A program made the position numbers and the translations under genes. A stretch of DNA of 64,000 bases from Carcharhinus amblyrhynchos. Taxonomy: Eukaryota. Of this stretch, positions 1-64,000 are shown piece by piece (positions within the stretch are counted from its first letter, which is position 1; the number at the start of each line of letters is the position of its first letter). Under the pieces are notes generated by a model, which was not told the origin of the DNA, made no database searches, and was given only the letters and a program-made list of their open reading frames with translations. Location: the NCBI GenBank assembly GCA_965287045.1, contig OZ336880.1, forward strand, positions 36,208,001 to 36,272,000. Reading direction: 5' to 3'.

Positions 1-74
1 GATATTGTAAATGGAAATAAGGAAATTGATGACTTCTTCATTAAATCGTCATTTGTTAGTACAGAATTTGGGTG

Positions 75-330
75 TTGCTGATATATGCTGATAAAGCTTT
101 TTATTTTCTACTCATCAGGACAGTTTGCAAGAATACTATTGGTAAAAGAAACAATAATTTATACTGTATGAGAAGAGAGTATTAATTGGTCAGTAAGTAG
201 ACTCTGATTGGCCATGTGTTACCACAGAGAATGCACAGGGAACAGTTAACTGCCAGGCTTTTGCTCAAGTTCAAACTAATGATTGGTTAAGACATTAGCA
301 TGGGGGATGAATTGGTTTCTTTTTTCAGCA
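75..330 (-). mobile_element. Degenerate Penelope-like element remnant
   Basis: The minus strand reads CCTGATGAGTAGAAAATAAAAGCTT, a decayed hammerhead-type CTGATGA motif typical of Penelope termini. Family assignment is by recall only. Confidence 0.35.
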
Positions 331-479
331 GTACATGTTAAGTAATTATTTTGTACCAGATTTTACAATAGTAGAAGAAGTTTGCTTGTCAGTTTACGCG
401 AGGAAACTGATTTTGAATTAAGGATGGGGATTCATCACAAATCATGCAAGCAGTTTAACAGCAACGAAGAGAATAATGG

Positions 480-2290
480 CATGAAAGAATGATAAACTCC
501 CAGGACCAGATGGTTTCTATCCTGGGATTTTGAAGAAAGTAGATGAGAATGTTACAGCCACCCGAACAATAATCATCTAAAATTCCCTCAACTCAGGAAT
601 CATTCCTCGAAGGGTGAAAAACAGGGGATTATAAATCAATTTGTCCTGTTAGGAAATTAGTAGAATCTCTAATTAAGGATAGAATGGCTGAAACACCTTA
701 ATAATTTTCCACTATTCAGAGAAATGCTTGACAAAATTGTTTCAATTTTTTGGGAAAATCACTAAAGAAGTGAACACGGGAATTCTAAGGATATTATTTA
801 TTGAACTGCCAGAAGACATTCGATAAAGTCCCTCATAGTTATTGACCTAATTGGAAATTGGTTGAGTGGCAGGAGATGGAGGGTAGATCTGTTGGGTAGG
901 TACTCTAATTGGCAGCATCTGATTAGTGATGCCCTACAAAGATCTGTTTTGGAGCCTCAGTTATTCACCATATTTGTGAATGATTCAGAGGATGGGATAG
1001 AAAGCCACATATTCCAAGTTTTATGGGAACATAACATAATAAATAGTATGGTTGGAAGCATAAAATTAGAAGGAAGTTTTGATAATTGAAAAGGCAAGAG
1101 TATGGCAAATAGATGTTATAGTAAGCAATTATAAGATTATCAACTTTGGACTTAAAATAAAAAGGATCTTCTAAATGCTGAAAAGCTAAAAAATGCTGAA
1201 GGCCCAAAATAGACTTACAGGTCTAGATAATTAAAATGTCGTGGACACATACAGAAGGTAATCAAAAACTTTAATGGAATTGAGGTATTTATCATAGAAT
1301 CATAGAAACACTACAGTGCAGAAGGAGACCATTTGGCCCATTGAGCCTGCACCAACAACAATCCCACCCAGGCTCTATGCCCGTAACACATGCTAGTCCC
1401 CCTGACACTAAGGGTAAATTTAGCATGGCCAATCCGTCTAACCTGCACATCTTTAGAGTGTGGGAGGAAACTGGTGCAGCCAGGGAAAACCCATGCAGAC
1501 ACAGGGAAAATGTGCAAACTCCACACCCGAGATTGGAATTGAACCTGAGTCCCTGGCACTATGAGCCAGCAGTGCTAACTGCTGTGCCATTGTGCCACCC
1601 ATTAATCAAGTGGATTTGAATAGAAGGAATTGAAAGCCATACCACAGGTTAGACCTGGAACGCTTTGCCTCAGAAGATGGCTGAAGCAGACCACTGAATA
1701 TCTTTGAGGCAGAAATTCATAATTTTTATTGGGCCAGGGAATCATAGAGAGGTAGATGGGGAATTAGGAGCTCAACACACACAGGTCAGCCATGATCTTA
1801 TTGAATGGCAGAAAGTATTTGAGGGACTGACTGGCCTATTTCTGCTCCTATTTTGTATGTTCTTATGACCAGGACTGGAAAAATGCATTCAGTTCTGGAC
1901 ATGACACCCTAGGAAGAATACACTGACTTGAATGAAGCGCAGTGAAATGATATGTGGACTCCAAGGGCTAAATTACGATGATCGATTGCACAAATGAGGG
2001 TTGTATTCCTTCTAATTTAGAAGATTAGGGTGTGATCTTGTCTACATTTTCAAGATATTAAGGGAAAATGATAGGATAGTCAGAAACTAATTCCACTAGT
2101 TGAAGAATCAAGGGGACATATCTAAAAAATAGAATTAGACTTTGCAGGTGTAATTTCAGGACTAATTTCAGGCTTCTATAGGCGGGTAGAAATTTGGAAC
2201 TTTTGAAAACTAGGCCAATTGTTAATTTTAGTATTGCGATTGACAAGTTGTTTTCATCAAAGATATGGATATGGGAACAGAAGGATGGGC
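480..2290 (+). mobile_element. Old, heavily mutated CR1 LINE ORF2 fragments, interrupted by a SINE (1291-1600) and a CR1 3' end (1660-1866)
   Basis: Remnant RT motifs such as 'ISDALQRSVLEPQLFTIFVND' (cf. [21 protein letters not shown]), K-PGPDG at ~495 and FDKVPH at ~820; many stops and frameshifts. Confidence 0.8.
1291..1600 (-). mobile_element. tRNA-derived V-SINE (HE1-like), CR1-type tail
   Basis: Minus strand shows a GGTGGCACAATGGCACAGCAGTTAGCACTGCTG tRNA-like head, a V-domain (GTTTCCTCCCACACTCTAAAGATGTGCAGGTTAG) and a (TTCTATGA)n tail. Confidence 0.9.
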
Positions 2291-2295
2291 AACTG

Positions 2296-2451
2296 AGGGG
2301 AATTTAGCATGTCCTATGCCCCTAATCAGCACATCTTTCGAACTGTGGGAGGAAACCGGAGCACCTAGAAGAAACTCATGCAGACATGAAAGAACATGCA
2401 GACTCTGCACAGTCAGGAATCGAACCTGGGCACCTGGCGCTGTGAGGCAGC
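2296..2451 (-). mobile_element. Truncated V-SINE
   Basis: V-domain GTGGGAGGAAACCGGAGCACC and B-box GGAATCGAACC on the + strand. Confidence 0.8.
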
Positions 2452-2591
2452 CTCTTGTTGATGTCAGGCACCTTGCTGATACTGTGGAGCCAGTAACCAG
2501 CATGGGTAGAGCCACTGTATACAAAAATAACTTTTAAAAAATGTTAGTATTATTAACCCGCATACTACCATCCCTATTGCCCATTTTCCAG

Positions 2592-2694
2592 AGAATATGC
2601 AAGTTCTTCCTCACAGTATGAGGCTCAATGGCATAATCCAGTCATCCTGAATCCAATTTGGTTTTGGAATAATGTACCAGAAATGAAAGGAAGG
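2592..2694 (+). CDS. Candidate internal exon of an unidentified host gene (EYASSSSQYEAQWHNPVILNPIWFWNNVPEMKGR)
   Basis: Acceptor ccattttccAG, donor AGG|GTTAGT, 103 nt with an open frame, in non-repeat DNA. No homology recognised. Confidence 0.3.
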
Positions 2695-3887
2695 GTTAGT
2701 TATCTTTACGTTCTATTATTAATAAGAAGTTGTGACTCTGCTTTATACTTTGTGAAATATCAAGAGTTCAAAAATGCAAATACATTTATTTATGTAAAGT
2801 GAGAGATTTTTTTCTATAATCTCAATTGGAAATCTTTTACCTTTTCCATCATTCTCGTCAGGATATTCTAATAGGTTTTTCTGTTTTACCTATTAATAAC
2901 AGGGCCAGCCAAGTAAAGCTAATTATACATGGCTACATTGTTCATCAAATGCATGCACCATGAATGATTTTTTTCACTGAAATATTTTAGTTTCTACACA
3001 GACAGACATTCAACAACAACAGGGAAAAATGAAATTGGGCTTGCTGTCACTGGCTGAAAGTTGCAATGAAAAGTTACTACAGGAGACGTAATTACTTTTC
3101 TGTAAATTGCTATGACTGCAGTAGGCAGGAACTGAATTCACCTGATGGCGATAAATTTATTTTTTAATGGATTTCTATGCAGTGTAAAGCCTCCTGATAT
3201 CAATAATTGGTAGGATTATAATGGTAGTGGATAATTAATTCTAGTGCTTTTGCCTCTTGGTCTTCATAATATTGCAGCTTTTGTGTGTTATTGCAGCCAC
3301 ATTTAGGTAATTTATTCCAATAAAAATAATCAGGGGTTAATTCTATTTTTTTAATCCTTAGTGTTTTCTATTATGCAACAATTTCTTGACACGCATTACT
3401 TCATTTTCTCATTTTACAAACATGACTTTTAGCTGTAATTTTCATGCTCATTGGTATAAATAGAAAATATTGTGAGCAGTTACACAATGAGACAGTGATT
3501 CAGTGGGTGGATCTGATCTAGCGACAGGAGATATTGTTGGGTTTATCCAATCGTGACCTGGCAGTTGAATGTGTTTTCAATATCAATGGTGGTTTGAGGG
3601 ATCTGCCACTGAATGTAGATTTACAAGTGTGATAGGAAACGATTAAGGTAGTAGACATGGAAGTGGCTAGGAATGCAGTTTACATGGACTTTCAGAAGGC
3701 ATTTGATAAAATCCATGTAAGAGAGTGTTAGCTAAAATGATGGCTTGTGAAATTGAAGGCAGATTATTGACCTAGCTATGAAATTGGTTTGACGGTGCAA
3801 GAGTGTAGGGAATATCCTCAAATTGGAATGAAGTGACCAGTGGCGTCCCACAAGAATCTCTTTTGGGGCCTAAACTGTTCGCTACAT

Positions 3888-5112
3888 TGTTATGATTCCA
3901 GCTGCTTTTGTAACGCACAGGAAAATTCCAGAATGAAACTTGCCTCAAAAGAAAGTAACTTTTACTTATTTTAATCAAACGTGGAGGAACAGATTCACCA
4001 GAATGTAAGTTATAACAGCAAGAAAAATATATTTATTAAACATGAAACAAAATGGATTATAATCCAATACTTCTTAACTCTCTCTTTAGCTAAACATTGG
4101 TTTTAAGATTAACACATATGACAATATAACACATATAACACATTAACACAGATGACAAAGTATATTTGAAGCTACAATGGTTTCACTAATACATAAAGTC
4201 CCTTTGACACACACAAGGTGCCTATGATCAAACATATGCTCTGCTCTGAATTCCAAGTGCATGTCTGTTGATGCCTCCTCAGAATGCCCCAGATGATTGT
4301 TATGTTTCTAAACTCTAGTCCCCAAAACATGTTTTAAAATCATCTCTGTTTTTACTTGGTGGTTTGCATTCCAAAATCCAGCCTACATTTTCCAACAGAC
4401 TCTTGTGGACAGAGCTTCTGCTTTACTTTTACTAGCGAATTCCACTCCAGGATTTTACACCAACCTCTTTCAGGATTCTTTTGTCTCAATTGACTTCCAC
4501 TGTTACATTAACTCTGATATCCAACCAATACTGTCTTCCTAATTACTTTAACATTTATTTCACGGACTGTGGTAATGTCTCACAAATCTTAGCACCGCTG
4601 CAAATTTCTTTCTGTCTTCTCAATGCCTTTTCAAATCTGTAACTTGACTGAACAGTACTTGTTTCCAATTTCCTCTGTTCTGTTTAACTCCAGCCTTCTT
4701 GAGAAACTCTTTCTGTCCCAATTCCCTGGTTATCTGAACTGTAATTTATTCCTTAGGAAACTTGCGTCATTGGAATTCCCTTGTCCTATCCAGCTTTTCC
4801 TGGCAGAGTTAAAAGCTGTTCCCTCCTCAGTGACCTGGCTCCAACTGCTCTCAAATTAGGTAAACTAAAACTGAAAAACTTTTCACTTTACAAGAACCTC
4901 CAGTTGCTAAGCAACACCACCTACCTTTGCTCACCAAGTTATCTATTTAACCAATCCCCACAAAGACAAAAACCTTTGTCCAGCATGAATCTAACTCGAG
5001 GTCCCTTCAGGGCACAGAAACATTAAATTAAATCCATCTAAAACTATACATAATTTGTAATGTTTACCCATACAAATATAAATCTCTGAAAACTATTTTT
5101 GTTTTCCTAACA
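3888..5112 (-). mobile_element. Solo LTR (about 1.2 kb, Gypsy/ERV-like)
   Basis: Begins TGTTA and ends TAACA, with near-TSD acat/atat. It cleanly interrupts a CR1 RT, has a minus-strand AATAAA near 4033, and carries no convincing ORF. Confidence 0.7.
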
Positions 5113-5319
5113 ATATGTATGAGTGAAAGTAGAGAGCTATTTATCCAAGTTTTTGGATTATTTAAAGATTAGTGGCATTGTAACTAGTGTCCAGGGCATT
5201 TAACATTACAAAGGCACATTGTTAGATTAAGTGAATGGGCAAAATTTGAGCGAAATAATTCCAAAGCAAATCAGAGTGAGGTCATCCAATTTGAACCAAA
5301 GATAGATAGATTCTTCACT

Positions 5320-5432
5320 TTATCCTTTCCTTTTCCTGTATGTACTCTATGAATGGTCTGTATAGCACCGAAGAAACAATACTTTTCAGCGTATCCCAAC
5401 ACATGTGACACCAATAAGTCAAATCAAATCAA
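5320..5432 (+). mobile_element. Rex1/Babar LINE 3' tail
   Basis: AAACAATACTTTTCA...CATGTGACACCAATAAG(TCAAA)n matches the tail of the Rex1 copy at 55150-55309. Confidence 0.75.
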
Positions 5433-6204
5433 ATTTGAGTATTTTTTGGTAAAGATGGAAAGAGTGGAAGGAGGTCCAAAGAGGGTTAAGTGTTCATGTA
5501 GAAAGATCACTAAAATATGACAGAGAGATATAAAAAAGGATAACGGAGTGTTGGCCTTGATAATTAGATGGCTAGAATATAATGAGGAAGAAGTTTTGCA
5601 GAGATTATACAGACCCTGATTAGACCACACCCAAAGTAACATGCAATTCTGAATAATGCAGCTCAGAAAGGAAATATTGGGTTTGGAGTAAATGACATGA
5701 AATTCACTTGAATGTTACCCAGGTTGCAAAGGTTACATTATAAAGACAGATTACATGAATGACACTTGTATTCCCTGGAATATTGAATGTCAAGTGGTAG
5801 GTTGATTGATGTTTTTGGAATTTTGGAAGAAATGAATAGGGTAGCTAGGCAGACTACTATCCTCTGAATGGGGGATGTCTAGGTCAAGGCGATATCAGCT
5901 TAAGATCAGAGAAGGGCCATTTAGGAAAATAGTAAGAATAAATATTTTCCTGCAAAGGATGGTAGAAGTGGGGAACTCTCTCTAGAAAAAATTAATAGCT
6001 CAATGAATAGTTTTAAATCAGGAATCAACAAGTTTTTGCATGGTGTGGATATTGAAGAGACATGGAGAAAGTGTGAGTGAATGGCATACAGATCAACCCT
6101 GACCATATTGAATGGAGGAAGAGGCAGAATGAGCTATTGTTACTCCAATGTTCCTATTTTCTCACGGTCTATATAGACTGATGAATGTATGCGTCCCGGC
6201 CTTG

Positions 6205-6523
6205 GCTAAAGACAGGGTAGATTCAGAAAGAATGTTCCTGATGGAGGGGGAGTCCAGAACTAGGGGTCACAGTTTGAGAATAAGGGATAAACCTTCTAGG
6301 ACTGAGGTGAGGAGAAATGTCTTCACCACAGAAAGCAGTTGAAGCCACAACATTGTGGGATTTCAAGAAAATATTAAACATAGCTCATAGGGTTAAAGGG
6401 ATCAAGGGATATGGAGGGAAGGGGGAATCAGAATATTTAGTTTGATGATCAGCCATGATCAAAATAAAAGGCAGAGCATGCCTGAAGGGCCGAATGACCT
6501 ACCCCTGTTTCTAGTTTCTATGT
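6205..6523 (+). mobile_element. CR1 3' end
   Basis: DRVDSERMFLMEGESRTRGHSLRIR...RRNVFT, followed by a CR1 3' UTR. Confidence 0.85.
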
Positions 6524-6974
6524 AAAGCAAGTTTCTCTGCACTATATACACTATGCATGCATCAACTGATTGTTACTTCTGTCTTCACTCTTCACCTTCC
6601 CTTAAATGATATAGTAGTCTATTGCCAACTAATCTCTGCTGCAAATATTGCATGCTCCAAAAACTCTCTGCCTAAAGATGTTTCTACTAAACCTTCCTGT
6701 CGCTGTTGTCAGGAAGTTTACGATGACTTCATTACTGACTCACTGTTCAACCTATCAAACCCTTCTTTATTTTAAGTCCTCTAATAAATCTTTACTTAGC
6801 CCCTTTGCTCCAGTGAAAATATTTCCAGTATCCCAATTCTCCACTCATGATTTTAGTCTTTGATCCTTCGTGTCATCCCAGTGAATCTATGCTGTATGTT
6901 CTATAGAGCTTTAATGCCCCCTCTGTGATGACACTCAAAGCAGTACCCAATACATTAATTATTCATGCTGTTGA

Positions 6975-7225
6975 AAGTACAGCCTTGGGATGGAGATGTT
7001 AAATTCCCTTAAGTCTCTTGGCATTTTTTGAGGAGAAGCAAGCAAGCTATCCCTGTGATATGGCCAACACTTACGTCTCAGAAAATGTCACCAAAAACAG
7101 ATGAGCAGGTCATTTATCCCATTGCTGATTGCAGATTTTACTTTGGGAAAATTGATTAACATAGTTCATGACAACAGTGACTGTGGGCAGAACTTAATGA
7201 GTCCTTTGTGAGTGGGAAATGAGGC
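6975..7225 (+). mobile_element. Decayed Deu-domain SINE (SacSINE1/AmnSINE-like)
   Basis: TGGCCAACACTTA...CACCAAAAACAGATGAGCAGGTCATTTATCCCATTGCTG...ACAACAGTGACT resembles the recalled Deu domain. Confidence 0.55.
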
Positions 7226-7246
7226 AGCCAAGCTAATTAATTACCT

Positions 7247-7531
7247 GGGTGGCACAGTGGTTAGCACTGCTGCCTCACAGCGCCAGGGACCCAGGTTCAA
7301 TTCCCAGCTTGGGTCACTGTTTGTGCAGAGTCTACACGTTCTCCCTGCGTCTGCCTGGATTTCCTCTGGCTGCTCCAGTTCCCTCCCACAGTTCAAAAGT
7401 CATGTTGGTTAGGTGGATTGACCATGATAAATTCTCCCTCAGTGTGCCAAAGTGGCGACTGGGGGATTTTCACAGTAACTTCATTGCAGTGTTAATGTAA
7501 GCCTACTTGTGACACTGATAAATAAACTTTA
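7247..7531 (+). mobile_element. V-SINE subfamily B (non-CR1 tail)
   Basis: tRNA head GGTGGCACAGTGGTTAGCACTGCTGCCTCACAGCGCCAGGGACCCAGGTTCAATTCC, V-domain, and tail GGATTTTCACAGTAACTTCATTGCAGTGTTAATGTAAGCCTACTTGTGACACTGATAAATAAAC. Confidence 0.9.
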
Positions 7532-7535
7532 ATGA

Positions 7536-10290
7536 GGCAGGAATTTCCTGATGTTGGGTTGAGTTCTTGAAATAAAGTCAGTGGCAGAAGGGGAATCACA
7601 CTGTCTGTTGGTGGCAGAATCTGATTTTCCATTCATTTTGCGCACCATTCTCATTAAATGGGCTCTTTTCAAAATTAAGTTCCATCTTTGAGATGAAGTT
7701 AACAGCACATGGGGGTCTCATGTTTCCCAATAGCTTAAAGGTGACAGGCAACAGGCAAGGTTGTTCAGTTTTTGAATTTGAGCTGAAGTTTTCTTTTTCT
7801 CTAATTTAGCAGCACAGGGGAGGAGAGCAAGAGAAGCTGGATGGTCCATGAAGGGCAAAGCCATGGATGGAAGAGTAGGAGGTTGGAGATTTGTGGTGAC
7901 TGTGGGCTCAAATAATAGAGCAGAAAGGCAGTGTTTCAGTGGGGGAAGGAGGTATCCATAAAGAACCAGGTTCTGGCCCATGTTGCGGGGCCTGTCTTTG
8001 GTAAGCTGCTCCTGGGTGCGTAAGAGAGACAGCAGAACCACGCATGGCAGCTCAGCAGTCAGAAAAGAGAGATCAAGCTTGACTGAAAGAAGGTCCAGCT
8101 GCAGGGAAGGTAGGTCAAGGATCTCTGAAGGAGGGTTGAGGGTTATTGAGGGCATGTCAAGGATGGTGGAAGATGTTTCCATGATTACAGCAAGCAAGTT
8201 GAGGATGACGATGGAAGGGAGAGGGAGGGAGTTGGGAAGCCGAGGGTCCCTGACATTGTACCACGGATGATAGTTGGACGCTTGAGGATGATGGTGGTAG
8301 GGTAGAGTGAAGAGCGATGGGTGGAAGTTTGAGGGTACAGAGGGAGGTAAAAGCAGATAACTTGCAGCTGCCAAGCCACCTCATGCGATTCCACTGTTCC
8401 ATCTGCATTTGAGGCCCCAGGCCAAATCAAATGATTGCTATTGTGTGATATAGAACAAAGAACAACCCAGCACGGGAAACAGGCCCTTCGGCCCAACGAG
8501 CCCGCGCCGCCACATCACCCTACACCCATTCTACCCTGCGTGTCTACGAATAGAACCCCTAACTTAGTCAGATTCAGGGGAGAATAGTGTCAATTTGGTA
8601 AAACCAATCAGCCTAAGAGCACATCTTTGGGGTGTGGGAGGAAACCGGAGCGCCCGGAGGAAACCCATGCAACCACAGGGAGAATGCACAAACTCCCACA
8701 GACACAGGCCCAAATCCATGTATCTGCACAGCTAGCAGTGCTAGTCACCGAGCTGTTGCGGTGCCCGTCTACCGGTCCAGGATCAAGCACACACACCGAC
8801 ACGAAGTACTAGGCCACTCCCGGAACCTCCAAGAGCAGCCCACGCACGACCCACCGTGTGCATGCCCCTCGTTTGACACAAGGTGGACCTCCACCTGCGG
8901 AATAAAAAGACAAAAACGTTAATCTTACAAGTCTGCTTTTCCGGTGTCTCCCGAGGTTCTAACCTTATTTAATAGCCCCTACCATAACCCTCCATCCTCG
9001 TTTCACTCATGTGTCTGTCTAACTGAACCTTAAACGAGTCCAATGTTCCTGCCTCCACCACCCTACTCGGTAGTGCGTTCCATACCCCCACAACTCTCTG
9101 CGTAAAGAACCTTCCTCTCACGTCCAAATTATACCTCTCCCCCCTCACCCTTAAATCATGACCTCTCATATTTGTACCCAGTCTAGGGAGCAGTCTCTCA
9201 CTTATTGACTCTATCTATTCCCTTCAGTATCTTATATACCTCTATCATGTCCCCCCTCAATCTCCGTCTTTCCAAGGAGAATAGTCCCAGTTTCTCCAAC
9301 CTTTCCTTGTAACCCAGCCCCTCCATGCCAGGCAACATCCTGGTAAACCTCCTCTGCACCCTTTCCAGAGACTCCACGTCCTTCCGGTAGTAAGGTGACC
9401 AGAACTGGACGCAGTACTCCAAATGCGGTCTAACCAACGTTCTATACAACTGAAGCATTAGACGGCAGCTTTTATACTCTATACCCCTTCCTATAAAGGC
9501 TAGCATTCCATAAGCCTTCCTAACAACCTTCTCCACTTGTGACGCAACCTTCATGGATTTGTGAACCTGCACTCCCAGGTCCCTCTGTATTTCTATACTC
9601 CTAATCTGTCTACCTTTTATCACATAGCTCCTCTCTGCATTATTCCTTCCAAAATGCATCACCTTACATTTGTCAGGATTAAATTCCATCTGCCACCTAT
9701 CTGCCCAATGCACCAACCTATCTATATCCTGTTGTATCACCTGACAATCCAGTTCCGTACCCGCCAACCCTGCCATCTTGGTGTCATCAGCAAACTTGCT
9801 GATCACACCACCTACGCCCTCTTCCAAGTCATTTATGTATACTACAAAGAGGAGAGGTCCCAGTACTGAGCCCTGCGGCACACCACTGGTCACTGGCCTC
9901 CAGCCCGACAAGGTCCCCTCCACAACTACCCTCTGTCTCCTATTACCCAGCCAGTTCTCAATCCACCTAGCTACCTGACCTCGTATCCCATGCGCCTTAA
10001 CTGATGATAATGTGGCTCATGGTCTGGGTAGCATGCTTACATCTAAATCCATACTGCCACACAAAATTTGATGGAACTGATTGTTAATACCACTGACCAT
10101 GGTACTTAACTAACGTTTCCACTGCCTGGACCACCCTGTCAAGATCTAAGATGGTCTGCTACACACTGAATAACCTGGATATGATGAGGCCACGAACTGC
10201 ACAATGATCGGCTGAGGAAGTGGGGGAGGATAGGAAGAGGCAATTAATGCAGTCCCTTTCTGACTAGACTTCCCATGACTGACTCAACTG
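7536..10290 (+). mobile_element. Decayed PIF/Harbinger element interrupted by a young CR1 (8448-10001)
   Basis: GGCAGGAATTTCC-type terminus at ~7536. Transposase-like remnants: STVPSAFEAPGQIK*LLLCD (~8390-8449, cf. ...GWLLGD) and RFHCLD (~10115-10132, cf. RFRCLD). Confidence 0.5.
8448..10001 (-). mobile_element. Young 5'-truncated CR1 (HER1-like) LINE with a long, SINE-containing 3' UTR
   Basis: RT frame VKAHGIRG...[22 protein letters not shown]...SKFADDTK with a single frameshift near 9200 and a stop at 8969. The 3' UTR (8448-8968) ends in GGGCCGAAGGGCCTGTTTCCCGTGCTG...TTCTTTGTTCTAT. Confidence 0.95.
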
Positions 10291-10309
10291 ACAATGACAT
10301 CAGTAAACA

Positions 10310-11614
10310 AAACCTTACTGCAGTGCGACATGGGTGCAGTCGATCACCCCTTACACATTAGGCATCCTTGCAATGGCTGGGCTTCCTGCTGAGCCTGGTC
10401 CAGGTTGAAGTTGATGAACTGCCAGCCCAGGCACACAGAACTCCGGTGACCTGCCAAATGTAGGTGTGCACGGCAGACTGGGAGATGCCATAGAAATCTC
10501 TGCTCCCCCTCCACTCTGTCCCCCCGCCTCTAGGTACCAGGTTCTGCAACAGGTTGCACAGGTGTTGCACGGTCTCCTTTCAGGGTCAGAGATATTGGCG
10601 GCACACGGTGTGTGGCATCTGGTTGAAGGACAATCGTGCCCGGAAGTGCTGGGATCTCTATTCCATCCTCGTACGCCTCCTCTGGGTGAATGGCGGCCAC
10701 CTCCTGCCTCTGGTGGTTGTAGGTTGTAAAGCCTGGTCCTGTAAGTTGTAAGGCCCGGGCCTTCTGTGCCTGCATTTCTTCCTCCAGCTCCGACCACCAC
10801 AGCTCCAGCAACATCCAAAAGAATAGCAAACTCTATTGGTTGCATAGAAAAAGCCATCTCGTCACTCTGAAGAGGGGGGGAAATGGAGAGGGTAACATGT
10901 AGAGGTGATGGAATTCTGCTTGCCTCTAGCGCATCAACAGTCACTGTCCGTATCCCCCAATTCCCCCAGCCACATGCTCCCCACAATTACAGCTCCTTGC
11001 AAAGTTGAGAGGCTGCAGCAGTGCAATTTGCAAAGATTTTGTGTACATCCTTCAGCTGGAAGTGAGCTGAGTGCTCTAGGATCCAGCAGCACTGCAAGAC
11101 CCGATGTCAGTGCTGAGACCCAGGTCCATACTGCAAGTCGGACATCGGACACCCTGCAGAACAACAGCACCCCCCCACTCCCCCACACGCTCACAGAACC
11201 GCCACCGACCCGAGACAGAAAGTGGCCACAACAACAGGACACCCGTGAGTAGCAGTGAGCTATCGGACGCAATACACTTATCTCTTCACTAACCCTCACT
11301 GATGGAGCGCCCGGATTGGATTTTTAATGAGCTTGACTGTTTCGCACTGATTCGGGATTGGCGAACGCAGTGATAAAGGGAGAAGTGCTGGTAAAGTTGG
11401 CCAGGCAGCCCATTAATTCAATTTAAATGCATTCAAATGCATTTAAATTGCTGTCACATCTGTTTTGAGCACGGTCCTGATTGCAGCCATTTTAGGTGCT
11501 TGGTAAAGGGAGAACTGGCACGGAGGCGGGCGCGGATCACACTACTCTCCTCATGCCCGACTTTACCAAGTTTTCATGCCCGAAAAGGCGCAACTTGATG
11601 GTAAAATTGGGCCC
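10310..11614 (-). mobile_element. PIF/Harbinger transposon 5' half with HARBI1-like transposase pseudogene and TIR
   Basis: Minus-strand KETVQHLCNLLQNLVPRGGG, GISQSAVHTYIWQVTGVL and IARMPNV*GVIDCTHVALQ (first catalytic D). TIR TGGTAAAATTGGGCCC at 11599-11614. Confidence 0.85.
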
Positions 11615-12029
11615 TACGTCTGGAATCAGTTGGACAAATAAAATATTATTATGCTATTAAGTATCTTATGGTTGGCTGAGGAACTTGATGGATATTGGTA
11701 TTGATGTATAACTGTTAAATGGAATTGATTTTAAGCTAATGAAAGGTGGAATTATTGATTATGAAAAGATATAATTGATCTGTATTTGACTCTGTAATTC
11801 AGTTCTTTCAGAGACGTTCTGTAGCTGTGTCCATAGAGCTATTTAACCCTTCATGAAGACTCTGATCAGCTGCATGTTTGTATTGTTTTGTCTTACGCTT
11901 TATGTTAAATAAATTAGTTACACCTTTTGCACAGGGATATTTACCTTGTGAGTTTTGAATTGTCTTAGTTTAAGACACAATTGGCCACATTATGTAATTT
12001 CCCCACAACACTGTGTAAATGTTACTTGG

Positions 12030-13325
12030 ACTGTTGATGTATTCTTCCATCACTTGGCTAATGATCAAGTGGAGATTGAGGGGGTGGTAATTAGTCGGGT
12101 TGGATTTGCCCTCCTTTTTGTGGACCAGACATACGTATGACATTTTTTACATTGCAGGGTGAATGCCAGTGTAGTAGCTGTACTGGAACAGCTTGATAAG
12201 GACAATGGCAAGTTCTGAAGTACAAGTCTTTGGTACCATTGCTGGAATGTTGTCAGAAACCATAGGCTTCTTGATATCATATGGATTGAATTGGCTGTGG
12301 ACTGGCATCTGTGATGCTTGAAACCTCAAGAGGGGTTGAGGTGGATCCTCCACGCAACGCTTTGAGCTGAAGATGGCTGCAAATGCTTCAGCCTTGCGTT
12401 TTGTATTGATATACTGGACTCCTCCATGATTGACGATGGGATAATTGTGGAGCCTCCAGTTAGATATTTGTTCACCACAATTCATGACAGAATGTGATTG
12501 GGCTGCACAGTTTAGTTGGTTGTGGCATTGTTTAAATCTGTTCATCGCAAACTTCTTTTGCTGTTTGGCACATAAACAGTCCTGTGTTGTAGCTTCATCA
12601 GGTTGACACCTCATTTTTAGATCTACCTGGTGGTGTTCCAGGCATGACCTCCTGCACTCTTCATTGAACCAGGGTTGATTCCCTGGCTTGATGTTAATGG
12701 TAGAATGGCTGATGTGCTGGGCCATGAGGTTACAGATAGTTGGATACAATCCTGCTGCCTATAATGCTTCATGGATTCCCAGTTTGAGTTGCCAGATATT
12801 TTTGCAATCTATCACATTTAGCATGATGGTAATGCCACACAACGTAATGGAAGGTATCCTCAATGTGAAGATGGGACTTCATCTCCATAAGGGCTGTGCG
12901 GTGCTCACCCCTACTGATATTGTCATGGGCAGATGCATTTGCAAGCGACAGGTAGATTGGTAAAGATATCATGTAGGTTTTTCCTTCTTGCTGATGGCCT
13001 CACCACCTGCTGCAGACCAAATCTAGCAGCTATCTACTGTAGAACTTGCCCACCTCAATCGCAAGTAGTGCTACCAAACAATACCTGGTGATAGAAGTCG
13101 TCCACCCAGAGTACATTCTGTATCTTTGACCCCCTCAGTGCTTCTACCAGTTGGTGTTCAGCTAATTCATCAACTAGAGGTTGGGAGGGTGTTGGTGGTA
13201 ATTATCAAGAGGTTTCCTTGACCATGTCCAACTTGATGCCATGAAGTTAATGTTGTGGAATCAAACAACAACTACCTCCTGACTGTATACCATTGTGCTG
13301 CTACCTCTGGTGGGCCTGGCTTGCC
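12030..13325 (-). mobile_element. Old CR1-group/L2-like LINE ORF2 fragment (endonuclease-RT linker)
   Basis: NIKPGNQPWFNEECRR...KAEAFAAIFSSK...DNIPAMVPKTCTSELA..LFQYSYYTGIHP, a shark LINE family distinct from the canonical CR1 copies. Confidence 0.75.
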
Positions 13326-14049
13326 TTTTTGAGAGCAGCTTTAAGTTATTGAAGCTTCTCATGAATTTGTCCCCTCTGCTCAGTCATTCAGCCACTCAGC
13401 AGTGTGTTAATTGCTGGACTGGGCACTACAATCAGTTGGTGGCTGTCTATATCTGAAGTAATGGGCATAGTTTAATTGTGTATAATTGTAGCCATTTTCC
13501 TCTTGGTACAAAATGTCAACTTTTGTTCCCTGTTAATCAGCTTTCTAGCCATGCTGTTGTATTTCCTCTTCTACCATATGCCTAACTTTTTACAACCTTC
13601 TTTCTGTAAATCGGGTAAGTCATCACATTAAGAAAATTCATATACATTACACCTACTGTATTCTCTTTATATATAATTAGTTACTTCCACATACATTTTA
13701 ATTACGTTTGTTGGCCGTATCTTGCCTTTGATAAATCCTTGTTGCAGTCTTTGTTTGCTCACAAATTATGTATTCTAAACGTTTGCTCATAAATGACATT
13801 TTATTAATTGACTAGCTAGTCTATATTCCTCTCTCGGTTTTTGAGCAGAGATTTGATGTTGACAACCCTGTCATTGGCTATTACAATTTGCATATTTAAG
13901 CAGTACTGGATTAACATATGAATACCTATGATTTCACTGTAGCTCCCAGTATATGTACCATAGTTTTTTTGTAACAGTTTTTACAGAAAAGACTTGTGTT
14001 TTGTATGGTACCCCCATAGCTCACCTGATGAAGATAGCTAGCCCCATAG

Positions 14050-16352
14050 GGGAAAGGAAATTATGATGCGATTAGGCAAGATTTAGGATGCATAGGATGT
14101 GAAAGGAAACTGCAGGGGATGGGCACAATTGAAATGTGGAGCTTGTTCAAGGAACAGCTACTGTGTGTCCTTGATAAGTACGTACCTGTCAGGCAGGGAG
14201 AAAGTGGTTGAGCTAGGGAACTGCGGTTTACTAAAGAAGTTGAATTGCTTGTGAAAAAGGAGACTTATGTCAAGATGAGATGTGAATGCTCAGTTAGAAC
14301 GCTTGAGAGTTACAAATTATGATGTGGAGATGCTGGCATTGGTCTGGGGTAAACACAGTAAGAAGTCTGACAACACCAGGTTTAAGTCCAACCAATTTAT
14401 TTGATAGTAAACTCACAAGCTTTCGAGGTTTACCTCTTCACCTCTTCACCTGAAGAAGAGGTAAACCTCGAAAGCCTGGAGTTACAAGTTAGCCAGGAAG
14501 GACCTAAAGAGAGAGCTAAGAAGAGCCAGAAGGAAACATGAGAAGTCTTTGGCAGATAGGATCAAGAAAAACCCTAAAGCTTTCTATAGGTATGTCAGGA
14601 ATAAAAGAATGACTAGGGTAAGATTAGGGCTAGTCAAGGACAGTAGTGGGAAATTATGCATGGAGTCCGATGAGATAGGAGAGGTGCTAAATGAATATTC
14701 TTTGTCAGTTTTCACACACGAAAAAGACAATGTTGTCGAGGAGAATACTGAGATACAGGCTATTAGACTAGATGGGATTGAGGTTCATAAGGAGGAGGTA
14801 CTTACAATTCTGGAAAGTATGAAAATAGATAAGTCCCCTGGTCTGGATGGGATTTATCCTAGGATTCTTTGAGAGGCTAGGGAGGAGATTGCAGGGCCTT
14901 TGGCTTTGATCTTTAGGTCGTCATTGTCTACAGGAATAGTGTTCGAAGACGGGAGGATATCAAATGTCCCTTTGTTCAAAAAGAGGAGTAGAGACAACCC
15001 TGGTAATTATAGACTAGTGAGCCTTACTCCTGCTGTGGGCAAAATTTTGGAAAGGATTATAAGAGATATGATTTATAATCATCTAGAAAGGGATAATTTG
15101 ATTAGGAATAGTCAGCACCGTTTTGGAAGGGTAGATCGTGCCTCACAAACCTTATTGAGTTCTTTGAGAAGGTGACCAAAGAGGTGGATGAGGGTAAAAC
15201 AGTTGATGTAGTGTATATGGATTTCAGTAAAGCGTTTGATAAAGTTCCCCAGAGTAAGCTACTGCAGAAATTACGGAGGCATGGGATTGAGGGTGATTTA
15301 GCAGTTTGAATCAGAAATCGGCTAGCTGTAAGAAGACAGAGGGTGGTGATTAATGGGAAATGTCCATCCTGGAGTTCAATTACTAGTGGGGTACCGCAAG
15401 GATCTGTTTTGGGGCCACTGCTGTTTGTCATTTTTATAAATGACCTGGATGAGGGCGTAGAAGGATGGGTCAGTAAATTTGCGAATGACACTAAAGTTGA
15501 TGGACAGTGCGAAGGATGTTGCAGGTTACAGAGGGACGTAGATAAACTGCAGAGCTAGGCTGAGAGGTGGCAACTGGAGTTTAATGCAGAAAAGTGTGAA
15601 GTGATTCACTTTGGAGGGAGTAACAGGAAAGCAGAGTACTGGGCTAATGGTAAGTTACTTGGTAGCGTGGATGAGCAGAGAGATCTCGGTGTCCATGTGC
15701 ATAGATCCCTGAAAGTTGGCACCCAGGTTGATAGGGCTGTTAAGAAGGTGTATGGTGTGTTAGCTTTTATTGGTAGAGGGATTGAGTTTAGTAGCCATGA
15801 GGTCATGTTGCAGCTGTACAAAACTCTGGTGTGGCCGCACTTGGAGTATTGCGTACAGTTCTGGTCGTCGCATTATAGGCAGCATTGGAAAGGGTGCAGA
15901 GGAGATTTACCAGGATTTTGCCAGGTATGGTGGGAAGGTTTTATGACGAAAGGCTGAGGGACTTGAGGCTGTTTTCATTAGAGAGAAGAAGAAGGTTAAG
16001 AATATATAGGCATATAAGATGATCAGAGGATTAGATAGGCTGAACAGTGTAAGCCTTTTTCCTCGCATGGAGATGGCTAGTACAAGGGGACATAGCTTTA
16101 AACTGAGGGGTGATAGATATAGGACTGATGTCAGAGGTAAGTTCTTTACTCAGAGAGTAGTAAGGGCATGGAATGCCCTGCCTGCAACAGCTGTGGATTC
16201 GCCAACATTAAGGACATTTAAATGGTGATTAGATAAACATATGGATGATATTGGAATAATGTAGGTTAGATGGGCTTTAGATTGGTTTCACAGATTGGCA
16301 CAACATCGAGGGCCGAAGGGCCTGTACTGCACTGTAATGGTCTATGTTCTAT
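14050..16352 (+). mobile_element. CR1 LINE ORF2 (about 2.3 kb, several frameshifts) with 3' UTR
   Basis: [61 protein letters not shown] and FFTQRVVRAWNALP; CR1 tail at ~16310-16352. Confidence 0.95.
14320..14478. mobile_element. Penelope-like mini-insert with inverted repeat and hammerhead core
   Basis: Flanked by a 13-bp TSD GAGTTACAA(A/G)TTA (14307-14319, 14479-14491). 21-bp inverted repeat at 14419-14439/14455-14475. CTGAAGA-stem-GAAA at 14450-14473. Confidence 0.75.
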
Positions 16353-16950
16353 AGCTCACAATTCTGCCTACTGTCATGTAAGAGTCAGACCAATCAGCAC
16401 AGAAACTGGGATCTTCTCATGCTTTGTGGGTGGGGCTCAGTGCCACAGCGGGTTAGAGCATCTTCCTTTGCAGAGGTCACAGTTAGATTTATTTTGAAAG
16501 GCCTGATAAAGAACAAAGAACAATACAGCACAGGAACAGGCCCTTCGGCCCTCCAAGCCTGTGCCGCTCATGAGCCCAACTAGACTGTTCGTTTGTATCT
16601 CTCTATTTCCAGTCTGTTCATGTGGCGATCTAGATAAGTCTTAAACGATCCCAGCGTGTCCACCTCAGCAACCTTGCTTGGCAGTGCATTCCAGGCCCCC
16701 ACCACCCTCTGTGTAAAATACGTTCCTCTGACATCTGTGTTGAACCTTGCCCCCCTCACCTTGAACTTGTGACCCCTTATGTTTGTCACCTCCGACCTGG
16801 GAAAAAGCTTCCCACTGTTCACCCTATCTATGCCCTTCATAATTTTATACACCTCTATTAGGTCACCCCCTCATCCTCCTTCTTTCCAGGGAGAACAACC
16901 CCAGTTTACCCAATCTCTCCTCATAGCTCAGACCCTCCATACCAGGCAAC

Positions 16951-17960
16951 ATAAGAACATAAGAAATAGGAGCAGGAGTTGGCCATCTAGCCCTTCAAGC
17001 CTGCCCTGCCAGCCTCAAGATAAAAGGGGGGCGGTTTAGAACAGAGTTGAGGAGGAACTTCTTCACTCAAAGGGTGGTGAATCTCTGGAATTCTCTGCCC
17101 GTTGAAGTGGTGGAGGCTACCTCGCTAAATATTTTTAAGACGCAGGTTGATAGGTTTTTGATAAGAGAGGGGATTAAGGGTTACGGGGAGAGGGCGGGAA
17201 TGTGGAACTGAGCCACGACAGATCAGCCATGATCTTATTGAATGGCGGGGCAGGCTCGAAGGGCTAGTTGGCCTACTCCTGCTCCTATTTCTTATGTTCT
17301 TATGCCATTCAATAAGGTCATGGCTGATCTGATGTGGCTCAGTTCCACTTTCCCGCTTTCTCCCCATAACCCTTAATCCCCTTGCCTACCAAAAACCTAT
17401 CTACCCGTGTCTTAAATATATTTAGCGAGGTAGCCTCCACCACTTCAATGGGCAGAGAATTCCAGAGATTCACCACCCTTTGAGTGAAGAAGTCCCTCCT
17501 CAACTCTGTTCTAAACTGTCCCCCCCTTATCTTCAGGCTGTGCCCTCTAGTCCTGTTGTCCTTTCCAAGCGGGAAGAATCTCTCCACCTCTACCCTATCC
17601 ATCCCTTTCATCTTCTTATACGTCTCTATAAGATCCCCCCTCATCCTTCTAAACTCCAACGAGTACAGACCCAGTCTATTTAGTCTCTCTTCATAGTCCA
17701 ACCCCCTCATTTCCGGTATCAGCCTAGTGAACCTCCTCTGCACTCCTTCCAAGGCCAAAATATCCTTGCGCAAGTGCGGCGACCAAAACTACACACAGTA
17801 CTCCAGCTGTGGCCTCACCAATGCCCTGTACAGTTGCAGCAAGAACTCCCTGCTTTTATATTCTATCCCCCTCGCTATAAAGGCCAACATTCCATTCGCC
17901 TTCTTGATCACCTGCTGCACCTGCAGACTGGGTTTTTGTGACTCATGCACAAGGACCCCC
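16951..17960 (-). mobile_element. Young CR1 subfamily B 3' fragment (middle layer)
   Basis: (AACATAAG)n tail at 16948-16965 and the 144-aa ORF RKDILALEGVQRRFTRLIPE...GKWN. Confidence 0.9.
17011..17304 (+). mobile_element. Young CR1 subfamily B 3' end (inner layer, antisense to its host)
   Basis: Nearly identical to 19142-19435; TGCC duplicated at 17007-17010 and 17303-17306. Confidence 0.9.
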
Positions 17961-18099
17961 TGGTAAACATCCTGGTAAACCTTTTCTGTACTCTCTCCAA
18001 AGCCTCCATGTCCTTCTGGTAGTGTGGTGACCAGAACTGGACACTGGAAGATCTCACCTTATTTGTTATCCAGTTTGCTGGACCTCAGTGGTGAATTCA

Positions 18100-19435
18100 G
18101 TGGCATCTTGAGGGGAACTGCTTGATAGAGCAGACGCAGCACGGTTTCGTTAAAGGGAAGTTGTGTCTGACAAATTTACTGGAGTTCTATGAGGATGTGT
18201 CTAGGGCGGTGGATAGAGGAGAGCCGGTGGATGTGGTCTTTCTTGATTTTCAGAAGGCGTTTGACAAGGTACCTCACAAGAGGTTATTGCAGAAGGTAAG
18301 GGGGCATGGAGTTGGGGGTAGGGTGTTAGCATGGATAGAGGACTGGTTGTCAAATAGGAGGCAGAGAGTGGGGGTCAATGGGTGCTATTCGGATTGGCGG
18401 ATGGTGACTAGTGGAGTGCCCCAGGGGTCGGTGCTGGGGCCTCAGCTATTTACCGTTTATATAGATGATCTGGAGGAGGGAACCGAGTGTAGGGTGTCGA
18501 AATTTGCTGATGACACCAAGATTGGTGGAAAGGCAAATTGTGCGGAGGGTGGTGAGAGTCTACAGAAGGATCTAGACAGGCTGGGCGAATGGGCCAGGAA
18601 ATGGCAGATGGAATTTAATGTTGGCAAGTGCGAGGTGGTCCACTTTGGTAGGAATAATGGTAGGAAGGATTATTACTTACGTGGAGAAAAACTGCAGCAG
18701 GCGACGGTGCAGAGGGACCTCGGGGTCCTTGTGCATGAGTCGCAAAAACCCAGCTTGCAGGTGCAGCAGGTGGTCAGGAAGGCGAATGGGATGCTGGCCT
18801 TCATCGCGAGGGGGATTGAATATAAAAGTAGGGAGGTCTTGCTGTGGCTGTATAGGGCATTGGTGAGGCCGCAGCTGGAGTACTGTGTGCAGTTTTGGGC
18901 GCCGTACTTACGCAAGGATATTTTGGCCTTGGAGGGAGTGCAGAGGAGGTTTACTAGGCTGATGCCGGAGTTGAGGGGGTTGAACTATGAGGAGAGGCTG
19001 AATAAATTAGGCTTGTACTTGTTAGAGTTTAGAAGAATGAGGGGAGATCTCATTGAGATGTATAAGATGATGAATGGGATGGATAGGATAGAGGTGGAGA
19101 GACTCTTCCTGCTCAGAAAGGATAGTAGGACTAGGGGGCACAGCCTCAAGATAAAGGGGGTGCGGTTTAGAATGGAGTTGAGGAGGAACTTCTTCACTCA
19201 AAGGGTGGTGAATCTCTGGAATTCTCTGTCCGTTGAAGTGGTGGAGGCTGCCTCGCTAAATATTTTTAAGACGCGGGTTGATGGATTTTTGATAAGCGAG
19301 GGGATTAAGGGTTATGGGGAGAGGGCGGGAATGTGGAACTGAGCCATGACAGATCAGCCATGATCTTATTGAATGGCAGGGCAGGCTCGAAGGGCTAGTT
19401 GGCCTACTCCTGCTCCTATTTCTTATGTTCTTATG
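18100..19435 (+). mobile_element. Young 5'-truncated CR1 subfamily B with uninterrupted RT C-terminal ORF (406 aa, 18122-19342)
   Basis: [27 protein letters not shown] and FADD motifs with no stops; TTCTTATG tail; 8-bp TSD TGAATTCA (18092-18099, 19434-19441). Confidence 0.95.
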
Positions 19436-19949
19436 AATTCACTCTTTGGGTCACTCAACAGAGTTTGAACTTCAGCTGTGATATGAGAGTAGTTTTAGAT
19501 ACTATTGGGTATAACCAGCCTTTGTAGCAACTGAAAGGGACATCTGCATTGAATAGAAACATCTCCCTTCATGTTCTTGCTCTTGGATATTTTTGGCCTC
19601 TAAGCAGTAATGGCACTTACTTTTCACAGTGCCACTCCCATCCTGTGAAGAGCGGTTGCTTCACTGTGGTGGGGCAAAGGAGCCTGCCTTCTCCCATCCA
19701 ATTGTATTGCTGGTGAGGCTACTTGTGTATGTGTTCTGGCCATGGGAACCTACTCAAATAAAGAGGAGTAGCTAACATTTCAATGTCGGTTGAGGCTCTC
19801 CCTGTCTGCTGGCAGCTCAGGTTTGGCTGCCACTGGACACTGTAGCCTTACCTCTTTCTCAAACTCTCTGGACCTAATCATCTCAAACACAAATGTAAAA
19901 TTACTCACTGAACAAGACTAGCAAAGCACCCAGTAGTGTTTCAATTTAG

Positions 19950-20205
19950 GATCATAAGAAATAGGAGCAGAATTAGGCCACTCAGCCCATTGAGTCTCCT
20001 CTGTCGTTCAATCATGGCTGCTATTTTTCTCATCTCCATTCTCCTACCTTTTCCCCATAACCCCTGATCCCCTTATTAATCAAGAACTTATCTATCTCTG
20101 TCTTAAAGATACGCAATGACCTGGCCTCCACAGCATTCTGTGGAAAAGAGTTCCACAGATTCAGCCTTTCTGACTGAACAAATTCCTCCTCATCTCTGTT
20201 TTAAA
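19950..20205 (-). mobile_element. CR1 3' end
   Basis: CATAAGAAATAGGAGCAG tail and CCCCATAACCCCTGATCCCCTT motif shared with other CR1 ends. Confidence 0.85.
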
Positions 20206-20264
20206 ATGTAAGCAACACTAACGCTCACCAAGCCAAATAACAACTTAATATTGCACAAATGGGG

Positions 20265-20625
20265 AGGAGATGTGGTATTGTCACTGGACGAGTAATGTTC
20301 TGGGAATCTGGGTTCGAATCCCACCATGGTAGATAGTGTAATTAGAATTTAATAAAAATCTGGAATTAAAAGACTACCAATGACCATGAAACCATTGTCA
20401 ATTGTGTAAAAAAACCTCATCTGATCTACTATTATCCTATAGGGAAGAAAATCTGCTATTCTTATCTAGTCTGGCCTACATGTGACTCCAAATGCTCTCA
20501 GCATTGCATTTGACTCTTAAATATCCCCTGAAATTCCTTAGCAAACCATTCAGAGAAATTAGGGATGGCCAGTAAATGCTGGCCCAACTAAAGATACCCA
20601 CATTCCTTGAATGAAATGAAAAATT
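20265..20625 (+). mobile_element. LF-SINE-like tRNA SINE
   Basis: GGGTTCGAATCCCACCATGG B-box, GAAACCATTGTC, TCTGGCCTACATGTGACTCCA body, and tail TTAGGGATGGCCAGTAAATGCTGGCC...CCCACATTCC. Confidence 0.65.
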
Positions 20626-21439
20626 GTTAGTGCCATGAGAGGAACATTGTTGTTTGAAGATCCTATCTGAATTAACAGTCCTGTGTTCACAAGCATAGTG
20701 AGAGGGATTACATTGGACTTGGAAACCAATTTTTGTTCCAAAATTTGGGGAGGTCCATTGGGTTGGAATAATTAATGGCCTCTATGTTAAAAAAGGAAGA
20801 AATTCCAGGACAGTTATTTCCTTAACCTGAGCTGTTCTGTGCTAGGGGTGAGTATGCTGCGAGGACTGAGCTTTACTTATATATAAAAAAAACTTATAAA
20901 AGAGTTCAATAGGTCAATTGAGAAAACTTTCAAATGGGACTTTGACTGCCAATGGCTAAATAAGCAGTTGGTAAGCATCATGTTATCCCTTCCAGCTCTT
21001 CTACTCATCCAGTTTTTGCTTTAGTCATTGAACAAGGCAATTACCAGTGTTATTTACAAAAGGGAAGATTCCTCATTGCCAGGCAGGTCAGTGGGTTCAA
21101 TGGCAGATGTTTCCAGTGGATAGATCTCGGCATTTAATACTGAGGTTAGAAGTTCAAGTGTTTTTGCATCTAATTTTTATTACAACTAGTGAACCCCCTA
21201 CAGATTACTCACAGTCCAGGCCTAGAGCACAATTGTAATATGCATCTGCTAATCTGACCTGCTTCTTTAAAGCACAGGTCAAATAAAAAATCTACATTAT
21301 TGCAACTACTTCTAAACTGCTGAGGTTAATCACACAGCATATGAACCTTTTTCCAAATTTTAGGCTCCAGGTCAGTGACTGACTTCCTTTTTTGAATGTT
21401 GTACTTATAGTATCCATGATATATTTTACATCAGATTAA

Positions 21440-21750
21440 GGTGATTAGCACTCACAGCACTAGAGATCCAGGTTCAATTCCAACCTTGATTGTGTGGAGT
21501 TTGCACATTCTTCCCCAGTGTCTGTGTGGGTTTCCTCCAGGTGCTCCAGTTTGCTCCCACAGTCCAAAGATGTGCAGGTTCGGTGGATTGGCTATGCTAA
21601 ATTGTCCCATTGTGTCTCAAGAGGGAATTAATGGAGTAAATCCATAGGGGAATAGGAATAGGGCCTGGGTAAGATGCTCTTGTGTCGAATCAGTACAGAC
21701 TTGATGGGCCAAATGGCCTCCTTCTGCACTGTAGGGTTTCTATGATTTCT
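21440..21750 (+). mobile_element. V-SINE, CR1-type tail
   Basis: Head, V-domain and GGGCCAAATGGCCTCCTTCTGCACTGTAGGGTTTCTATGATT tail. Confidence 0.9.
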
Positions 21751-21904
21751 AAGGTATAATTCCCTTCATATTTATGAAAAAGAATGATTGATTTTACTAA
21801 TAATGTTTATGACAAAGTATTTTGGTTTCAACGAAGATTTAAGCACCATCTCCAAAACAGGACTTGTGCCTGTGTTTTATAGTGGGGCAATTACTAACTG
21901 AATT

Positions 21905-22022
21905 AAAGTCATTGGCTGAAATGTTCATTCTGTTCCTCTCTCCACAGACGCTGCTCAACCTGCTGAGTATCTCCTACATTTCTCTTTTTATTGCAGCTAT
22001 CCAGTAGCTGTAGTATTTTGCC
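21905..22022 (+). mobile_element. Penelope-like terminal fragment
   Basis: CTCTCTCCACAGACGCTGCTCAACCTGCTGAGTATCTCC, a recalled common elasmobranch PLE terminus. Confidence 0.5.
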
Positions 22023-23344
22023 ATTGTACTAGGCACTGTTTTCTATTTTAAAATGAGTGATTATAGAATTGGACAGATGATATTCTGTATCAAAGCTGGA
22101 CTGCAAACTGTAATCTAAAATGTTGCTATTGTGTTGAACAGTTTGTTTTGTGAGAATTTCCCACTTGCATCATTTGCATTGGCCCTGGTCTCTACAACAC
22201 ACAGTTAATGAATGTTGTGAATAACTGCGGGATTAGAGTTTATGCCAATAATGATATTATTGGAATGTTCCAGATAATCCAATAGTTGTTATGGTGACTC
22301 ACAGATTGGACTTTGTAAGAAGCACGTACAATAATCCTTCAATAAATTTACCAGCATGTCATTATATTAACTGATGTTTAAATTAAAATTTGTATTGTGA
22401 GTTTTCTGTTGTGCATCAGAGGTTAAATAAATGGATGGGGAGAGCAAACCTAACACATTAAGTACAAAGTAACACATGATGAATTTGATGGGTTTTGATT
22501 AAAACATTCGGATCTTTCTCAGAAACAGCTTCTGCTTATCTCAAAGTGATACGAGCCTTGAGGCTGAATTTAATTAATAATGAAGCATTGATAGCACACA
22601 GATTGCGTTTGATACACATGACCTAATTTTATTTTGTTGCTTCAGCCTGTCGATGTCGAAGGAGGATGGCTGTCTTTCTTCGTAAAGAAGCAGTTATGAT
22701 TTCAGAATTGCAGCATCAAAATATATGATCCCACATTTTCCTGAACAGCTTGTGTATGTGTGTGTCTTATTGTGTGGGTGTGTTTGAACCTAATCATCTC
22801 ATTGCAGACTGCTAAAAGTAAATGGATTTGAATTTGAATCAGTCCTAATAATATATAATGTGTATGATCAGCTGAAATATGTACATTCAGGACTTGTCAA
22901 AGGCAGTTTGATTCAGACAGAGGGGAAATAAAATGATAGAATTTGGAAAATGTAAAGGGATATAGTGACTTTCTAATGAGACAATTCACTTCAGAAAATC
23001 CCAGATGCGTTAACATTCCTTAGCAGCGGGTTTGAAACCTGAGGATGTCTGTACAGCATTTACATCAGTGAAGCTCAGATGCAGATTCATCTCAGCCTGC
23101 ACCTGAGTAATGTCACTTACACATGACCATCATTATAGGTTTAGCAATGATGATAGAGACTCGCATTGAAAAAGAAGATCTGGTGAGGTTACAACAGATA
23201 TTCATCAAATTGTGGCATTTGTTTGCAAGTCAATGTGCAAACCAATGTAAAATGCGATCCTTTACTATTGAAATCTAGTTTGATAGTGAGCTGAACTGGA
23301 ACATTATATTGCTTAGGTACAGATCTCGCACCTAAAAAATAAAC

Positions 23345-23550
23345 TTTCCAAAGATATGCAGGTTCGGTGGATTGGCCGTGCTGAATTGCCCCTTGGTGTC
23401 CAAAGAATGGAGGTTAGGTAGATTGGCCATGGAAGATGCATGGGGTTATGGGTATAGGGGTAGGGGGCCTGGGTAAGAAACTCTTTTGCAGAGTCAGTGG
23501 GAATCGATGGGCCGAATAGCCTCCTTCTATGCTGCAGGGGTTCTATGGAC
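23345..23550 (+). mobile_element. V-SINE 3' half
   Basis: CCAAAGATATGCAGGTTCGGTGGATTGGCC...GGGCCGAATAGCCTCCTTCT tail. Confidence 0.8.
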
Positions 23551-24329
23551 AATTAACTTCGAATTGAAATGACTAGTGGGGAATTGTGTTATTGATGAGG
23601 ACCTGAGGACAAATTGGTAATGCTTTCAGTTTCAATTTAAATTCCATGGAGCTAATCAGAACTTTAGAGGGTAACAATGTTGGCTTTTTAAATATGCATA
23701 ACCATTAAAAAAGTTCCAATAAAAAAAGAGTAACTTGGACTTTATTAAAAGCCTCGTTAAAACATATTGCCACAAAATTCAGTTCTATAATGTTCATCTT
23801 TTTGGTGCTATTTTGGGTCCAAAATGACATCTGCATCACACACCTACACCTTTGTTGTAGGCTCCATTTTGAATAAGGTTTTTAGCACAGACACAGGGAC
23901 TGTGTTGGGGCATAACCCCCTTAAGGGAATGGCTCATGTGACCTTAGATGTGGGGTGTGTTGTTGGGATTTGCCCAGATTGGGCAGTCGATGTTTGGAGT
24001 GTGGGCCGAATAGACATAATGAAGAACTGTGGAAAAATGAAGAACCCTGACACATGTCTGTGGAATAGTTAAAGAGGAGGAGCCTCAGTGCAACAGAATT
24101 TAACAGTGCACACTTCCTATTCAGAAGAGTAAGAAGATTGCTAACTGGTCTGCGTGTAATGCTAATTTGACTCTAGCAGTTTTTTTTTAATCTCAGTTAA
24201 CTTCCTTTCTTAACCTGACACAGCTGAACATGCTCAGCACCAAGAAAGCTTCTCCCAGTGACGCTATTTAAAGGGATGATCAGGTTAACTGCACATTGAT
24301 ATTTATTGGTTGCTTCTAATATAGTCAAC

Positions 24330-24450
24330 TAATGATTGGGGACGCAACGGTTCAAGAAGGCAGCTCACCATCACCTTTTCCAGGGCAATTAGGGATGGCC
24401 AATAAATGCTAACCCCGCCAATGATGCCCACATCCTGTAAATGATTTTTT
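24330..24450 (+). mobile_element. LINE 3' end sharing its tail with the LF-SINE-like element
   Basis: GTTCAAGAAGGCAGCTCACCATCACC (FKKAAHHH) followed by TTAGGGATGGCCAATAAATGCT...GATGCCCACATCC. Confidence 0.7.
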
Positions 24451-24814
24451 TTTTAATGGAGATTTGTATTGCTCCTTAAAGTTGGTGAAGTGTATGTGGA
24501 TCTGTGCAGGGCCTTGATCCTCTCAGGTCAGCTCAGACCACTTGCTCCCATCCGTGTTGTAGTTTCTATCTCCACTTTGGCCTATAGCAAGACAGGGAGA
24601 ATAATGAAGGCAACACAGAGGAGGACAAGAGACTCGAAGGGGAAGGGGGTAAGAAGATCTCGTAGCAGGAAGCAATCTTCAAGCAGAGTATTCAGGGAAC
24701 AATTCTCTCACCACATGCTGATTCAAGTATCTGATGTCTCTGTTTTACTAAGGCGGTGCTCACTGAATTATGCGATTTATTAAACCCAGAATTGCAATCT
24801 TAGAGGAGGGTGAA

Positions 24815-25047
24815 TCATAGAATCCTACAGGTGCAGAAGGAGGCCATTTGGCCCATTGAGTCTGCATCGACCAAAATCCCCACCCTGGCCCTATTCCCAT
24901 AATCCCATGCATTTAACCTAGCTAGTCCCGCTGACACTAAGGGGCAATTTAGCATGGTCAATCCACCTAACCTCGGAGGGAGCTGGAGCACCTGGAGGAA
25001 ACACACGTAGACACATGGAGAATGTGCAAACTCCACACTGTGACCCA
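24815..25047 (-). mobile_element. V-SINE, CR1-type tail
   Basis: TCATAGAATCCTACAGGTGCAGAAGGAGGCCATTTGGCCC tail plus V-domain. Confidence 0.85.
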
Positions 25048-25099
25048 AATAAGGAATTGAGGGCAGCATTAGTGGCTGCAAAAGTGAACATTGGCTTCA

Positions 25100-25250
25100 G
25101 TTTCTTCAGGTTGTAACCATTTAAAGGGTGTTTCCCCAAAAAGGTCACGTGACCCACAGGTCCAATTGGGAACCAAGTTGGGGATTCACTCAGACTTACC
25201 TGGCTAGGGAGTAATTAGAATATCATTCAGGTAACATTATACACCACAGA
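25100..25250 (+). mobile_element. LTR-like fragment related to 27200-27438
   Basis: Shares TAACC.TTTAA.GG, GTCACGTGAC and TTGGGGA.TCACTCAGACTTACCTGG with the second copy. Confidence 0.55.
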
Positions 25251-25269
25251 GACAGCTTAAAATTTGATG

Positions 25270-26200
25270 CATTTTTATTTGGGAATAGGGCTGGTTGCAG
25301 ATGTTATTCCAAATGTCAATCTTTGATAATGCAAAAGACCTTTGTGAGTAATGATGGCAAGGAATGGATGTGATTCAGTGGCTATATTCATCTGTAAATA
25401 TGCTTGTAACAGATTAATCTTGCTGCATTTCTGCCCACTGAATAACCCAGCAAACAAATCTTCAATTAAAGGAAGCGGATACTGATCAGCACACAACACT
25501 CAAGTTATGGTTGCTTTAAAATCACCATTAATACAAACTGAACCATCTGGTTTCATGACAGGTACAATGGGGATAGCCCAATTACTCAATGTAACCAACT
25601 GTAACACACCAATGTTAACAAGTCATACTAATTCTTCTTCGACCTTGGGATGAATTACTTATGGCACCGCTCTTGTTTTGACACTTTTTGGTTGATTATT
25701 AGGATTTATCTTGAGTTTCACTTGATCTCCCTTCAATAAGCCAAGTGTCTCTTTGAGTACATTCTTGTATTTATCCAGAAGGTGCTATAGATCTGTTGTG
25801 GCATCGGTCAATCTGTTGACAGCACTCCAGTTAAGCTTTAACTTCTCCATACATGATCTCCCAAATACAGCTGGAAAATTATCACGAATCACATGGAGAG
25901 GCAACTCCGCTCTTTGTCCACTGGCCATGATGTAACTTTTTAATGGCACAATCTCTTCCCTGTATGTCTTTAAAGTCACATCGGCTGATTTTAAAGGAAG
26001 ATGCTTTAACTTTTGTTGGTATATACTCTCAGAAGTTAAAGGTACAGTAGCACCAGTGTCAACCTCCATCCTAGTACATTGTCCACTTCAGAATCACCTA
26101 GAATCTATGTGATCCATCCTGTATCTTCATCATATCTCTGGACATTCACTTCCTCAGCGTTGTAATTCTTTTCTTCTATATAAAAATGCTTTGGAATTAC
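25270..26200 (-). mobile_element. Gypsy LTR-retrotransposon pol remnant (protease + RT N-terminus)
   Basis: MEVDTGA aspartic protease motif; DQYPLPLIEDLFAGL..GQK.SKINLLQAYLQ...THKGLLHYQRLTFGITSA RT motifs. Confidence 0.9.
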
Positions 26201-26459
26201 AGAGTGTGCAGCTTTGTGAAGTGAATAGGTTTGGGAAAGGAGCCCCGAGTGATTCTGGTGCAAAAGATGAGAGCGCAGAGAACCACTCAAGGAGGACCAG
26301 TGAACAAGAGTGGAGACAAAGGAATAGAAGACAGGGGCAGTCTACTCAGACAGTGGTAGACTGTTGCTGGAGCACCATCAAGAAGCATGTAGGTTTAAGA
26401 GCATAGTATGGTTATGGAAAGGACTGGGCCAGTATCATATGTCAATGATCATAGGACCA

Positions 26460-26757
26460 CAGATCCTACAGCACAGCCCCAGTGAGCCTGTACAGACACA
26501 AGTCCACCCAGACCCAATCCCTGTAATCACACATATTTACCCGACTAGTTCCCCTGACAGTTAGGGACAATTTAGCATGGCTAATCGACATTACCCGCAT
26601 ATCTTTGGAATGTGGGAGGAAATTGGAGTACATCAAAGAACCCCATACAGATATGGGAAGAAAGTGCAAACTCCACACACACTGTGACCTGAGGCCAGAA
26701 TTGAACCCAAGTCCCTGGCACTGTGAGGCAGCAGTGCTAACCACTGTGCCACTATGC
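26460..26757 (-). mobile_element. V-SINE
   Basis: CCCTGGCACTGTGAGGCAGCAGTGCTAACCACTGTGCC head (reverse) and V-domain. Confidence 0.85.
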
Positions 26758-27199
26758 AGGCCTAATGTTCAAGGAAATAGAATGTAGAAAAATATGGATC
26801 ATTTAAGGGAGAAACAAGCAAGTATTGCTCCAGAGGAATAGTCAAGTGTTGTAGTGCTGGCAATGGTGGTGCCATCTGGTATTGGGGGGGCTGCGGGTTG
26901 GAGGGGGGCGAAGTGCGTTCCCCACAAGAAAAGTAATCTTGGCAGCATCAATAAGTGAAGAAGTTGCTGGCCCTAACAGTTCGTCATTTTAGGGAAGTTT
27001 ATCCAGCAGGGAGCAGGAGGAGATTGCTCCGGTGATAGAGGGGCCTGCCCAGGAATTTTGTCACTCTCAGTGAGTGTGGAAATCACAGGATAGACTGGAC
27101 TTGCAATAGACTGTATCTGATGCCCAACTGCATTTGGGTTTTTTTGTAAATAGTTGTATATCTGTTATTGTGGATATAGTTCGAAATTTAAAAGTGCGA

Positions 27200-27438
27200 G
27201 AGATGAGGTGTCATAACCTTTTAAGGGACAGGTCCATGAAAGAGTCATGTGACTCGCTGGCCCAATCAGAAGCTAAATTGGGGACTCACTCAGACTTACC
27301 TGGGCTTGTTCCAGGAGTCTGAGTTTTGGACTTCTGGAATTTAGGACCTTTTCCAATGTTCTGGAATACATATAGTTATTCTGTTAATAAACCTTTGTTC
27401 AGTGACCAGAGTTCGAGTCTTATTTCATGATACCACGA
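27200..27438 (+). mobile_element. LTR-like sequence
   Basis: CCAATC box, AATAAA at ~27385, ends ATACCACGA; similar to 25100-25250. Confidence 0.55.
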
Positions 27439-27439
27439 T

Positions 27440-28150
27440 TAGTTTCCTTCCACTATGGAGAGCTGACATCTTCAACATTGCACAGAATGCAAGTCACTGC
27501 CGTATTAGGAACCTCATTGACATTCTGCACAAATAGAGAGAGAAATACATGACATTCGCTCTTTCCAGAGTGGAGTGTGCATGCTGCTTCACCAAGATTG
27601 TGGGCTTCCCTATGGACACAGGGTACACACATGTAAATTCAAGGATGACTACGCGCAAAGGGTGTATTCCCTTAATGTCCATCTGATGTGAAAGCATATT
27701 CAGAGCATCGAGCAGATCGATGCTTGGCATCCTGGTAGCAGTCACCTTGCCTTCAGTTTGTGTCATCAGCATTTGAGCTTTCATGAGGGACAAGATTGTG
27801 ACTACTCAGTGATGAGGCCTATCTGCTCACTACCTGGCTTATCACTCAAGTGCATGGCCCACACACACAAGTGGGCAGCTTACATTCAACAAAAGCCCTG
27901 TTGCCACATGAAATGTCACTGAGGAGGCTGTCTAGGATGCTCAAGAAACCCTTCTATTGCCTGGAGTGCTCTGAGGAGCTCTGTTCTACTTGCCGGAGCC
28001 TGTCACGACTTGTCACAGTCATGCCCAACTTCGCCATCATAAGGGCACAAACTGTGGCACTGGGTACACAGTGAGCAGCTGAAGAGGAGACAACCAACAT
28101 ATCTCTTACCTGACCAGGCAGTCTGTGTTCAGCTCATCCATGGCAGTAAA
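27440..28150 (+). mobile_element. Harbinger (HARBI1-like) transposase pseudogene
   Basis: FTKIVGFP...THV...RKG.YSLNVHLM*KHIQSIEQIDAWHPGSSHLAF (cf. HSLNVQLVCDH...A.YPGSSHDAF) and MLKKPFYCLECS (cf. LKQRFRCLDRS). Confidence 0.75.
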
Positions 28151-28571
28151 AGCAACTCTAAATCTGCATTCAACAATCGTCCCATATTTTACCTCCTCTC
28201 TGTTATTGACTATCACAGCATCCTCCTGGCTTCAATGCTGAAATAAAAACCATCACAAAACAACTATTCCTAACAAATTTTATCAAACAGGCCATTGAAC
28301 ATTATATACAAAAATCAACTTATCATCCTTGCGCATTCTCTTAGTGCCTGTCTGTGTGAACATTTGCCTGTCCTAATGATCCTCTGGAGTGCTACCCCAA
28401 TGGCTACATCATGATTGGTTGGAAGTGGCTGACGCCCAGTGGAAGGGACTGCAGATGACCTTGTAGAAAAATCACTAACAGTTCTGGCCCAAGAAGATCC
28501 TGCCTTGGGCTGCATATCATCCACATGGCAGACTGATACAAAACTAAAATCATATGGGCTGGCTGAAAACA

Positions 28572-29652
28572 GAACTGGCTTGGTCATAGAAGACAGAGAG
28601 TAGTAGTGGAAGGGTGTTCAGATTGGAGATCTGTAGCTAGAGGTGTTCTACAGGATTCAGTGCTGGGGCCTCTGTTGTCTGTAGTATATATAAATGATAT
28701 GGAGAAAAATGTGCGGGGTCTGATCAGTAACTTTGCGGATGACACGAAGGTTGGTGGATATACTGATAGTGCCAGTGATTGACAGAGGATACAACAGGAT
28801 ATATATAGATTGGAGTTGGGAACAGAAGTGGCAGGTGGAGTTTAATTTGGACAAATACGAGGTAATGCACTTTGGAGGATCAAATTTAGGTATGAATTAT
28901 ACTGTAAATGGCAGAATCCTTAGGAACCTTAACACACAGAGGGACCTGGGCATGCATGTCCACAGTTCCCTAAAATTGGCAACATAGGTGGCCAAGGTGA
29001 CTAAGAAGATATATGATATGCTTGCTTTCATTAGGCCGGGGCACTGAGCACAAGAGTTGGGAAATCACGTTGCAGCTATACAAAATATTGGTTGGGCCAC
29101 ATTTGTTTATTGTGTGCAGTTCTGGTCGCCACACTACCAGAGGGACATGGAAGCTTTGGACAGAGTACTAGGATATTGCCTGGTCTCGAGGGTGATGGCT
29201 ATAAGGAGAGATTGAATAAATTAGGATTGTTTTTACTGGAAAGACAGAGGCTGAGGGGAGTCCTGATAGAGGTCTACAAAATTGTGAGAGGCATAAACAG
29301 GGTGGATAGCCAGAGGTTTTTTCCTAGGGTGGAAGTGTCAATTACAAGGAGGCACAGATTCAAGGTGAGAAGGAGAAAGTTTAAGGGAGATGTGCAGAGG
29401 AAGTTTTTCACACAGAGACTGGTGGGTGCCTGGAATGTGCTGCCAGAGGAGGTGGTGGAAGCAGGCACATTAGTTACATTTAAGAGGCATCTCATGTACA
29501 TCTGATGGGTATATAAATAGGGAGGAAGTCGAGGGGTGTGGACCGAGTAAGGGCTGAAGGTTTTATTTTAGTTTAGTTAGGGCATTATGATTGACAGAGG
29601 CTTGGAGGGCCAAAGGGACTGTTCTTGTGCTATACTCTTCTTTTCTCTTTGT
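28572..29652 (+). mobile_element. CR1 LINE 3' portion
   Basis: YINDMEKN...ISNFADDTK, WQVEFNLDKYEVMHFG and FFTQRLVGAWNVLPEEVVEAG; CR1 tail. Confidence 0.9.
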
Positions 29653-30160
29653 ATGGGCGGAGAACAAATGCTGTTTTCTGAACAGAATACAGCAGATTCT
29701 TTCTCCACAGAGCCTCTGCCACTCCTCTGGGAGAGTCTTCAGCGATCCTAATCATCTGCTGGAGCACAGATAGCTGCAGTGCTGTGACTCCCCTGTAAGC
29801 TCTTTCGAGTGCTGGTATCCTCAGCCATGTTGACAGTGGTCTGACCTTACATGGCAAGCAGCTGAACTTGCATGTCTCTAGACTCAGCTTCCATTGCAGC
29901 ATTCAGATACTTCTGTTTGTGATGCAATGGAGATTGGTCAGCGTTGGGTCCATCAGCATTCTCATATACTTGATCATGATTTCTCAAAGTTGATGCTGGA
30001 AAGAATGAGCTCCAAGCTCCACACAAAATCTTGTGTGAAGTTGGTGCTGGGGTCCTCCATGTTCCTTGACAGCGACAGCAGGTTGTCTCATCGGACTGCC
30101 GGCATGTTCAATATACAATTTCCTTTAGGCCCTCACATCAGCATCCTCATCTGCCTCTTC

Positions 30161-30446
30161 TAGAATCATAGAATCCTACAGTGCAGAAGGAGGCCATTCA
30201 GCCCATTGAGTCTGCACCGATTACAATCCCAACCAGGCTCTATTCCTGTAACACCATGCATTTACCTTAGCTAATCCTCCTCAGAAGCAATTTAGCATGG
30301 CCAATCCACCTAACCCACACATCTTTGGACTGGAGAGGAAACCGGAGCATCTAAAGGAAACCCATGCAGGCACAGGGAGAATGTGCAAACTCCACACAGA
30401 CAGTGACCCAAAGCTGGATCCCTGGCACTGTGAGGCAGCAGTGCCG
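30161..30446 (-). mobile_element. V-SINE, CR1-type tail
   Basis: (TAGAATCA)n tail and V-domain. Confidence 0.85.
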
Positions 30447-30892
30447 TCCCAAAGGGCAGAACCTGGGTGAGGCTTCACCCTCTGGTGGGATGGTACCTGT
30501 GCGACCCTTTCCCCTGCCCTGGTGCAGGTCACTCGTGCAGATCCCATCTATCTTAAAGCTACTAAATTACACACAGTTTCAATGTTTGAGCTGCTTGCTG
30601 CAATTATCAATGGGAGTAATAGTGTTTCTTTTTTACCACTGTCTTCTTCTAATTCTTGTTCCTACCCTGCTGCTTGGCTTAATGGCAGCGCTTGAGTATC
30701 TAAAATAAGAAAGGCACAAGGATAGTGTTGGACTGACAAGGGGTGGGGGTAGTGGGAGAAAAGCAAAATTGTATATCAGCTGCTTGTAAACAGAAGAGAT
30801 TGTGGGCTGAGGGAGAAGTGGGATGTGAGGAGGAAGATTAGGCGTCAATATCCCATCACCTTTGATGATTTCAACCCCATGGCTGGTCTCAG

Positions 30893-31153
30893 TCATAGAA
30901 TCATATAATCCTGACAGTGCAAAAGGAAGACATTGGGCCCATTGAGTCTGCACTGCCCACAATCCCACCCAGGCCTTATTCCATAACCTCACATATTTAG
31001 CCTTTAGCATGCCCAATCAACCTTACCTCCACATCTTTGGATTGTGGGAGGAAACCATCGCAGACACAGGGGTAATGTGGCAAACTCCACACAGACAGTG
31101 ACCCGAGACCAGAACTGAACCTGTGAAGCGGCAGTGCTAACCACTGTGCCACT
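30893..31153 (-). mobile_element. V-SINE, CR1-type tail
   Basis: TCATAGAATCAT tail, V-domain and head GCAGTGCTAACCACTGTGCC. Confidence 0.85.
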
Positions 31154-31299
31154 GAACGTGCCAATCATGACATCTTCAGTGGAAGGTGCTCAGCATCTCT
31201 ACAATTGCGGTGAAGACATGCAGCCGTGCCTGGCCCTGCCCATTAGCTACTACTGATTTTGCCCCACCTTATCCTGCAAGAGAAAGGGAAGTGTGGGGT

Positions 31300-31700
31300 T
31301 CAATGTGTTTGGGAGATGTGTCTCTCATGTTGAGTAGCTGGCATTATTTGCAAACTGCAAGATATCGAAGCTTCTAGCAGTGCTAAGTGAGTGAGGGTGC
31401 AGGTGAAGCTAAATATGTCAAGTATGACCGGTGGTTGATAGAAATGTTTGGAAGCTGACCTTGACCACTCATGTGAGATTATCAAACCTCTCGGGCATTT
31501 TATCCAGTCCTCGGGTGCTACATGGCTGGCATCAAGTGAGATTGCCGTGTCCTCGTGAGCACAGATTTCTCTCCTCCTGTCCATTTCTTTCACCAAAGCT
31601 TCCAGTGCTGTTTCGGAGAACCTTGGAGCCCGCTCTCTGCTAAGTTGTGTTGTTCTTGTGTCTTTCAAACTCATGGTTAGAATGACCTCCAGCACCTGCC
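31300..31700 (-). mobile_element. Harbinger ORF2 (Myb/SANT-like) remnant
   Basis: RERAPRFSETALEALVKEMDRRREI, the characteristic start of Harbinger Myb/SANT proteins. Confidence 0.7.
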
Positions 31701-31884
31701 TTAGTCGAAATGCACCTTGCTTTTAAGAGAAGCAGATTAGCTTTAAATAGTACAAGTGAGCTCATTAGACTTTATGCTCTCTTCTCACAATTTTGTTCCG
31801 CTGCTCAGGCATGCAGTCATTCAACAGTGACTGCAGTGTGAGCTGCATGCACTTATTGACATGAGCACTCAACATGAAGTCTGT

Positions 31885-32759
31885 GGGCCCAATTTTACAA
31901 TCAGGTTGGGCCTGTTTTGGTAAAGTCGGGCATGAGGTGAGTAGCACAATCTGCGCCCACCTCTGCGCTCGTTCCCCAAGGCCCGAAAATGGCCATGGTT
32001 TGGACCGTGACGGCCATTTGCATGCATTTAAATTGACTTAATGGGCTGCACGCGCAACCTTACCGCACATCCCCCTTTACCACCTTGTTCACCCATTCAG
32101 AATCGGTGCAAAACAGACATGCTCTGCAAAAGTCCAATTCAGATGCTCCACTTAGTGAGGAGATAAGTGCTGAGTGTCCGATGGCTCTGTGCTTGAGATC
32201 TCTGGGGGGAGGGGATCAGTGGGGGCCCATTGCTACACTGCCTGGAATCGGTGATGGGGAGTGGGGTGCGCTGTCACTCTGCCTGAGATCAATGAAGGGG
32301 GAATGGGAGATCACGGCTACTCTGCTTGAGATCAATGAAGGGGAAGGGGTGTCCACTGTCAGTCTGCCTGAGATCAGCAAGGGGAAAGGGGGAAAGGGGC
32401 CCACGATCATTCTGGGTGGTAGATGGGTGGTGGGATAAGGAGGTCAGTAATATAACGCGGGTAGGGCAATGTCTGTGCTGGCGAGAGGAAGGCATTTTCT
32501 GGCCCAAAAGCGATGTGGCAGGGAAGTTGCGTTCCATTTTTTTTTACTGTGCATGCGCAGTTGGAGGTGCTGATTGGAACTCAGTGTTTCTGGTACATTA
32601 AGCCCCGCCAGCAGGCTTCTGCAGCCCGATTCAGAATCACTGATATTTTTCAGGCAGAGTGCGTATGGGGAACGGACAACGGGTTTAAAAGTCGGATCTG
32701 AAACACTCCCAGTTTCAAGTCCACCCAACACTTAGAATCAAAATGGTAAAATAGGGCTT
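31885..32759. mobile_element. Harbinger MITE with internal minisatellite
   Basis: TIRs GGGCCCAATTTTACA / TGGTAAAATAGGGCTT. The left arm is the reverse complement of 11340-11614. About five copies of a roughly 43-bp CTGCCTGAGATCAATGAAGGGG unit lie at 32180-32400. Confidence 0.85.
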
Positions 32760-33214
32760 ATTGTCTCTGTACTACCTGCATTGGAATGAAGATGGATGAG
32801 TTAAATCACTCATTTTCCGTCATTATGATTTTTTGCTACACCATGTTTTAACTTCACTCAGGCTTGCCTTACATTGTTTAGTATTCATTTTTTGTTGAAT
32901 GGAATGGAATTGTGCACATAAAGATGCCAGTAATAGGGAAGGACCATTTTTCCTTCTATTCCAATTCCTGGTATCAAAACCTACAAGATAAGATCCACAA
33001 CAGGTTAAATTCGAAGTAAATTATGCTATATTCTATCAACCGTACACTGCTGGATGCCCCCATCACTCACATATCAACAACTCACAGCTCATAGTTATGG
33101 CTTCATTGCACATACTCTACACATTTACTTTATCTCTTGCTCTTGAACAAAATAACATAATTATCATGAGTACAATTGTGCAGTCGTTTGATTACTAGAG
33201 TTGTAAAACAGAGC

Positions 33215-33420
33215 TGTGGACTTCTTGCAGAGCGAGTTCAAATCCCCCATTGGCAGTCGGGAATTCAAATTCCCGATATCAGTAGATGTGACAATGAAAA
33301 TGTCGGGTTGTCATGTGAGCCCAACTTGTTCGTCAATGCGCTTCAGCCAGACGGTTGGCAGGGAAACCAGGGATGAGTAATAAATGCTGCCTTTCCAGCG
33401 ACAACAAATGAATTTTTAAA
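33215..33420 (+). mobile_element. Decayed LF-SINE-like element
   Basis: GAGTTCAAATCCC B-box and GGGATGAGTAATAAATGCTGCC tail. Confidence 0.45.
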
Positions 33421-33426
33421 GTATTA

Positions 33427-33637
33427 TGGCCGGAATTCTCTGGCCATTCATGCTGATGGGATTTTCTGGTCCCACTGGTGGCGCATCCCCTACCCGTGGG
33501 TTTCCTGTTGACATGGGGTGAAGTCAATGGGAATTTCCACTGACAGCAGCAGGACAGGAGAATCCTGCCGCCAGCAAACAACACGCCATCTCCTGCCGAC
33601 AGGAAACATGCGGCTGAGAGGCTGGAGAATCTCACCC
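33427..33637. mobile_element. Short MITE (Harbinger-type termini)
   Basis: Imperfect TIRs TGGCCGGAATTCTC / GGAGAATCTCACCC. Confidence 0.6.
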
Positions 33638-33821
33638 TATATGTCTACAGAAATCATTCTCATGGACTTTCTGACGTACACTGTATAGGCACAAAACTGG
33701 ATAGCCCCCAAAAACGAGCAAGGAAATCATGATACATGCTTGACGCACACATTTTGATGTAGACAATTTATACACTTTATGCTGCTTGCTAATATAAATA
33801 TTTGTAGTGTGCATACATTTA

Positions 33822-35628
33822 GTTTTTGTATTTTTTTCATTTCAAAAATACACCTTATTCATAAAAAGACTCTCAAATAAATCATTGCAAAACAATATGT
33901 CCAAAAATTACAAACAGCGCAAAAAAAGGTCGTTTTTATAGTACTACATGATGCTTATTTACACAACATTACATTAGTTACATTTTAAAACTTAAAACTA
34001 TGTACGTACATCAGAGTTCACTGTGTGCTGTTATTTTTCAGATAAGCACACTGTTATGCAGGACGTTACCAGGCGCTCAGTTTGCCTCGCTTGTAAGTCT
34101 TCACACTGTGGCCTTTCCCCATTGTGCCTTTGCGGTGGCTGCCCCAAGTTTGAGCGGGTCCCTCAGCACGTAGTCCTGGACCTTGGAGTGTGCCAGTCTG
34201 CAGCACTCAGTTGAGGACAAATCTTTCAACTGGAAGATCAGCACGTTTCGGGCTGGCCAACGTGCATCCTTCACCGAATTGGTGGCTCTCCAGCAGCAGT
34301 TGATATTTGTCTCGGTGTGCATCCCTGGAAACAGCCCGTAGAGCACAGAGTCCTGCGTCACTGAGCTGCTCAGGATGAATCACGACAAATACCACTGCAT
34401 CTCACTCCAGACCTTCTTTGCAAAGGCACATTCCACAAGGAGGCGTGCGACCGTCTCATCACCCCCCCAGCCGCTTCGAGGGCAGCGTGTGGTGATGTTG
34501 AGACCTCGAGCATGCATAAAGGATCTGACGGGGAGTGCCTTTCTTATTACCAGCCAAGCCAGGTCTTGGTGTTGTTTGTGAGTTCTGGTAATGAGGCGTT
34601 CTGTCAGATGACACTGACAGTCTGCTCAGGGAACCATCCAACAGGATCCGCCATCTCTTTTTCTCTCAGGGCCTCAAGGACATTATATGTTGACCACTGC
34701 TTAATCGCCATGTGATCAAAAGTGTATTTGCGGAAAAATTTTTCCACGAAGGACAGGTGCTGCGATACGGTCCAACTACTTGGAGCGTTCTGTGGCAGTG
34801 TGGCCAGACCCATTCCTCCGCAACACTTGAGACAGGTAGAACCTCAAAAAGTAGTGGCACTTGCTGTTAGCATAGCAAGGATTACACGCAGCTTGATGCA
34901 GCCACACACAAAGGTAGCCATCAGGATGAGGGCAGCGTTGGAAATATTCTTCCCTCCCTTCTCTAGAGATTTGTGTATCACTTCCCTCCAGACACAATCC
35001 ATCTTTGATCTCCAGATAAATTTGAAGATGGCCTGAGTCACTGCTGCTGTGCAGGATTGGGGGATAGGCCACACCTATGCCATGTACAACAACATGGACA
35101 GTACTTCGCACCAGGTGACCAGGTTTTTTCCGGTGATAGAGGGAGCGTTGCTCCCACAAGCCCAATTTTTGCCTGGCTTTGGCGATGCACACTTCCCAGT
35201 TTTTGGCGCATGCCCCTGCCATTCCAAACCATATCCCCAGCACCTTAAGACAGCCTGCCCTGATGGTGAAGGGGACAAAGAATCTGTCAGTCCAGTTCCC
35301 AAAGAACGTATCCTCGTTCTTACCCCAGTTGACTTTGGCTCCCGAGGCCAGCTCGAACTGCTCATAGACTTGGGGGAGCTTGCGATTGGACAAGGGGTCC
35401 GAGTAGAAGACAGCCACGTCATCCATGTTCAGGGAGGATTTGACCTGTATGCCTCCACTGCGTGGTATTGTAGCTCCTTTGATGCCTAGGTTGCTTCTGA
35501 GAGCCTCAGCAAAGGGTTCAATGCAACATACAAGAAAGATGAGAGTGGGCAGCCCTTCCTGATTCCAGATCTGATCCCTATCTGATTTCCACCCATTGAT
35601 TGAAACTGCACTACTCTTGTCTGTGTAA
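33822..35628 (-). mobile_element. Tx1 (L1-group) LINE, 5'-truncated ORF2 plus 3' UTR and A-rich tail
   Basis: IRSGIRKGCPLS, MDDVAVF, FELASGAKVNWGK, LKVLGIWFG and C-terminal ...LKLGAATAKAQWGKATV*; T-rich run on the + strand at ~33822-33838. Confidence 0.9.
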
Positions 35629-37699
35629 GTATAAAGAGGCTTATTGTGGGATACTTCTCAATTGATAAAACAATTTATAAAAGGAGTATTTAATTTATTA
35701 TACTCCTATTTAAGTAAGGCTGCAAACTTTTTGTATTACAATATACTACTCTCTTGATTATTAGTGGCTTTATCTACACGCTCTATGTCTCAAAGATAAC
35801 TTTGATAAGTTTTCAAATGATAGGGTAATCTGTTTTATCATTAACCTTTCATGTATGTAAATTAGATCTAATTAACATAATGGATATGTCTTTTATCTCT
35901 TATATCATGATGATTATACTATCCAATATTCATAAAGATGGGAAGTACAGTTCTGACTAATTATCATGATTCCAAAATACATTATCCCTAATAACCTAAT
36001 GACCAATTCTACCGCAGGTCTGTGAGACAGAACTTTTGTTTTTTGGCTTATTGAGGAAAATGTTGAAAATCTTCGAGAGTTCACCACCACCTTTTTCCTG
36101 TAGCATTCGCGAGCTAAAATAAGAAAAGGGTTCAACCTTCATTAGAAGATCATATTTCTTTCCAAGCAGATTCCAGGCAGGTTTAAATTCTGACTCTCTG
36201 AATGATGGGGTTAGTTTGGTGAGATTGCACTCAGGGGCATGAGCTGCCGCAGGTTTTTGTATCTTCACTGGCCTGTATTCATCTGTTTATTGAAATTCAT
36301 AGAGTCTATAATGGTATCTGAGGTTGTCTCAGGGCCTGTTCTGGGTCGCAATCTCCTAGGTGTATTAATAAAATCCCACCTTCATTTGTTATGAGGTCTA
36401 ATCAACTGTGCAGCATAAAAATAGGAATGGATCAAGTTCCTTTGAGCTACAGTTATAGTGTTTATACAATAGAGGGCGATGGGTTATTGGACAACAGTAG
36501 CTACTTGTATTTTTACCCATTCCCTGAAGGTTGAAGACTTCTCTTTTGATGTAATGGACAATAGTAAAGATTGTTAACATCATGCATGTAATATTCTTTT
36601 AAATAGGCATGTTTCTAATATAGGTGGAACAAAAAATTAAACTATATTCATATAAAACATGAAGCATTATAAGTGTGCTGATGTTAAACAGCATCAAATT
36701 CTTTATTATCCTTTATTAGAAATAATTGATTACATTACCAAAGGGATCAATACAAATTTAAGTCTACAGTTTTCAGAAATTGTAGGCCAGTAATTCATTT
36801 TCTATATTATTCTAAAATATGCATTCATTCTTACTTGAGTTCCCCGGAGAATGATAGTGGATTGTGCACAGTTCACTAAGTATTTACTGAGTGGAGTTAT
36901 GCTCTCCAATTTGTTTGTATTACTTTTTTTTAGACAGGCCTTTATAATTTGAGATTATGATAATTTGCAGGACTTGATTCCATTTCTCAAAACTGTGAGT
37001 GAACCATTCAAATAACAAAATAGTTTTACTATCTGTCATTTTTTTAAATGTGCAATTTCTTGATATAAATCATTATGATCTGGACCTTTGAAAGTGCTGA
37101 CAAGGCAACACGGTTGAAAAGTCACGGTATGTTTGTGCAGTGCCATTAAACTGTCTCATTATTATGGAAATAAATGCTAAGGAATTGTACAGATGTGATA
37201 TATTTTGCTGAAGCATGTCAAAGATGCACATTTAAATTTATGCATTGTTCAACTGATGATGTAGATGTAGGCTGTGAGCACTGAACTGGACATTGTAGAT
37301 TTAAAATCAAAGGTTTAAACTCAGTTGGCTCCCTCTTGAGCCCATGTAGAAGAGTTTCGGTGAACAAAACACAAAGATCCTGGTAATTTGTACTTCAAAA
37401 AGGATTTGGGTATATTTGTAGATTATTTGAAATGATAGATTAGAATTATTCTGATGTCCCCAGTTACAGAGCAGGACATGTGCATTAGAATGGTTCATTC
37501 CCAAGTCACCGCTTTTAACCACCTGAAGAGAAGCTTTCTCTGATTCCCCAAGCTAAACCCCACATCCAGCCTCACATCAACCTTGGTGTTCTGTGCTTCA
37601 GGTAGCACTCACTATTCTCAATCCCAAGAGATACATAGATGATCTTTAGCCTATTATAGGGTAGTCTGTAGAAGAATTATGAACATTGGGCTTTTGTTT

Positions 37700-37938
37700 A
37701 CATAAGAACATAAGAAATAGGAGCAGGAGTAGGCCATCTAGCCCTTCGAGCCTGCCCCGCCATTCAGTAAGATCATGGCTGATCTGAAGTGGATGAGTTC
37801 CACTTTCCCGCCCTCTCCCCATAACCCTTAATCCCCTCTCCTATCAAAAACCCATCAACCCGCGTCTTAAAAATATTTAGCGAGGCAGCCTCCACCACTT
37901 CAACGGGCAGAGAATTCCAGAGATTCACCACCTTTGAG
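37700..37938 (-). mobile_element. Young CR1 subfamily B 3' end
   Basis: Near-identical reverse complement of 19197-19435. Confidence 0.9.
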
Positions 37939-37939
37939 T

Positions 37940-38233
37940 TTAGTTTAGTTTACTTATTAGTGTCACAAGTAGGCTTATATTAACATTGCAATGAAGTTAC
38001 TGTGAAAATCCCCTCAGTGTTCGGGTACACTGAGAGAGAAATTAGCATGGCCAATGCACCTAACCAACACGTCTTTCGCACTGAGGGAGGAAACTGGAGT
38101 AGGAACTCCAGAGGAAACCCATGCAGACACGCGGCGAACATGCAGACTCCATACAGACAGTGACCCAAGCCGGAAATTGAACCAGGTCCCTGGTGCTGTG
38201 AGCAGCGGCGCTAACCACTCTGGCATCATGCCG
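37940..38233 (-). mobile_element. V-SINE subfamily B
   Basis: TTATTAGTGTCACAAGTAGGCTTA...GAAGTTACTGTGAAAATCCC tail (reverse) and tRNA head. Confidence 0.9.
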
Positions 38234-40317
38234 TACTTCCTCATGTTTCAAAAGCAATTCATAAAATTGAAAGTAAAGTTGCAGATAAGTTTTCCAAATT
38301 TAAACTTAAACAAAATGGTGATTTTACTTGTGAAATGCTATGAAACAAAATGAGAGAGCCATTACTGAACTTGAAATTAATTGTGTGCTTTTTCTTGGTA
38401 AATGAGTATCTCAGCTTGAATCTCGAGGGTTCAAGTTATTGAGACTTGATTGCCTCAATGGATGGTTTTCATTGACTCTTAGCCAAGCAGTAGTAGAACA
38501 TATTTCTGTGGGATAAGCATTCAAAGATTTGATCATAAACAGCATCTGCTATTTTCAATGGCTGTTCAAATCACAATAAATCCACATTGGACTTTGTTCA
38601 CATGTGTTGCGCACCATGTCAGAGCTGTGTGGGAGAAATCAGTTCCAACAAATTGATTTATTGACAAGGGTATAAAAGATCTTTTTGATGGGCTCTGTTT
38701 TTCTTTCATGACACAAAGCACCTTGACTTGCTTGCATGAAGGTTTAGCCGAACCTATAAGGCACTACTGAGTTTGCCTTATCTTGTAAGAGTTAGAATCT
38801 TGATGAAGATATCGGCAAGTTATTCCCCATTGACATAATTAATGGCTTTTCTTATTTTTCAAACATTGAGCTGGACCTTACATTCATATATCATTATTCA
38901 GATGCTGATGCACACTTTACCTTACTTTATCTCATTCAAAAAAAATGCCCCAGAGAAACTGATTTCCTTGGAAATGGAATTAACGAGATATTTGCTTTTC
39001 TTCCGACAGCTGAAACTTGTGCAGATATTTAAGGCAAACTGATATCAGCATCGGAAATTGGAAATGCTGTCAGTAAGAGATTGCCACTTAGTCACATGAA
39101 ATTTAGTTTTTTGTAGATTATTAGTTGGAGTACCTCAATTTTTCTTTTATTCATCATGCAATTAAATGCCACTCTATTATTCTGGTTGATTTTTGCTGAC
39201 CATGTTCAGAATTGATTTACCGAACAGCACTAGGGCCTAAAATACACAGTTACCAAAACTATGCTTAGTGTTTCACACCACAGATGCTCGTAATTAAACA
39301 TGAAACTCCATGTCAGAAGATACCAACATCGCATTTATTCACACTTCAATGATTTGGATGAGCTTGCTTGGTTTCCTGCAACAGATTTTGTCCTTTAGCT
39401 GGTGGAGCTGAAAATATTTTCCAAGTTGCAACTTGAAGAACCGGAGGCATTTGGAAAAAAAATCTCACTCCAATTTACTTTTCCATCCGTCAAAAGTGTT
39501 ACACGAACTTTAGACAAAGGAAATGAATCCTTAAAAAAAAGGAATAAAAATGCAGAGGCCTGAAGCCAATCAGTCAGGATAATTGGAGTAGGCCACAGAG
39601 GAGGCAACACAGTAAATAAGCAGAAAAGGAGACCATGAGGTGGAATGATGAACAGGCCAATGTTCCTTGCATCCTGAGGGACAATGCTTTGTTTTTCATC
39701 GGTCCAGAGCTGGCAAATAACTCACTCCAGATTAGTTGGCAATGGTATTGGCTCAGGAGTAAATATTTCATCGAAAGGAAAAAGTATTCATGGCATTCCA
39801 AAGTTGAATGCAGCAATCTGTACTTAAATAAAACCCATGCCCCCCCCCACCACCCTCCTCACTGCTTCTCAATGCAATCTTGGATCAGTGGAGATTGTTC
39901 ACAGATGCTGTCAATATTGTGTGATTGATTGGCAGCCAGTGTAGTTTTGGAGGGACGAATGATGTTTCCTCCTCTTCTTGCAGCCCAGCAGAGAGTTGAC
40001 AAAACTCACAAAACTGAAGATGGTAGATTTCAGTGCGAGTCAGTCATGCGACTCAAAGCTGAAACTGTTTGGCTGGGAAGGAAAGCTTCAAACGTACACT
40101 GCCCTGAAACATGTATATTTTCACAAAACAAATCCAGTTTCTATTAACATGTCTTTATTTATTTTTTTCCTCCTGTCTTCCTGAGTACTGGTCATTAACG
40201 TTAATGGTTTTGTCTTCAATCGAGGAAGGGGCAGTTTGACCTTAACAGCATCCAAATGGATGCTGTATCTAGGGATACTTAATTCAATTTATCTTGTGGT
40301 CTGTTGTCATAATGTGG

Positions 40318-41308
40318 GGGTGGATTTATCCACCTCCACCCCTGCTGTTCCAATCAATAACTGAAAAGCCCCCTTTATATGTGACTTGTGAGGTTTTTAC
40401 ACAGGTTCTGCTTTGTTTTCTTCTGCAGTTCGCCCGACTGTTTTGGCCTCTTGGCTAAGATCAAGTGTCGTTTTTGATCCTGCATCTGGTCTTGGCCAAT
40501 GAGGTAAAACCATGACTTCACCTGAAGGATCTTTTAAAAAGCCACCTGGGCCTATTGGCTAAGGTGAAGCTCAGATCGAGCCCAGGAGGGGATGTTATGC
40601 CCCATCCTGTCAGCTTGGATCCCCTTTGATCGAGCTCAAGGTGTGAGGAATGGCCTATCTTGTCAGCTTGGATCTGTTCTGAATTGGATTTTGATTAGGA
40701 ATAAAGTACCAAAAGGTATAAAAAAAAATTGTTTGCTAAAGGCTGGCGTTCATCAGGAGTGAATTATAATGACCTGTGAGCATTTAAGCATTTACAGGAG
40801 AAAAAAGGTAACTGTTTTTTGGTTCTGAATTTAAAACTGTAACTTGGCAGGAATGCAGCAGACCAGCCCCCACCAACAAATATTGGATCCTCTCCCACAC
40901 CACAAGTACGGCATGCCCCATCCCCCCACCCCCAGCACACACATATACACACACACAATGAGGCTTCCCAGAGGGCCCACCACTGCCAGAGGATACTATC
41001 CAGCAATGTCCCTCTCTACCTAGGGGCTACACTTACCCTGGGATCCCTGGCAAGTTGCCCTCGACTGAAAGTTATTAAAAATTTGTAAACGATATTCCGT
41101 TGGGGGTGGGGGGGCACATATTGCAGGGGTGTCCTATAATGACATTTAAATTAATGCTTATTGAAGGATGGTAACCTTGTAACATCGCGGGCAAGGGTAA
41201 ATGACAAAAGCAAGATCTCAACAGCGGGAATCTTGTTTCCTGATTTTCGCAAGATTATGGGCCCGCATCGCTGTTTATGCTCATGGCTAACACAACTCGA
41301 AATCACCC
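40318..41308. mobile_element. Probable decayed Harbinger-type MITE hosting the U2-like module
   Basis: Weak termini GGGTGGATTT / GAAATCACCC. ATTTAAATTAATGC motif and GC-rich subterminal sequence resemble other MITEs in the window. Confidence 0.4.
40436..40728 (+). pseudogene. U2 snRNA-derived rearranged element with AATAAA and A-tail
   Basis: GGCCTCTTGGCTAAGATCAAGTGT (40445-40468) matches the U2 5' end at 23/24 nt. A second degenerate copy starts at 40549. There are two TC(C/T)TGTCAGCTTGGATC copies, an Sm-like GGATTTTG, AATAAA and an A9 run. Confidence 0.75.
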
Positions 41309-41324
41309 TCCCTAATGTAAATTC

Positions 41325-42878
41325 AGCCTGGGAGTCAGGATATACTCCAGAATACTGAGAGAGCCAAGGGACAAAATTGCTGGGCCTTGAGAGAAATCTT
41401 TGTACCCTCACTGGCTACAGGGCAGGTCCCAGAGGATTGGAGAATAGCCAATGTTGTTCCTTTGTTTAAGAAGGGTAGCAAGAGTAATCCAGGTATTTAC
41501 AGCCTTACATCAATGGTAAGGGAATTATTGGAGAGGATTCTTCAAGACATGATTTATTTCCAGTTGGAAATAAGTGGATGTATTAGTGAGAGGCAACATG
41601 ATTTTGAGAAGGGGAGGTTGTGTCTCACGAACTTGATCGAGTTTTTCAAAGAAGTGATGAAGATGACTGCTGAGGGTGGGGCAGTGGATGTTGTCTACGT
41701 GGACTTCAGTAAGGCCTTTGACAAGGTCCCTCATGGCAGACTGGTGCAGAAGATAAAGTCGCATGGGATCAGAGGTGAGTTGGCAAGGTAGATACAAAAC
41801 TGGCTTGGTCAAAAAAGACAGAGGATAGCAGTGGAAGGATGTGTTTCTGAATGGAGGGCTTGACAATGATATTCCTCAGGGATTAGTGCTGGGACCTTTG
41901 CTGTTTGTAATATATATAAATGATTTGGAGCAAAATGTAACTGGATTGATTAGTAAGTTCGCTGATGGCACAAATGTTGGTGGATTTGCGGATGGTAATG
42001 AGGACCATCAGAAGATACAGCTGGATATAGATCAGTTGGAGGCTTGGGCGGAGAGATGGCAGATGGAGTTTAATCCAGACAAATGTGAGGCAATGCATTT
42101 TGGAAGGTCTAATACAGATAGAAAATATACATTAAATGGCAGAACCCTTAGGAGTATTGATAGGCAAAGGGATCTGGGTGTACAGGTACACAGGTCATTG
42201 AAAGTGGCAATGCAGGTGGAGAAGGTAGTCAATAATGCATATGGTATGCTTGCCTTCGTCGGCTAGGGTATTGAGTTTAAAAATTGGTAAGTCATGTTGC
42301 AGTTTTATAGAACCTTAATTAGGCGGCACTTGGAATATAGTGTTCAATTCTAGTCGCCACACTACCAGAAGGATGTGATGGCTTTGGAGATGGCACACAC
42401 AGATTTACCAGGATGTTGACTGGTACGGAGGGCATTAGCTATGAGGAGAGATTGGAGAAACTTGGTTTGTTCTCACTGGAATGACAGAGGTTGAGGGGCA
42501 ATCTGATAGAAGTCTATAAGATTATGAGAAACATGTACAGAGTGGATAGACAGAAGCTTTTTCCAAAATGGAAGAGTCAGTTACCAAAGGGCATAGGTTT
42601 AAGGTGCAAGGGGCATTGTTTAAAGGAGATATACGAGGCAGCTTTTTTACACAGAGAATTGGGTGCCTGGGACTCGTTGCCAGGGGAGGTAGTGGAAGTG
42701 GATACAGTAGTGATTTTTAAGGGGCATCTTGACAAGTACATGAATAGGATGAGAGTAGAGGGATATGCTCCCTGGAAAGATAGGGGGTTTTAGTTAAGTC
42801 GGGCAGCATGGTCAGTGCATGCTTCAAGGGCTGAACGGCCTGTTCCTGTGCTGTAATTTTCTTTGTTCTTTGTTCTTA
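41325..42878 (+). mobile_element. CR1 LINE ORF2 with 3' UTR
   Basis: [50 protein letters not shown] and WQMEFNPDKCE; (TTCTTTG)n tail. Confidence 0.95.
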
Positions 42879-43864
42879 TAACCCGTTGGGTTCAAAGCAG
42901 TGTGAATTTTATCAGGCTCAGTCCTTTATCCTGACTCTAAAAATACAATCACTGGATTTTATAAAACACCCCAGCAAGATGATAGCTCAATTTTTAATGT
43001 ATTTCAAAAATAGACTGTGTTTGGCAGGTTGAATGTGCCTGCATAAAATTCAGGTTCTAAGTACGAGGAGGAAAGTTGATAGATTTTTGACAGTGGAACA
43101 CACAAACATTGAAAAATGTGGAAGCCAAGTGTCTGCTCACAGAATGGAAGATTATTTTCCCTACAATTTCTACCATTGTCATGATAGCAGCTTAAAGTGG
43201 GCTATGGAGTTCAGCTAAATCTGTTCAGCCCAACTCTGGGAGATTGAAATGTTCCAGTGTAACCTTTAACCCACCTCTTCAATCCATTAAACAGAACTGT
43301 TTTATCACCCCAGCCTCCTCACAAGTTTCTTTTAGCTCTAGTCTAAAACTCAAATGCAAATTTTAATATTACAAGTTATTCCATCATTAATGGTTCTGAG
43401 GCTTGAATTACGCGAACAAAAGCCTGGTATACGCGTAAGCTCGCCACATTATGAACTCGCCTAAATATCTCAAGTTGGTTTGTTAGTGTAGCTATTGACA
43501 CAGTCAGAAAGTGCTGCCCAATCACAGATACATATCTAGCTGGAGATGTTTTGATGTGGGTTTCACAAGAGTGGGCTGGGTGAGTGCAGGTTGTACTCTG
43601 CCTGTTATAGGCAACAAAAGGAACATGTTGTTTGATTCAATCAGCCAATCACTGGGACGGATGGTCTACATACCTGACATTGTATTGGCTCTGAAATTCT
43701 AACATGGGATTTCTCAATTGTGTAATAGGCGCAATTTTTTTTGGGCTAATGACAGTATTCTGTTAGCAGAAAATACCACTTATATAGAAACAGATTCTGC
43801 AAGCTGTTTCACACTGCTACAATGCGGTGGCTATGCAAGTGGTATTTAAATGTACTCAACGATG

Positions 43865-44150
43865 ATGTATTCACAACCCTCTGGTGTAGAAAATTCCAAA
43901 GATTCACAATCCTCTGAGTGATGAAATTTCTACTCATCTTAAATGATCAACCCCCATCCCATTTTCTCGATTCCCCAGCCAGAGTCTACCCTGTCTAGCA
44001 CCTTCACAATCCTGCATTTTCCAATCAGATTATCATGTAAACTACAGAGAATATGAGGCCAATTTACTTAGCCACTCATCATAAGTCAACTCTTTCATTC
44101 CAGGAAACAATCAAGTAAATCTTCACTATCTTACATCCAAGGCAAATGTA
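43865..44150 (-). mobile_element. Old CR1 3' fragment
   Basis: AATTCCAAAGATTCACAATCCTCTGAGTG (reverse of TQRIVNLWN). Confidence 0.7.
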
Positions 44151-45654
44151 CCCTAAGGCAGAGTCAACATGGTTTTATGGAAGAGAAATCATGTATAACC
44201 AACTTATTGGTACTGAGATGAGCTTACCTCCACTGTTGCTGGGACAAAATCTTGGAACTCCCTTCCTGACAGTATTATGCACACTTGAGAGAAGCCTGAG
44301 CTCTTTGCTTGGGGATGATTTTGGAACTCTCTGCCTCAGTTGAATATGTTTGAACAGCTATCTTCAGAGTTATACGTAAGGTAGTCAAAGGACAATCCAG
44401 TTTAACTCTCTGAATTTCAATAACACGAGGACAAGGCCTGGCACTGCCAAAAATGGATTTGTTAAAGTGGCAAAAGTATGTCTGCAGCAAGGATCCCTTG
44501 AATATATGGAAGTATTTGCTGCTTTGTGGTGCGTAATATGGAGCGTGTGGACATTAGGAGCTGTTTCTAATTGTTATGGTACACAGGCAGGTGGGTAAGA
44601 TGGAAACCCACCCACATTATTCAAATGGCAATTGAAAAGGCAATCATGATTGTTAACAATGCAACTCACAGCAATAAGATGCTCTGCAAGCAATAATACA
44701 CTTGCAGGGTGAGAATCACAACAGGCAGGGAATCCGTTTTTTAATGGGGAAGTCTGTTTCGGCAGCTTTTAAAGCTGCAGCTGAGACCAGAATCTCAACT
44801 TCGCTTCAATAATTGCAGGGACTGCTCATGTGAATGAGCAGGGGAGTCTTTTGGAGGCAATTTAATCAGAAGATCTCTCCTCTGATTCAGAAAGAGCTCT
44901 TTGGAATTTTTTTTCATGTTCATTACCCAGTGTGTGTGTAATCTCTGAGACAGATGGGCATTGTGGCTTCATTGGTGATACAGTCTGTAGTGAAGAGAAG
45001 AGTCAGGAGGAAGAGCAGGGTGAGAGGAAGAAGTGAATACAGGGATGCTCAGGAAGCTCTGGTTTTTCAGGAAAGGATTTCAGGATTCAGGAAAGGAGCA
45101 GAGCAACGTCTGACTCTGAGCATTAGGTGGAACCCAGAAAGTCTAGCAAAGGCACAGATGACTTCTTGCCTCCCTGGTGGTATGTAGGCAGAGATTTAGC
45201 TCCTTTCAACTGAGTGACACTACTCAAGGACTCTCCCAACACAATCCAATTTAGCCCCCTACTTCTCAATGACATAAGGATAAGTGCCTGGCATTGCCCA
45301 AAATGAACTTGTTAAAATGACAACAAGGATCCTGTGGACTGAATAATATCGGAGTATTTTGAAGTGCCCTCATCAGTGTGGTGAGGGCCCCTATCGGACA
45401 CACGAAACCCTGTCAAAGGGCCAGCATCTGCCATGGTACTGGATGCAGAGAGAAGGTGTGATGTTGCATCTCCTGAGGCTCCAAGAAGGTTGCTGGATGG
45501 CTTCTGGTGCAGCTTAGACTGAAGAGGCTTCTGTAACAGAGAGATAGCAGGAAAGGGGTAACTAGGGATTAAACCACTTGACGCATTGCAAAATGCACAT
45601 CAACTGTTTCAACTGAATGATGACATGAAGCTTCAGATGATGAAGATTGTCAAA

Positions 45655-45938
45655 GCTGCCTCACAGCGCCAGGGATCTGGGTTCAATTCCTGGCTTGGGT
45701 CACTTTCTTGTGTGGAATCAACACGTTTTCCCTGTGTCTGCATGGGTTCCTCCGGTTGCTCCGGTTTCCTCCGATAGTTGGAAAGTTGCGCCGGTTAGGT
45801 GCATTGGCCATGCTAAATTCTCCTTCAGTGTACCCGAACAAGTGCTGGAGTCTGGCAACTAGATTATTTTCATAGTAACTTCATTGCAGTGTTAATACCA
45901 GCCTACTTGTGACACTAATAAATAAACTTTAAACTTTA
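45655..45938 (+). mobile_element. V-SINE subfamily B
   Basis: GCTGCCTCACAGCGCCAGGG head and GCCTACTTGTGACACTAATAAATAAACTTT tail. Confidence 0.9.
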
Positions 45939-48562
45939 GTTCCAATGTATGAACTCTAAACATCATCCACATTATCCATTAACTATTCCCTCTTTTCAAT
46001 CAGTCCGAGTCTTCTGCTATCTCACCAGAGCCATGCCATCATCCAATTTCGCTTCTGCCTAGACTCCTGAACAAGCTGGGCTCGAGCATAAGTGTAATCC
46101 TTCAATCCTCAAGCATAAAAACTTTTCTTCAGTCTGTTTCTAAAGAAGTAATTCATGTTAATTTAAATAAAATTAGTATAGGGATAAATTTAGGATTGTG
46201 ATAAAATAAATGGAAGAATTAAAACCTTGTTAACATTGAGATTGATGGGAGGCATTTATTCGACAGTTACCTTGACACAAGACTTCTCTTTTTAAGTACA
46301 TCTCAACCATAATGGAAGATGATGCCACTATTCTGGATATTTCAGTGCTGATAATTACTTTTCAGCAGAGTTATAAAATTGGAATATTATTAACAAGACA
46401 CTAGCATGGCCGTTTTCTGTAAATGCTGTCGCTATTGTATTTTGTGTTCTGAAACCTGGTTAATGTTCCCAGTTCTTTGTGCAGGGAAATCAATCAAACA
46501 TTGTTCAGAGCTGGAGCACTTTCTACTCCCGCTGCCTTCATGTTTCTCGATTTACTCTTGAATAAGGACAGGATTGATTTGTGAGGGAAAAAAAGCACCC
46601 ACAATGAACTGTCCATCAAATAATCACAGCCGCCATCCTCCTTATAATTAGCTGGAAAATGAATTCCACAACTGTAGAAATTTCAAGGACAACTCTGTGC
46701 AAGAGGGATTTAATGTACATTCCATGAAACTAGTACTGTCAAGTTCTAATGACTATAGTGGGTCTGAGTGATAGGATACCATTCTGCAAAGAAGTGGGTC
46801 AAGGTTAGCTGACAATCTGACCTAGCCCTTGGCTACTCGAGATTTTCTGTGTTATTAATGGTGTATATCAATAAATCCTTACATTCATACAAATATCTGT
46901 AAGGAGCAGCTAGGTTTAGTTTAAATCAGTTCACAAAATTGCTGGTTGTGTCTGATGATACTTTTCTTGGTTAAATTAATTCAAGTACACTTGGAGGAAA
47001 TAAGGACCTGGCTCATTTTGAGTTTTATAGGAATATAATTCAGATGGTCGTGTACCAAAGATAAAGTTATACTTCTTATTTACTTCACGAGGTTCAAAGT
47101 TTGCTTTTCATTTTCAGGTATGATTCATTCACATTACATTTTATCGAAAGTCTCACCAGAATTAAAAAAAGGTCTGATACATATTGCATTGGGAATGAAT
47201 CAGGATGACATTTCTTCTTGCCCTGCCTGTAGCTTGGTGATGTATTTCTCTGGGTATCCTGTTGAATAAAACATATGTCAGATGCGCCGTGAGTTAAAGA
47301 CATTTAATTGACATTCAATCAGACAGAATTTCATGGCAAGTATTGCACTTACTGGCTCAGATTGTCACTGTATGGTAAGTATGTTTTTGCCACTATTTCA
47401 CTTAATTTATTTTGCTAAGCAGAAAGCAAACCTGGGAAATTAAATCTCTTGAGAATTCCCCACCATTTGCTTTTTGCCTGCCATGTCGAATTATTTTGTC
47501 AGTTGAAAGTTTTTCTCGGGGGGGGTGGTGAATGGTGACAGAGTGTATCCGAGTGTGGTGGTGCTTATCATGAAACGATGGCACTTGGATTAACAGATTT
47601 GATCCACCGAATCACAAGTTTTCAGCAGTGACTGTGCTCATGGAGGAAGCGCAAATTGGAAGCCGAATACTTTCTCACAGCGAAGAAATAGGGGGAGAAA
47701 AGTCAAAGGCTGAGGTATTCCTGATCATTATAATACACCAGAGGAAATTCAGTTGTGGCAATGAAAGAGGAGGTAGCTCATTGTGTTCTCCCAACAAGAA
47801 GATGCGGATGACAGCCTTTGAAGAGAAAAAAAAACTCATTTTGGAAAGCGACATCTTTTCGCTTGGCTGAAAGAGCTACATTCCGTTGGTGGAGTGGAAA
47901 ATCTAGAGCTACTTTCCATTGATGCAGTGGGAAATCTTGAGGTGCGGGAGCTCTTGGACATTGCACTGGCTGCATCATTTCCAAATCTACCATTACCTTG
48001 TTTTCCTATGCACTAATCATTTGAGCCCCCCAAAAGTCAGTGAAGTATGCTTTTTAAGAGAAAAAATATTAATGCTGGTAGGCATTTTATTTTGAACTGT
48101 GCAGTATTCTGAACCATTACTCTTTAGAGTAACTATAATTTCATTACGGAACATTTTACAGGTGAAGTACGTATTATCCAAAATCCTCAGGGTTGATTGT
48201 GTCTCCAGTTTCAGATTGTTTTGGTTTTCAGATACGATATATAGGACTAGGCCCACTTATATTACAAAAGCCTAAACCTACTGTAGCTATAGTCCAAAGT
48301 CAGTAAATGGCTAGAAAGGAAAATATATCACTGAATAATAAATAATAATCACCAGGTTAACAACAACTATGTATTAACTAATTCAAACCATGTACAGAGT
48401 GAATCAAAATGTGTCCTCCCCATTCAGCTCTTGGATCGATTGTGATGGTAAAATCCCACGTTCAGCCCTGGGATTCACTCGCTCCTGCCCCTTTGTGCAA
48501 TCATGGCACATGACCCTCTGGGTCCACACCCCTTACTACAGCCCCCCATTTCAGTCCCTTAT

Positions 48563-48860
48563 GGCGGTATGTTAGCGCAGTGGTTAGCACTGCTACCTCA
48601 CAGCGCCAAGGACCCAGGTTGATTGCCAACTTGGATCACTGTCTGTGTTTGCATGTTCTCCCCGTGTCTGCATGAGTTTCCTCCGGGTGCTCTGGTTTCC
48701 TCCCACAGTCCGAAAGATGTGCTGGTTAGATGCATTGGCTAAATTTTCCCTCAGTGTACCTGAACAGGTGCCGGAGTGTGGTGATAAGAGGATTTTCACA
48801 GTAACTTCATTGTAGTGCTAATGTAAACCTATTTGTGACACTAATAAATAAACAAAAAAA
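48563..48860 (+). mobile_element. V-SINE subfamily B
   Basis: Full head, V-domain, tail TTGTGACACTAATAAATAAAC and A-run. Confidence 0.9.
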
Positions 48861-48912
48861 AGTCATTTAACATTAACAATAGTAAATATTTTTAACACAT
48901 TTCATCAGAAAC

Positions 48913-50016
48913 TCAGTCTGTCAGGGGACTTTTGCTTTCTCTGGGAGTGATGTAGCTCAATTTGTTGTGATTCAATAGCAGAGGTAGATTTGGGAGGACT
49001 TGCTTGGGTCTGAATCTCTTCTTGTATAGGCACATCTGTTCCACTACTGCCTGGGTTTCACTGGGATCAATACTTGGTTCTGCAACTGGTTGACTTGCCC
49101 CTTCACTCCTTTGACAAATGACAATACTACTAGCAGTCACAGTTGGAATAGGCTGTAACACCTGCCCTTGAGATGATTCACGTCTTCTTCAATGATCTAA
49201 GTGCTTATTTGGAATTTTGTCCTGAACTTCCATTTCACTGGGCTGGTTCTGGCCACTACAACACCTGCGACCCAATATGGTCCCTTCCCAAAATTTTTTT
49301 TACCAGGACTGGACTTTCTATCTCAAATGTTCTCTCACTCTTGTTGAATCATGGTTTCTTTTCTTCATACTCTATCTTGGCTCCACCTTGTCCGCCAAGC
49401 CTGGAACTACCAGGGTCAACATGGTCCTTAAACCCTGACCATCAGTAATTCAGCAGGATCAATTCCAGTGGTTATATGTGTGGCGTTCCTATAAGCAAGC
49501 AGCAATCTTGCTAACTTTGTTTCAAGGGACGCCGATGATAATTTCTTCACACCAGCTTTGAAGGTTTGTACTGCGTGTTCCGTGGGCCTATACGACGAGG
49601 GCTGATATGATGCTGTTCGGATATGCTCAATTCCAACAGGATGTCATGAAATTTTGGAACTCAGCATTTGTGAATGCCATTCCATTGTTTGAAGCAAGTA
49701 CATTAGGTAATCTGGGGTGACAAAGCATTGGTGCAGTTTCTCAGTTGTTGCACTGGAAGTTGTGGATTTAATCTCACATTTTGAGTGGGCGTTCATTAGT
49801 AATAGGAACATTCTACCTATAAAGAGCTGACAAAATCTAACATAATCTCTCATCTTTGGCCAGTGTGGCCATTCCCAGGGGTGTAAATGTGCTGTAGCAG
49901 GTAAATTCTCTTGTAGTTGTTACTGATCACACAGTTTCACAATCTTTTCAATGTCAGCATTTATGCCTGGCCACCGTATGTTGCTTCTAGCTAGCATCTT
50001 CATTCTTGACACACCC
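48913..50016 (-). mobile_element. Gypsy integrase remnant
   Basis: GVSRMKMLARSNIRWPGINADIEKIVKLC (zinc-binding region), MFLLLMNAHSK and GIEHIRTASYQPSS...EHAVQTFKAGVKK...LLAYRNATHITTGIDPAELL. Confidence 0.9.
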
Positions 50017-50034
50017 TAATGGTATTGTGTGATT

Positions 50035-50385
50035 TTTCAAGTACTGTAAGTTTGGTTCAGCATTGAATGACATGTTGAGGGACTGTTTGGTTTGTTGTAC
50101 AAACAATATGGCAATACAGAAAAAGCTACTGGCAGAGTGAGAAGGAAATTTTTTGAAGGAGCTGGAAGTGGCCCTAACTGCTAGAAAGTGCTGAGAGAGG
50201 GACCTTAAAGCAGCAAAACATGTATAACAATGGGGTCCACCAGGTTTGATGAGAAGAGGGCTTGTCAGGCACAAGTGCAGCAGCAAGTAGGACCTGCCCA
50301 GTACAAAGGTAAATAATGAACCTCCGGATGCATTTGCTTTTCCTAATTGGAAATTTGGCCATGTTGGCCAATCAAAGACAGTCAA
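50035..50385 (+). mobile_element. Gypsy gag remnant, opposite strand to the adjacent integrase
   Basis: YCKFGSALNDMLRDCLVCCTNNMAIQKKLLAE (cf. CEFG..LNDMLRDRLVCG....IQ..LLAE) and a decayed zinc knuckle PNWKFGHVG. Confidence 0.75.
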
Positions 50386-52754
50386 CCTCTTCTTTGCATC
50401 TATCACACCCGTTGGTGCACTCTCTTCACTTGTATGTACACTCAAGATTCACCTTCCCAGCATACTTCCAGATCTTCAGCTGTGTCAAGCAGAACACTGC
50501 TGCTTCAAAGGCCTGCAGGAAGGAGTCACCAACCTTTGGAAGCCTTCTCAGGTCTTTCAATTTCTTTCAAGCCCACTTTACTTCACACCTGCTTCATTTG
50601 CATCTCTTTCTTTAATTTGGAGCACTCTTTAACTTTACCTGTAGAAACTCTGGAATCTTATTCCTGTCTCCCTTGCTGTGTCCTGCTGAACAGGCCACCT
50701 CCTGTGCAATGGTGTTGCTGCTTAGGGCACCTGATCTGTAGTTTTGAACTGTTTGGCTAGGATTTGGGCCCTTTAAGGCCTTTCTTCTGTGCATGAGCAC
50801 TAAGTCATTCCCTAGCCCAAGAAATGATTGAAGACAAACTGCACATGTGCCAGCTAGTTCCCGGCTGGCAAGTGCGCAAGAGGCCTCGGAGAGGCTGCAG
50901 CCTGCCAGAAACTTTAGTTTCATGATGTTCTACAGTAGCAGAGTGGCAAGTTCCATGGGCTCGGCAGGTGGTCAAGACTGTTTGGAAGAGCTGTTCGGAG
51001 GAAGGTTAACAAGTGGACCTGGGGTTGTTGTGGGGGAGCCAGGATGTTTGGAAGGAGTTGGTTAGGACAGGTGCTTTGGCACTCTCTGGCGGCACTACAC
51101 CACTGCTTTCTTGATTCCAGTCAATTATCTTTGATGCAGTAGCAACAATGTCAATGTTAATTTTTGAAAGGTGAAAGCAAAAATCAAAAAAAAGTATTAC
51201 TTTAACCTTAATGTGAGTAAAAGCCTAGAAATTTGTACCAAAAGTAGTGATATTATATTGTGTGAATATCAATGTGTGATGCTTGAGGCAGTGAGGTAAA
51301 ATTCCTTAATTTATGCAGATACATTAACCAAAAATGCTGACAGTCTATTAAAATGACTATTGACACAGTGTAATTCCAATGAGTTAAATCGCATTTTAAT
51401 ACTGATGTAATCCTGGCACCTCACATGTGATATTGTTCTGCTTTTATGCAAATATTTAGTAAGTAGCCATTTTCATTCTGTATTCAGATCGTTTTCCAAT
51501 TGTACATTTTGATTTGATCCACCTGAAACTATTACGTTAGTACATTGATCAGTCTGTAATTTTATACACATAGGTGGCACTGTCATTTCGCCACGCTAAT
51601 GTATAATGCATATCTCTGTGCCTTGTGCATGTGGGGAAGCATGCTTTCCACTCTGTTGCCATGGTGAATAATCTGTACAGTATAGGTACCTTTGCCCACA
51701 AGGAAGGTAGCTTTTCCTTTCATAAATTGGTATTTTTAACCCACAATTTCAGCTTCCTATGTGGATAATGGCATGTTCTTTCCGGATATTTTTGTTAAGA
51801 TGAAAAGACTTTCATGTTTATAGCAATGAGTCAGGTTAAGGACTTTATCTTTGTGTGAGGGAGGAAGGAGGTCCATACCTGTCAGAGGGTACACTATAAC
51901 CTTTTCTGACTCTCAAGGTAAGGCTCATTGCTGATTCAAATGCCATTCTTATTCTGCTCGACTTTCCAGTGTCCAGAAAGCAGAGTATTTCCTTTCTGTT
52001 TACATAAAGTGTGAATAAGGGAAACTCCCTATCTTGGCCTTCTGTGAAAATAATGGAGGAGGAATAGGTTGGTACTGATATCAACAATAGGCGACACAAT
52101 GGCTATACAGAGGTTGTGGTTTATGCTACTTCCTGCCGCTGGGGAATCAATGTAAACTGCCACCATTATGCCAACAAGTTTTTCCCTGAGTGACTCGAGG
52201 GTCTTTTTATCACAATTAGACAGCTTTGTTAGCTGCATGAATATCCACTGCTTTATAGAAAAGTAGTGCTGGAGATTTGAGGGTCAGGAGGGTTGCAGAG
52301 TGAATCTATTGTTTAAATTAATTAATTTAAAAAATATCATTAAAGGGAAATTCTAGGATAAAGATGTCTAAAATCAATTAGGTTCTTTTTATAAAATTGT
52401 GAGTTGTCATAGATATTTTTCTTGAATGTCCAGCCTGGTGTTCCTTCACACCCAATCATCCTGTTGGCTGGAATTGGGTATCAAACATCCTGTGAGTCCA
52501 TTTCAACTGTTGATTTACTTCAAGTCTCTCATCTACTTTGGGCAAGGATATCACATAATTGCTCAAATGTACCTGCTAAAATGGCACCTAGTTTGAGGTC
52601 AAAGGTCAAAGGCCTCAGTGAGCTGAATGGCCAACTCCTGTGCCAAATGCAGCGTTTAGCCTGCTCCTTGGAGGTGGAAATGGAGACCAGAGTGCTGGTA
52701 AAATAACGCAGGGCTATGTCAATACTCACATTCGGGATGTAAAGAGGCTTAGAG

Positions 52755-54015
52755 TCATAGAAAAGAAGGAACATAGAGCAGGATGAGACCATTCAACCCA
52801 TCAAGCCTGCTCCACCATTCAACAGGATCATGGCTCATCATCCATCTGAATGCTTTTCTCCACACACTATCGCCTCATCCCTTTATGTAACTGGTACTTA
52901 GAAATTTGTCAATTCCTGCTTTAAACATACTCGAATGACTGAGCTGCCATAGTTCTCTGGGACAGTGAATTCCAAAGATCCACAACCCCCTGAGTAAAAA
53001 GAAAATTCTCCTTATCTCAATCCTGAGTGGTTTTGACCAGGGAAATCATCTTATCTGCACTTACTCTATCTATCCTTTTGAATATTTTGTAAGTTTTAAT
53101 TAGATCACTTCTTATTCTTTGAAACTTCAGGCAATACAGACTCAGTTTCTCTGATCTCTCTACTTAAGGTAGTCAGCCCATCCCAGGGCAGCACGGTGGC
53201 ACAGTGGTTAGCACAATGCCAGAGACCTAGGTTCGATTCCCAGTTTGGGTCGCTGAGTTGAGTCTGCATGTTCTCCTCATGTCTACGTGGGTTGCCTCCG
53301 GGTTCTCCGGTTTCCTCCCACAGTCTGAAAGATGTGCTGGTTAGATGCATTGACCATACTAAATTTTCCCTCAGTGTATCTGAACAGGATTGTCATGACT
53401 TGGGGATTTTCACAGTAATTTCATTGCAGAGATAATGTAATTCTGCTTGTGATAGTAATAAATAAAACTTAACTAAAACTAGAAACAAATTTGGTGAATC
53501 TTTGTTGCACTCCCCCTATGATAATAAACTTCCTAAGGTAAGGGGATTAAAACAGCACAGACTACTCCAAGTGCAGTCCAACAAAGGTTAAATATACTTG
53601 AAGACTTCAATATTCCTCTATTTAATTCCTCTTGCAACAAAGGCTGACAAAGCATTAACCTTCCCCATTGATTGCACGTTAGCCTTCAGTGATTTATTGA
53701 TGAGGACACCCAGTTCCTTTGTACATCTAAACTTTTTAATCTCTTACCAGTTAAGAAACACTTTGCATGTATTCTCTTCCTATCAAAGTGGATAATCTCA
53801 CATTTTTCCATACTATATCCCATCTGCCAAGTTTTTCTCTACTCAAATCCTTGTGGAGCCCCTTTGCATCTTTCTCATGACACACATTCCCACCTACCTG
53901 TTTGTCACCTGCAAACGTAGAAATATTCTTCTTTTAGTCCTGAGATCAAAATCATTGATATATATTGTAAACAGCTAAGACACAAGTACTAATCCCTATG
54001 ATACCTCATTAGTCT
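52755..54015 (-). mobile_element. Old CR1 3' portion interrupted by a SINE
   Basis: CR1 tail at ~52760, TQGVVIFGI-like TQRVVNLWN remnant, and reverse FAGDK/YIND remnants near 53900-53965. Confidence 0.8.
53187..53481 (+). mobile_element. V-SINE subfamily B
   Basis: GGCAGCACGGTGGCACAGTGGTTAGCAC head and GGATTTTCACAGTAATTTCATTGCAG tail. Confidence 0.9.
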
Positions 54016-54029
54016 AAAATAGAAACTTG

Positions 54030-55423
54030 AGGCGGGATTTTCTGGCCACAATTCCAGTCTCTCGGACTACCTCAATTTCAGCCTCCCGGACTACCTGGAT
54101 CCACTACAATTTGCCTACTGCCTCAACAGGTCCACAGCAAATGCCATTTCCCTGGTCCTGCACTCAACTCTGGAACACCTAAACAAGGACACCTATGTCA
54201 GACTCCTATTTATTGACTACAGCTCAGCCTCCAACACTATTATTCCCACAAAATTCATCTCCAAATTCCATGGCCTGGGCTTCGGCACCTCCCTCTGTGA
54301 CTGGATCCTGAACTTCCTAACTTACAGACCACAATCAGTAAGGGTAGGCAACAACACCTCCTCCATGATCATCCTCAACAGCAGTGCCTCACAAGGCTGT
54401 GCTCTCAGCCCCCTACTACACTCTTTGTACACGTATGACTGCGTAGCCAAATTCCCCTCCAATTCAATTTTCAAATTTGTTGACGAGACCACCGTGGTGG
54501 GTTGGATCTCAAACAATGATGAGACAGAGTACAGGAATGAGAAAGAGAATCTGGTGAACTGGTGCGGCAACAATAATCTCTCCCTCAATGTCAACAAAAC
54601 AAAGGAGATTGTCATCGACTTCAGGAAGTGTAAAGGGGCACATGCCCCTGATATCAATAGGGGCGAAGTAGAAAGAGTCAAGAACTTCAGGTTTTAGGTG
54701 TCCAGATCACCAACCTGTCCTGGTTCCCCATGCTGACACTATAGTTAAGAAAGCCCACCAAGCCTCTAATTTCTCAGATGACTGAAGAAATTTGGAATGT
54801 CAGCTACGACTCTCACAAACTTTTACAGATGCATCACAGAAAGCATTCTTTCTGGTTGTACCACTGCTTGGTATGACTCCTGCTCTGCCCAAAACCACAA
54901 GAAACTACAAAGCTTGTGAATGTAGCCCAATCCATCACACAAACCAACCTCCCATCTATGATTCTGTCTACACTTCCCGCTGCCTCAGCAAAGCAGCCAG
55001 CATAATTAATGATCCCACACACCCTAGACATTCTCTCTTCCAACTTCTTCCTTCCAGAGAAAGATACAAATGTCTGAGGTCACGTACCAACCGAATCAAG
55101 AACAGTTTCTTTCCTGCTACTCTAAGATGTTTGAATGGACTTATCTTGCATTAAGTTGATCTTTCTCCACACCCTAGTTATGACTGTAATGCCACATTTT
55201 GCTCTCTCTCGTTTCCTTCTCTATGAACGGAATGTTTTGTCTATATAAGCACAAGAAACAATACTTTTCACTGTACGTTAATACATGTGACAATAATAAA
55301 TCAAATCAAGTGCCCCGAGACTGGAAATTCACACTCGAGATCAATGGACTCTTTAATGATCCACCAAATTTTCTGTCCCGCTTCCTACGATTCCCATGGT
55401 GGGCAGGACAGGAAAATCTATCC
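54030..55423. mobile_element. Short MITE split by the Rex1 insertion
   Basis: Left terminus GGCGGGATTTTCTGGCC (54031-54047); remainder 55310-55423 ends GGAAAATCTATCC; similar to 60610-60722. Confidence 0.55.
54048..55309 (+). mobile_element. Rex1/Babar LINE, RT region plus 3' UTR
   Basis: [74 protein letters not shown] and [17 protein letters not shown]; (TCAAA)n tail. Confidence 0.9.
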
Positions 55424-55769
55424 TTATATGTATAAATGGCTCACAAGTGACTTTCAAGTTACAAAGTTGGAGAGCTACATGTAGACTTTGGATTTATTTC
55501 ATACATTCACTAGAGAAATGAAGCAACTGTCATTAATTAAAATGTGTTTTCCACAATAAGAGTTTAAATGTGCATCTTTATGCATCCTACAAACTCAGTC
55601 TTTTTTTAGTCCCACATGTTTGATAATGCATTCGTGAAATTATTCATTGTAATAAAGCAAGGAATCTAAGTGGTGTTATTAATGGATATTTAAATAATAT
55701 TTCTCTGCTCTTTTATACAGGTTGATGTCTGTGCTAAATCAGGAAAGGAAATTTATGCAAAGCATCAAC

Positions 55770-56019
55770 GTAGAAGCCCTCCAGTGCAGAAGGAGGCCAT
55801 TTGGCTCATCAAGCCTACACTGACAACAACCTCACACAGACCCTATCTCTATAACCCTGTGTATTTACCCTGCTAATCCTCCTAACACAAAGGCTCAATT
55901 TAGCATGGTCGATCAACCAAACCTGCACTTCTTCGGACTGGTGAGGAAACCGGAGCACCCAGACAAAGCCCACACAGACATGGGGAGAGCATGCAAACTC
56001 TACACAGACAGTGACCCGA
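55770..56019 (-). mobile_element. V-SINE, CR1-type tail (head truncated)
   Basis: CAGTGCAGAAGGAGGCCATTTGGC tail and V-domain. Confidence 0.85.
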
Positions 56020-56025
56020 GCAGCC

Positions 56026-56307
56026 GATGGCACAGTGGTTAGCACTGCTGCCTCTCAACGCCAGGGACGTGGATTCAATTCTTGGCTCAGATTACTGTCT
56101 GTGTGGAAGTTGCATATTCTCACTGTGTCTGCATGAGTTTCCTCTGGGTGCTCCAGTTTCTTCACACTGTCTGAAAGACTTGCTGGTTAGGTGCATTGGC
56201 CATGCTGAATTCTCCCTCTGTTTTCCCGTATAAGTGCCAGAGTGTGACAACTAGGGGATTTTCACAGGAACTTCATTGCAGTGTTAATGTAAGCCTACTT
56301 GTGACAT
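56026..56307 (+). mobile_element. V-SINE subfamily B
   Basis: ATGGCACAGTGGTTAGCACTGCTGCCTC head and GTGTTAATGTAAGCCTACTTGTGACA tail. Confidence 0.9.
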
Positions 56308-56914
56308 TCAGATTAAACACTGTGCCATCCAAATGTAAAATCTTATCAACAGGAATCTCTATGCCTTTGTACTTGTTGTACAGTGCCGTTCATAGCCACT
56401 CATTTTATATAATGGGTTCTTCATTTTAAAAGTTGTGCTTAAATGGGAAATGAAGAGATAGTTTTCATTATTGGATTGATTTGCAAGTCAGATCTAATTT
56501 ATTATTTGTGGAGGGCTGTAATGTGGATGTTTATGTTGCCAATATATAAGTATACATTTGTTTTAAATACAACATAATATTGACATACTTTCCAGACAAT
56601 GAATTATTCTAGTGCGTTGCCATTTAGAAGGTTACTGTACCAGAATGAACAAATGACATCCCCCTCATTAATGCAATTCTTAGGACTGGGACCGTGACGG
56701 TAGGATGTTGAGGAATTGTGAACGATAGGTGTTTGTGCAGTGATTGAAGCTGATTGTGGTTAAGCATCCTGCTACAGCAGTGAGTGTGTCTTGTTAAGAT
56801 CATTTAAATATTATCACATCACAGCACTAGTGTTATGTAGTTTCTGCGAACACCATTGCCAGAGCATAATCTTATTTGCAAAGATAGCTGATAGAATTCA
56901 ACTGATGCAATCTT

Positions 56915-57065
56915 TTACCTTTGTATTCATTCATGGGACGTCTTCTGCCATTGTCAAGGCCAATCTTTATTGCACATCCCTAAATGGACTTGAGAAGGTT
57001 ATGATGAGCCATTTTGTTAAACTATTGTGATCCATGTGGTGTAGGTATATCCACAATGCTGTTAG
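56915..57065 (-). mobile_element. LINE 3' end of the family sharing the LF-SINE-like tail
   Basis: TTTATTGCACATCCCTAAATGGACTTGAGAAGG is the reverse of the 24330-24450 tail. Confidence 0.55.
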
Positions 57066-57074
57066 ATATTTTTC

Positions 57075-57480
57075 TGATTTGATTCAGTTGTCACAAGTAT
57101 TAGTATACATGTGAAAAGTATTGTTTCTTGTGCACGATACAAAGCATACCATTCATAGAGAAGGAAAGGAGAAGGTGCAGAATATACTGTTACAGTCATA
57201 GTTAGGGTGTAGAGAAAGATCAACTCAATATAATGTAGGCCCATTCAAAATTCTGATGGCAGCAGGGAAGAAGCTGTTCTTGAGTCGGTTGGTACATGAC
57301 CTCAGACTATTGTATTATTTTCCCAGTGAAACAGAGTGTGTCTGGTGTGCATGGGGTCCTTGATAATGCTGGCTGCTTTTCAGAGGCAGCAGGAAATGTA
57401 GACTAAGTCAAAGGACGTGAGGCTGGTTTGCATGATGGACTGGGTTTTGTTCATGACCTTTGTAGTTTCTTACGGTCTCA
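57075..57480 (-). mobile_element. Rex1/Babar 3' fragment
   Basis: Reverse complement of 54890-55309 (GTCACA..TATTAG..CATGTGAAAAGTATTGTTTCTTG). Confidence 0.85.
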
Positions 57481-57623
57481 GATTAATATTAAATATGTAA
57501 ATATTTGTTGGACCATCAGTGACATAAAATCGTACGACAACAGAGCATAGCAAGAGATAGTTCTGTGTAGAGCCTCATACGAGTTTACCTCGTAAATAAT
57601 AAGTATAATTTTAATAAAAGGGA

Positions 57624-58412
57624 GGGCAGAATTCTCCCAAGATCCCATTGGCAGGTTCAGTGGTGGGAGGCTCAGAAATCGATTTCATGTTGGTGTGAAT
57701 TCCCCATTGGATCTTCTGCCGATGTCTGCCATGATGGTAGAGGAAACCTGCTGGAAGCCAACATGAAATTAATTTGTATCCTGCTAATAGGCAGATAAAG
57801 TCCCAGCTGGAATCTTCCACTCACGCCCGATTCTCTGTGACGATGGTGAGAAAACACTCCAAAGCCAAACATGTTTGGAACAACGTGTGCTGATGCTGGG
57901 AGTCACCTGATTAATGCCTGAGGTTGGCTCAGAAGTTCAGGATGGAGGTCACTGGTAACCGTGGACCCCAGAATATCACAACAATGTTTCAGAGAAGCAT
58001 CTGCAGATGGACCTTCCAGATTCGACGTTCCGGAGGGTGTCCATCAACCAGCCTCAGGATGTTCCCAGAGATTTATCTTTTTTCTCAGGAGGTTATGTCC
58101 TGGCCCAGGGCTCTCCCAGAGATTCTTCTTCATTTTCAGGAGGTCCATCCTCTTTCTTCAATACTGGATCGGTGATGTTGGACTCCTTTTCAATATGGTG
58201 TCCGGACAGCATGAAATAACATGGAATACATGCCATCAGGCTTGCCCTGACATGGATTATGGATCATGGATTATGGATTATGCTCTATTGCAACATGAAT
58301 GAGGTTGGGGCCAGGAAGATTTGTCATGTTCTTCTGCCGCCTTCACGGTGGGAAACATTTCATGTTTCCACCCTGCTATGGGACTTAGTTCCAAAATGGG
58401 AAAATATTGCCC
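57624..58412. mobile_element. Harbinger-type MITE
   Basis: TIRs GGGCAGAATTCTCCC / GGGAAAATATTGCCC; internal duplicated CCCAGAGATT...TCAGGAGG units. Confidence 0.65.
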
Positions 58413-59062
58413 ATTGAAGTTTGCTAACAGTATCATCTACAGATTTGGGGTAAGCCCAGATCCATGACAACCGCATCTAAGACCATAAAACAACAATAAA
58501 TGAATAGGGCTTTCCAATATTTTGACCCAGAGGCATGAAAGAATGGCAATATATTTCCAAGTCAGAATGCTGCGTGACTTGGAAGGGAACTTGCAGATGA
58601 TGCTGTTCCCATGCATCTATTGCCCTTGTCCTGAGTGTGAAAGGTATTTGGAAAATAAGCCTTGGTGCACCATTACAATCTTTGCAGATGTATTCAGCAC
58701 AGATATCAGTGATTTAGCTTGATCTTAGCATTATTTTCACTGCAAAACCACTGAAAATGTTAAACCTTGTTAACTAAAGTATAACTGGATTTTTAGAAGC
58801 AAAATAAGTTAGTGCCTACAAACACACCACTGCTGGAAAATTAATTTTATAAGTTGGGATTTCATTCCCTCTATCCATGATAACATTTCCCTGACTTTTA
58901 AAATAATAAATGTTAATTTGCATTTTTTTAAAACAAATTCTGATATATTTTACCTCCTATTTTAATCCCATACAGGTATGCACATCTCAATCTTTAATTT
59001 ACATTCTATAAAATTCATTGTTAAAAGAATTATTGAAGTCCACGTAGATTACATCAAGGATG

Positions 59063-59361
59063 GCAAGGTGGCAAAGTGGTTAGCACTGCTGCCTCACAGC
59101 ACCAGGGCGCTGGGTTCGATTCCAGTCTCGGATGGCTATGTGGAGTTTGCATGTTCTCCCTGTGTCTGCATGGGTTTCCTCCTACCGTCCAAGATGTGTA
59201 GGTTAGGTCAGTCCATGTTAAATTGCCCCTTAGTGTCCCAAGAATAGGGGGATCAGTGTGGTATTTGGGATATGGAGATAAGCTTGGGTAAAATGCTCTA
59301 TCAAAGACAAAGTTACAGACTTGATGGGCCGATGATCTGCTGACCCACAAGGATTCTATGA
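59063..59361 (+). mobile_element. V-SINE, CR1-type tail
   Basis: Head GGTGGCAAAGTGGTTAGCACTGCTGCCTCACAGC and GGATTCTATG tail. Confidence 0.9.
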
Positions 59362-59364
59362 AAG

Positions 59365-60050
59365 GAATGTGAAATACACACCAAGTCACCTTCTTAAAAA
59401 GATCAATCAAATTTGTTAAAAATGATCTTCCCTGACAAAGACATGCTGTATATCCTTGCCTCGACAAACAGAGAATAATTCCCTCAGTATTTTTTCCAAT
59501 AATTTCCATATCACCAGCACATAATTATTTGGTTCAACCTTACTTCCCTCCTTGAATAATGGTGCCACATTGGCTGTACTCCAGTCCTCTGGCATCTCTC
59601 CTGTGGCCAAAGACGATTTGGAAATTAGTGTCAGCGCCCCTACAATCTCCTGCCTGGCCTCATACAATAACCTGAGATACACCTCATCTTGGCCTGAGGG
59701 TTTATCCACTTTTAAGACTGCTGAACCAGTTGACACCTCCTCAATACTAATCTGTTCAATTATATCACACCTTTTCCCTGATTTCTATACCCATATTGTC
59801 CTTCTCCATAGTGAACATGGATGTCAAGGGATATGCAGCATTGGATAAGGAACAACATGGTTAATACTCAATTAAAACCTCACTTACATCCTTTGGTTCC
59901 ACACACACACATTGCCACTTTGTTCCCTAATAGGCCCCACTCCTCCCCGATAACCCTCTCACCTTTAATATACTTATGAAACACAGCAAAACTTTCCTTA
60001 TTTTGCCTGTCATTGTTTTCTCATGCCCCCTCTTTCATCTCCTCATTTCT
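59365..60050 (-). mobile_element. Old CR1 ORF2 fragment
   Basis: LKVDKPSGQDEVYLRLLYEARQEI...GEMPEDWSTANVAPLFKEG. Confidence 0.85.
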
Positions 60051-60085
60051 TTTTTTTAAGTATTCCCTTCCACTATGTATACTCC

Positions 60086-60362
60086 TAGAATCATAGAATC
60101 ATACAGTGCAGAAGAAGGCCATTCAGCCCATCGAATCTGCACCGACCACAATCCTACCCAGGCCCTATTCCCAAAACCTAATGCATTTACCCTCGCTCGT
60201 TCTACTGACATAAGGGACAATTTAGCATGCCCAATCCACCTAACTTGCATTCCTTGAACTGTAGGAGGATACCAGAGCATCCAGAGGAAACCCTTGCATA
60301 CATGGAAATTGAACCGAGGTCCCTAGTGCTGAGGAGCAGCAGTGCTAACCACTGTGCCGCCC
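60086..60362 (-). mobile_element. V-SINE, CR1-type tail
   Basis: (TAGAATCA)n tail and head GCAGCAGTGCTAACCACTGTGCCGCCC. Confidence 0.85.
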
Positions 60363-60609
60363 TAGACTACAGGCCTTGGGCTTCCACTGTTTTGAGATCC
60401 CTGTATCTGATATTAACCATGTTTTTCCTTATCCAATGCTGCATATCCCTTGACATCCAGGCTCACAACATTTAAGAAGTAATTAGATGAGTTCTTGAAA
60501 TGCCGTACATGCAAGACTATGGACCAAGTGCTGGAAAATGGGATTAGAATAGATAGGCCAGTGCAGACATGATGGGCCAAAGGGTCTCATTTTGTGCAGT
60601 AAAATCTAT

Positions 60610-60722
60610 GGCTGGAATTTTGCTGCCTGCCCATTGTAGAAATCAGAGCGGGCGAGGGGCAGAACATAAGAAAGTTCCATCTCGGGCGGTTTCGAGATGA
60701 AGAAGATCGTAAAATCCCATCC
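60610..60722. mobile_element. Short MITE
   Basis: Termini GGCTGGAATTTT / AAAATCCCATCC. Confidence 0.55.
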
Positions 60723-60766
60723 TGTGACACTAAATTGAGTAATAATCTGTGCTTTTTATTTTGTAG

Positions 60767-60932
60767 TTTTCCGTCTATGAGGATTATTCAATCTGATCTG
60801 ACAGGCACGTTGGACGATGCCACTGTTGCTGGATACCCAATCCCATATAGATTGCGCCAGATTGAAGGTCACAACAGAATAGGGATCAATATTCTCAAAC
60901 CCACTAAACCTTTGTGGGCAGATTTTCTGAAG
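60767..60932 (+). CDS. Internal coding exon of an unidentified host gene (FPSMRIIQSDLTGTLDDATVAGYPIPYRLRQIEGHNRIGINILKPTKPLWADFLK)
   Basis: Strong acceptor gctttttattttgtAG and consensus donor AAG|GTGAGT. 166 nt; only one of three frames is open (1 nt + 55 codons); protein-like composition; not repeat-like. Confidence 0.8.
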
Positions 60933-60999
60933 GTGAGTGATGAGTACCATTCCTTCACCAATGGTCGCAAAATATAGGCAAAATATAGGCCCTTAGAGG

Positions 61000-61670
61000 A
61001 GCATAGGAACATGGGAATTTGGAGCAGAAATAGGCAATTCAGCCCTCCGAGCCTGTTCCGCCACCATTCAATTAAATCATGGCTGATCTCTTCTTTGTCT
61101 CAACTCTACTTCCCTACCTGTTCCCCGTATCCCTTTGATCAGAAATTTGCCTATCTCCTTCTCAAAACTATTTAATGATTCAGACCCCACTGCACTATTC
61201 ATCATCCGCTGTGAGACGGAGGCAATTTTCCCAGCTGGCTTTTGTAGAGAGATCGGCCCAGTCAGCGCTATGCTACCGGCCTCCCAGTGGGAATCGGCCC
61301 CACCCACAGACTTTTCTCATGATTCACACTACTGCACTCACTGAGTGATGCACAGAGCGTGGGAGATTCACTTTGAAACTCTCGCTGAAAAAAAAGCAAC
61401 GGGATTTACTCCAGTTTTTACACAAATTTGACACTTCGAATTTTTTGGGAGAATCGCCCCCGTAATTTCTCCTCATCTTGGTTTTAAATCAACTGCCTCT
61501 TAACTTATACCTGTGACTCCTTGTACTAGATTGCCCCACATGGAGAAATATTTGGTCTACATTTACGTTATAAATCCCTTTTAGTATTTTATATACCTCA
61601 ATCAGATTCCCTCTCATCCTTCTAAACTCCAGCGAGTATAAACGCAAGCTATTTAATCTCTCCTGATATG
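61000..61670 (-). mobile_element. CR1 3' fragment with a MITE-like insert (~61180-61462)
   Basis: CR1 tail at ~61000 and CCCTCTCATCCTTCTAAACTCCAGCGAGTA (reverse of YSLEFRRMRG). Confidence 0.8.
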
Positions 61671-62584
61671 CCCCAGTTTATCTGGACAGTTAGCCTATAC
61701 AATGGTACTCACAATATACCTGTGAGAGCACTTGTATCTTGCTTTTCCTAAATCAGTGGTTTTCAACCTTTTTGCTGCTGCTCTAAATGCCTCTGGCTCT
61801 CCAGACCAGTGAAGTAACATCCTTTTGCCAATGGCCTGACCCAATATAATTTTGAGAACCTGGAACTGAAACTTTTCTCAGAGAAAAGAAAGTGCAGATT
61901 TGTTGAGGTGTTCAAAATCATAAGTGGTCAGGAGAAAGTGGATGGTGTCAGGAGAAAGGATGAGAACCAAAGGACATCAATTTGAGGTGATTGACATATG
62001 AAATTATGGCAACACAATGTTCTCCATTCACGGTCTCTGTGGAAACAGGATGTTACTCAGCTGGTATTCAGCCATTCTCCCTTTTAGTTCAATCATGAAC
62101 GAAGGCAAGGAAATGTTATTAGTGAATTAGAAGTATCCCAGCTACAGTCCATTATAGAAAAGTTCTATCAAAATAAAAAACTTTCATAGAACAATTGTTT
62201 GTTTTCTGTGGTGAGGTGCCTGTGATCAGGCAGACGACTTCCCACTGTTGTGTGATTTAAATTAGGAACTCACCAGTGTGTGGGGAAGGCAGGCTCTGAA
62301 CTGGAACCCTTTACTCAATAGCCCAGAATGTTGCAGTGTTCTGGGGAAAGAAAACCCTCTTAGCAAGTCATCAATTGGCTTTATGGGTTTTGAAAGAAGT
62401 TAGTGAGTAACACTGTTTTACCTCCAACCTTCACACTGAAATCATACTGACAGGGCATATGTTCAACAAAATACATTGCATGTATATAGCACATTCAGTA
62501 TGGAATCTGCTCCAAATAATCTTATAGAGGAGATGTTAAAAATGAGGAATTGATAAGCAAATGGACATCAGCTATGAAGAGAGT

Positions 62585-63312
62585 AATAAGAAGGGACCAG
62601 AGATGGCAGATGAAATTTAATGCAGAGGAGTGTGAAGTGATTAATTTTGCTAGGAAGAACAATGAGAGACAAAAAAGTGTACAATTCTAAAGGGGGTGCA
62701 GGAGCAAAGGCAGCTTGGGGTGGATGTATGTAAATCATTGAAGGTACCAGGGCAAGTCGAGAAAGCAGTTAATGAAGCATTCTGGATCCCAGACCATACA
62801 AATACGGACATACAATTCAAAAGCAAGGACATTATGATAAATCTGCATAAAATATTGTTTCAGCATCATGTAGAGTATGGTGTTCCATGCTTGAGGAATG
62901 ATGTGCAGACATTAAAGTGAATGCAAAAAAGATTCATGAGAATGGTTCTGGGAATGAGATCCTTTAGATTGGAGCATTTGGAGAACAACAAATAAAGTGG
63001 AGATATGATAAAGTTTTCAAAATTGTGAGCGGTCAGGCTAGAGTAGATCGGGGGAAACATTTTTCATTGGCAAAAGGCTTGAGAAGCAGAGGGCACTATT
63101 TAAAATGGTTGACATAAGAAGCAATGGTGATATGAAGACAACCTTTTATTGCACAGTAGTGAGTTGGATTTGGAATGCAATGCCTGAGAGTATGATGAGG
63201 AAATCGAGTTCTTCCAAAGAGAATTGAAAAGAAAGAAGAAATGTAGGACTGTAGGACTAAGATGGAGGAATGGATCTAGGTGAATTGTTCTTGCAGCCAG
63301 CATAGGCACAAT
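62585..63312 (+). mobile_element. Old CR1 3' portion
   Basis: WQMKFNAEECEVINF, QEQRQLGVDVCKSLKV and GDMIKFSKL remnants. Confidence 0.8.
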
Positions 63313-63313
63313 G

Positions 63314-63575
63314 GGTGGCATGGTGGCACAGTGGTTAGCATTGCTGCCTCAGACTGCCAGCAACCTGGATTCAATTCCAGCCTGTGTCTGCATTTGTTTC
63401 CTCTGAGTGTTCCCGTTTCCTCCCATAGTCCAAAGATGTGCAGGTTAGGTTGATTGGTCCTGCTAAATTACCTCTTAATGTACAAATATCTATAGGTTTA
63501 GGGGGAGCAGGATAAATATGTGGGGTTACAGGAATAAGACCCGAGTAGGATGACCTGTCGGAGAGTTGATGCCAT
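63314..63575 (+). mobile_element. V-SINE
   Basis: GGTGGCATGGTGGCACAGTGGTTAGCATTGCTGCCTCA head and V-domain. Confidence 0.85.
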
Positions 63576-64000
63576 CCTTTATATCAAACATACATCCTGA
63601 GCAATTTTGCAGTTCCCCATTGCACTATAATTGAAGATCCTTGGACTGTGGTCTTCCAACAATGAACCTTTGCACCAACTGACCTAAACTTTAGAGAGTT
63701 CCTCAGTTCGAGGTCAGTGCACAGATAGCATGCACACAAAAGTGGCTATCAGAATGACATTAGGTGCATTTTTTCCTCAGTCTGAAGGTTTGTACTTCAT
63801 TTTAATCTCTTGCATATTAGAGCACTGAAGCAGTCCATTGACTGTCCATGAGTAATCCAGAGACCCAGGGTAACCCTCTGGGAATCCATGTTTGAAACAG
63901 GAGCACCTGGAGATCATACACAGATAAAATATAGGAGAGTGGGTACAACATTTGGAGCATAATTGGTTCTAAATTTGCAATTGATAACCCAGGCCAGCAT

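Follow-up and report, generated by a model that had tools for sequence, protein, structure and literature searches.

The insert at positions 40440 to 40728 of the window, the 64,000-nucleotide stretch of the Carcharhinus amblyrhynchos genome that we analyzed, is a copy of a dispersed, A-tailed, TSD-flanked retroposon family of the SINEU type. The family is built from pieces of U2 snRNA, and it has probably been copied and pasted by the genome's own U2-targeting LINE of the Tx1 clade (Keno type). By fold prediction, a hairpin locks away the U2 head of the element. The case for this LINE as partner is best for one subfamily (B), and it likely extends by kinship to subfamily A, to which the window copy belongs. 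Within the family, the copy in the window is old and unremarkable. A first-pass annotation had suggested a U2-headed, SINEU-like family with a Tx1 or Keno-type LINE, and this suggestion is supported by the copies elsewhere in the genome, by their boundaries, A-tails, and TSDs, and by added heads and shared insertion points.

We mapped the parts of the window copy (Table 1) with the genome's own U2 gene, at locus L031, as the U2 reference. The motifs that had been listed earlier were found in their places: a 24-mer at 40445 to 40468, its second copy at 40549, a 17-mer at 40605 and again at 40658, an Sm-like 12-mer at 40682, an AATAAA (40700 to 40705), and a run of nine A's (40720 to 40728). Two outlines had to be redrawn. 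The head was said to stop at the branch-point motif, but the head of the family reaches U2 nt 45 to 47, and the C at 40469 is a private change of the window copy where the family majority has A. The motif described as repeated does occur twice, but the repeated unit is longer than claimed, about 55 bp, and its two versions are 77% alike in the majority sequence (E = 1e-8). The antisense arm is an addition to the earlier description.

Table 1. Parts of the window copy, and the separate LINE fragment, by position in the window
Feature	Positions	Strand	Remarks
Whole retroposon copy, subfamily A	40440..40728	+	90.8% identical to the majority sequence of 30 copies; old; 5' end decayed
U2 head 1	40440..40481	+	U2 nt ~6-47: stem-loop I and the region that recognizes the branch point; single change at 40469
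Antisense arm, complementary to U2 nt 9-40	40476..40509	+	Predicted to form a long hairpin with head 1
Short hairpin, then T/A run; end of the left monomer	40515..40536	+	
U2 head 2, from stem-loop I (U2 nt 7-31); opens the right monomer	40545..40569	+	83% in the window copy, 92% in the majority sequence
Two tandem units of ~55 bp (40574-40629 and 40628-40682)	40574..40682	+	Related to the M body and, via M, to U2 nt ~31-62
Remnant of the U2 Sm-site region (U2 91-107)	40679..40694	+	Reaches significance in long variants but not by itself
Tail with AATAAA and A9	40699..40728	+	GAATAAAGTA (40699-40708) is common to the 3' end of the Keno-like LINE
Older Tx1/Keno-type LINE fragment, separate from the insert	33840..35627	-	85% to the intact copy in L116

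The two heads of the window copy are recognizable as U2 at the nucleotide level. In BLAST comparisons with the L031 U2, window positions 40445 to 40479 matched U2 nt 11 to 45 (86%, E = 2e-8), and 40546 to 40569 matched nt 8 to 31 (83%, E = 4e-4); the subfamily A majority sequence matched nt 6 to 47 (90%, E = 1e-12). The Rfam U2 model, which had been proposed as a check, scored the window copy below its cut-off (22 bits, E = 0.24) but gave 44 to 48 bits for sister copies. The U2 resemblances claimed for the 3' part were not significant when the window copy was taken by itself (P = 0.43), and the same was true of the short majority sequence (P = 0.12), but they did hold in longer variants of A and in the monomeric form M described below. 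A piece of stem-loop IIb that precedes the Sm remnant is deleted in the window variant and kept in the copies at L023, L027, L028, and L030. T runs occur within the head and at 40529 to 40536, as internal oligo-T. An Rfam scan of window positions 38000 to 44000 returned no tRNA, 5S, or 7SL family at E ≤ 10, and no significant TSD was found at the window copy, the best candidate having P = 0.13.

The surroundings of the insert hold features of their own. A polypyrimidine run ending in CAG lies just upstream of the element (40405 to 40429), and with the AATAAA at 40700 it could, judging by sequence, make the window copy an alternative last exon. Farther upstream there is a possible short coding exon on the + strand (39930 to 40150), conserved at about 95 to 97% in related organisms; no convincing Pfam match was obtained for the candidate exon near 39930 to 40180. 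Fragments resembling the reverse transcriptases of common LINEs lie at 41321 to 42500, 9198 to 10016, and 18095 to 19342, with an RVT_1 match for 41321 to 41791. We take these fragments to be CR1-like.

The insert is a member of a large family rather than a single-copy sequence. A genome search placed related copies at 40 other sites with 74 to 88% identity, counting the best 40 scored of 1,403 candidates; here and in the samples that follow, copies were chosen as best BLAST matches, so identities are biased high. An exact 14-mer from the body matched the genome 5,528 times, compared to 2 times for the reversed control. Four members fell within 560 kb of arbitrarily placed stretches, which corresponds to about 21,000 copies genome-wide (95% range, 5,700 to 53,000). 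Aligned A copies begin abruptly at the U2 head and finish in a 3' A-tail. Moreover, TSDs with P < 0.05 flanked 8 of 30 A copies, where 1.5 were expected and 870 cross pairs served as the background, although the window copy was not among the eight. Young B copies carried exact TSDs of at least 6 bp (6 to 22 bp) in 11 of 29 cases, after one of 30 was dropped with an unparsed tail, versus 1.1% of 812 cross pairs.

The flanks of these copies also bear on the first-pass proposal that the insert is a U2-like RNA carried as cargo within a Harbinger MITE spanning 40318 to 41308, an explanation to which we now attach practically no weight. In its favor, 41190 to 41310 is weakly repeated in the genome (71 to 85%). 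Against it, none of 29 other loci that we fetched shared either flank of the window copy, and the family's copies have A-tails and TSDs of their own rather than a common TIR element. The score of the putative TIR was reached by 332 of 1,000 shuffles, and none of the 19 other loci that matched the right part of the supposed element matched the left part. Flanks, TIR, the unlinked right and left parts, and the copies' own TSDs led us to reject MITE cargo for the copies sampled. The impression of a MITE likely came from 41190 to 41310 together with 40965 to 41075, both of which are old, weakly repeated sequence found elsewhere at 71 to 85%.

Insertion of the window copy is old. The family was present in all eight sequencing runs of this and related organisms, and in six of them (organisms A, B, C, F, and G and sample S2) a contig passed from the window flank into the element, so that the orthologous site is filled. 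None of the eight runs yielded an empty orthologous site. Among the 30 A copies, an all-against-all comparison of flanks showed no common target family, and 6 adjoined another family member. Some loci hold compound arrangements. In L014:600-2020, five members stand head to tail (B-like, a further variant, A, and M). At L023 (oriented 1340-1800), a single TSD apparently encloses an A copy together with a B-like copy that is truncated, and an old Tx1 fragment comes next. At L285:1797-1870, an older B copy comes after a young one and picks up again at about U2 nt 38, where the LINE inserts; it looks as though the young copy had gone into the older head.

The family comes in three forms of 225 to 320 nt, a monomer (M) and two dimers (A and B). 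A copies, about 294 nt long and 88 to 93% identical to their own majority sequence, share the layout of the window copy: head 1, arm, short hairpin with T/A run, head 2, the two 55-bp units, Sm remnant, and tail. Most of B is alignable to A; the B head is identical to U2 nt 2 to 40 (100%), and the best 40 of 3,108 B candidates are 98 to 100% alike. M, of about 225 nt (3,996 candidates), consists of a fresh U2 head on a decayed U2, and its colinearity with the U2 of this genome reaches about nt 169 (for the 3' resemblance, z was 7.3 in one copy and 9.6 in another). The first A unit aligns with the M body, and the four long A variants that we tested keep a 29-nt piece and match U2 beyond the head (z = 2.5 to 4.2 in all four). 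Because both M and the long A variants match U2 beyond the head, the body of the family is U2-derived, via intermediates. The history may have begun with a new U2 head joining a U2 retrocopy already in decay, which gave M; A and B would then have taken shape through internal duplication, 3' shortening, and a left monomer made of a U2 head and the arm.

The colinearity of M with U2, together with the retention of the window copy at its orthologous site in related organisms, might be read as the signature of a decayed processed U2 pseudogene or of a functional variant U2 snRNA. We find this reading very improbable. Copies on many contigs have in common their two heads, the antisense arm, the unit that is duplicated, and a tail of their own. 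Furthermore, the window copy has scattered changes at 9% of its positions, is without the 3' stem-loops of U2, and scores below the Rfam cut-off. The shared structure across contigs led us to reject a simple processed U2 pseudogene.

The U2 heads raise a separate question, whether the master RNA carries the head at all. The head could be added at each insertion, by a template switch onto U2 snRNA, to an element whose body is headless, so that every head is chimeric. Such template switches are described in PMC4494074, and several features of the young copies are in keeping with them: B heads match U2 nt 2 to 40 exactly and start at U2 nt 1 to 10 (at nt 1 in 8 copies), extra U2 heads occur at L287 and L232, and no master was found behind a U2 promoter. 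An extra head may even come from another snRNA, as the A copy at L005 has U1 nt 2 to 35 in front of its head, inside the apparent TSD (88%, E = 2e-6, by BLAST with the genome's own U1); Rfam gave no U1 match on L005. Against addition at each insertion, the A majority head has family-wide differences from U2 at nt 9, 38, 40, and 43. The head also meets the body at one junction in 27 of 30 A copies and in all 29 parsed B copies, which fits inheritance from a master. We therefore judge a head added afresh each time to be unlikely, and it is an alternative that alters the transcription step only and leaves the family assignment as it is. Our guess for that step is that the SINE would be transcribed by read-through from an snRNA-type promoter. 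A pattern search and the flanks of young B copies revealed no B copy behind the end of a U2 promoter.

The candidate partner is a LINE that lies intact in a 407-bp U2 gene array (L116:1784-7165; G000:C98). It has ORFs of 419 and 1,190 amino acids, with APE endonuclease, RT, zf-RVT, and CCHC domains, and it sits between U2 nt 1 to 57 and U2 nt 38 to 186, with a 20-bp duplication (U2 38 to 57). Junctions of its tail with U2 at nt 38/39 were found at 62 places by an exact-pattern search of the genome, and of 338 U2 heads counted in sampled arrays, 25 are interrupted. The 150 copies that were scored have 93 to 100% protein identity, and many of them are dispersed; 20 of the best 30 LINE 3' ends are outside U2 arrays. 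Four dispersed copies extend to the first position of the 5' UTR; all of them bear a U2 head (U2 1 to 56), doubled in two, and one of the four has a 24-bp TSD around head plus LINE. These observations indicate that the U2 head travels with the LINE. An older relative of this LINE, from the same Tx1/Keno-type group, lies in the window itself (Table 1).

Two further observations concern the LINE and its target genes. ORF1 of the LINE (L116:2132-3388) matches both RNA-binding domains of ZCCHC3 (PF23057 and PF23058) as well as a zinc knuckle, a sequence likeness that fits an origin of ZCCHC3 from, or kinship with, Tx1 ORF1. The U2 genes are of two types, about 87% alike and identical through nt 66; one is found in 10.5-kb repeats (L031 to L040; C45, C1098, and C1246) and the other in 407-bp tandem arrays (L041 to L060; C334 and C98).

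The evidence that links this LINE to the SINE comes mainly from where the two are inserted. We considered 54 dispersed young LINE 3' ends, made up of 20 ends (two of them duplicates) and 34 of a further 35, one having been dropped for lack of a tail. For nine of the 54, a B copy lay just downstream, with its U2 head no more than 18 bp away, in one case via an extra head piece, where chance would give 0.0003 for each end and about 0.02 for all 54. Of the other dispersed LINE ends, one was inside an M copy and one stood before an older U2-headed LINE. In three of the nine pairs (L156, L159, and L205), and also in L299 from the B sample, the spacer between LINE and SINE is the SINE's own TSD, which means that LINE and SINE used the same nick. 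Part of the spacer TSD also precedes the LINE in L156 and L159. In the remaining six of the nine pairs, the spacer was too short or was mismatched to the 3' flank of the SINE. We read the same-nick pairs as the work of one enzyme and often as one coupled event. Mechanistically, the SINE RNA would enter the LINE ribonucleoprotein and be copied by target-primed reverse transcription, and the LINE's own RNA would at times be copied at the same nick, leaving the order target-LINE-target-SINE-target.

A different account of these pairs is that the LINE later targeted U2-like heads that the SINE had scattered, while the SINE itself, above all subfamily A, was moved by another Tx1 or L1 LINE. LINE copies do lie at or in U2-like heads, near nt 1 in L140 and L223 and inside an M copy in L210. 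Yet in L156, L159, L205, and L299 the LINE is at the SINE's nick, 9 to 17 bp upstream of the head, and not at U2 nt 38, and all nine neighbors are of B type even though A and M provide more candidates (1,403 plus 3,996, against 3,108). The idea of another LINE also finds something to build on. By divergence, A predates the intact LINE (91% identity with its majority sequence, compared to 94 to 100% protein identity among the top LINE matches), although older Tx1 relatives (85%) exist that could have moved it. Only 1 of 30 A copies adjoins an old Tx1 piece. Likewise, the likeness of SINE and LINE tails is weak. The resemblance to a Tx1 LINE 3' end that was to be looked for is there as a short match in A (P = 0.011 by shuffling, in part a generic poly(A) signal), but it falls away in B (P = 0.13) and M (P = 0.21), and no long 3' end is common to SINE and LINE. 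Taking both sides together, we consider later targeting with another mover distinctly improbable and retain the U2-targeting Tx1 LINE as the likely partner.

The proposed partnership does not extend to the LINE's main target. No exact match placed a SINE at the LINE's site in U2 genes, as opposed to the 62 for the LINE, counts to be read with the caution that exact patterns miss variant tails and that the assembly may have collapsed U2 arrays. All 26 A-tailed insertions at the LINE site across 210 kb of array sequence were LINE and none was SINE. In this assembly, then, the SINE goes without the main target of the LINE.

SINE and LINE also have a predicted RNA structure in common. The window segment 40436 to 40515 has a predicted fold of -32.2 kcal/mol (z = -5.4), which was matched by 0 of 200 shuffles; in it, U2 nt 9 to 40, including the branch-point recognition sequence, pair with the arm, so that the U2 head is predicted to be locked in a hairpin. 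Of 27 A copies that retain the head intact, 19 had a predicted fold with z < -2, as did one B copy. Where arms depart from perfect complementarity, the changes favor G-U-compatible transitions (7:2 in A and 7:1 in B), counts that are not independent, the two arms being of common descent. Part of this bias might come from A-to-I editing of the hairpin, and an inverted duplication can give rise to a foldback without selection. The 5' UTR of the LINE is predicted to pair with U2 nt 9 to 40 at -33.9 kcal/mol, more strongly than any of 200 shuffles and any of 14 other LINE blocks. A U2 head is joined straight to this 5' UTR arm in the LINE copies L175, L191/192, and L198, one of which lies within a U2 array. 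When heads and arms were made to swap partners, the predicted energy was equal, at -33 to -34.5 kcal/mol. As to whether the left monomer might stem from the LINE 5' UTR, the two gave an alignment score that only 20 of 1,000 shuffles reached, but both arms are constrained by U2.

If such a lock forms, the arm would hide the branch-point and U6-pairing sequence of U2 from splicing. The same arm could anneal to free U2 snRNA or to the U2 head of the LINE, favoring template switches that renew the head. Taken to its full extent, the model would have an independently evolved, still active snRNA-derived SINE share a head/arm RNA lock with its partner LINE, its RNA docking on the LINE's U2-headed RNA or on U2 snRNA. 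We put this fuller model forward tentatively, as a possibility that structure prediction suggests and that we would not bet on.

The family works like SINEU, as judged by setting it beside the published description of the crocodilian families SINEU-1, -2, and -3. In the available part of PMC4494074, these families are crocodilian, with none found outside crocodilians; their transcription is left open, and their LINE partner is inferred only from a target family shared among old copies. Features in common with our family are U1 and U2 heads, repeated 5' additions of U1 and U2, partial duplications, a poly(A) tail, TSDs of about 10 bp, tandems around a TSD, internal oligo-T, a length under 500 bp, a Tx1 partner (here a likely one) able to bear snRNA heads, and copy numbers in the thousands. 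M resembles SINEU-3, a reshaped U2, and A and B resemble the complex forms of SINEU-1. Our family differs in belonging to another vertebrate lineage, and no transposon target shared among its flanks was seen, where the crocodilian families prefer Mariner-N4_AMi. In addition, the likely partner here is intact and still inserts in U2 genes, and the evidence for it consists of shared single insertion points. An anti-U2 foldback arm is found here in both SINE and LINE, whereas the available SINEU text has no such description.

The LINE and the U2 heads can be compared with known systems in the same manner. Keno is a U2-specific member of the Tx1 clade (PMC4494074 and PMC4640811), and by description the LINE fits it: the copy in L116 has two ORFs, an APE endonuclease and RT, and one fixed site in U2 genes. 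Unlike Keno as described there, many young copies here are dispersed outside U2 genes and carry U2 heads. In mammals, PMC4494074 summarizes snRNA/L1 chimeras and U2 pseudogenes that are truncated; these also have a 5' U2 fragment joined by template switch and flanked by TSDs. The mammalian chimeras are one-off events, whereas here one internal structure is common to many copies, many B copies being 98 to 100% alike.

No report of an snRNA-headed SINE in cartilaginous fish was found in the literature that we searched, a body that left most subscription journals and Repbase Reports outside reach, and the available portions of PMC5381603, PMC5753468, PMC5499810, and PMC4640811 mention none. Relative to the described SINEU, what is likely new is that one subfamily was active recently, that the probable partner is intact, and that SINE and LINE both have an anti-U2 arm; Repbase or Dfam may hold the family itself. 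SINEU-type elements would extend from crocodilians to a second vertebrate lineage. The docking model, if true, would supply a base-pairing route by which a SINE boards a LINE, instead of one based on the tail or the ribosome, and would account for both the same-nick tandems of LINE and SINE and the constant renewal of the U2 head. With near-identical young SINEs, an intact candidate LINE, and common insertion points in one genome, the identity of the partner and the role of the arm are directly testable.
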